Below are positions 1 through 41,656 of a DNA stretch of 41,656 nucleotides, piece after piece (positions within the stretch are counted from its first letter, which is position 1; every line of letters starts with the position of its first letter). The translations under genes and the position numbers were made by a program. Location of the stretch: the NCBI GenBank assembly GCA_043800255.1, contig JAZDNF010000007.1:1-41656 (forward strand). The letters are read 5' to 3'. Under the pieces are notes generated by a model. It did not search any database. It was not told the origin of the DNA and worked only from the letters and a program-made list of their open reading frames with translations. The DNA comes from Candidatus Altiarchaeota archaeon (GTDB taxonomy: Archaea > Altiarchaeota > Altiarchaeia > IMC4 > SCGC-AAA252-I15).

Positions 1-1
1 A

Positions 2-340
2 ACGTCTGTTGAATCATGGCCAGATAACCCCTGTGCTTACAAAGCGTGCTACGGTGGGAACTCATGGTGTTATTATGCTGACGGAACTCGCAATTACATG
101 TCAATGGAATGCAAATACGGGAGAACCTGCGTGGACGGCAACTGTCTGCTACCTGGACAAACAACTACGACAATGACGGCAACTACAACAATCTACCATC
201 CATGTGTCAGGCATTTCTGCTATGAAAATGCCATCTACTGTATGGATACTGAAGGATCCGAAACAGGTTCCCCCATTGATGAATGTTACACACATGGGCA
301 AAACTGTTACGAAAATAGTCAAACAGCTTGGTGCGCTTAA
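2..340 (+). CDS. 3' part of a Cys-rich, Thr-linker, probably secreted protein (5' end outside window)
   Basis: Frame is open from position 2 (TSVESWPDNPCAYKACYGGNSWC...) to TAA at 340. Two similar Cys modules are separated by TTTTMTATTT. Confidence 0.6.
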   Translation, partial: TSVESWPDNPCAYKACYGGNSWCYYADGTRNYMSMECKYGRTCVDGNCLLPGQTTTTMTATTTIYHPCVRHFCYENAIYCMDTEGSETGSPIDECYTHGQNCYENSQTAWCA

Positions 341-373
341 CCGCTGAAATTATGCTATTATCCTGCCGTATCT

Positions 374-1018
374 CTACTTGACTTTCACGCTTGCGAGGAC
401 GTGGTCTTTTATGTAGGGGCTCAGGTTTATCACTTCCGTGACATTGTACTGGGCTCTCAGCTTCCCAACCTCCTCCTTGAATATCTTCTCAGGGTTGACT
501 GCGGAGTCGATGCTCCTCGCCTTGATGGTTATCATCGCGTCAGCCGGGCTGAAGGTTTTGATGTTCTTGATGAGTATGCCGGACTGGTCGCGCTGCGCCA
601 CGTCCTGGTAAATGAAGTCGACCGGGCCGATGCTGTTCATGTAAGTCTGAGGCCTCATGGCGTCTCCCAGTATCGGTATCATGTTCTTCTTCGCCTCGCA
701 GACAGGTAACAACTCATGCATCATCCTCTTCGAGAATTCGACGCAGTATACCATGCCCTCCGTCATGTCAGCCACATGGGACGCCGTTGTGCCGCCTGAA
801 GCGCCCAGGTATAGCACGTCAGAGCTCTTCTGTATGGGCAGCCTCCTGAGGCCGTTCAGTATGGCGGCAGCGAGCTTGCTCCTGAAGGGGTCCCACATCC
901 TGTACTCTCTTCCCCCCTCCCTGAAGAGTTTTTCATTGTAGACTCTGAAGCCTCTTGCGGAGTTCACCGTCGCCAGCCTGCCTCTCGCCATGTAGACTCC
1001 GTTGAACTTTTCTCTCAT
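374..1018 (-). CDS. flpA: fibrillarin-like rRNA/tRNA 2'-O-methyltransferase
   Basis: Motifs YRMWDPFRSKLAAAI, VLYLGASGGTTASHVAD and YQDVAQRDQ. Confidence 0.97.
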   Translation of the reverse strand: MREKFNGVYMARGRLATVNSARGFRVYNEKLFREGGREYRMWDPFRSKLAAAILNGLRRLPIQKSSDVLYLGASGGTTASHVADMTEGMVYCVEFSKRMMHELLPVCEAKKNMIPILGDAMRPQTYMNSIGPVDFIYQDVAQRDQSGILIKNIKTFSPADAMITIKARSIDSAVNPEKIFKEEVGKLRAQYNVTEVINLSPYIKDHVLASVKVK

Positions 1019-2661
1019 CCTATTATCTCCTCGACCCTCTCGAGGGTGTCGCCGTCTTCGGGGCTCTTATCGTCTCTCACCCTCACAAGCCTGGGGAACC
1101 TGAGAGCGTACCCTGACTCATAGGTGGGGCTCTTCTGTATCTCCTCATAGGCCACTTCCATTACGATTGAAGGTTTAAGAGTAACTTCCTTGCCCTTCTG
1201 GCTGGTGATGTTGGGCTTCAACCTATCTGTCAGCTCCTGGAGCTGCTCATCATTCAATCCAGTGGCCATCCTCCCTATCGTTAGATAGTCTCCGGTGTCA
1301 TTGTCTCTGGCTGCTAGCAGGTATGAGCCGAGCCAGCTGGCTCTCCTGCCCTCGCCCCACGTCGCCCCCACCGGGACCAGGTCGAGCGTCTCCATCACAG
1401 GCTTGATCTTGTACATGTACCCTACCCTGGAGCCTGCCTTGTAGGGCGCATTCAATATCTTCACCATGACGCCCTCGTGGCCTGCATCGAGCGCCTGCTT
1501 GTAGAACCTGCCAGCCTCTTCGACGTTGTCTGTGACAAGCTGCTCCGCCAGTCTGAACCTCTCAGAAGGTTTTATAATACCCTCGAGCTTTTTCCTTCTC
1601 GCCTGGAATTCCTCATCGAGCAGGTTTTTGCCGTTCAGGTAGACTATGTCGAAGAGGTTGACTTCGACAGGTATCCTGTCGACCATCTCGCCGATGTCGT
1701 ACTTCCTTTTTATCCTCCTCGAGAGGTTCTGGAACGGCATCGGCTTTCTGTCAGCGTTTATCGCGACTATCTCGCCCTCGACTATCGCCGACTCCGCGTT
1801 GATGCTCTCCCCTGCCAGCTTGGTTATCTCCGGGAACTGTTTCGTCACGTTCTCCAGCCGCCTGGTGTACAATTCAATCTCCCCTGACTTGTGGATCTGC
1901 ACCCTCGCTCCGTCGTATTTCACCTCAAAGGCAGCCTTCCCGGTCTCTTCGACCGCCTTTTCTATGCTGTCCTCCTTCAATGCGAGCATCACCTTGATAG
2001 GCCGCCCAACCTCGATGCTGATGTCGTTGAGGCCCTTCTCCCCTCTCTTCTTGGCGAGCATGGCGACTTCGCCGAGGTCTGATGTCAGATAGTACGCCTT
2101 CTCCACGGACTCCTTGGGTATGCTGAAGGTTTTGGCTATGGCGTCCCTTACTGTGCCCTCCCCTACTCCCAGTCTGAGGTCTCCTAGGATGAGCCTTGTG
2201 ATGTATTTCGCGTCCAATGGAGATGAGAATGAGAGAAGCTCTGAAATGTAGCTCAGCTTCTTCTCCTGGGAGCCTTTTCCTGTGAGCTCGGCCAGTTTCG
2301 CGAGGTTCTCATACACTTTTTCGACTGTGAGCTGCTGGGTGAACAGCGTAGTCTGCGACTTTTTCACGGTAACCTTCTCTGCTGCCAGCCCAGGGTCCCC
2401 GGTCTCCCTTATGACGTCGAATATCCTTGCCTCGGTCTCCCCCGACACCTTTGAGATGGCTTTCACCATTATCTTATCCGCTATCCCGATTTCCTTGTCG
2501 CTCCATGGGGGGAAGATCCGTCCCATGAGGAACAGCACAATCGTTGGAAGGTGCTCTGGCGGCGCCTTCTCCAGGAATTCTGAGACTATGTCTGTGAGTT
2601 CGAGCCTGCTCGAGGTTTTCTCAAGCCTCTGGAAGACCTCGCTCAGGAAACTGAACCTCAT
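1015..2661 (-). CDS. lig: ATP-dependent DNA ligase
   Basis: Adenylation motif EVKYDGARVQIH, plus EGVMVK and ALRFPR. Start moved to MRFSFLSEVF (2661); the track's extension to 2733 overlaps the divergent gene. Confidence 0.96.
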   Translation of the reverse strand: MRFSFLSEVFQRLEKTSSRLELTDIVSEFLEKAPPEHLPTIVLFLMGRIFPPWSDKEIGIADKIMVKAISKVSGETEARIFDVIRETGDPGLAAEKVTVKKSQTTLFTQQLTVEKVYENLAKLAELTGKGSQEKKLSYISELLSFSSPLDAKYITRLILGDLRLGVGEGTVRDAIAKTFSIPKESVEKAYYLTSDLGEVAMLAKKRGEKGLNDISIEVGRPIKVMLALKEDSIEKAVEETGKAAFEVKYDGARVQIHKSGEIELYTRRLENVTKQFPEITKLAGESINAESAIVEGEIVAINADRKPMPFQNLSRRIKRKYDIGEMVDRIPVEVNLFDIVYLNGKNLLDEEFQARRKKLEGIIKPSERFRLAEQLVTDNVEEAGRFYKQALDAGHEGVMVKILNAPYKAGSRVGYMYKIKPVMETLDLVPVGATWGEGRRASWLGSYLLAARDNDTGDYLTIGRMATGLNDEQLQELTDRLKPNITSQKGKEVTLKPSIVMEVAYEEIQKSPTYESGYALRFPRLVRVRDDKSPEDGDTLERVEEIIG

Positions 2662-2674
2662 GTTATGTTTTACT

Positions 2675-3109
2675 TTGCGGCGGATAAATATTAACGTGGA
2701 AATCATCATCGAGACGCCGAAGTGGAGCTTCATAAAGTATAAGTTTGTTGGCGGCTCTTTTGTCAGGTCTCTGGTCTCGCCTTTTCCGACGCTCTACAAT
2801 TATGGTTTTGCCGTCGGCTCTGTTGGGGGTGACGGCCAGCCGCAGGATGTCCTGGTTCTGGGCCGGAGGCTGCCTGCTGGGACAAGACTTAATGCTAACA
2901 TTTTAGGTTATGTGCAATTCCAAGACAAGGGTTTAGAAGATAATAAGCTGATATGTGTGCCATCAGGCAGAATATCCCTAGCAGACCGGTTAATGATTGA
3001 CATGTTCTTCAGAGCCTATAGTTTATTCAAGAGAGCGTACTATCTGTTCAAATACTCTAAGTCGGTTGGATGCAGCTATAACGGTGTTATTTTATATAAT
3101 TCAAAATAG
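2675..3109 (+). CDS. short family I inorganic pyrophosphatase-like protein (start uncertain: TTG 2675 or GTG 2696)
   Basis: VEIIIETPK...KY, YNYGF, GGDGQPQDVLVLG and DNKLICV match the soluble PPase layout. This is the C-terminal part of track ORF 2282..3109. Confidence 0.7.
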   Translation: MRRININVEIIIETPKWSFIKYKFVGGSFVRSLVSPFPTLYNYGFAVGSVGGDGQPQDVLVLGRRLPAGTRLNANILGYVQFQDKGLEDNKLICVPSGRISLADRLMIDMFFRAYSLFKRAYYLFKYSKSVGCSYNGVILYNSK

Positions 3110-3199
3110 TAAAAATAGAATTTCTAGTATTTTCCAAATTTTTCCGTAAAATCAGGCATTATATCAATTAGTTATTGCAAATAATACACAATACTACTC

Positions 3200-4702
3200 T
3201 TACTCCTTCAGGAATATGCGCCTTAACATGTTGAGAAACCCTTTCTTCTTCGGCTTAGGCAGTTTCTCGACCTTCTTTTCCCCCTCATCGACCTTCTCCT
3301 CCACTTTCAAGGGCGGCGTCGAGGAGAAATGCTTCGTCTCCCTCACCCTGATGTCGACTGTTATGGGCTGCTCGACGCACTCGCCCACTACAAGAGCGTG
3401 GCCGATGGAAAGCTGCTTTATCTCAGCCTCCATCCCAGAAGTGAAACCCTCGATTGACTGGCCTATGGCCCTCAGGTCATTCGGATTCGTAACCTTCAGG
3501 ATTATCTGGGTGCTGCACTGGGAGAGTACGTTCTTGTCAACCCTCGCAGGCCGCTGGCTGACGACGCACAGGAAAAAGCCAAACTTCCTGCCCTCTGATG
3601 CGACATCCCTTATCACATTGGAGGATATGACGTTGCCGCCGTAGCCTCTCTCAGGACAGAAGTTGTGAGCCTCCTCTATCAAAAAGAAGAATTCCGGGAT
3701 CTTCCCGAGCCTTCTCGCGTCGAAGAGGTCCCTCACGACCTTTGCAACGACAAGCTGCTGTATCCCTGGGTCGGTGCCCCTCAGGTTTACTATGGACGCG
3801 CGGTTTTTGACGACGAGCTCCTGCGCTGTCACCGGCGTACCCACAAAGGCGCCGCTCTCCGCCAGAGTCTCAAGGCCGCTGACGACCTTCCACTTCGCCT
3901 TCGAGGGGCTGCCAGACACGTCCTTTATCAGGTCGCCGAGGGTGTACTCTGTCCCCTCCAGCCTTTTGAGGCTCTCATACAACAGCGACTTCTGCGTGTC
4001 AGACAGCTGCACCGGCATGATGTTAGACAACTCCATCATGTCAAATGAGGGGTTCAAGCTCATCCTCACGGCGTTCGGGTTGACTTCAAGGTTCGTCGCA
4101 TACTCCGTTATCCTGTCAGCGTATGACGCTGCCTTGACCTCGCACTTTAGCATCTCATCGTACTCGTCGTTTTCAACCTTAAGTGAGCTGTATTCGCCGT
4201 GCGGATCCACTATGACAATAGGTATGCCATCCTTCATCAGCTCCTCCAGCATGACAGCGACAGTGTAGCTTTTCCCAGCCCCTGTCTTAGCAAGGACGGA
4301 AGTATGCTTTCCAATCGTCTTTTTCACGTTCAAATATACTGAAATGTCATGGCCTTCCAACCTGCCCAAGTAGATGTTACCCTCCCGCCTGCTGCTCAGG
4401 CCTAGGATGTCTATTATCAGGCTCTTATCCGCCATGTAAACCTTCTCTTCGGGCTTGAACGGCGTCTTAGGTATCAGTATGCTGTTCTCCTGCATGTATC
4501 CGACCGTGTGGGCGTTGGCAATATTTATCTCATCCTCGAACTCGTCCAGGTACCTCTTCATCGAGTCTATCCTCGCGAGAACCCAGCCGTAGATGTCATG
4601 TTTTATCTTCACATAGCTGCCGCGTTCGACTCCAGGCTTGGACAGGAGTATAGTGAACGTCGTCGACTTGACTTCGCCGTGTATGGCGCCTACAGCCTCC
4701 AT
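3200..4702 (-). CDS. HerA/DUF87-family ATPase with N-terminal HAS-barrel-like domain
   Basis: Walker A AKTGAGKS, IVDPHGEY, Walker B FLIEEAHNF, EGRKFG and SQRPA. Confidence 0.9.
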   Translation of the reverse strand: MEAVGAIHGEVKSTTFTILLSKPGVERGSYVKIKHDIYGWVLARIDSMKRYLDEFEDEINIANAHTVGYMQENSILIPKTPFKPEEKVYMADKSLIIDILGLSSRREGNIYLGRLEGHDISVYLNVKKTIGKHTSVLAKTGAGKSYTVAVMLEELMKDGIPIVIVDPHGEYSSLKVENDEYDEMLKCEVKAASYADRITEYATNLEVNPNAVRMSLNPSFDMMELSNIMPVQLSDTQKSLLYESLKRLEGTEYTLGDLIKDVSGSPSKAKWKVVSGLETLAESGAFVGTPVTAQELVVKNRASIVNLRGTDPGIQQLVVAKVVRDLFDARRLGKIPEFFFLIEEAHNFCPERGYGGNVISSNVIRDVASEGRKFGFFLCVVSQRPARVDKNVLSQCSTQIILKVTNPNDLRAIGQSIEGFTSGMEAEIKQLSIGHALVVGECVEQPITVDIRVRETKHFSSTPPLKVEEKVDEGEKKVEKLPKPKKKGFLNMLRRIFLKE

Positions 4703-4741
4703 GTTACATTATTAGTCCTTTTCAAAAGATAATATACGAGT

Positions 4742-5452
4742 ATGGCCGAGTTTTCCGTTATACTGGTGGGCGCCAAGTACGAGGGTAACGTGGGGAGCGT
4801 GGCGAGGGTGATGAAAAACTTCGGCCTCTCGGATCTTATCCTAGTCGACCCGCCGGAGCTGAGCAGGGAGGCGAGGCAGAAGGCGATGCACGCCCAGGAG
4901 ATACTGAAAGGTGTGAGAGAGTACGATAGTCTGGACCAGCTTAAGCACGAGTTCGACTTCCTGGTGGGGACATCAGCCATAACAGGCACGGACAAGAACT
5001 CGCTCAGGGTTCCCATCAGGCCGTGGGGCCTTGCGAACGCGCTGCAGGGGAAAGGCAGAGTGGGCCTGGTCTTCGGCAGGGAGGACTACGGCCTCAGCAA
5101 CGAGGAGATAAGATTGTGCGACGTCTTCGTCACGATACCGGCTGACAGAAAATATCCGACGCTCAGCCTCCCGCAGTCTGTCGGCATAATCCTCTACGAG
5201 CTCTCTAGGCTGAAGTATGCTGACAAGGCCAAGGGCATGAAGTTTCGTGAGTTCAGCAAGAAGGAGAAGGAGGTCCTCCTGGAGAAGTTCGACGGCCTCG
5301 CTGACATGCTCTACGAGGGAGACTTCGAGAACAGGCTGGTGAAGAAGACGTTCAGGCAGCTGATAGGCAGGGCCTTCATAGCCGGGAGGGAAGCCTACAC
5401 CCTGATAGGGCTTTTCAGGAAATCGGCCGAGAGGATTGGAAAGAAAGGCTGA
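4742..5452 (+). CDS. trmJ: SPOUT RNA methyltransferase, TrmJ/LasT family
   Basis: Motifs GNVGSVARVMKNFG, LVFGREDYGLSNEE and YPTLSLPQSV. Confidence 0.9.
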   Translation: MAEFSVILVGAKYEGNVGSVARVMKNFGLSDLILVDPPELSREARQKAMHAQEILKGVREYDSLDQLKHEFDFLVGTSAITGTDKNSLRVPIRPWGLANALQGKGRVGLVFGREDYGLSNEEIRLCDVFVTIPADRKYPTLSLPQSVGIILYELSRLKYADKAKGMKFREFSKKEKEVLLEKFDGLADMLYEGDFENRLVKKTFRQLIGRAFIAGREAYTLIGLFRKSAERIGKKG

Positions 5453-5500
5453 ATGGGGGTTTTTTTGGCGTTGCGATGCCTTCCCGCTATTTTTATTTGT

Positions 5501-5528
5501 GTATTACAATTGATATCACATGTCATAC
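5501..5528. promoter_or_regulatory. putative RHH operator GTATTA-N16-TCATAC overlapping the RHH start codon
   Basis: gtatta 5501-5506, 16-nt spacer, tcatac 5523-5528. One mismatch to the E. coli NikR operator GTATGA-N16-TCATAC. Confidence 0.45.
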
Positions 5529-5657
5529 AAGATCGCCATCTGCGTCAGAATAGACGGCGAGCTCATGAAACGCTTCGACAAGGTGGCAAAAGGAGAAGGC
5601 TACGACAGGAGCGAGGCCGTGCGTGAGGCGATCAGGAGATTCATAAAGGAGAGGTGA
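5520..5657 (+). CDS. ribbon-helix-helix (CopG/NikR-N) regulator, 45 aa, not in ORF track
   Basis: Translated by hand as MSYKIAICVRIDGELMKRFDKVAKGEGYDRSEAVREAIRRFIKER. RSEAVREAI is an RHH signature. Ends 6 nt before the KaiC-like gene. Confidence 0.85.
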   Translation: MSYKIAICVRIDGELMKRFDKVAKGEGYDRSEAVREAIRRFIKER

Positions 5658-5663
5658 ACAGGA

Positions 5664-6356
5664 ATGGAACGAATGAAATCAGGAATACCTGGCTTGGATG
5701 AGATGATAGAGGGCGGGTTCAGGAGGAACTCGACCACATTGGTGAGCGGCGGCTGCGGGAGCGGGAAGTCAACGTTCTGCATGCAGTTCGTCTACAGTGG
5801 GGCGGCTGCCGGGGAGCCTGGCGTGTACATAACGTTTGAGGAATTCCCGGAGAACATGAAAGAGTCCATGCTGAGGTACGGGTGGAACATCGACGAGATG
5901 GAGAAGAAGAAGCAGATGAAGATACTGCGCCTTGACCCGATGGAGGTAGTCCACGTTATAAAGGAGGACTACGGGCCGATAGTGAACGCGGTCTCGGAGT
6001 TGAAGGCCAAGAGGGTCGTGATAGACTCCATGAGCAGCATAGAGGCGATGATAGAGAACGACTTCGAGAAGAGGCGGAACGTCCTCGAGCTCACGAGATG
6101 GCTTAAGGACAACAACTGCACGTCCCTCCTCATAGGGGAGTCAGAGCAGGACCCGAACGTCTACTCGAGGCAGGGCGTGATAGAGTTCGCGGTTGACGGC
6201 GTCATAGTGCTTTATAACATCCGCAGGGAGAGCGCCAGGCACAGGGCCTTGGAAGTGCTGAAGATGAGAGGAACCAACCACATGAACAAGATAGTGCCTT
6301 TCGTGATAAAGGACGGCATAGAGCTGATGCCCAAGCAGAAGCTTTTCGGCGTATAA
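5664..6356 (+). CDS. single-domain KaiC/RAD55-like RecA-superfamily ATPase
   Basis: Motifs SGIPGLDEMIEGG, GGCGSGKST, VYITFEE, RVVIDS, VDGVIVL and LKMRGT. Confidence 0.92.
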   Translation: MERMKSGIPGLDEMIEGGFRRNSTTLVSGGCGSGKSTFCMQFVYSGAAAGEPGVYITFEEFPENMKESMLRYGWNIDEMEKKKQMKILRLDPMEVVHVIKEDYGPIVNAVSELKAKRVVIDSMSSIEAMIENDFEKRRNVLELTRWLKDNNCTSLLIGESEQDPNVYSRQGVIEFAVDGVIVLYNIRRESARHRALEVLKMRGTNHMNKIVPFVIKDGIELMPKQKLFGV

Positions 6357-6386
6357 ATAAATCCCCTACAAAATAACTGAGGCACG

Positions 6387-7631
6387 ATGGACGACCGCTT
6401 GCTGAAAAGGCTGGCAGAAGAGCATGGGACGCCGCTGTACGTCTACGACGAGAGGAGGATCAGATCCAATCTCAGAAGATACGTCAGGGCCTTCAGGAGC
6501 AGGTACCCTAAGGTGAGGATATTCTACGCCTACAAGGCGAACACCAGCCTCGCGGTCTGCAGGATAATGAAGTCTGAGGGCGCTGGAGCAGACGTAGTCT
6601 CAGCAGGAGAGCTCAGGACTGCCCTAAAGGTTGGGCTGAGGCCGGAGCAGATACTGTACACGAGCAACAGCAAAACGCCCGCCGACCTGGAGGAGGCTGT
6701 CAGGGCTGGCGTGATGATAAACGTTGACTCTGTTGACGAGATCGAGATTTTGGGCAGGATAGCCCGCAGATTAAGGAAAGATACCCGGATATCCTTCAGG
6801 ATTAATCCCTCGGTGAATCCCAGAACGCACCCGAAGATTGCGACAGGCCTCAGGAATTCGAAGTTCGGACTGCACGTGGAGAAGAACATAGCATACGATG
6901 CCTACATCAAGGCTTCCCGGATGGAGAACATACTGGTTGCGGGATTGCAGACTCACATCGGTTCCCAGATTCTCGAGACCAGAGGCTTCGAGGATGCGAC
7001 CCGGAAGGTCATGGAATTCGCAGGAAAGCTCGCAGAGGCTGGAATAAGCCTGGAGTTCATAGACCTTGGAGGAGGCCTTGGCATACCCTACCAGGGAAAG
7101 GCCGCTCTTACTCCTGAGAAGCTTGCCTCCAGGATAGTGCCAATATTCAGAGAGGGCGTGCGAGCTTTAGGCTATACACCCGAACTGTGGCTTGAGCCTG
7201 GCAGGTACATAGTAGGCGATGCTGGAATCCTCCTGACCCGGGTGAACTCAGTCAAGAGGACTCCCTATAAGAACTTTGTGAACGTGGACTGCGGGTTCAA
7301 CACGCTAATGAGGCCTGCCATGTACGGCTCATATCACCGTGTGAGCGTCCTGGGCAGGAGCGGCTCAAGGTCGAAGTATGATGTCGCAGGCAACGTCTGC
7401 GAATCCGGTGACATCCTCGCAAGGGACAGGAGCCTGCCGAGAGTGAGGGCAGGCGACCTCATCGCAGTCTACGACGCAGGAGCCTACGGGTTTTCGATGG
7501 CATCCGAGTACAATAGCCAGCCGCTGACTGCCGAAGTCCTAGTGTCAGGCGGCCGCTCTCATCTCATCAGGGAGCGCGGCCGGCAGGATGACCTTTACCG
7601 GCGTCAGAAAATCCCAGCGCATCTGAGATAA
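6387..7631 (+). CDS. lysA: diaminopimelate decarboxylase
   Basis: GTPLYVYD, YAYKAN (PLP Lys), HIGSQI, DLGGGLG, EPGRYIV, CESGD and GAYGFSMASEYN. Confidence 0.96.
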   Translation: MDDRLLKRLAEEHGTPLYVYDERRIRSNLRRYVRAFRSRYPKVRIFYAYKANTSLAVCRIMKSEGAGADVVSAGELRTALKVGLRPEQILYTSNSKTPADLEEAVRAGVMINVDSVDEIEILGRIARRLRKDTRISFRINPSVNPRTHPKIATGLRNSKFGLHVEKNIAYDAYIKASRMENILVAGLQTHIGSQILETRGFEDATRKVMEFAGKLAEAGISLEFIDLGGGLGIPYQGKAALTPEKLASRIVPIFREGVRALGYTPELWLEPGRYIVGDAGILLTRVNSVKRTPYKNFVNVDCGFNTLMRPAMYGSYHRVSVLGRSGSRSKYDVAGNVCESGDILARDRSLPRVRAGDLIAVYDAGAYGFSMASEYNSQPLTAEVLVSGGRSHLIRERGRQDDLYRRQKIPAHLR

Positions 7632-8591
7632 TCACATCTTCCCCTTCTTGAGGATGTCCTTCAGGTCTTTTGACATCTCCTTCAGATATGGGGCTTCGAC
7701 GTTCTCTTGGATGCGCTTTGAAATCGTGTTGTAGACTTTCTTCGGGTTTGGTATGCCGAAGAGGGCGTAGCTGCTTCTGGTCCTGGGGACGTTGACGCTC
7801 TGCCCTCCCGTCACCGCGCCCCCGAATATGGGCCCCTGGCCTCTCTGTCCTGCGACGCCGAGGCTCACGGCCGCGAAGTCGTCGCCTATCCCCAGGCCCG
7901 AGGCTGTTATCGGTATCAGCGTCCCGAAGTTGAATATCCTGCCGATGAAAGGCTGGTCTACTACCATGTTGTTTATCTTGTCATAATTTAATGCGTTCTC
8001 CTTGTATCCGAAGAACTTCAGCTGGGTGATGATCCTGAAGTTTGTGACGTAGAACCTGTGGGCTCTCCTGAACAGTTCGACGCCTCCTATCCCCACAATC
8101 GAGAGCAGTATTGCAATGTAGTATGTGGCCTCCCCAGGCAGGCCTAACCCAAGTGTTATGCCGACGCTGAGCAGGCCCACCGCATTCATGATGAAAATCC
8201 ACCTCCACGATATCCTGAATACCGAGATTGCGAAGCCGAAAGATACCAGCAGCACAATCCATAGCAGCACTGGCAGGTACTCTTGCGAGGATATGGTGTG
8301 CACCACAGACCCGACGAACATGCCCATGAACATGTTAATGTCGCTCAATACTGGAATCATGCCAGCCCACGGCGAGTCCATGTCGCCTGTGAACGGCATG
8401 AGCAATCCCACAACAGATGCAAGCGGGTACCTGAACAGCTCAGCCAGCTCGTCAGCGTATACTATGAACATCAAGCTCAAAGCTATTATCACAGCCCATA
8501 TGAGGAAAAGGCCATAGAATGCGAGAACATGCGGCCTCAGATTGGCCTCAATCTTCTCCCCCTCGAGAAGCTCCAGATGGTCCTCGTCCAT
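7632..8591 (-). CDS. membrane protein with C-terminal bacterial PH (bPH_2)-like domain
   Basis: Several hydrophobic helices followed by FYVTNFRII...YDKI...DQPFIGRIFNFGTL. Start placed at MDEDHLE (8591), with TTTATA on the minus strand at 8620-8625. Confidence 0.75.
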   Translation of the reverse strand: MDEDHLELLEGEKIEANLRPHVLAFYGLFLIWAVIIALSLMFIVYADELAELFRYPLASVVGLLMPFTGDMDSPWAGMIPVLSDINMFMGMFVGSVVHTISSQEYLPVLLWIVLLVSFGFAISVFRISWRWIFIMNAVGLLSVGITLGLGLPGEATYYIAILLSIVGIGGVELFRRAHRFYVTNFRIITQLKFFGYKENALNYDKINNMVVDQPFIGRIFNFGTLIPITASGLGIGDDFAAVSLGVAGQRGQGPIFGGAVTGGQSVNVPRTRSSYALFGIPNPKKVYNTISKRIQENVEAPYLKEMSKDLKDILKKGKM

Positions 8592-8628
8592 AACATTAAT
8601 ATTATACTGCATCAGCCAGTATAAATCT

Positions 8629-8770
8629 AAGATTTCCACCAGTCTATTGACTGGTGGCGGAAATCTTCTGTCAAGAACCGCCGGTGTGGCGGAGGCAGAT
8701 GCCTCCGACACGCGCCCGAGCAAGGCTCGGCCGCGTCAGAGACCAGTGGCATGTGAAGTGGTTCTTGACA
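8629..8770. ncRNA. unidentified highly structured element (candidate ncRNA or MITE)
   Basis: Hairpin 8629-8667. Stem tgtcaagaacc/ggttcttgaca (8669-8679/8760-8770) encloses hairpins cggaggc-agat-gcctccg and ccgagc-aag-gctcgg. T5 tract at 8775-8779. Confidence 0.5.
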
Positions 8771-8778
8771 ACGCTTTT

Positions 8779-8832
8779 TCAGCACTCATAAGCATCATCA
8801 CAGCCTGAGGCTCAGCCAGCCTATGTCATCAT
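8779..8832 (-). ncRNA. box C/D guide sRNA; D guide predicted to target C34 of tRNA-Met(CAU)
   Basis: Minus strand reads ATGATGA cataggctgg CTGA gcctcaggct GTGATGA tgcttatgagtg CTGA, giving perfect C, D', C' and D boxes. The D guide is complementary to CACUCAUAAGCA. Confidence 0.9.
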
Positions 8833-8858
8833 CAGATAATAATCTGAAGCAGACATTA

Positions 8859-10205
8859 TTAAGTTCTTCCGCGTTTTTTCAGCGCCGCTGACAGCGTATC
8901 CTCGACGGTCTTCCTTATCTTTTCGAGCTTTTCCGGCGTGTCTGCTTCGAATCTGAGTATGAGGGCTGGCTGGGTGTTCGAGGCTCTTATGAGGCCCCAC
9001 CCTCCTTTGAAGTTTATCCGTGCGCCGTCGACTGTTATCACGTTGTGGTCTTTCTGGAATTCTCTTGTAACCTCTTCGACTATGTCGAATTTCAGGTCGT
9101 CGGGGCAGTCGACCCTTATCTCAGGAGTCGAATAATAGTGGGGCATCCTCTCTACCATGTCTGAGAAGCTTTCACCTGATTTTGAGAGTATCTCAGCCAT
9201 CCTCGCCGAGGCGAATATGGCATCATCATATCCATAGTAGTTGTCAGCGAAGAAGAAATGCCCTGACATCTCTCCTGCAAGCAGGGCTTTTTCGCTTCTG
9301 ATCTTCTTCTTGATGAACGAGTGACCTGTCCGGTACATTATCGGTACTCCGCCAGCCTTCTCTATCTCCTCGGGCAGGGCTTTCGAGCATTTGACCTCGA
9401 ATATTATCTTCGCCTTTTTGTGCCTGCTTAGTATGTCCTTTGAGAAGACTATCATCGCCTGGTCTCCTCTGACGATGCTGCCTCTGTCATCCACGAAGCC
9501 GGCTCTGTCGCCGTCGCCGTCATATGCCACTCCCAGGTCAGCATTCTCCTTTCTGACTTTCGCTATCAGGTCTCCCAGGTTCCCGTCCACAGTCGGGTCC
9601 GGATGGTGGTTCGGGAAGTTCCCATCCGGCTTGCAGTAGAGTTCTATGACTTCGCACCCCAGCGTCCGGAAGAGCGTCGGGGCTGTAATGGACGCGGTGC
9701 CGTTTCCTGCATCAATCACCACCTTCAGCTTTTTCCCCGGCTTTATCCTCTCTCCAACATATTCCAGGTAGTCGCCTTCGACATCCCTCTGTTTGAGCTT
9801 GCCTTTGCATTTCCTGTATTTTCCCCGTTCGATTATCTTCCTGAGCTCCTGTATCTGCTCGCCATATAGTGCGTTCTTTCCCTTGCAGAGTTTGAAGCCG
9901 TTGTATTCCGGCGGGTTGTGGCTGCCGGTTATCATGGCGCCCCCGTCCAGCCCGTAATGGTAGATTGAAAAATATAATAAAGGCGTTGATACTGTCCCTA
10001 CGTCCTCAACGTTAACGCCTGCCGACAGTATGCCCCTGATGAGGGCATCTTTTAGTGTCGGGGAGCTCAGCCTGACGTCGCATCCTACTGAAACTGTTCC
10101 AGAGCCTATTACCGTGCCGAACGCTTTCCCTATCTTTTCCGCGACTTCCTCTGTCAGGTCTTTATCGTAGACTCCCCTGATATCGTATGCCCTGAACAAT
10201 GACAT
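8859..10205 (-). CDS. phosphomannomutase/phosphoglucomutase
   Basis: Motifs FRAYDIRG, ITGSHNP, DGDGDR, GEMSGH and RASNTQP. Confidence 0.95.
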   Translation of the reverse strand: MSLFRAYDIRGVYDKDLTEEVAEKIGKAFGTVIGSGTVSVGCDVRLSSPTLKDALIRGILSAGVNVEDVGTVSTPLLYFSIYHYGLDGGAMITGSHNPPEYNGFKLCKGKNALYGEQIQELRKIIERGKYRKCKGKLKQRDVEGDYLEYVGERIKPGKKLKVVIDAGNGTASITAPTLFRTLGCEVIELYCKPDGNFPNHHPDPTVDGNLGDLIAKVRKENADLGVAYDGDGDRAGFVDDRGSIVRGDQAMIVFSKDILSRHKKAKIIFEVKCSKALPEEIEKAGGVPIMYRTGHSFIKKKIRSEKALLAGEMSGHFFFADNYYGYDDAIFASARMAEILSKSGESFSDMVERMPHYYSTPEIRVDCPDDLKFDIVEEVTREFQKDHNVITVDGARINFKGGWGLIRASNTQPALILRFEADTPEKLEKIRKTVEDTLSAALKKRGRT

Positions 10206-10210
10206 TATGA

Positions 10211-11185
10211 CTATTTAGACATGTTATATGAATAATCTAAAACTAATTCACCCTTTAAATTCCTTAGGTATAACGTATCCTCATCATTATTCCAGATAGA
10301 ATTACAACTCTTTCCACTACTACTCCAATATAACTCTTTTTTTGTGTTTGTTCCAAATCCAGTATAAATAGTTACTGTTCTACTATTTTCTAAAATAAAT
10401 GATGGAAATGTGTATATATGATTTGCGTCATCTTTTATAGTCCAACTCATTAAATCACAGGGATACTGGCAAGTGTTTATAAAAGTTACATATTCATCAT
10501 TCAGGTTACTACAATCATTACCCTCTGCATTCCAATGAAAATAAGAAATTCCAATACATCTATTATCACAAATTCCCTCACCTGTTGACGAAGGCTTCCA
10601 GATATTCAATTTTGAAGTTTTGACTTCATTTTGTGCATTCTTTAAATCTGCTTCATATTTTGTATTTGGCTGAATTATAAGGACGTTTGCATAGCCCTCT
10701 TTAACCAACTGTAAATTTACAAATAAGTCGTTAACGAATACATATCTCAAAAGTCTATTATACTGATCTCTGTCTTGAATATCACCTTCTAAACTAACAG
10801 TTTTGCCTTCTACAAGCTCTCTTAATCTATTAGTCACCTCTTGGTAATATGGTTGTCCCTGTTCAGGTGTATTAATGCCAAGTAATCTAATCTCTATACC
10901 GTTTTGTAACTTTATACTATCACCATCTATAACTTTAGATACAATGGCAGTAGATCTATTGAGTATTACCCCTTGTACCATAGTTGTTTGTTGTATCGAT
11001 GCTGTTTCGTCCTTATCGCAAATAGAATTAACATTTATATCCAAACAACAAGATGTTCCAACTAGGATGTATGGTCTGTTGCAAACAACTTTTTGAGATT
11101 TTATATCAAAAATAATTATTACTCCTATGATAACTACAACAACTAAGAGTAAAATTATTATTCCTAGTTTATAATCGTTTTTCAT
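10211..11185 (-). CDS. membrane-anchored thermonuclease (SNase-like) with C-terminal lamin-tail-like domain
   Basis: N-terminal TM helix, CCLDINVNSICD, then VIDGDSI, IRLLGINTPE, DQYNRLLRYV. C-terminal DEYVTFIN...WTIKD...WNNDEDTLYL. Visibly AT-rich. Confidence 0.88.
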   Translation of the reverse strand: MKNDYKLGIIILLLVVVVIIGVIIIFDIKSQKVVCNRPYILVGTSCCLDINVNSICDKDETASIQQTTMVQGVILNRSTAIVSKVIDGDSIKLQNGIEIRLLGINTPEQGQPYYQEVTNRLRELVEGKTVSLEGDIQDRDQYNRLLRYVFVNDLFVNLQLVKEGYANVLIIQPNTKYEADLKNAQNEVKTSKLNIWKPSSTGEGICDNRCIGISYFHWNAEGNDCSNLNDEYVTFINTCQYPCDLMSWTIKDDANHIYTFPSFILENSRTVTIYTGFGTNTKKELYWSSSGKSCNSIWNNDEDTLYLRNLKGELVLDYSYNMSK

Positions 11186-11223
11186 TTCATCACCCCAACT
11201 AATTTTTATAACTCCTATGGTTC

Positions 11224-12066
11224 TTAAGAAATTCCCTTCCAGTTCCTGATCACGTTCTCGTACGCCTCATAGGTTCCGGTGTCAAACCACTGGCCGTCAA
11301 AATGGTAGCCGTAGAGTTTCCCCTTCTTCGCCAGCTTCGGGAAGATCTGTTTTTCCATCATAGCATGTCCTTTGGGTATCATCTTTATGATCTCCGGGTT
11401 CAGCGCGTAGACTCCCGCGTTTATGAGCTTCGACGGCTCGTCGCCCTTTTTCGGCTTTTCCACGAATTCCAGTATCTTGTCGCCTTTCATCTTGGCGACG
11501 CCGAACTGCGAGGGGTCCTCAACCGGCGTCAGCGCGATCGTCGCTGAGCTTTTCTTCTCGTCGTGGAATCTGATGAAATCCCTGAGGTCTATGTCGGAGA
11601 GGACGTCGCCGTTGAGCATGAGGAACGGCCCGTTGAGCATGTCCTTGGCAAGGTATAATGCGCCCGCCGTTCCCATCTCCCTCTTCTCCTCGGAGTATGT
11701 TATGTTGACGCCGAATTTGGAGCCGTTCCCGAAGTGCTCTTTTATCTTCTCGCTCATGTAGCCTACTGAGAGGATGATGTCCCTTATCTCATGCTTCCTC
11801 AACAGTTCTATGATGTGTTGGACGAGCGGCTTCCCCTGGACAGGTATCATGGGCTTCGGTATCTCGTAGGTGAACGGCCTCATCCTCGTTCCCTTGCCCC
11901 CGGCAAGTATAAACGCCTTCCGTATGTTAGACTTCGATGTTGCCTTCTCCAGGAGGACTTCCATCGCATGCGACCTGTTCCTGATCCTGATGCCGTCAAC
12001 CTCCTCGTCAACCTTGTCCAGGATGTCCTTCCTTAATGTGACAGTAACCTGCTCTCGTTTCATCAT
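11224..12066 (-). CDS. sugar-phosphate nucleotidyltransferase (Man-1-P guanylyltransferase-like) with N-terminal RHH domain
   Basis: ILAGGKGTRMRPFTYEIPKPM, GTAGA, NGDV, FVEKP and WFDTGT. The N-terminus QVTVTL...RNRSHAMEVLL is RHH-like. Confidence 0.9.
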   Translation of the reverse strand: MMKREQVTVTLRKDILDKVDEEVDGIRIRNRSHAMEVLLEKATSKSNIRKAFILAGGKGTRMRPFTYEIPKPMIPVQGKPLVQHIIELLRKHEIRDIILSVGYMSEKIKEHFGNGSKFGVNITYSEEKREMGTAGALYLAKDMLNGPFLMLNGDVLSDIDLRDFIRFHDEKKSSATIALTPVEDPSQFGVAKMKGDKILEFVEKPKKGDEPSKLINAGVYALNPEIIKMIPKGHAMMEKQIFPKLAKKGKLYGYHFDGQWFDTGTYEAYENVIRNWKGIS

Positions 12067-12106
12067 GAGATAAGATAATATAATGGTTTATGTGCTATTA
12101 ATAATT

Positions 12107-12787
12107 ATGGTCAGGGCGTCTGTTATTGTTCCAACCTTCAGGGAGGCTGAGAACATCGGGAGGCTGATTGAGGGCGTCTTCTCCGTCTTCCCCGAGGCCG
12201 AGCTTATCGTGGTGGACGATGACAGCCCCGACGGGACTGCCAGGATCGCTGAAGGCTATACGAGCAGATACGACATGAAAGTGTTGTGTAGGAAGGGGGA
12301 GCGGGGCCTCGCGTCTGCTGTGATAGCAGGATTCAAGCTGGCATCAAACGATATCATAGGAGTCATAGACGCCGACTTCAGCCATCCTTTGGAAAGCATC
12401 CCGGAGCTTGTGAGAAAGGTTGAGGAGGGCTGTGACCTTGTCGTCGGCAGCAGGTACACCCGAGGCGGGAGGATTGAGAATTGGCCTCTCCTCAGGAGGC
12501 TCACATCCAGAGGAGCTAAACTGCTCGCGAGGCCGTTGACCAGCGTCAAGGATCCGGTGTCAGGTTTCTTCTTCCTCAGGAAAAAGGTGCTCGAAGGCGT
12601 CAGCCTGAACCCGACAGGCTATAAGATAGGGTTGGAGGTTATCGTGAAGGGCAACTACCGGAAGGTGGCTGAGGTGCCTATAACATTCACAGACCGCAAG
12701 GTCGGGAAAAGCAAGCTGAGCCTGAGAGAGTACAGGAACTACCTAATACACTTGCTGAGGCTCTACACGTACAAGTTAGGCTTTTAG
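12107..12787 (+). CDS. polyprenol monophosphomannose synthase (DPM1-like GT2)
   Basis: SVIVPTFRE, VVDDDSPDGT, IDADFSHP, GSRY and DPVSGFF. Start placed at MVRASV (12107). Confidence 0.92.
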   Translation: MVRASVIVPTFREAENIGRLIEGVFSVFPEAELIVVDDDSPDGTARIAEGYTSRYDMKVLCRKGERGLASAVIAGFKLASNDIIGVIDADFSHPLESIPELVRKVEEGCDLVVGSRYTRGGRIENWPLLRRLTSRGAKLLARPLTSVKDPVSGFFFLRKKVLEGVSLNPTGYKIGLEVIVKGNYRKVAEVPITFTDRKVGKSKLSLREYRNYLIHLLRLYTYKLGF

Positions 12788-12790
12788 GGG

Positions 12791-13261
12791 ATGGCAAAAT
12801 ACAATATACGGACGGTTGACGGGAACCGCGGCAGATGGCTCTGCAGGAACGGCCGGAACGCGCTGATCAAGCTGGCTGAGACTGTTGACTCAACAGAGAT
12901 TAACGACTTATGCGAGCTGCCCGAACCTCTTGAGTTCAACGGCCTGACCATCAGGAAGACGATGTTCCGCTCCCCTGAGACAGGAGACGACGTTCACGCG
13001 CTTGAGACGGTAAGCGATGAAGACGATAACACAACATACACGGTCGTCCGCTCCCCCAAGGGTTTGAGCGTCTATGCGAGAGTCCATAAGACCGGCTTCC
13101 CGCCCGAAGCGTTCGGCGCCATACCCTGGCCCAACGCTGACCTAACAAAAAAACCCTCCCGCGAGCTTCCTGACGACGTCGGGCCCAATCAGGACTTCAA
13201 GATTGCGGACATACGAACCAAAAGACACTTCCTCAGCAGCAGCTTAAAACCTGAGGTTTAG
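12791..13261 (+). CDS. hypothetical protein, paralog A
   Basis: 156 aa; aligns end to end by eye with 13293..13742. Confidence 0.8.
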   Translation: MAKYNIRTVDGNRGRWLCRNGRNALIKLAETVDSTEINDLCELPEPLEFNGLTIRKTMFRSPETGDDVHALETVSDEDDNTTYTVVRSPKGLSVYARVHKTGFPPEAFGAIPWPNADLTKKPSRELPDDVGPNQDFKIADIRTKRHFLSSSLKPEV

Positions 13262-13292
13262 AGCATATTCCTCTCCAATCTACATAATATAC

Positions 13293-13742
13293 ATGTCAAA
13301 ATTCAGGATTGAGAATGTTGACAGAAAACGCGGGAGGTTCCTGTGCCGGAGCGGCCGGCGTGCGATTCTGCAGCTGGCTGAGGCGCTTGACGGTAATGAA
13401 ATCGGCGATTTGGATAAGCTGCCCACTCCAGTGAACTTCAAAGAGTTTGAAGTAAATAAAATCTCTTTTCCAGCGGATGGAAAAACTGTTCCTGCATTGG
13501 AGGTAAAAACCGCGGACAGTGATGTGGTAACCTACACTGTGGTGCGTTCTAAGGCTGGTTTAAGCCTCTATGCGAGAGTCCATGAGCCGCCTTATTCTCA
13601 TCCGCCTCTCTACCACTTTGGTCTCGACGTTTTTGAGGAGCAGCCTAAGCCTAAGAAGTCTGACGTATCCAAAGTGCTGCCCAAAGACGTCAACCTCAAC
13701 CAGGACTTCAAGGTCGCTGATGTCGTGCGCAAAGGGAACTAA
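13293..13742 (+). CDS. hypothetical protein, paralog B
   Basis: 149 aa; shares RGRxLCRxGR, TYTVVRSxxGLSxYARVH and LPxDVxxNQDFKxAD with paralog A. Confidence 0.8.
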   Translation: MSKFRIENVDRKRGRFLCRSGRRAILQLAEALDGNEIGDLDKLPTPVNFKEFEVNKISFPADGKTVPALEVKTADSDVVTYTVVRSKAGLSLYARVHEPPYSHPPLYHFGLDVFEEQPKPKKSDVSKVLPKDVNLNQDFKVADVVRKGN

Positions 13743-14497
13743 TAGGTTTCCGGTATCAGTCCCGTGCACCGCCAGTTTATCTCCGCTGTCCTCGTGTCCT
13801 CGCTTACGACGCACGCCGGACTGCAGCCTTCCCTCTTGAGGTCTAGGTCAATCCACCATGTGCCGGTGTTCCCATTGTAATAGTAGCTTTCCGTCAGCCT
13901 GCCTTCTCTGGTGCATTCGCTGTCTTTGGCGATTCTCAGAGCCTCTTCAGCCAGCAGCGTGTCCTCGTTCGCGTCTAATTCCACGTCAGGCGTGCAGTAT
14001 CCTAACGCATCTTTGACTCCTTCAGGCGCCTTGCAGGTGTAGCCTTTCGGGCATCCTAATCCTGCGGTGCCTGCGCACTCGCACAGCTGCTCGCATTGCA
14101 TGGTGCATGCGACGCCCTCCTTGCCTTGGCTGTCAAGCTGGCATCTGTTGGAGCATTCGTTCCATCTCCCGCCTCCAGACTTACAGAGCTCTTCCGTCAG
14201 GGGGCAGTCTTCCTGCCACGTTTTCAGGCACTTCTGTTTGGAGTCGCACCAACTGTAGCCTACCCACAGCATGCAGCCGTGCTCGTCCTTTTCGACAATT
14301 TTCGGCTTCTCAGCCTCTTTGAGTTCTTCGACGAACGTCTTCCCGTCTGACGTACTGCACTGCCTCGGATAGCTTTCCATGACCGGGTTGCCTGCTGAAA
14401 CGCAGGAGTCGAAGCTGTTGATTTCCGGCTTATTTTTAGCGCAGCCTGCGATAAAAACCGCGGTGATGATAACGAGTAGAGGGAGTAGTTTTTTCAT
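13739..14497 (-). CDS. Cys-rich multi-module lipoprotein
   Basis: Start MKKLLPLL (14497), lipobox FIAGC. Modules CVSAGNPVMESYPRQC, DEHGC..GYSWC and TWWIDL..GCSPACVV..AEINWRCTGL. Confidence 0.8.
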   Translation of the reverse strand: MKKLLPLLVIITAVFIAGCAKNKPEINSFDSCVSAGNPVMESYPRQCSTSDGKTFVEELKEAEKPKIVEKDEHGCMLWVGYSWCDSKQKCLKTWQEDCPLTEELCKSGGGRWNECSNRCQLDSQGKEGVACTMQCEQLCECAGTAGLGCPKGYTCKAPEGVKDALGYCTPDVELDANEDTLLAEEALRIAKDSECTREGRLTESYYYNGNTGTWWIDLDLKREGCSPACVVSEDTRTAEINWRCTGLIPETY

Positions 14498-14671
14498 CGT
14501 TTGAGCCTCCTTTTTACTAAGAAATCTCAGGCAGCATATAAAAAGCATCATCTTTTCTTTCGGGTTAGGCCGAAACAAGCCGCCCCTCTTCTCCCTAAGC
14601 TGCTGGTTCAGGCAGTAATGCATTTTTAATACCTATCTGACATGAGTAATACACACATATGGGGTGATAAC

Positions 14672-15220
14672 ATGTTTGTATTCCTTTTGTTTGGATTGAT
14701 TGTCCTGGCGGGCTTGTGGCTTGTGCTTATCTACAACGGCCTGATTAGGCTGAAGAACGAGGTTGAGAATTCTTACGCGCAGATAGACGTGCAATTGAAG
14801 CGCAGGAACGATCTCATACCTAATCTGGTCGAGACTGTGAAAGGCTACGCCGCCCATGAGAAGACGGTTCTCGAGAACATCACCAAGGCGAGGGCGTCCA
14901 TCATGAACGCCACCACAGTCGGCGAGAAGGCGAAGGCGTCGAACATGCTCTCAGACACGTTAAAGTCGCTGTTCGCTGTCGCGGAAAATTACCCGCAGCT
15001 TAAGGCTAATGAGAACTTCCTCCAGCTGCAGGAGGAACTGTCAGGAACGGAGAACAAGATAGCCTACTCCAGGCAGCATTACAACGATGTTGTGATGGAG
15101 TTCAACGTCAGGATACAGGTCTTCCCGAACAACATGATCTCAGGTTCCTTGGGCTTCAAGCAGAAGGAGCTGTTCTCAACGCCCGAAGAGGAGAAGAAAG
15201 TCCCTAAGGTCAAGTTTTAG
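14672..15220 (+). CDS. lemA: LemA family protein
   Basis: [24 protein letters not shown] and [23 protein letters not shown] precedes ATG 14672. Confidence 0.95.
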
Positions 15221-15226
15221 GCTAAA

Positions 15227-16126
15227 ATGCGGACTATGTTCGAGCAGGTTCGGGACAGCAAGAGACGATCCTACCTGCTGATACTGGTCTTCATCATTCT
15301 CCTGGGCGTGCTCGGCGCAGTTTTGGGCATAATCTGGGATAACGTGTACTCCGGGCTTGCCGTTGCTGTGGTGATTTCCATACTCTACACGATATTCGCG
15401 TACTACTCCGGAGACAGCATGATATTGAGCATGACCGGGGCCAAGCCTGTCACCAAGGATGAGAGCCCCTACCTTTATCACACGGTCGAGGGTTTGGCGT
15501 TGGCCAGCGGCATCCCAACGCCCAAAGCGTATATCATAGAGGACAGTGCCTTGAACGCGTTCGCAACCGGCAGAGACCCCCAGCACGCATCCGTCACAGT
15601 GACCAGCGGCCTCCTGAAGGCCATGGACCGGCAGGAGCTTGAGGGCGTCATCGCCCATGAGATGTCCCACATCCAAAACTTTGACATCAGGTACATGATG
15701 CTCGCCACCGTCCTCGTGGGGTTGACAACGCTCATAAGCGATTTCATACTCAGGTCAATGTGGTACGGCGGCCGCCGGAGAGGGAACCGGCAGGAGGGCG
15801 GCGCCCAAGTGGCGTTGCTGGCTGTCGGAATAGTCTTCGCAATCCTGGCACCCCTCGTAGGACAGATGATACGATTGGCCATAAGCAGGCAGAGAGAATT
15901 CCTCGCAGACGCCAACGCCGCAGTACTCACACGATACCCCCCAGGACTCGCCAACGCCCTCACAAAAATAAAAGCAGACCCCGACCCCCTCGTAGACCGA
16001 GCCAACAAAGCCACAGCCCACCTATTCATATCCACACCCTTCAGAAACACCAAAGGACTCGTCACAAACCTATTCTCAACCCACCCCCCACTAGACGAAC
16101 GCATACAACGACTCGAAAAAATGTGA
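15227..16126 (+). CDS. htpX: zinc metalloprotease HtpX (M48)
   Basis: Motifs NAFATG, HEMSH, SRQREFLADA and FSTHPP. Confidence 0.93.
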   Translation: MRTMFEQVRDSKRRSYLLILVFIILLGVLGAVLGIIWDNVYSGLAVAVVISILYTIFAYYSGDSMILSMTGAKPVTKDESPYLYHTVEGLALASGIPTPKAYIIEDSALNAFATGRDPQHASVTVTSGLLKAMDRQELEGVIAHEMSHIQNFDIRYMMLATVLVGLTTLISDFILRSMWYGGRRRGNRQEGGAQVALLAVGIVFAILAPLVGQMIRLAISRQREFLADANAAVLTRYPPGLANALTKIKADPDPLVDRANKATAHLFISTPFRNTKGLVTNLFSTHPPLDERIQRLEKM

Positions 16127-16300
16127 CCCCCGTTCTATACTAATTAGAGCGTTCGCTTTGCCGTTTTTTTGACATTCGGAGCTACTGGTGGATTCGACGT
16201 TGCTCTTAAAATACATTATATCAACCAGTTTAATAGCATTATTTAAGCTTTGTTAGATAGAATATAACACTCTCAGAGATTGAATGTGGGGTTAGGTGGT

Positions 16301-16912
16301 GTGAAATCTAAGATTATAATTGATGCTACCGTACCAATTAGCCTTTCTAAGGTAAACTATTTTGATGAGATAAAGAAGTTTATTGAAGAGGAAAAGTGTG
16401 AGCTTATTATGTCCAAGCAGACATTCGATGAATGTTGTCAACGAGATCTAAAGCGTGAACTACAGAATATTGGTGGTTTCAAGACAATAGAATCAATGAA
16501 ACCAGACATAGAACAGTTAAGAACACTACATGAAACCAAATTTGGTAAACATCCCTGCATAAGTGACAATGATTATTCTGTCATTGATATTTCATTGAAA
16601 GAGAAGGGAGATATTATTGTGACAGATGATTATAACGTTCTGAAAGTATTACAAAATATTAAAAATATTAAGAAAATACCTCAGGAACAGGGTATAATAG
16701 CCACATTACCCACATTTTTATTATATATGTACCGTAAGAACAAAAGGTTATTCAACAGAAGATTGTACATTTGTATGAATTGTGATATTTATAAGAATAT
16801 TGAGATACCTTATACCCATGAAGGTGTTAAGGATAAAGAGTGGAGTGTTAGGGACATTAGATATAGATTCAGACCTTATGCAGAGAGTATAACCGGTGTG
16901 TTACAAAAATGA
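16301..16912 (+). CDS. PIN-domain protein (putative nuclease)
   Basis: Acidic PIN pattern IIIDATV, TFDEC, SDNDYSV, IVTDD. GTG start at 16301 follows AGGTGGT. AT-rich. Confidence 0.7.
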   Translation: MKSKIIIDATVPISLSKVNYFDEIKKFIEEEKCELIMSKQTFDECCQRDLKRELQNIGGFKTIESMKPDIEQLRTLHETKFGKHPCISDNDYSVIDISLKEKGDIIVTDDYNVLKVLQNIKNIKKIPQEQGIIATLPTFLLYMYRKNKRLFNRRLYICMNCDIYKNIEIPYTHEGVKDKEWSVRDIRYRFRPYAESITGVLQK

Positions 16913-17133
16913 ATAACTCAAAGAGAGAGGAGATAATTGAACAAAAGAGGTTAATGCGCGAAGCATTTAAAATTGAAAAGGAATACGCAAAACTTCTCGA
17001 AAAAAAGGTTATGGAGGAGATAGAAGAAAGGAGAAGTGGAGTGGAATATTGCACAAGCGAGTATAAAATTTCTAGAGTGGAACTTTTGAGGAATCACATA
17101 CCCAAAACTGAACGGTTTTACCGGATTGCATAA
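16909..17133 (+). CDS. small charged hypothetical protein
   Basis: 74 aa, with an ATGA overlap on the PIN gene stop. Confidence 0.6.
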   Translation: MNNSKREEIIEQKRLMREAFKIEKEYAKLLEKKVMEEIEERRSGVEYCTSEYKISRVELLRNHIPKTERFYRIA

Positions 17134-17139
17134 GTTAAA

Positions 17140-17424
17140 ATGGCAAAAAATAATGAGGATAGACCTGTTTTTAGAGTTCCAGATTACAAGAAATTTTATG
17201 CCACTAATGTTTATTGTGGATTAACTGAACATGATTTTCGGATAGAATTTATGAATGAGAAGGAAAAAGATAAAGGTAAATGGTCATATGTCTCTGACGG
17301 TATGTTAATCCTAAGTCCTCTTGGTGCAAAAAGACTCCATGAAAAATTGGGAAGAATACTAAATGTATTCGAAAAAGAAAACGGTGTAGTCGAAACCAAG
17401 ACAAAGAAGGAAAAAACATACTAA
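17140..17424 (+). CDS. DUF3467-like protein
   Basis: FYATNV...TEHDFRIEF...LILSPLGAKRL...L..FEKENG pattern. Confidence 0.65.
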   Translation: MAKNNEDRPVFRVPDYKKFYATNVYCGLTEHDFRIEFMNEKEKDKGKWSYVSDGMLILSPLGAKRLHEKLGRILNVFEKENGVVETKTKKEKTY

Positions 17425-17621
17425 CATAGCAAAACCTTAGATACTATTGTGTTTATATTTGGTAGGATGTCTAATATTATTTTATGAAAAAAGAAACTGT
17501 TACCCTTGGGGGGGATAATTACAAGTTAATGCTTCGTCTGATGTCTAGTCGTAATACTGAGAAGCCCATTATGATACGAAAGATTATGGATGTTGGTGAT
17601 TCAGGTATTATTTCGTATACT

Positions 17622-18584
17622 TTAACGCTTTAGATTTTTTACATCCACCACCCCACTTCGTAGTAATGCCACTAATTCTGGATTTTCCTTTTCTGATGTT
17701 CTGACAAACGCACTCATCAATCTTTGTTTTTCAAAAATTAATGACCTAGTAGAGTCGTATTCTTGCCATATACTCCATAATATCCCCCATTCTTTTTTAT
17801 TGGGCGTTACAACCTTTAACCCAATTTGTTTTGCATCATCCATTAGAATACAATGGCCGTGATGTGGAAACCCTGTTGTCAATATATCCGCAACTTCCTT
17901 TATCTTTTCTTCTTTTTCATCCCTCAACATTCTACTCTGTAATATTTTTTTGATGTATACCGGGCTAACCGTTAATGCCCGCATAAAATCCCCTAACTCG
18001 TATAATTTTATTTTTTCAACAAGTTTATCTGCTAGCTCTTTTTTTCCATCTTTGTATAACTGGTCTATGTAATCAGTAACCTGTTTTATACACAGTGGTG
18101 AAAATTGTTCTTCACTCTCCTCGTTTTCATCTATTTTTGTTATTTGAGGATCAAGAGGGCCAATTTCAGAAGTGACATTCATTATTATTTCATCACCGCC
18201 ACAAACCAACAATGTTGCGGCACTTTTTGCCCATCTAGGTACGATAAACCGTAATCCCTTTTTACTCATCTTTCTAAGTAACATGACTAGATGGTATGTA
18301 GAATCTATATCCCCTCCACCCGAATCAACAATTACATCTAATCTATCTACTGGCGATGAAATTAGATTTTCATATTTACTGTAGATTTTTGACACCAATG
18401 GTTTTGATATTGCATCAGATGAGAAGAATAGAATAACTTTAGATTTCCTAATTTTTTCGAGTTTAGTTACTTTTTGGTCTAGTAGCCTATTCTTTTTTTC
18501 TATTTCTCTATCAATTTCTTCCATCCGTTTTACAAGAAAATCCTTAAAGTTTTTTTGTTTATGTTGATTTCTCTCGATTGACAT
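17622..18584 (-). CDS. SDH_sah-type Clp-fold serine protease
   Basis: Motifs DSGGGD, VPRWAKSAATLL (Ser), GPLDPQ (Asp) and PHHGH (His). Confidence 0.85.
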   Translation of the reverse strand: MSIERNQHKQKNFKDFLVKRMEEIDREIEKKNRLLDQKVTKLEKIRKSKVILFFSSDAISKPLVSKIYSKYENLISSPVDRLDVIVDSGGGDIDSTYHLVMLLRKMSKKGLRFIVPRWAKSAATLLVCGGDEIIMNVTSEIGPLDPQITKIDENEESEEQFSPLCIKQVTDYIDQLYKDGKKELADKLVEKIKLYELGDFMRALTVSPVYIKKILQSRMLRDEKEEKIKEVADILTTGFPHHGHCILMDDAKQIGLKVVTPNKKEWGILWSIWQEYDSTRSLIFEKQRLMSAFVRTSEKENPELVALLRSGVVDVKNLKR

Positions 18585-18749
18585 ATAACTACCCTATCGG
18601 CCTTTCTAATAATTAGGACTATACTGGATATAACCCCGATTTTTCAAAGAAAATGGTATATTTTGACTTTTTGTGTAGATTCCCGACTTTTTGTGCAAAG
18701 AGCACTTTTTGGGCAACGCCGTTGGAACCGTTAGCTTTTTATACTCGTT

Positions 18750-18809
18750 TGTTGTATATTTCTAACATTATGTTATTAATGTATAACAAAATGTTGTGTT
18801 CGGATAACA
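18750..18809. promoter_or_regulatory. three tandem palindromic boxes TGTT-N10-AACA with 21-bp period
   Basis: Boxes at 18750-18767, 18771-18788 and 18792-18809, lying between TTTTTATA (18736-18743) and the RBS GGAGGT of 18823. Confidence 0.7.
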
Positions 18810-18822
18810 CGGAGGTAACAGG

Positions 18823-19227
18823 ATGAACGCAAAACTGAAGATTACGGTAATAGCCATCCTAGTATTGGGAGTCACAATCTCGATGGGATTGTACGTGAAG
18901 AACGCGTGGCCGCTCAACACTGCTGAGCTGTTGAGCATGGCGGTAGCGTGGGCTATAGTGATTATCGGCCTGGCGGCAGTGTTAAACATGTGGCAGAGCA
19001 TGAAAACCGGCCAACCCCTCAAAGACGAGATGACAGTGAAACTCGCCCACAAGGCAGGATACTACACGTGGATGATAACAATCTACCTCGCCTTGGCAGT
19101 AGGGTGGGTGATAGACGACATACCTGGGATGATGCCCAGACACGGGGCAACCGCGGTGCTGCTCCTGTCAGCTATGACCTACTTCATAGTATTGGCTGTG
19201 CTGAAACTTAGGGGGCACGTAGAATGA
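18823..19227 (+). CDS. DUF2178-like membrane protein
   Basis: Four TM helices; [16 protein letters not shown]. Confidence 0.7.
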
Positions 19228-19604
19228 ACGAAAGACAATTCAGGAAATACCGGATAGCGATAACAGCAGTCCTGGCCGCAGTCGTCAGCGCCGGCATACT
19301 ACAAGGCAGCCTGCTGCTGCCGGCAACCGCCATCATCACAGCCGCCGTATTGATGCTGATACTGAAAAGGCAGGTCACGGACGTGCTGGTGGACGAGAGA
19401 ATCGAAAAGATAGCTGGAATAGCGGCAAAGAAAACCCTCAACATAGGAGCCGTGACGATGGCAGCCATAAGCCTGGTGTTGATCGCCTACAAGGACACGC
19501 TGCCAGAATACGCCCAAGCAGGCTACACCCTATCCTATGCAACATGCGGGCTGCTGCTCCTATACAGCGCCTTCTACATGCGCCTCCACAGGAAACCAGA
19601 ATGA
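19224..19604 (+). CDS. DUF2178-like membrane protein
   Basis: Four TM helices; [16 protein letters not shown]. Confidence 0.75.
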
Positions 19605-19795
19605 AGACCAGGATAAAGGAGCTCAGGGCAAGATACGACCTCACCCAGGAGGAGCTGGCCAAAAAAGTGGGAGTCAGGAGGGAGACGATAGTGTTCCTCG
19701 AGAAGGGCAAATACAACCCCTCCCTGAAGCTGGCATATGACATCGCGAAGGCATTGGACGCCAAAATAGAAGAGCTTTTCCTGTTCGAAGGCTGA
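19601..19795 (+). CDS. XRE-family HTH regulator
   Basis: [45 protein letters not shown]; ATGA overlap with the upstream gene. Confidence 0.93.
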
Positions 19796-19891
19796 AATAA
19801 AAGTATTTAAACCCATAATGCGTACATATTATTCTATTGAACATAGATTAGACCGATCCTGTTCTATAGTCTAAAGAATCGGGTAATAGTA

Positions 19892-20212
19892 TTGTCATAC
19901 GCGAAAAGATACGGGAAAGATTATAGGAGTAAGAGGAACTGGAACAAAAGAGCGCAAGAAGGCGAGCGAAAACAGCTTCTGGACATGCGAAGGGCGAAAT
20001 ACTTCGGATTCGACCTCAACGACATGCTTGATGAATTCAACATAGGCGATAACAAGAACACGATACTAGCCACGTTAACGACAAAGATGACCTCGCACTC
20101 GCTCGATGACGCGCTCGAATACGCCGGACGTGTCAGAAAAGACGGAACAATCAGCGAAGAACAGGAAACCCGGCTGAAAATACTACTCAAGAGATACTCC
20201 AAATGGAGATAA
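19892..20212 (+). CDS. basic hypothetical protein
   Basis: 106 aa, TTG start, host-like codons, co-oriented with the Zn-finger and helicase genes. Confidence 0.65.
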   Translation: MSYAKRYGKDYRSKRNWNKRAQEGERKQLLDMRRAKYFGFDLNDMLDEFNIGDNKNTILATLTTKMTSHSLDDALEYAGRVRKDGTISEEQETRLKILLKRYSKWR

Positions 20213-20232
20213 CGTAACGGAGGTGAACTAAT

Positions 20233-20394
20233 ATGGCAGATTTTGGAAGAGGATTCGACAAGCGGCCCCGTGAGATGCACGACGCAGTCTGCAGCGAATG
20301 CGGAACGGAATGTCAGGTCCCATTCAAGCCGACGGAAGGAAAGCCAGTCTACTGCAAGGAATGCTACAGCAAGAAACGACCAAGACGCTTCTAA
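20233..20394 (+). CDS. CxxC-x17-CxxC zinc-binding protein, 53 aa, not in ORF track
   Basis: MADFGRGFDKRPREMHDAVCSECGTECQVPFKPTEGKPVYCKECYSKKRPRRF; strong RBS GGAGGTGA. Confidence 0.93.
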   Translation: MADFGRGFDKRPREMHDAVCSECGTECQVPFKPTEGKPVYCKECYSKKRPRRF

Positions 20395-20457
20395 TTGTGC
20401 ATAGACTAGCGGACAACATATTTTTTATTTTTTTTTATTCTTTATTTTATAAAAACG

Positions 20458-21570
20458 GTGAAAGACTTCAGCACGCTTAACATCAGCCCCGAAGTCCTCC
20501 AGAACATACAGTTCCTGGGGTTCTCGGACATGACGCTGATACAGGAGATGGTGGTGCCGACGGCACTGAACGGAGAGGACATAATAGGCCAGGCGAAGAC
20601 CGGCACAGGGAAGACGCTGGCGTTCGCCATACCAGTCATAGAGAGGATACCCTACGACAGCAGGCACACGCAGGCGCTGATACTGACGCCGACAAGGGAG
20701 CTCGCCCTCCAAGTCGGGCTGGAGTTCGAGAAGCTGGCAGGCTCGAACGTGCGCATCGCCTTCGCCTACGGCGGAGCCTCGATAAACCAGCAGATAGAGC
20801 AGCTGAACAAGGGAGTCCACGTCGTGGTAGGCACGCCAGGCCGCGTGATAGACCACATCAAAAGGAGAACGCTGAACCTGGACCACGTGCAGACTGTCGT
20901 ATTGGACGAGGCGGACAGGATGCTCGACATGGGATTCATAAAAGACGTCGAATGGATACTCAACAAGACCCCTAAAAAAAGGCAGACGATGCTGTTCTCG
21001 GCGACCATACCAAACGAGATCAGAAGGCTCGGGGAGAAGCACATGCACCACCCCCAGTACATAACAGCCACACAGGACAGCGACGAGCTCACAGTCGACG
21101 ACATACAACAGTACTACGTGGAAGTGGACCAGAAAGCGAAGATGGACGCGTTCTTCCACGTGCTGAAATCAGAACACCCCTCAAAGGCGCTCATATTCTG
21201 CATGACCAAGAGATGGGTCGAGAAGCTCTACGAGATAATGAAGAGGAAGAGGCTGTCAGTGGAACGATTGCACGGGGACCTGACGCAGGCAGGGAGAGAG
21301 AAAGCCGTCGAAAGGCTGAAGACCGGGAAAATAACCTACCTAGTCTGCACCGACGTCGCGGCCAGAGGCCTTGACATAAACGACATAAGCCACGTCTTCA
21401 ACTACGACATACCCCGGGAGCCGCTCACATACGTCCACAGGATCGGGAGGACAGCCCGCATCGGCAAAAAGGGAATCGCGATAACATTTGTCAACCCCGG
21501 CGAGATAAGAAGCCTCTGGCTGATAGAGCACGAAGCCAGAACAAAGATAGAACAGAAGCAGCTGAAGTAG
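20458..21570 (+). CDS. DEAD-box RNA helicase
   Basis: Motifs AKTGTGKT, PTRELA, TPGR, DEAD, SAT and HRIGRTAR. Confidence 0.96.
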   Translation: MKDFSTLNISPEVLQNIQFLGFSDMTLIQEMVVPTALNGEDIIGQAKTGTGKTLAFAIPVIERIPYDSRHTQALILTPTRELALQVGLEFEKLAGSNVRIAFAYGGASINQQIEQLNKGVHVVVGTPGRVIDHIKRRTLNLDHVQTVVLDEADRMLDMGFIKDVEWILNKTPKKRQTMLFSATIPNEIRRLGEKHMHHPQYITATQDSDELTVDDIQQYYVEVDQKAKMDAFFHVLKSEHPSKALIFCMTKRWVEKLYEIMKRKRLSVERLHGDLTQAGREKAVERLKTGKITYLVCTDVAARGLDINDISHVFNYDIPREPLTYVHRIGRTARIGKKGIAITFVNPGEIRSLWLIEHEARTKIEQKQLK

Positions 21571-21615
21571 GCAGGCTTATATATTGCAGGGTTCAGATAG
21601 GTAAGGGGTGAGACT

Positions 21616-22614
21616 ATGAAAATCATAAGTCCGGTTCTTTTGATTGCATTGCTGCTTGTGCTCGCGCCCGCCTCGCACGCTGAGGACAGCCCTCAGATGA
21701 GGTTCGGAGGGCAGGTTGTCATAGACGAGGACGTCACAGGAGACCTTATAGTGTTCGGCGGCCAGATAACAGTGAACGGCGACGTCGACGGGAACCTTAT
21801 GGTCTTCGGCGGCCAGGTTACCGTGAACGGAGAGGTCACAGGAGACCTGCTCGCTGCAGGCGGTGACGTCACAGTCAGCGGAGACGTTGACGGAAACCTG
21901 CAGGCATACGGCGGAAACGTTCAGGTGAACGGCGTCGTCGAGGGAGACGCTGACCTGGGCGGGGGAAACATCATACTAGGCTCTGACGCAGAAATACAGG
22001 GAAGCCTCACCTACGGCGGACCTCAGACGCCTAACCTCTTCGAAGGCAAGGTGGCAGGCCAGATAAAACAGTCCAGTAGCAAGGTGAAAGAGCCAAGCTT
22101 CGTGGAAGAGAGTCTGGGGCCCTTGCGGCTCATATTCGGCATATTCGGATTCGTTGGCGGGATAGTGTACGCGCTCGTCCTGGGCGCACTCATACTGTAC
22201 CTGTTCCCGAAGTTCGCCACACAGGCCACCGAAGTCGTGAAGGCCTCGCCGATAAAGTCAGGTTTAATCGGGCTGCTGATGCTGGCAGCCGTTCCAGTCC
22301 TTGTCGTCCTGTCAGTGCTGACGCTCGTAGGCTGGAAGATCTCCGTGATACTGGTGTCGTCTATGGCGGTTATGTTGCTGATCTCGACATTCCCTGTCAA
22401 GCTCGTTGTCGGAGAATTCCTCTACAATAAGGCGTTCAACAGGAAGAGCAGGAGGATAGTATACTACGCGTTCGGAGTCATCGCATACGCTCTCATCTAC
22501 CTCATACCGCTGGTGGGGTGGCTGACGAAGCTGTTGACCGTGCTGATAGGGTACGGCGGACTCTGGATTCTGCTTATGAGGGCTAGCAGGCTGGGCGGGA
22601 AGATAAAAGTCTGA
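21616..22614 (+). CDS. signal peptide + bactofilin-like beta-helix repeats + multi-TM domain
   Basis: 17-aa repeats of the type GDLIVFGGQITVNGDVD, followed by about six hydrophobic helices. Confidence 0.8.
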   Translation: MKIISPVLLIALLLVLAPASHAEDSPQMRFGGQVVIDEDVTGDLIVFGGQITVNGDVDGNLMVFGGQVTVNGEVTGDLLAAGGDVTVSGDVDGNLQAYGGNVQVNGVVEGDADLGGGNIILGSDAEIQGSLTYGGPQTPNLFEGKVAGQIKQSSSKVKEPSFVEESLGPLRLIFGIFGFVGGIVYALVLGALILYLFPKFATQATEVVKASPIKSGLIGLLMLAAVPVLVVLSVLTLVGWKISVILVSSMAVMLLISTFPVKLVVGEFLYNKAFNRKSRRIVYYAFGVIAYALIYLIPLVGWLTKLLTVLIGYGGLWILLMRASRLGGKIKV

Positions 22615-22616
22615 CC

Positions 22617-22688
22617 TTATTTGCTTCTCAGCCTGTGTCTCCTCTTTCTTCTCGCGTCTCTGTAGCTTGTCTTCCTGGATTTTGGCAT
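22617..22688 (-). CDS. 23-aa Arg-rich peptide, eL41-like ribosomal protein candidate
   Basis: MPKSRKTSYRDARRKRRHRLRSK; TTTAAT lies about 25 nt upstream on the minus strand. Confidence 0.55.
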   Translation of the reverse strand: MPKSRKTSYRDARRKRRHRLRSK

Positions 22689-22836
22689 ACTCTAGTAATG
22701 GGTTGCGCTGGTATTAAATCATTTTATGACAGATTAAGCTTATATTATAAATAATATAGCTAAAATTGGTTTAATAAGTAAACCAAATCTACATAAAGTA
22801 TTTATATACTAAACTACTTATATATACTGCAATCCG

Positions 22837-23892
22837 ATGGAAAACTACACGAAAGAGATGAGCGGGTGCGGGCTCGTAGGGATTATGAGCCAGAAGAAGA
22901 AGCCGATAGCAGGAGAGAAGATAATGAAAGCCATAAGCCTCATGTCCTTCAGGTCCAACGGCCTCGGCGCAGGATACGCAGCCTACGGCATCTACCCTGA
23001 ATACGAGGACAAGCACGCATTCCACATGATGTTCGACGACAGGGACAGCAAGACCAGAGCAGAGCAACACCTCAAGAGAGAATACGAGATAGTGAACGAC
23101 GAGGAGATACCAACCAAAGAGACCGACAAGATAGAAAACGCCCCGATACTCTGGAGGTATTTTCTGACTCCGAAAGGCAGGGTAAAGGACGAGAAAGAAT
23201 ACGTCAAGGAGACGGTGATGGAAGTCAACGGGAGAATAAAGGGCGCGTTCATCGCATCCTCCGGGAAGAACATGGGCGTCTTCAAGGGCGTAGGCTACCC
23301 CGATGACATAGGAGAATACTACAGGATAAGCGAGTACAAGGCTCACACGTGGACAGCCCACGCCAGATTCCCGACCAACACTTCAGGATGGTGGGGCGGC
23401 GCCCACCCCTTCAACATGCTGGACTGGACTGTAGTCCACAACGGGGAGATTTCCTCATACGGGACCAACAGGAGGTACGTCGAAGGCTACGGCTACAGTT
23501 GCACGCTCAGCACAGACACGGAGGTGCTCGCGTACCTTATAGACCTGCTGTCGAGAAAGCATAGGCTCCCGCTTGATGTGGTGGCGAAGGCGTTGGCGCC
23601 CCCGTTCTGGGCGCAGATAGAGCGGATGCCCGAACCGGAGAGGAGACTGAACCAGATGCTGAGGCTGACCTACCCAGGTGCCCTCATCAACGGCCCCTTC
23701 AGCATCATAGTAGGGCACGAGAACGGCATGATGGGATTGAACGACAGGATAAAGTTGAGGCCGCTGGTGGCAGGCAGGAAGAACGACAGGGTCTACATCT
23801 CAAGCGAGGAGTCTGCCATAATGGAGGTGGAGCCGAAGGCGGAAGTATGGTACCCAAAGGCGGGGGAGCCGGTGATATTCGAGCACAGATAA
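22837..23892 (+). CDS. glutamate synthase domain 1 (class II glutamine amidotransferase)
   Basis: SGCGLVGIM, RSNGLGAG, AHARFPTN, GAHPF, VHNGEI and TDTE. Confidence 0.92.
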   Translation: MENYTKEMSGCGLVGIMSQKKKPIAGEKIMKAISLMSFRSNGLGAGYAAYGIYPEYEDKHAFHMMFDDRDSKTRAEQHLKREYEIVNDEEIPTKETDKIENAPILWRYFLTPKGRVKDEKEYVKETVMEVNGRIKGAFIASSGKNMGVFKGVGYPDDIGEYYRISEYKAHTWTAHARFPTNTSGWWGGAHPFNMLDWTVVHNGEISSYGTNRRYVEGYGYSCTLSTDTEVLAYLIDLLSRKHRLPLDVVAKALAPPFWAQIERMPEPERRLNQMLRLTYPGALINGPFSIIVGHENGMMGLNDRIKLRPLVAGRKNDRVYISSEESAIMEVEPKAEVWYPKAGEPVIFEHR

Positions 23893-23893
23893 G

Positions 23894-25402
23894 ATGGCAT
23901 TGAAGATGGAGCAGTCGGAGTTCAACGTAGAACGGGACGACAAGAAGTGCATAGCATGCCAGGTCTGCGTCAGACAGTGCGCCAACGACGTCCACAAGTA
24001 CGACAAGGAAAGGGACAGGGTAAGCTCCGACAACGCGGCGTGCGTGGGATGCCACAGGTGCGAGGAACTGTGCCCCACCAACGCGATAAAGATCGTTAGA
24101 AACCAGTCGCAGACCAAGGAGAACGCCAACTTCACGTACGGCATAATACGAGGCATACAGAAGCAGGCAGAGCAGGGCGGAGTCCTGCTTACCGGGATGG
24201 GATGCGACAAAACCTACAGGATATACTGGGATCACATGCTGCTGAACGCGTCCCAGGTGACGAACCCCAGCATAGACCCTCTGAGAGAGCCGATGGAATT
24301 GCGGACCTACATCGGAGAGAAGCCTGAGAAGCTGGAGCTGGCGAACGGAAAATTGAAGACGAGAATCGGGCCGCAGGTGAAGCTGGAGACGCCGATAATG
24401 TTCTCTGCGATGAGCTTCGGCAGCATAAGCTACAACGCCCACGCATCCTTGGCGAGGGCTGCTGAGGAGTTGGGGACGCTGTACAACACCGGGGAAGGCG
24501 GACTCCACAGGACCCTGTACAAGTACGCCGATAACACGATAGTGCAGGTAGCCTCAGGAAGGTTCGGCGTAACGCCGGAATACCTTGAAACATCGGCAGC
24601 TGTTGAGATAAAGATAGGCCAGGGAGCGAAGCCTGGCATAGGCGGCCACCTCCCAGGAGAGAAGGTGTCAAAGGAAATATCCGAGACCAGGATGATACCT
24701 GAGGGGACCGACGCACTGAGCCCTGCGCCGCACCATGACATATACAGCATAGAAGATTTGAAACAGCTCATCTTCGCGCTGAAGGAGGCAGTAAGATATG
24801 AGAAGCCTGTCGGAGTCAAGATTGCGGCAGTCCACAACGTCGCAGCCATAGCGTCAGGCATAGTGAGGGCAGGTGCAGACTATGTCGCAATAGACGGCCT
24901 CAGAGGAGGCACCGGAGCTGCTCCCACGGTCATAAGGGACAACGTCGGCATACCAATAGAGCTTGCCACGGCGGCTGTGGACGACCGGCTCAGGCAGGAG
25001 AGGATACGGCATAAGGCCTCTCTCATCGTAGCAGGCGGCATACGCAATAGCGCGGACATCATAAAGGCGGTAGCGTTGGGAGCGGACGCAGTCTACATCG
25101 GAACGTCAGCGTTGATTGCGATGGGATGCCACGTGTGCCAGAAATGCTACACGGGAAAATGCAACTGGGGAATCGCGACCCAGGACCCGTACCTGACCAA
25201 GAGGCTGAACCCTGACATAGGCCAGAGACGGCTGGTCAACCTCATACACGCCTGGTCTCTGGAGCTCAAGGAGATGATAGGCGGGATGGGGATAAACAGC
25301 ATAGAATCGTTGAGAGGCAACAGAGACCACCTCAGAGGAGTCGGCCTCAGCGACAGGGAGCTCTCAATACTGGGCATAAAGCATGCGGGGGAGGGATGGT
25401 AG
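23894..25402 (+). CDS. glutamate synthase FMN-binding domain 2 with N-terminal 2[4Fe-4S] ferredoxin
   Basis: Two CxxCxxCxxxC motifs, MSFGSIS, NTGEGG, QVASGRFGV, KIGQGAKPGIGGHLPG and CHVCQKCYTGKC. Confidence 0.95.
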   Translation: MALKMEQSEFNVERDDKKCIACQVCVRQCANDVHKYDKERDRVSSDNAACVGCHRCEELCPTNAIKIVRNQSQTKENANFTYGIIRGIQKQAEQGGVLLTGMGCDKTYRIYWDHMLLNASQVTNPSIDPLREPMELRTYIGEKPEKLELANGKLKTRIGPQVKLETPIMFSAMSFGSISYNAHASLARAAEELGTLYNTGEGGLHRTLYKYADNTIVQVASGRFGVTPEYLETSAAVEIKIGQGAKPGIGGHLPGEKVSKEISETRMIPEGTDALSPAPHHDIYSIEDLKQLIFALKEAVRYEKPVGVKIAAVHNVAAIASGIVRAGADYVAIDGLRGGTGAAPTVIRDNVGIPIELATAAVDDRLRQERIRHKASLIVAGGIRNSADIIKAVALGADAVYIGTSALIAMGCHVCQKCYTGKCNWGIATQDPYLTKRLNPDIGQRRLVNLIHAWSLELKEMIGGMGINSIESLRGNRDHLRGVGLSDRELSILGIKHAGEGW

Positions 25403-25403
25403 G

Positions 25404-25847
25404 ATGAAAAGGATATACGCTAGGGAGGAGTACTGTATCGGCTGCAGGCTCTGCGAAGTCTACTGCGTCACGCAGCACTCAAAGTCCAAGAACATAATAA
25501 AAGCCTACCGGGATGAGCCTGAGGCAGTCCCGAGGCTGTTCGTGGAAGAGTCAGGCCACGTGTCCTTCGCAGTCCAGTGCCGCCATTGCGACGACGCGCC
25601 CTGCATAGACGCTTGCATCACGGGAGCCATGCACCTGGATCCCAAGACCAACGCAGTATTGTGCGACGAGGAGAAATGCGTCGGATGCTGGATGTGCATC
25701 ATGGTCTGCCCGTTCGGAGTCATCAGGAGGAACGTGACAGACAGGAAGATAGCGTCCAAATGCGACCTCTGCATCGGGGAGGGTGAGCCGGCGTGCGTCT
25801 TGAACTGTCCGAACGAGGCTCTGGTTTATGAGGAGAGGAAAGAATGA
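25404..25847 (+). CDS. 4Fe-4S dicluster (DmsB/CooF-like) protein
   Basis: CIGCRLCEVYC, CRHCDDAPC, CVGCWMCIMVCP and KCDLC...ACVLNCP. Start placed at MKRIY. Confidence 0.9.
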   Translation: MKRIYAREEYCIGCRLCEVYCVTQHSKSKNIIKAYRDEPEAVPRLFVEESGHVSFAVQCRHCDDAPCIDACITGAMHLDPKTNAVLCDEEKCVGCWMCIMVCPFGVIRRNVTDRKIASKCDLCIGEGEPACVLNCPNEALVYEERKE

Positions 25848-27118
25848 AATACCTGATAATAGGAAACTCGACCGCCGGATTAGCTGCTGTTGAGGCTATA
25901 AGGGAGAGCGACAGAAAGGGCACCATAACAGTGGTATCCGACGAGCGGCATCAACCCTATTCTAGGCCGCTGATAACCTACTGGCTGGCAGGCAAGGCAG
26001 ACGACAGGAAGATGCATTATAAGGGTAAAGATTATATGAAAAAGAAGAGGGTGAATCTGGTGCTCGGGAAGAGGGCAGTCAGATTGGACACCAGACAGAA
26101 GACCGTGACCCTTGACGACGGAAAGATGCTGGAGTACGACCGGCTGCTGATTGCGACAGGAGGGACTCCCATAAACCCGCAGCTGAAGGGCTCAAACCTC
26201 AAAGGAGTGTATAATCTCACTACATGGGATGACGCGAAAAAGGTCGGAGAATACGTCAGGGAGAACTTGGTAAAGCATGCCACAGTCATAGGCGGCGGCC
26301 TCATAGGGTTGAAGGCGACGGAGGCGCTCGCAGAGCTCGGGCTTAAGGTCACAGTGCTGGAGCTGTCTGATAGGATACTCGCGTCAACGTTGGACAGGAA
26401 GGCGTCGGAGATGATGATAGACTACTTAAGGAAGAAGGGCATCGACGTCATGACAGGGAACACTGCAGAGGAGATACTGGGCGGAGAGATGGTTGAAGGA
26501 GTCAAGCTGAAGGACGGCAGGACGATAAAGACGCAGATGGTCATAGTCGCCATAGGCGTCAGGCCTAACACAAGCCTTGCCGGAGGCACTCCAATAAAAG
26601 TCAACAGAGGCATACTGGTTGACGGCAACATGCAGACCAATGTGAAGGGAGTGTACGCCGCAGGAGACGCAGCAGAGGCAATGGACACTCTTATGGAGGC
26701 GCCGAGGACGATAGCAATATGGCCTCTCGCAGTAAGGCAGGGCAGGGTCGCAGGCCAGAACATGGCAGGCCGCAAGACAGAATATGGCGGCGGGTTCCCC
26801 ATGAACTCCGTAGAAATCTGCGGCATGCCGACCATATCAGCCGGTATAACGGATCCCAAGGAAAAAGGGTATGAGCTACTGGAGCAACAGAAGGCTGGTG
26901 AGGGCTCCTACAGGAAGGTGGTGCTGAAGGACGGCAGATTGGTCGGAATGATACTCCTGGGCGACGTCGAAAGGGCCGGCATATTCACAGGCCTAATAGA
27001 AGGGAAGGTTGACGTGAGCGCTGTAAAAGAGCATCTGCTGCACGACGACTTCGGGCTCATAATGCTGCCCAAAGGCTACAAGAAGCACCTCGTCACAGGG
27101 CCGGGGATGGAAGTATGA
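25844..27118 (+). CDS. FAD/NAD(P)-dependent oxidoreductase (NirB-N-like)
   Basis: Motifs IIGNSTAG, LLIATGG, GGGLIG and VYAAGD. Confidence 0.9.
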   Translation: MKYLIIGNSTAGLAAVEAIRESDRKGTITVVSDERHQPYSRPLITYWLAGKADDRKMHYKGKDYMKKKRVNLVLGKRAVRLDTRQKTVTLDDGKMLEYDRLLIATGGTPINPQLKGSNLKGVYNLTTWDDAKKVGEYVRENLVKHATVIGGGLIGLKATEALAELGLKVTVLELSDRILASTLDRKASEMMIDYLRKKGIDVMTGNTAEEILGGEMVEGVKLKDGRTIKTQMVIVAIGVRPNTSLAGGTPIKVNRGILVDGNMQTNVKGVYAAGDAAEAMDTLMEAPRTIAIWPLAVRQGRVAGQNMAGRKTEYGGGFPMNSVEICGMPTISAGITDPKEKGYELLEQQKAGEGSYRKVVLKDGRLVGMILLGDVERAGIFTGLIEGKVDVSAVKEHLLHDDFGLIMLPKGYKKHLVTGPGMEV

Positions 27119-27843
27119 TAATAGACGCCAAAGGTCTGGGGTTCAGGGAATTGAACGAGAAAGTGAGGAAGGCCGTCGGCAGGGGAGCGAAGACTCTGAC
27201 ACTGAAGAACGTGAACGGCCAGAGGTACATCGGAGTCGGCCTGAGGGAGAAGGTGAGGATTGAAGTGCAGGGCGTCCCTGGGAACGACATGGCAGCCTTC
27301 ATGGACGGCCCGCAGATCACAGTCAGGGGGAACGCTCAGGACGCAGTCGGCAACACCATGAACTCGGGCGAGGTCACAGTGCACGGCTCGGCAGGCGACG
27401 TGATAGGATACGGCATGAGAGGCGGCAGAATATACGTGAGAGGGGATGTCGGGTACAGGATAGGCATACACATGAAATCATACAAAGACAATGTGCCGGT
27501 CATAGTCGTCGGAGGAACAGCTAGAGACTTCCTCGGAGAGTACATGGCAGGCGGCATCATAATCGTTCTCGGCCTGGATGCAGATAAGCCGCTGGCAGGA
27601 GAGTACATCGGCACTGGAATGCACGGCGGCAGAATATACCTGAGAGGGAAGGTCAAAGACTATCAGCTGGGGATGGAAGTGAAGGCGGAAAAGGCAGGGA
27701 AAAAGGATCTTGATGAGCTCAGACCCCATATACTAGAGTTCTGCAGGAAGTTCAAGCTGGATGAGAAGAGGGTGTTGGGCGAGGATTTCACAGTGTTGGC
27801 GCCGCACTCGCACAGGCCCTACAGCAGAGTCTATTCATATTAG
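27115..27843 (+). CDS. glutamate synthase domain 3 (GXGXG)
   Basis: GQRYIG, GVPGNDMAAFMDG, GYGMRGG and GEYMAGG repeats. Confidence 0.92.
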   Translation: MIIDAKGLGFRELNEKVRKAVGRGAKTLTLKNVNGQRYIGVGLREKVRIEVQGVPGNDMAAFMDGPQITVRGNAQDAVGNTMNSGEVTVHGSAGDVIGYGMRGGRIYVRGDVGYRIGIHMKSYKDNVPVIVVGGTARDFLGEYMAGGIIIVLGLDADKPLAGEYIGTGMHGGRIYLRGKVKDYQLGMEVKAEKAGKKDLDELRPHILEFCRKFKLDEKRVLGEDFTVLAPHSHRPYSRVYSY

Positions 27844-27862
27844 CAATCCTAAATCATACCCT

Positions 27863-28831
27863 ATGAGAAAGAGACTGTTTGTTGTCCTGGTCCTGCTTTT
27901 CACAGGATGCGTGCAGCATCAGGAGGAGATCAAGGAGACGAGGGCGCTGCTGGGCACAACAGTCACAATTACCGTGATGTCAGCCGACCCTGCCGCAGCC
28001 AGGAATGCAATCAACCTGGCGTTCTCCGAGATCGAGAGGATAGAGATGCTGTTAAGCAATTACAGGAACACGAGCGAGGTGTCGAAACTGAACAGGGAAG
28101 GTAAGATAGAGAATGCGAGTCCGGACCTGATTGTCAACCTGGAAATGGCTGACTACTACTCCAACCTGAGCGGCGGAGCGTTCGACATCACGGTGCAGCC
28201 CATACTCGACCTCTACGGCAGAACCTACAATATTGAGGGGAGGCCTCCCACGGAGGAGGAGATAGGAGAGGCACGTGAGCTGATCGATTACAGGAACATA
28301 AGAGTCGACGGCAGGAATGTGAGATTCGCGAAGGACGGGATGAGCGTCACCTTGGGCGGCATCGCCACAGGCTACGCGGTTGACAGGGCGGTTGAAGTCC
28401 TGAAGGATAATGGGATAGAGCACGCGCTCATCAATGCGGGCGGAGACATCAGGGCGTTGGGAAGCAAGGACAGCCTGCCGTGGACCATAGCATTGCAGGA
28501 CCCGAGGAACAAGACCAACTATGTCACGATGATGCGGTTGAACAACCAGTCCGTCACGACGTCCGGAGACTATGAGCGATACTTTGTCGAAAAAAAGGTA
28601 CACCATATAATAGACCCTAAGACAGGGTACTCTGCGATGGGAGTCATCAGCGTCACAATAGTGGCGGACGAGGCTATTGATGCCGATGCCCTTGCCACGG
28701 CAGTCTTCGTCCTGGGGCCTGAGGAGGGGCTGGCTCTGGTGGAAAACCTGACTAATATAGAGGGGCTTCTAATAACTGAGAATAAGACGTTAATCCGCTC
28801 GAGCGGGTTCCCAAAATACGAGGCCAACTAG
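27863..28831 (+). CDS. apbE: FAD:protein FMN transferase
   Basis: Lipobox FTGC, GAFDITV, LGGIATGYAVD, NAGGDI, TSGDYERYF, HHIIDP and ADALATA. Start placed at MRKRL. Confidence 0.93.
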   Translation: MRKRLFVVLVLLFTGCVQHQEEIKETRALLGTTVTITVMSADPAAARNAINLAFSEIERIEMLLSNYRNTSEVSKLNREGKIENASPDLIVNLEMADYYSNLSGGAFDITVQPILDLYGRTYNIEGRPPTEEEIGEARELIDYRNIRVDGRNVRFAKDGMSVTLGGIATGYAVDRAVEVLKDNGIEHALINAGGDIRALGSKDSLPWTIALQDPRNKTNYVTMMRLNNQSVTTSGDYERYFVEKKVHHIIDPKTGYSAMGVISVTIVADEAIDADALATAVFVLGPEEGLALVENLTNIEGLLITENKTLIRSSGFPKYEAN

Positions 28832-28834
28832 AAG

Positions 28835-30115
28835 ATGGTTTATTTGCCTGAAAACAAGCAGACCAGCGGGCTGCAGACGGAACAGATGAGACTGCCTGAG
28901 ACGGTTGTAATCCTGCTGAGGCAGAACATCGGAGCAGCATGCAACCCTACCGTGAAGGTCGGGGACAGTGTTCTTGCTGGGCAGAAGATAGGGGACACCG
29001 AATCATACTGTTCCGGCAGAGTCCACTCGTCAGTCTCCGGTGAAGTCACCGAAATCTCGAGCAAGCTGGCGCCGTTCGGGTGCGAAGTCCAGGCTGTCAC
29101 GATAAAATCAGACGGCGGAGACCAGTGGGAGGAGAAGAAGGGAATACCGGAGCCTATGAAAGCCTCCAGGGAAGAACTGTTGGAGGCGATAAGGGAGGCT
29201 GGCATCGTGGGAATGGGCGGCGCCATGTTCCCAACCCACGTGAAACTCAACCCGCCGAAGGATAAGAAGATCGACGCGCTCATAGTGAACGGCGCGGAAT
29301 GCGAGCCTTACATCACGTCAGACCACAGGACGATGCTCGAGCACCCTGACGAGATAATGGGAGGAGTCCGCATCCTCAGGAAAATATTGGGCGTCGGCAG
29401 GGTCTTCATCGGCATAGAAAAGAACGAGTGGGATGCGATAGACCTCCTGAAGGGCAGGGCGGGAAAGGAGGACATCAGGATAATGCCGTTGGACACCAGC
29501 TATCCCCAGGGAGCTGAGAAGACTCTAATAAACACGATACTGCACAGGGAGGTGCCTTCAGGCCGCCTTCCGATGGACGTCAACGCTGTCGTGCAGAACG
29601 TCAGCACAGTCAAGGCGGTGTACGATGCAATAGTCGATGGGAAGCCTCTGGTGGAGAGGAATGTTACCGTCGCGGGCGCGGTTAAGGAGCCCAAAAACCT
29701 GAAAGTCAGGATTGGCACGCCCTTCCAGGATATGATGGAGTACTGCGGCCAGGATGACAAAACCAGTAAGATAATAGCTGGCGGGCCTATGATGGGCGTG
29801 GCCCAGCCGCACGCTCAAGTGCCTGTGGTGAAGGGGACGACAGGCATCCTATTGCTCAGAGAAGCTGATTTTAACGTTGAGGAGAGGACGTGCATCAGAT
29901 GCTCGGAATGCATCAGAGCATGCCCTGCCTATCTGATGCCTAACATGCTCGCACTGTATTCGCAGCATGCAAGATACGATGACGCGATGTCATACGGTCT
30001 CACGGACTGCGTCGAATGCGGCAACTGCGCATACGTGTGCCCGTCGAAGATAAGACACGTCCACTGGATCAGGATGGCGAAGGCGAAAGCCTCAAAGAAG
30101 CCGGAGAAAAAATGA
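28835..30115 (+). CDS. rnfC: Rnf complex subunit C
   Basis: AGIVGMGGAMFPTHVK, NGAECEPYITSD, YPQGAEK, GGPMMG and two 4Fe-4S motifs. Confidence 0.95.
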   Translation: MVYLPENKQTSGLQTEQMRLPETVVILLRQNIGAACNPTVKVGDSVLAGQKIGDTESYCSGRVHSSVSGEVTEISSKLAPFGCEVQAVTIKSDGGDQWEEKKGIPEPMKASREELLEAIREAGIVGMGGAMFPTHVKLNPPKDKKIDALIVNGAECEPYITSDHRTMLEHPDEIMGGVRILRKILGVGRVFIGIEKNEWDAIDLLKGRAGKEDIRIMPLDTSYPQGAEKTLINTILHREVPSGRLPMDVNAVVQNVSTVKAVYDAIVDGKPLVERNVTVAGAVKEPKNLKVRIGTPFQDMMEYCGQDDKTSKIIAGGPMMGVAQPHAQVPVVKGTTGILLLREADFNVEERTCIRCSECIRACPAYLMPNMLALYSQHARYDDAMSYGLTDCVECGNCAYVCPSKIRHVHWIRMAKAKASKKPEKK

Positions 30116-31047
30116 ACCTGACAGTCTCATCATCGCCTCACATAAGGAAGAAGATAACGGTAGAGAACATAATGTGGACCGTTGCGGCTGCGCTGCTGCC
30201 GGCGCTGATAGCGGGGACTTACTTCTTCGGCGTCGGGGCGTTGTTGATCGTCCTCGTGTCCGTGGCGTCTGCAGTCATCGTAGAGTATGTGATACAAAAG
30301 CGTTCCAATAGGAAGGTCACGCTGGCCGACGGGTCTGCGGTGATAACAGGGCTCTTGCTGGGCCTCACGCTTCCGCCGACAGTCCCCCTCTGGATTCCGG
30401 TGGTGGGGGCCGCAGCCGCTTTAATAATCGGAAAGCACGTGTTCGGAGGGCTCGGGCATAACATATTCAACCCCGCTCTGGTTGGGCGGGCCTTCCTTGT
30501 TGCGTCATGGCCTGTGCTGATGACTACTTGGATTAAGCCGTTCGATGCCGTGACTTCCGCGACTCCGCTCGGACTGTCGAAGATGGGAGGGGAGGCTGCC
30601 CTTATGGCAGAGTTCGGAAGCAGGTTCAGCCTCTACTGGAAACTCTTCATCGGCAACGTAGGGGGGAGCATAGGCGAGACATCGGCGCTGCTCCTATTGG
30701 CTGGGGCAGGATACCTACTGTACAGGAGGATAATAACCTGGCACACTCCTGTAGCGTATGTCGTGACCGTGACCGTGCTAGCTTACGCCCTCAGAAGCGA
30801 CCCACTATTCAACGTCCTCTCCGGAGGACTCATACTGGGAGCCTTTTTCATGGCAACAGACTATGTGACGACGCCGCTGATGGACAGAGGCAGGATCATA
30901 TTCGGCGTCGGAGCCGGCATCATAACCATGGTGATCAGGCTCTACGGCGGACTGCCTGAGGGCATAACCTATTCGATACTGATCATGAACGCTTTCACAC
31001 CATTGATTGACAGGCACACTAAACCCAGGATATTCGGCAAAAAATGA
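30112..31047 (+). CDS. rnfD: Rnf complex subunit D
   Basis: SSSPHIR, FGGLGHNIFNPAL, DAVTSATPL (FMN site) and AFFMATDY. Confidence 0.95.
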   Translation: MNLTVSSSPHIRKKITVENIMWTVAAALLPALIAGTYFFGVGALLIVLVSVASAVIVEYVIQKRSNRKVTLADGSAVITGLLLGLTLPPTVPLWIPVVGAAAALIIGKHVFGGLGHNIFNPALVGRAFLVASWPVLMTTWIKPFDAVTSATPLGLSKMGGEAALMAEFGSRFSLYWKLFIGNVGGSIGETSALLLLAGAGYLLYRRIITWHTPVAYVVTVTVLAYALRSDPLFNVLSGGLILGAFFMATDYVTTPLMDRGRIIFGVGAGIITMVIRLYGGLPEGITYSILIMNAFTPLIDRHTKPRIFGKK

Positions 31048-31580
31048 ACAACGACGTTAAGGCTATACTGACGCTGGTGATAATCTGCGCAGCATCTGCG
31101 GCGGGACTGTCGGTAGCCTACAGCATAACCTCTCCTGTGATAGAGGATAACAGGATGGGTGGCATAAGGTCAGCTCAGAAGGAGGTTATGCCGGCCGCAG
31201 ACACGTTCAAGGAAATATCAGACGAGAAAATCATGATAGGCGGGGTAAAAAACGTTTTCGAGGCTTCAAGCAAAGACGGAAATCTGATCGGTTATGTCAT
31301 AGTGACCGAGGCGAAAGGTTTCCAGGGCGGTATACGCATCATCTTCGGCGCTGACACTGGCGGAGCAATCACCAAGGTGAGAATCCTGGAGAATGTCGAG
31401 ACTCCCGGGCTGGGCTCAAGAATAAATGAGGAAGATTTTTTGAAACAGTTCGAGGGAAAAGCATTCGTGGACGATGAGCCGAAAGTGGATGCGATAACCG
31501 GTGCGACAATATCCTCAAGCGCTGTTATCGAGTCCGTGAAATCAGGCTTAAACAATACGTTGAGCGCGGTGAGAGAATGA
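31044..31580 (+). CDS. rnfG: Rnf complex subunit G
   Basis: N-terminal TM helix, ETPGLG and DAITGATISS. Confidence 0.93.
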   Translation: MNNDVKAILTLVIICAASAAGLSVAYSITSPVIEDNRMGGIRSAQKEVMPAADTFKEISDEKIMIGGVKNVFEASSKDGNLIGYVIVTEAKGFQGGIRIIFGADTGGAITKVRILENVETPGLGSRINEEDFLKQFEGKAFVDDEPKVDAITGATISSSAVIESVKSGLNNTLSAVRE

Positions 31581-32182
31581 ACGCCACAAGAGATCTCATA
31601 AGGGGGCTGTGGGAGGAGAACCCCACCTTCGTTTTGATGCTCGGCCTCTGTCCGACCCTGGCAGTGACCACGTCCGTGGTGAACGGATTCGCGATGGGGG
31701 TGGCCACAACCTTCGTTTTAGTCTCATCAGGCCTGGTAATATCCTCCATACGGAGGTTCATACCGAATGAGATGCGGATTCCCTGCTACATCGTCATAGT
31801 CGCCACTTTCGTGACGATTGCCGACATGTTCCTGGCAGCATACTATGTTGACATCCACAAGGTTCTCGGATTGTACATCCCATTAATCGTCGTCAACTGC
31901 ATCATACTGGGCAGAATAGAGGCGTTCGCCTCAAAGAACCCGGTCACCAACTCTCTGGCAGATGCCATTGGCATAGGCTTGGGTTACATGTGGGCTCTGA
32001 TGCTGGTAGGCTCTGTCAGGGAAATCCTCGGTGCCGGCACGTTTTTGGGTTTTGACGTATCGTCAGGGATATTCAACCCGGCGGCGGCGTTCATAATGCC
32101 TGCGGGAGCGTTCCTGACCATAGGATTCATGATGGCGTTCTTCAACAGAATGTTCAAGAAAAGATGGAAAACCTGCTGTTGA
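31577..32182 (+). CDS. rnfE: Rnf complex subunit E
   Basis: LGLCPTLAVT and IPLIVVNCIILGR. Confidence 0.94.
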   Translation: MNATRDLIRGLWEENPTFVLMLGLCPTLAVTTSVVNGFAMGVATTFVLVSSGLVISSIRRFIPNEMRIPCYIVIVATFVTIADMFLAAYYVDIHKVLGLYIPLIVVNCIILGRIEAFASKNPVTNSLADAIGIGLGYMWALMLVGSVREILGAGTFLGFDVSSGIFNPAAAFIMPAGAFLTIGFMMAFFNRMFKKRWKTCC

Positions 32183-32739
32183 TATTCCTCGGGGCTGCGG
32201 TGGTCAACAATTTCGTGCTCTACAGATTCCTAGGGCTTTGCTCTTTCCTAGGCATCTCAAAGAAGACCAAGTCCGCATTTGGCATGGGGCTCGCGGTCAT
32301 CTTCGTCACGACGATAACGTCGGTCGTAACATGGGCGGTCTACAACTATCTGTTGAATCCGTTCGGCCTCCGCTTTCTGGAGTATGCCGTGTTCATACTT
32401 GTGATTGCGACGCTGGTTCAGATGATAGAGGCGTTCCTAAGGAAGAAATTCTACACAATCTATGAGAGTTTCGGCATCTACCTGCCTCTGATAACCACAA
32501 ATTGCGTGATACTCGCGGTTGCCATACTGAACATAACAAATGACTACGATTTTGTCGAGAGCACAATCTTCTCTGTCGGCGCTGGCGTAGGCTACACGAT
32601 GGCGCTGCTGATCATGTCTGGCATAAGAGAACGCCTTGAGCTGGCCGATGTTCCAGAGTCCTTGGACGGCATACCTCTCGCCTTTATCATAGCAGGCATT
32701 CTGGCGTTGGCTTTCTCAGGTTTCGGGGGCATAACATAA
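32164..32739 (+). CDS. rnfA: Rnf complex subunit A
   Basis: [23 protein letters not shown] and GIRERL. Confidence 0.94.
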
Positions 32740-32740
32740 G

Positions 32741-33520
32741 ATGGCAGACGCCGTAATCTACTCTGTAGCTGTTCTGGGTGGCATGGCGTTAGCTTCTGCC
32801 GTAATGCTGATCTACTTTTCAAAAAAGTTTGCAGTAGCATCCGACCCGAGAATAGATGCCATACTCGCCGTCCTCCCTGGCATGGACTGCGGCGCCTGCG
32901 GGATGGCAGGCTGCAAGGCGTTCGCGAACGCCCTGGTGAATGATAACGCTCCGATAAATGGATGCGTTGCCGCCAATCCGGATGCCATAAAAAAGATTTC
33001 AAGCATATTAGGCAAGGATGCTGAACTCAGGGAAAAGAAAGTCGCGAAGCTGATGTGCAGCGGAGGCGCGAAACTCAAGGGTTTCAGGTATGACGGCATC
33101 CCAGCATGCAATGCAGCCAACCTGGTCGTCGGAGACTACAGGAGCTGCAGGTTCGGGTGCCTCGGCTTCGGAGACTGCGTGAGAGTCTGCCCTTTCGGTG
33201 CCATACGGATGGAGAACAATCTGCCGGCGATTGATGAGAGCAAGTGCACAGGATGCGGGCTGTGCGTGCAGGAGTGCCCCAAAAAACTGTTCAAGCTGAT
33301 AAAGTCATCAGCGAAAGTCTACGTCAAATGCATGTCAACCGAAACCGCCGAGCGGGTCTGCCAGCTGGGCTGCATATCCTGCAGGATATGCGAAAAAGCC
33401 TGCCCCGCGAAGGCCATAACCATCGCAGACAACCTGGCGAGGATAGACTACAGCAAATGCATAAACTGCGGCATATGCGCGAAAAAATGCCCGAGAAAAA
33501 TAATAGCATTCAAAGACTGA
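32741..33520 (+). CDS. rnfB: Rnf complex subunit B
   Basis: [25 protein letters not shown] and several 4Fe-4S motifs. Confidence 0.94.
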
Positions 33521-33679
33521 GCCTGCTCCTGTGCCTGCGTCAGCTCCCTCCTCTGGCAAAGCAGCCTGAGAAGAGCACAGGAAAAGCCAGCATTAACGCA
33601 ATCCTTGCCATTATTGTTAAAAGATTGCGGGACTGCCTATTTATAATAGTATGCTCTATTTTTTTACTCGGTCTGTAAG

Positions 33680-34561
33680 ATGAGACGGTTTTGGAAGATT
33701 GCTATCGCGTTGGCGGTTCTGGGGCTTATCCTACTGGTGGCTCTGCCTGTCGCCTATCTGCTGTCGGTTGAGGATTTGAACCTGTTCGGGGACACGATAA
33801 TGATCATCCCGGTGAAGGGGATGATAACATTGGACGAGTGCAGTGCGGGGCTGATAGCAGCAGGACAGTGTGCGCAGGCGTCAGTCATAAAAGAGCTTCT
33901 CAGGGAGGCTGATGAGGATTCAACGGTCAAGGCCGTCATACTGGACATCAACAGCGGAGGCGGCGCCATAGTCGCCAGCAGGGAGCTGATGAGAGCGGTC
34001 AAGAGCACCGAAAAGCCAGTGGTCGCTTGGATCGGGGAGAGCGGTGCGTCAGGCGCATACTATGTCGCATCCGCAGCCGATGTAATAGTCGCAGACAGGG
34101 ACTCGATAACCGGGAGCATCGGAGTCATCGCCGAATTCGTGCACTACAGCGGCCTGATGAACAAGATAGGAGTCAATGTCACAGTGATAACGTCAGGCGA
34201 ATACAAGGACGTCGGCAGCCCCTTCAGGGAGATGACTGAGAAGGAGAGGGACAGCATACAGGAGCTGATAGACGAGATACATGCTGATTTCATATCCGAT
34301 GTCGCGGAGAACCGGAACCTTTCGGTGAAGTATGTGACCGAACTGGCTAACGGTGACATCTACCTGGGGAGCGAAGCGCTCCAGCTGGGCCTCGTCGACT
34401 ACAACGGAGGCTCGGACTTCGCGCTGGAAATCACGAAAGAGATCGCGAACGTCACAGGCGAGCCTAAGATACGGGAGGTGGAGGGCACAAAATCCTGGAA
34501 GGAGATACTCGACAGGCTCTCAGCCAACATAGGATACGGGATAGGAAGAGGCTTACGATAA
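33680..34561 (+). CDS. sppA: signal peptide peptidase (S49)
   Basis: INSGGG, ASGAYYVAS, TGSIGV and SGEYKD. Confidence 0.93.
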   Translation: MRRFWKIAIALAVLGLILLVALPVAYLLSVEDLNLFGDTIMIIPVKGMITLDECSAGLIAAGQCAQASVIKELLREADEDSTVKAVILDINSGGGAIVASRELMRAVKSTEKPVVAWIGESGASGAYYVASAADVIVADRDSITGSIGVIAEFVHYSGLMNKIGVNVTVITSGEYKDVGSPFREMTEKERDSIQELIDEIHADFISDVAENRNLSVKYVTELANGDIYLGSEALQLGLVDYNGGSDFALEITKEIANVTGEPKIREVEGTKSWKEILDRLSANIGYGIGRGLR

Positions 34562-34562
34562 A

Positions 34563-34754
34563 ATGGGTAGCATAAAACACACCTACATAAAGAGGATTGC
34601 CAACAAGCTGTTGGAAGACCATAAGAGCGAGTTCAACAAGGACTTCGAGCTCAACAAGAAGAAGGTCAACGAGTACACGACAGTCAAGGGCAAGACCATA
34701 CGGAACAGGATAGCAGGATATATCACGAGAGTCCTGAGCACGGAGTCAGCCTAA
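34563..34754 (+). CDS. rps17e: 30S ribosomal protein S17e
   Basis: MGSIKHTYIKR...DFELNKK...IRNRIAGYITR. Confidence 0.96.
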   Translation: MGSIKHTYIKRIANKLLEDHKSEFNKDFELNKKKVNEYTTVKGKTIRNRIAGYITRVLSTESA

Positions 34755-35530
34755 AGGGTGATGCACAGCTGACGGTAGCTGCAGGCAGGGCACTTTCCGC
34801 TGTCTTCTATAGGCTCAGGGACTGCGCCGTCAAGTATCCCTAACACACTGTCCCTTGCGAGTATGACCTCCCTCCTGAGCTTCTCGGAGGCGAGGACAGG
34901 CTTCGACTCCTGAGACCTCACATACTCCACATAGCCGTAGTCTATCTTCTGGTTGAATTTCTCCTCCAAGAGCATGGCGTAGGCGCAGACTTGGATGGCG
35001 TCTCCGCTCCACACTCCCTGGGGAGGCTGGCCTGTCTTTATCTCAACAGGGAATATGCTCTCATGGCGCATGACCTTGTCAACCCTTCCCGACAGTTTCA
35101 GGCTGTCAGACCTGACAGTATACTCGACCCTCCATGGGGTGATCTGCTTTACAGACTCCGCGAGGCCGAGCTGGCTTACCATGGTCCTAAGCTTGAAAGC
35201 CATGGCAGATATCTCCCCCTCAACCTGCGCTCTGATCTCATCGACGAATTTCGCGTAATTCAGGTCCCAAAGCATCTCCCTGTAAATGTAGGGCGCGTCT
35301 TCGAGAACCGTTTTGAGTTCATCCATCAGACGTTCCTCCACCCTGCTCAAGTCGCCGGCACACTCAAGGACCCTCGGCTGCCTGATGCTCAGCTCCTTCC
35401 GCACCGCATGCCCTAATAGCCCCCTCACCATCTCCTCGGTCGGCTCAGGCTTAAGGCGGAGAGCGTCCCTCAGATAAACGACTCTGGGGCAGTATTCGAG
35501 CGTGTTCAATGAGGAGACGTTGACTTTCAT
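34751..35530 (-). CDS. cas4: solo Cas4-like RecB-family nuclease
   Basis: YCPR, G...H, LSGRVD, PVEIKTG, QVCAYAMLLE and C-terminal CxxCxxxxxC. Confidence 0.88.
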   Translation of the reverse strand: MKVNVSSLNTLEYCPRVVYLRDALRLKPEPTEEMVRGLLGHAVRKELSIRQPRVLECAGDLSRVEERLMDELKTVLEDAPYIYREMLWDLNYAKFVDEIRAQVEGEISAMAFKLRTMVSQLGLAESVKQITPWRVEYTVRSDSLKLSGRVDKVMRHESIFPVEIKTGQPPQGVWSGDAIQVCAYAMLLEEKFNQKIDYGYVEYVRSQESKPVLASEKLRREVILARDSVLGILDGAVPEPIEDSGKCPACSYRQLCITL

Positions 35531-35895
35531 AGTAACCTAACATCTTCAGGCCCGGATGGGACCAACTCCAGCCTGCCGTTATAGGTCTGAAGCTCTCCTA
35601 TAACCTCTAAAGTCTTATCTGTGCTGAGATTATCCCCCAAGATTGAGGCCGAACCATAGGGAATGTAAACTTCAACCTCTCCGCTGCCGTCAGACAATGT
35701 CAGCAGGATCGAGCCGCCCTCGAACCTGTGCACTGCCAGGACTTCGCCCCTGACTTTGACGTTCTTCCCCAGGTTGTTGGAATCGAGTGAGGATATGCTG
35801 CTGGCAGGCGGGGTAAGGCTCTCTGAGACGTAAGACAGAATCAATAGTCCGATGATGGATGTGAGGAGCGCTAGATTCAGAACTTTGTTGCTCAT
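35527..35895 (-). CDS. membrane-anchored OB-fold protein
   Basis: N-terminal TM helix, GKNVKVRGEV, LSDGSGEV and VIGELQTYNGRLEL. Confidence 0.8.
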   Translation of the reverse strand: MSNKVLNLALLTSIIGLLILSYVSESLTPPASSISSLDSNNLGKNVKVRGEVLAVHRFEGGSILLTLSDGSGEVEVYIPYGSASILGDNLSTDKTLEVIGELQTYNGRLELVPSGPEDVRLL

Positions 35896-35897
35896 TC

Positions 35898-36056
35898 TCA
35901 GCCGGTTGAGCCTGTAACCCTCTTCTTGTGCTTCCTCCTAATCTTGAAGGGTTTGCCGCACTTCCTGCATATTGTGGCGTTGACAGGATTCTTGGCATTG
36001 CATTTCATGCACACGCCCTTGAAAATCCTGATCTCAGCCTCTGGAAATTTTCCCAT
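35898..36056 (-). CDS. rpl40e: 50S ribosomal protein L40e
   Basis: [34 protein letters not shown]; this is the C-terminal part of track ORF 35898..36389. Confidence 0.93.
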
Positions 36057-36110
36057 CTTCTGAAAGTATAATATTAAGCTTTTTATGATATAAAAACCAA
36101 TAAAACTGTC

Positions 36111-36557
36111 ATGATCAGGCCAGGTTGGGATGAGTATTTCTCTACGATAGCCGATGACGTGGCCAAGAGGTCGACCTGCATGAGAGAGGGCAGGCAGTAC
36201 GGTGCGGTCATAGTCAACGACAAGAGGGAGATAGTTGCGACAGGATACAACGGCGTCATAAGGGGCGCCTCCCACTGCGAGGACATAGGGTGCATAAAAG
36301 ACGAGCTTGAGATAGACAGCGGAATGGGCCACGGCATATGCCCAGCAGTACATGCGGAGCAGAACGCCCTCATACAGGCCGGACGGCACTCCGAGGGCGC
36401 GACAATGTACATAAACGGCTACCCGTGCAAGATATGCGCAAGGCTCATAGTGAACGCCGGGATACAGAAGGTTGTAATCTCAGGAGACTACTCCGACAAG
36501 GACGGTCTCAGCATACTAAAAGATTCAGGCCTCGAGGTTCTCATACTGAAAAAATGA
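36111..36557 (+). CDS. dCMP deaminase family protein
   Basis: [23 protein letters not shown] and PCKIC. Confidence 0.93.
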
Positions 36558-37102
36558 AGCTCGTGATCGGCCTCATAGGCGAGATAGCATCAGGCAAGGA
36601 TACTGTGGCCGAGCACATCTCGAAAGAATACGGAGCCAGCGTCTACAGGTTCTCTGACGTCCTGAGAGACGTCCTCCGCAGGCTCCACCTCGAGAACACG
36701 AGGGAGAACCTGCAATCCATCGGAGTGTCGATAAGGCAGGCCTTCGGCGTCGGAGTCCTCGCAGACTGCATCAGGGAGGACATGCTGGAGGACACATCAG
36801 ACCTAATAGTTGTTGACGGCGTCAGATACGCTCACGAAGCTGAAATGGTAAGGTCATTCGAAAACAACCTCCTGTTATACGTCACCGCGCCTGAGAACAT
36901 GAGGTACAAACGCGCGGTGGGTAGGGGAACGAGAGGCGAAAAGAAAATCAGCTTCGAGCAGTTCAAAAAGGCAGGGGAAGGCGGCACAGAGGGCATGATA
37001 AGGCAGATAGCAGGGCAGGCTGACCATACTATAGAGAACACCGGAACAGTCGAAGAGCTCTGCGGGAAAACGGACAAGATAATAAAGACGAAACTAGTCT
37101 GA
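36554..37102 (+). CDS. P-loop kinase (dephospho-CoA/nucleotide kinase-like)
   Basis: Start MKLVIG, GEIASGKDT, VVDGVR..E and IENTGT. Confidence 0.8.
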   Translation: MKLVIGLIGEIASGKDTVAEHISKEYGASVYRFSDVLRDVLRRLHLENTRENLQSIGVSIRQAFGVGVLADCIREDMLEDTSDLIVVDGVRYAHEAEMVRSFENNLLLYVTAPENMRYKRAVGRGTRGEKKISFEQFKKAGEGGTEGMIRQIAGQADHTIENTGTVEELCGKTDKIIKTKLV

Positions 37103-37258
37103 AACGCCGGCGAGAACGGACCTCAACTCATCCTCAGTGAAACCAGCCTTAGGCCCAAGATACCTGACATACTCCGATTTAGGCCTCCCAGCAACCCAAC
37201 TCGTCTTATACAGGTAAAGATACTCCCTGCCCCTAATAGTCTTCGTCATAACCCACAT
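37094..37258 (-). CDS. small hypothetical protein, putative nucleic-acid-binding beta-sheet
   Basis: MWVMTKTIRGREYLYLYKTSWVAGRPKSEYVRYLGP; the KTI.G..Y.Y...YLG pattern recalls mobile-element-associated small domains. Confidence 0.55.
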   Translation of the reverse strand: MWVMTKTIRGREYLYLYKTSWVAGRPKSEYVRYLGPKAGFTEDELRSVLAGVSD

Positions 37259-37493
37259 CTTGATAAAATGAATATCTCTTCTGTTCTTTAATAAATGTGT
37301 GATCATTGCAGATAAGTGTACCTATTCCCGCTGTCTGCTAAATATTTGTTCATCATGTTTCTCTTGCTCTCTCCCAGATCTACTTTATATTTTTTGTTCA
37401 CATTGTTAAGCGGGTGAAAGGGGAAGAGTGCAAAGCCAAAAAAATCGACAGCTTTTTATACTCTCCCCCATAAGTAAAATGTGGGTGGTGTGA

Positions 37494-38324
37494 TTGAACA
37501 AATCTTGGATTCTGGTTCTTGCAATTGGGGTGGTGGTGACTGTGAGCGGGTGCTTTGAAGAAACTGAAATAACAACATCGACAATCTCAACAATAATCCC
37601 AAGTCCTTCAACTTCAACCACAACGACTACACCCTCATCAACAACCACAACATTTACGATAACCGTAGCAACCTCTCTAGCTTTTCCTGAAATCACTGTT
37701 CCAATGCCAAAAATACCCTACACGGCTGAAGAACTAAAATCTATAACTAACATTACATTCATATTTGAGAATGAGGATGCAAAAATTTCAGATAATATTC
37801 TACGGGGTATATTCGATAAAATAAATCCTCTTATTCGGACTTTTACTGGCGAAAAATATGTAGATTTTAGTCCGAACTTAAACATTGTGGGTACATCTGA
37901 TAAAAAATTTAATTGGACTTTCACTGGCAAAGGATATGTTGATGAGATAAATTATGATGATTATACCCTAGAGGGCAGTCGTGACATAGGTTGGACTCAG
38001 ATAATTATCGGACTAACTAGGACAACTATAAAACGAGAAGGTGTTTCTCAAGCATATAAGAATCTTACGTTAGATATCATAAAACAAAAATCAGAAGTTT
38101 TAGATGAGTGTCCGAAAATCGGTTCAGTAAAATGGAATCCAGAAAAATCAGGATATACTCTAAATGAGGCATGGCTACCTTGTGCAATAGAGTGTCCATC
38201 ATCCCTAATCATTGTTAATCTCAATAATCTCTCAGTAGAAGAAACAGAATGCGAAATTGGACAAAAATCACTTGAATTAGTAGAATTATTCCAAGATACA
38301 GAATATTATGGTGGGGGGTTGTAA
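37494..38324 (+). CDS. lipoprotein with Thr/Ser-rich linker
   Basis: Lipobox VSGC and a TTSTISTIIPSPSTSTTTTT linker; AT-rich. Confidence 0.75.
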   Translation: MNKSWILVLAIGVVVTVSGCFEETEITTSTISTIIPSPSTSTTTTTPSSTTTTFTITVATSLAFPEITVPMPKIPYTAEELKSITNITFIFENEDAKISDNILRGIFDKINPLIRTFTGEKYVDFSPNLNIVGTSDKKFNWTFTGKGYVDEINYDDYTLEGSRDIGWTQIIIGLTRTTIKREGVSQAYKNLTLDIIKQKSEVLDECPKIGSVKWNPEKSGYTLNEAWLPCAIECPSSLIIVNLNNLSVEETECEIGQKSLELVELFQDTEYYGGGL

Positions 38325-38480
38325 ATGAGAATTATAATTATTTTGATGATACTTTCCATTCTAATTTTTAATGTCAATGCAAACACAACTAATTCAGAAG
38401 AGTATAAATATGTTGCAAAGATAAACAAACAACTGACTGAGAAGTTAATGGAATTTGAAAAAGGCAATATAGATTCTAAT

Positions 38481-39426
38481 AGCTTCGTTGAAATCCTTTG
38501 ATTAGGTTGGGGGTACCAATTTGTAATCAGGGTTTTGGCTGATTACAAATTTGTGGAGGTATCCCCATGAAGTATTCTGAAACACGAGTCTATAAGTTTG
38601 CTGGACATGCTTATAGACTATGTAAACGACGTATTCAGCCCTATTCCAGCAAGTACTCGAAGAAAACGTACACTCAACCGCAGCATGTTGCTGTGCTGTT
38701 GTTGAAGACCAAGATGCGTTTGAAGTTTGATGAAACGGAGGAGTTGCTTCTCAACTCCTCCACACTCCGCGAATGCCTCGAATTAGAGCAGACACCCGAC
38801 CACACGACCCTGTGCAAGGCGTTACAACGTCTAAGACCTGTGTTTTTCCTCATGCTATTGGTGCTGGCAGCGGGGCTGCTGCCAGCCAGTGGGAAAGGCT
38901 CAATAGATGCCACGGGATTTGACAGGAGACACGCCAGCAAACACTACGTGCAACGGTGTAAAATGCGGTTCCAGAGCATGAAGACGACACTTCTTGTAGA
39001 CACTGAAACGCTCATGATACTGTGGCTTCATGCCACAGTAACCTGCAAACACGACACACAGATTCTGCTCCCCATCGTGGAAAAGGCAGGAGACTACTTC
39101 CCATTAGAGATCTTGTGTGGGGATAAGGGCTATGATGACCAGGAAATCAGAAACACATTACGCAAAGCGGGCATACGCCCGCTAATCAAACACCGTGAAT
39201 TCAAGCCCATACACAAAGCCCAAAACGCAAGAATCATCAAACAAGACTACCGGCAGCGGCTCATGAACGAATCAATCAACAGCAGCACCAAAAGAAAATA
39301 CGGCGACACTCTAACCACCAAAACCTACTGGCGCCAATACAAGGAACTACTACTGAAAGCAGCAGCCCACAACATCGAAAGATGCATGAAAACCATGCAT
39401 CCTCACCAGAGGATTTCAATCAAGCT
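38481..39426 (+). mobile_element. IS5-family insertion sequence, ~946 bp
   Basis: Terminal IRs agcttcgttgaaatcct / aggatttcaatcaagct (15 of 17 match). Direct repeat ATTCTAAT at 38473-38480 and 39427-39434. Confidence 0.9.
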
Positions 39427-39433
39427 ATTCTAA
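38567..39433 (+). CDS. IS5-family DDE transposase
   Basis: PDHTTL, IDATG, GDKGYD and YRQRLMNESINSSTKR. Confidence 0.93.
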   Translation: MKYSETRVYKFAGHAYRLCKRRIQPYSSKYSKKTYTQPQHVAVLLLKTKMRLKFDETEELLLNSSTLRECLELEQTPDHTTLCKALQRLRPVFFLMLLVLAAGLLPASGKGSIDATGFDRRHASKHYVQRCKMRFQSMKTTLLVDTETLMILWLHATVTCKHDTQILLPIVEKAGDYFPLEILCGDKGYDDQEIRNTLRKAGIRPLIKHREFKPIHKAQNARIIKQDYRQRLMNESINSSTKRKYGDTLTTKTYWRQYKELLLKAAAHNIERCMKTMHPHQRISIKLF

Positions 39434-41656
39434 TCATTCTCTGAGACTAATCCTCATCTTTGAAAATCAAAGTCAAAATACATATCTCGAAAAAATCAAG
39501 TCAGAATATGAAAAACAAATAGAACCTTATTCTAAGAACATTAAATCCATTTATAAAGCATCTAGGGCACGTGCAATAGAAGAGTATGGTAGAGCAAATA
39601 ATATTAGTTCTTGGAATATCACAACAGATGACGAACGGAGAATTAGTAGACTAATTAATCTATCCCTAGCTGATAAAGAAATGATTTCTGGAAACTTAAG
39701 TTTGATTAAAGGTATTAATGAAAAGGCTCGAGAAGAAATCATGAAAAATAAGTCGAGCATCATTTTAACTTACCAAAGACCTTTTGTGGAATATGTTAAT
39801 GGTAAGGGAGGTCACGTGTTAAATCAATTTAAGTTATATAACGGGATGTTAATTTCACTTCCGATAAATGAGGTTGATCCATTTATCAAAGATTCAAGAA
39901 TTTCAATGGTGCATTTGGATGCTCCCTATGAGAATGTTATCAGCTTAGATCATAGTACATATGCAATTGATGCTGATGTATTATGGGATGATGATGATCC
40001 CGGACCAGGACCATCGCCTTCTCTGGAGGAAATGGCAGTTTTAGATACTGGTGTCAATAGAACTCACCCTGCATTATGGTATAGACATGACGGCACTACA
40101 AATAGAACTTGGCACAATGCAAATTTTACGGATAATGAAGATGATTGGGATTATGGTGGTCATGGTACTCATGTTGCAGGAATTATCGCTAGCTCTAATG
40201 ATACTTACAAGGGAATGTTATACGATATTGATCTTATGATGAATGCAAAAATCATATATTCTAATGGAACTGGATATAAAGCCGATGCAATGGAGGGTAT
40301 AGAATGGGCTTATGAAGGGCTTGGATCAGTACCCACTGCCGAGGTCCTTAGCAATAGTTATGGTTGGTGTCAGTATGCTTTTGCAGGTTGTCCTAAGCCA
40401 GATGGTGTTCTATCTAATGGTGAAGGACTCTTAGCGCGATACGTGGATAGTATAGCAGAGAATGATGACGTCATATTTGTTTTTGGTGCTGGAAATGAAG
40501 GTGAAAGTTATTCGATTAGACATCCTGGAGATGCATATAATATCCTTTCGGTCGGAGCGATTGATGATATAGACACTTCTAATTCTACGCATCCCACAAG
40601 AACCGACGATGATATACGGTCATCGTCAAGTAATGGTCCAACAAATGATAGTAGAAAAAAGCCAGATCTTGTTGCCCCAGGTGTAGACGTATATTCAACA
40701 GCTGCTAATTATGCTGGAACTAATGCTGATTTTATTGAAATGAGTGGAACTAGTATGGCAACCCCTCATGTTGCAAGTGCTGCTCTATGGTTTTTTGATT
40801 ATGGTCTAGAGCCAATTGAAGTTAAAGCACTGTTGATAAATACTGCTCTTGACTGTGAATATCAAGACGGTTGGGATTGTGTTGGTGGTGATGATGGTTG
40901 GGATGCTAGATATGGATGGGGTTATATCGATTTAAATCACGCACACATTCATTTAGCTGATGTAGTTTCACCATCAATAAACGCTGGTGAAATTGATTAC
41001 TATCTTATAAACGAAACTAGTTCCGATGATAAAGCCACACTTGTCTGGTACAGACATATAAATCAATATGATGATAATACAACTGGTTACTCTCTAAATG
41101 ATTTAGATCTTTACGCTTATTCACACTCATCAGGCGATGAGATAGACACATCAACTTCAACGGTAGATAATGTAGAACAAGTGGTACTTGATGCTTCATA
41201 TTCTTATGCAGTATATAAAATAAAAGCGGAAGATACATTCTATAGTGCATCATCTGAGGAATATGCGTTTGTTACTGAAGAGAAAAATAACGCTGTAAGT
41301 CCTCCGTCATTTACGGTGAATCTTAATAATTCTGCAACTGTTGGATTAAATACAGTTTTCGTAGTTGAGGCAAAGATTACGAATACCGGAGATTTACATA
41401 TTCACGATGTTAATGTGACCCTCATAGTGCCTTCAGGATTTAATGTAACTAGTGATAATCCCGATACAACAAATAGAATCAATAACGGTAATGGGGATTG
41501 GACAGCGAGTTGGACAGTAGTGTCCCCTGATATTCCTGATGATTATACTCTTCAAGTGAATGTAAAGTCTAGTAGTTATGGTGAAATAATTGAAAGTAGT
41601 GATTCGAATCCTGTTGAAGTTGTAAAGTGTATAGGCGTTGATGCACCCGCGTCAGG

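Follow-up and report, generated by a model that had tools for sequence, protein, structure and literature searches.

A candidate box C/D guide RNA for C34 of intron-containing elongator tRNA-Met in Altiarchaeota

On the minus strand of an Altiarchaeota contig, shortly downstream of a mutase gene, the four boxes of a box C/D RNA follow each other within 54 nucleotides. What does this locus encode and, if it is a guide RNA, which nucleotide of which RNA would it mark for methylation? The window, i.e. the whole stretch of DNA analysed, is 41,656 nucleotides long and comes from Candidatus Altiarchaeota archaeon (assembly GCA_043800255.1, contig JAZDNF010000007.1, called C9 below); the genome consists of 17 contigs, totals 1.75 Mb and is 93% complete. 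A first-pass annotation had read the locus as a guide for the wobble cytidine of elongator tRNA-Met. In our view, the locus is very likely the gene of a stand-alone box C/D sRNA of ~55-65 nt, which is predicted to guide 2'-O-methylation of C34 on the unspliced elongator pre-tRNA-Met.

The locus, its boxes and its surroundings

The features of the locus, and two methyltransferase genes of the same window, are as follows (window coordinates).

8855..8863, minus strand: TATA-like element CUUAAUAAU, overlapping the stop codon of the upstream mutase gene
8826..8832, minus strand: box C, AUGAUGA; its UGAUGA is invariant in 22/22 aligned homologues
8834-8829, minus strand: alternative register of box C, an overlapping UGAUGA (read from the sequence)
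8816..8825, minus strand: D' spacer CAUAGGCUGG, 10 nt, probably without function as a guide
8812..8815, minus strand: box D', CUGA (from the sequence and the homologue alignment)
8802..8811, minus strand: D'-C' linker GCCUCAGGCU, 10 nt, with a small GCC/GGC hairpin and the loop UCA
8795..8801, minus strand: box C', GUGAUGA (from the sequence and the homologue alignment)
8783..8794, minus strand: D guide (D spacer) UGCUUAUGAGUG, 12 nt, complementary to elongator pre-tRNA-Met
8779..8782, minus strand: box D, CUGA, invariant in 22 homologues
380-1015, minus strand: fibrillarin gene (PF01269, 255.9 bits)
4742-5452, plus strand: gene for a TrmJ/YjtD-family methyltransferase

Read from the sequence, positions 8832-8779 of the minus strand form a complete box C/D RNA with four perfect boxes, as the first-pass annotation had described it, and the 26 nt that it counted between the mutase stop codon and box C are also correct. 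The upstream open reading frame (8859..10205, minus strand) contains all four phosphoglucomutase/phosphomannomutase domains. The D spacer has the canonical length of 12 nt, while the D' spacer measures 10 nt, or 13 nt in the other register of box C. The terminal stem is weak, its flanks allowing U-A, C x A and U-A alone; the boxes imply the tandem G.A pairs of a terminal C/D K-turn, a motif that folding programs do not model.

The four-box pattern (R-UGAUGA, 9-14 nt, CUGA, 3-22 nt, UGAUGA, 10-13 nt, CUGA) occurs at two loci in the whole 1.75-Mb genome, at none in the reversed genome and at none in each of five first-order Markov genomes. No Rfam family reaches its gathering score over the sRNA locus. 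The best sub-threshold match, RF01126 (sR41), scores 25.4 bits (E 4.8e-4) where 54 would be required, a result that tells little about class membership, since the C/D families in Rfam are guide-specific.

Four perfect boxes occur at just one further locus, C13:11630-11678 on the plus strand, which has 12-nt spacers and a 4-nt linker of the K-loop type. Its D' guide forms 10 contiguous Watson-Crick pairs with the sense strand of 23S rRNA in 4/4 loci of relatives, at a site that we take to be the A-loop U2552-equivalent. The D guide of this second locus matches nothing on the sense strand. Neither 16S nor 23S rRNA is assembled in the genome studied here.

Over the 22 homologous loci, positions -31 to -28 from box C have an A+T fraction of 0.9, with words of the TTAA/TATA type, despite differing upstream genes. 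The sRNA is thus likely to have its own promoter, for which the TATA-like element at 8855..8863 is the putative candidate, and from which it would be expressed. Directly downstream of the sRNA, positions 8778-8600 of the minus strand are strongly structured (z = -4.1 to -4.5), with a long-range stem of 11-15 bp, two inner hairpins and then a 16-bp hairpin. This segment is a MITE-like repeat, two modules of which recur at 85-98% identity in at least eight other places (C8:141654-141738, C8:128786-128895, C11:47302-47466, C11:111070-111168, C5:71842-72000, C16:9627-9750, C1:24207-24313 and C7:297137-297247). A search against Rfam gave no match for it, and its repeat copies, together with its non-conservation beside the sRNA of relatives, led us to reject it as an H/ACA RNA or as a 3' extension of the sRNA. 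The annotated TTG start of the open reading frame at 7632..8723 lies inside the repeat, so that translation probably begins at a Met further downstream.

The proteins of a methylating complex are encoded in the genome. Fibrillarin and TrmJ do share the window with the sRNA, as the first-pass annotation stated; we know of no bearing of TrmJ on position 34. The genes for Nop5 (C15:13725-14393) and L7Ae (contig C10) are present, as is that for the tRNA splicing endonuclease. Fibrillarin and Nop5 genes are neighbours in many archaea; here ~380 nt separate the fibrillarin gene from the end of contig C9 with the low coordinates, and Nop5 is on a different contig. With L7Ae, Nop5 and fibrillarin, the sRNA would form an sRNP.

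Of the two spacers, the D' spacer is probably non-guiding, which would leave the D' half a structural role only. Among homologues, even close relatives, it is conserved neither in sequence nor in length (9-15 nt). The first-pass annotation had left its target unassigned. Among eight rRNA loci of relatives (16S and 23S of this genome being unassembled), the best complement is 8/10 with internal mismatches, equally good on both strands, and the 36 predicted tRNA genes offer none that convinces, since runs of 8-9 are reached only with the help of G.U pairs (in the anticodon stem of tRNA-Pro(GGG), for instance, wobbles supplement five Watson-Crick pairs). The exact D' 10-mer occurs seven times elsewhere, where about three occurrences are expected, and none of these is in a tRNA. 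On account of the unconserved spacer and the weak rRNA and tRNA complements, we provisionally reject the D' spacer as a real guide.

The linker between D' and C' is structured. In 19/21 sequences, a hairpin of 2-6 bp directly adjoins D', and two bases separate its end from UGAUGA. A MAFFT alignment of the linkers was out of register for this hairpin and was replaced by an anchored stem count and a model-fitted alignment. By the anchored count, the 21 linkers together contain 71 bp of stem; shuffled linkers give 36.8 +/- 4.1, and none of 2000 shuffles reaches 71. In the model-fitted alignment, which leans towards the structure of the model, 93.7% of 79 cells are paired, compared with 14-66% in slid controls. 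Cells changed on both sides number 27, against 7.9 +/- 2.1 in shuffles (0/500). The typical archaeal C'/D' motif is described in a passage of PMC6009581 as a K-loop. From the linker stems, the C'/D' motif of this sRNA family appears to be closed by a helix, making it a K-turn instead of the usual K-loop.

The predicted target and its splice region

Standard tRNA scans find few genes in this genome: six intron-less ones with aragorn, and 12 Rfam tRNA matches, eight of which are longer than 100 nt. In most tRNA genes here, a long intron (about 40-110 nt) occupies the canonical position; examples are C11:63260-63444, C11:96624-96757, a gene near C11:42090, C8:213948-214093 and C13:14577-14651. 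Standard scans miss the numerous intron-bearing tRNA genes here, which calls for caution in annotation. A pyrimidine-rich hairpin of the type CCCUUUCUUU-loop-AAAGAAAGG is common to many of the tRNA introns and to stretches just downstream of several tRNA genes; the same hairpin is present in the tRNA introns of relatives. With introns allowed, aragorn predicts two CAU tRNAs, both on contig C11.

C11:63260-63444, minus strand: gene A, elongator tRNA-Met, acceptor GCCGAAG, 111-nt intron directly after A37
C11:96624-96757, minus strand: gene B, CAU tRNA, acceptor GGGCCUG, 59-nt intron

Apart from its anticodon, gene B hardly differs from the tRNA-Ile(GAU) gene on that contig, for which reason we take gene B as tRNA-Ile2 and gene A as elongator tRNA-Met. 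The initiator tRNA, a conceivable second target, was not found in this assembly.

The precursor of gene A reads ...GACUCAUA up to the exon-intron junction and AGCG... after it. With this precursor, the D guide forms 10 Watson-Crick pairs (guide positions 2-11, counted from box D) and a G.U pair at position 12. The duplex covers nucleotides 31-37 of pre-tRNA-Met and, with guide positions 9-12, nucleotides 1-4 of the intron, thereby crossing the exon-intron junction. The fifth guide base from box D is a G and pairs with C34, the C of CAU, as the D+5 rule had been applied in the first-pass annotation. The sole mismatch is at guide position 1, which adjoins box D (G opposite G). Of the 36 tRNA genes predicted by aragorn, none pairs better with the D guide than gene A, whose run of 11 includes 10 Watson-Crick pairs; the next-best partners have runs of nine with 6-8 Watson-Crick pairs, and the precursor of gene B makes seven Watson-Crick pairs and one G.U. 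The guide lies on contig C9 and its target on contig C11, i.e. the guide is encoded outside the tRNA gene.

This complementarity, with C34 at D+5, supports the reading of the sRNA as a guide for Cm34 of elongator tRNA-Met, and the earlier surmise that the end of the guide might pair with a pre-tRNA intron holds for the first four intron nucleotides. Absence of a complementary stretch from every CAU tRNA had been named as what would speak against it; gene A carries such a stretch. The target as literally written fared less well: a complement is present in a CAU tRNA-Met precursor, albeit with a G.U pair besides its 10 Watson-Crick pairs, while the exact 12-mer CACUCAUAAGCA is absent from the genome outside the sRNA gene itself. 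One copy of the D-guide complement with a single mismatch, at window positions 22571-22582 on the minus strand, is antisense inside the open reading frame 21616..22614 and has no tRNA-like features; a partial D' complement of 7-8 nt lies 12 nt upstream of it. The 12-mer has two such one-mismatch matches and ~8 are expected by chance, for which reason this copy was rejected.

By inspection, the anticodon stem of gene A (CCAGA/UCUGG) is followed by a 4-bp helix of CUCA (nucleotides 32-35) with UGAG near the 3' end of the intron, and then by an outer helix of GCG (intron nucleotides 2-4) with the CGC that directly precedes UGAG. The central helix is flanked by two 3-nt bulges, each of which holds a splice site. 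The splice region of gene A is a canonical bulge-helix-bulge motif. In the predicted complex, the 12-nt D guide would bind across the 5' exon-intron junction, to the nucleotides from which the precursor builds the central helix, 5' bulge and outer helix of this motif, and the D+5 rule would set the 2'-hydroxyl of C34 in the active site of fibrillarin. As the guide duplex overlaps the bulge-helix-bulge motif, binding of the guide and splicing would be mutually exclusive, and methylation would have to precede splicing.

Guide, intron and homologues in the phylum

A module consisting of the C' box, four free bases, UAUGAG, two free bases and the D box occurs in 23/41 genomes of the order and in 35/61 of the phylum; the reversed pattern gives no match. 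Box C and box D' are present upstream at every module match with upstream sequence on the contig (in G018 the contig stops too early to show them). From 22 module matches we built a covariance model, which detects the RNA in 47/61 Altiarchaeota genomes, nearly always in one copy each. Among the 22 aligned homologues, positions 3-8 and 10 of the D guide are invariant, and positions 2, 11 and 12 follow the target. Outside this invariant core, flanks, D' spacer and linker vary freely.

Some homologues deviate in their boxes or copy number. At loci L206, L203 and L198 (genomes G001, G011 and G002; positions 1501-1572), which are among the additional loci that the covariance model detects, D' is CCGA and C' is UGACGA; U has thus been replaced by C in both boxes, at the positions whose bases make the U.U pair of the K-turn. 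The UGACGA variant of C' is also present at L098. Genome G040 (L010/L179, C63:3466-3640) has two tandem copies of the sRNA ~110 nt apart with identical D guides, the second with a 9-nt D' spacer and a 6-nt linker devoid of a hairpin. The gene order of mutase and sRNA is partially conserved: in other Altiarchaeota metagenome-assembled genomes the sRNA is just downstream of a mutase gene on the same strand at L091, L092 and L096 (about 2860-2920, plus strand) and on the opposite strand at L090 and L098.

A search for the 5' halves of CAU tRNAs gives two classes in 39/41 genomes. The class with GCCGARG nearly always has an intron that starts with AGC, AGU or AGG straight after A37. All 22 genomes that have both the sRNA and an intron-bearing tRNA-Met gene allow a continuous duplex of 9-12 pairs around C34 with the precursor. 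The corresponding duplexes comprise 6-9 pairs with tRNA-Ile2 and 7-9 pairs with the presumed spliced tRNA-Met, for which A38 and the complement of nucleotides 27-31 were assumed, exon 2 being taken from the prediction for the genome studied here (G000) only.

The variable guide positions change together with the tRNA gene. Guide position 11 pairs with intron nucleotide 3 in 20/22 genomes, mostly as G-C, as A-U in G034, G035, G052, G042 and G044, and as C-G in G054-G058; the exceptions, G006 and G038, have A opposite C. At guide position 2, the pair with nucleotide 31 is U-A in eight genomes and C-G in 14 (22/23, the exception being G022), and at position 12 a compensatory difference with respect to intron nucleotide 4 is found in G042 and G044. 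These are counts over related genomes, in which independent changes are few, roughly one for position 2 and two or three for position 11. The covariation of guide and intron supports the precursor as the likely substrate.

A rival reading is that the sRNA acts on C34 of mature, already spliced tRNA-Met and that its complementarity to the intron serves no function. Eight contiguous pairs (nucleotides 31-38) do persist with the spliced form, and genome G036 has an intron-less tRNA-Met gene (L033) and has kept the sRNA, with eight pairs, so that pairing with an intron is not strictly needed everywhere. In G036, however, the four 5' bases of the guide have changed, i.e. the part that elsewhere pairs with the intron has diverged, whereas where the intron is present guide positions 10-12 track it through three types of pair in 20/22 genomes. 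In addition, spliced tRNA-Met and tRNA-Ile2 are identical from nucleotide 30 to nucleotide 40 in this genome and in family f1, so the guide could not separate the two once they are spliced. We therefore regard action on the mature tRNA as very unlikely.

A different role, mainly without methylation, would be for the RNA to cover the 5' splice site and the central helix and thus to time or chaperone the splicing of pre-tRNA-Met. The overlap of the duplex with the splicing motif and the conserved pairing with intron nucleotides would fit such a role, but in all homologues C34 falls precisely at D+5, the boxes that would place fibrillarin are perfect, and a pure antisense RNA would need neither a 12-nt spacer nor a box D. 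As the main function this is very improbable; an effect on the timing of splicing could coexist with methylation.

The anticodon loops of the two CAU elongator tRNAs are identical, and the pairs that the guide can make with pre-tRNA-Ile2 could suggest that tRNA-Ile2(CAU), or both tRNAs, are the target. Yet the duplex with tRNA-Ile2 is shorter than that with tRNA-Met in 13/13 genomes in which both genes were read, and on the precursors of the present genome 11 positions are paired with tRNA-Met and eight with tRNA-Ile2. In family f5, where the two tRNAs differ at nucleotides 30-31, the guide bases adjoining box D match tRNA-Met and not tRNA-Ile2. Moreover, C34 of tRNA-Ile2 is converted to agmatidine. 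A role of tRNA-Ile2 as a target is scarcely probable. Finally, to a chance arrangement of motifs or a dead gene, which the weak terminal stem and the sub-threshold Rfam scores might suggest, we give next to no credence, given the complete absence of such arrangements from the control genomes, the single copies in 47/61 genomes, the constancy of the guide core amid freely changing flanks, D' spacer and linker, and the compensatory changes in the linker helix.

Unspliced elongator pre-tRNA-Met is the most probable substrate of the predicted guide, and in this organism the intron part of the duplex would be what separates tRNA-Met from tRNA-Ile2.

Known C34 guides and the intron of tRNA-Met

Guides for this nucleotide are familiar from other archaea. 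Clouet d'Orval and colleagues are said to have described Pyrococcus sR49 in 2001 as a guide for Cm34 of tRNA-Met. In Haloferax volcanii, sR-tMet, studied by Joardar and colleagues, is reportedly an experimentally supported, trans-acting Cm34 guide that needs the intron-containing elongator precursor; it is said to be ~75 nt long in that species, with a 3' extension and an atypical C'/D' motif containing a pyrimidine-pyrimidine pair. Against this description, the Altiarchaeota RNA differs in having canonical C'/D' boxes and a closing helix, although its homologues in G001, G002 and G011 carry CCGA/UGACGA.

Both precedents named in the first-pass annotation can be traced in the literature. According to Grosjean et al. 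(2008, PMC2584109), Cm34 formation in intron-containing tRNA-Met is directed by a stand-alone C/D sRNA, as had been predicted for Pyrococcus sR49; the same source mentions 18 euryarchaeal sRNA candidates for Cm34 of tRNA-Met, with part of the intron pairing with the sRNA. The haloarchaeal sR-tMet appears in a table of Hori (2014, PMC4033218), with reference to Joardar et al. (2011). As sR49 is described in that passage, the Altiarchaeota RNA shares with it a stand-alone gene outside the tRNA gene, C34 at N+5, a duplex that takes in intron nucleotides and methylation before splicing, the last being a prediction here. Compared by description, the two differ in phylum, and the Altiarchaeota RNA has a helix-closed C'/D' motif (2-6 bp) and a 10-nt D' spacer. 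The consensus D guide of RF01126 (Pyrococcus sR41) likewise has a UAUGAG core with the C of CAU at D+5, although that model has a short linker of the K-loop type where the Altiarchaeota RNA has a hairpin insertion. By its predicted pairing and gene arrangement, the Altiarchaeota RNA belongs to the known sR49/sR-tMet kind of guides.

More distant parallels exist. In humans, SNORD97 and SCARNA97 are reported as box C/D guides for 2'-O-methylation of C34 in elongator tRNA-Met(CAU) (Vitali and Kiss 2019, PMC6601510); as described there, these are an intron-encoded snoRNA and scaRNA of a eukaryote, and, unlike the Altiarchaeota tRNA-Met, their target tRNA is intron-less. For archaeal pre-tRNA-Trp, passages in PMC2584109 and PMC7714728 describe an intron guide with which a fibrillarin RNP methylates C34 and U39 of the intron-containing precursor. 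The duplex involves intron nucleotides in that case too, but the pre-tRNA-Trp guide, as described, sits inside the intron of its own target, whereas the Altiarchaeota guide is a separate gene on another contig. A full-text literature search found no description of box C/D RNAs in Altiarchaeota.

Why the tRNA-Met gene of this lineage has an intron at all may be connected with the guide. We tentatively suggest, while holding it for rather doubtful, that the intron is retained as an address label: the first intron nucleotides alone would steer the sRNP to C34 of tRNA-Met, sparing C34 of tRNA-Ile2 for agmatidine. A co-evolving pair of this kind would fit the three types of pair through which the guide tracks the intron, the decay of the guide after intron loss in G036, and genome G031 (93% complete), which has an intron-less tRNA-Met gene (L072) and in which neither the pattern nor the covariance model found the sRNA.

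For the annotation of Altiarchaeota genomes, the covariance model can be used to locate this RNA. The prediction would extend RNA-guided formation of Cm34 on unspliced elongator tRNA-Met to an uncultivated phylum, the Altiarchaeota. With guide and intron on different contigs, their covariation amounts to a clean natural experiment, and it offers a concrete reason why archaeal tRNA-Met genes may retain their intron.
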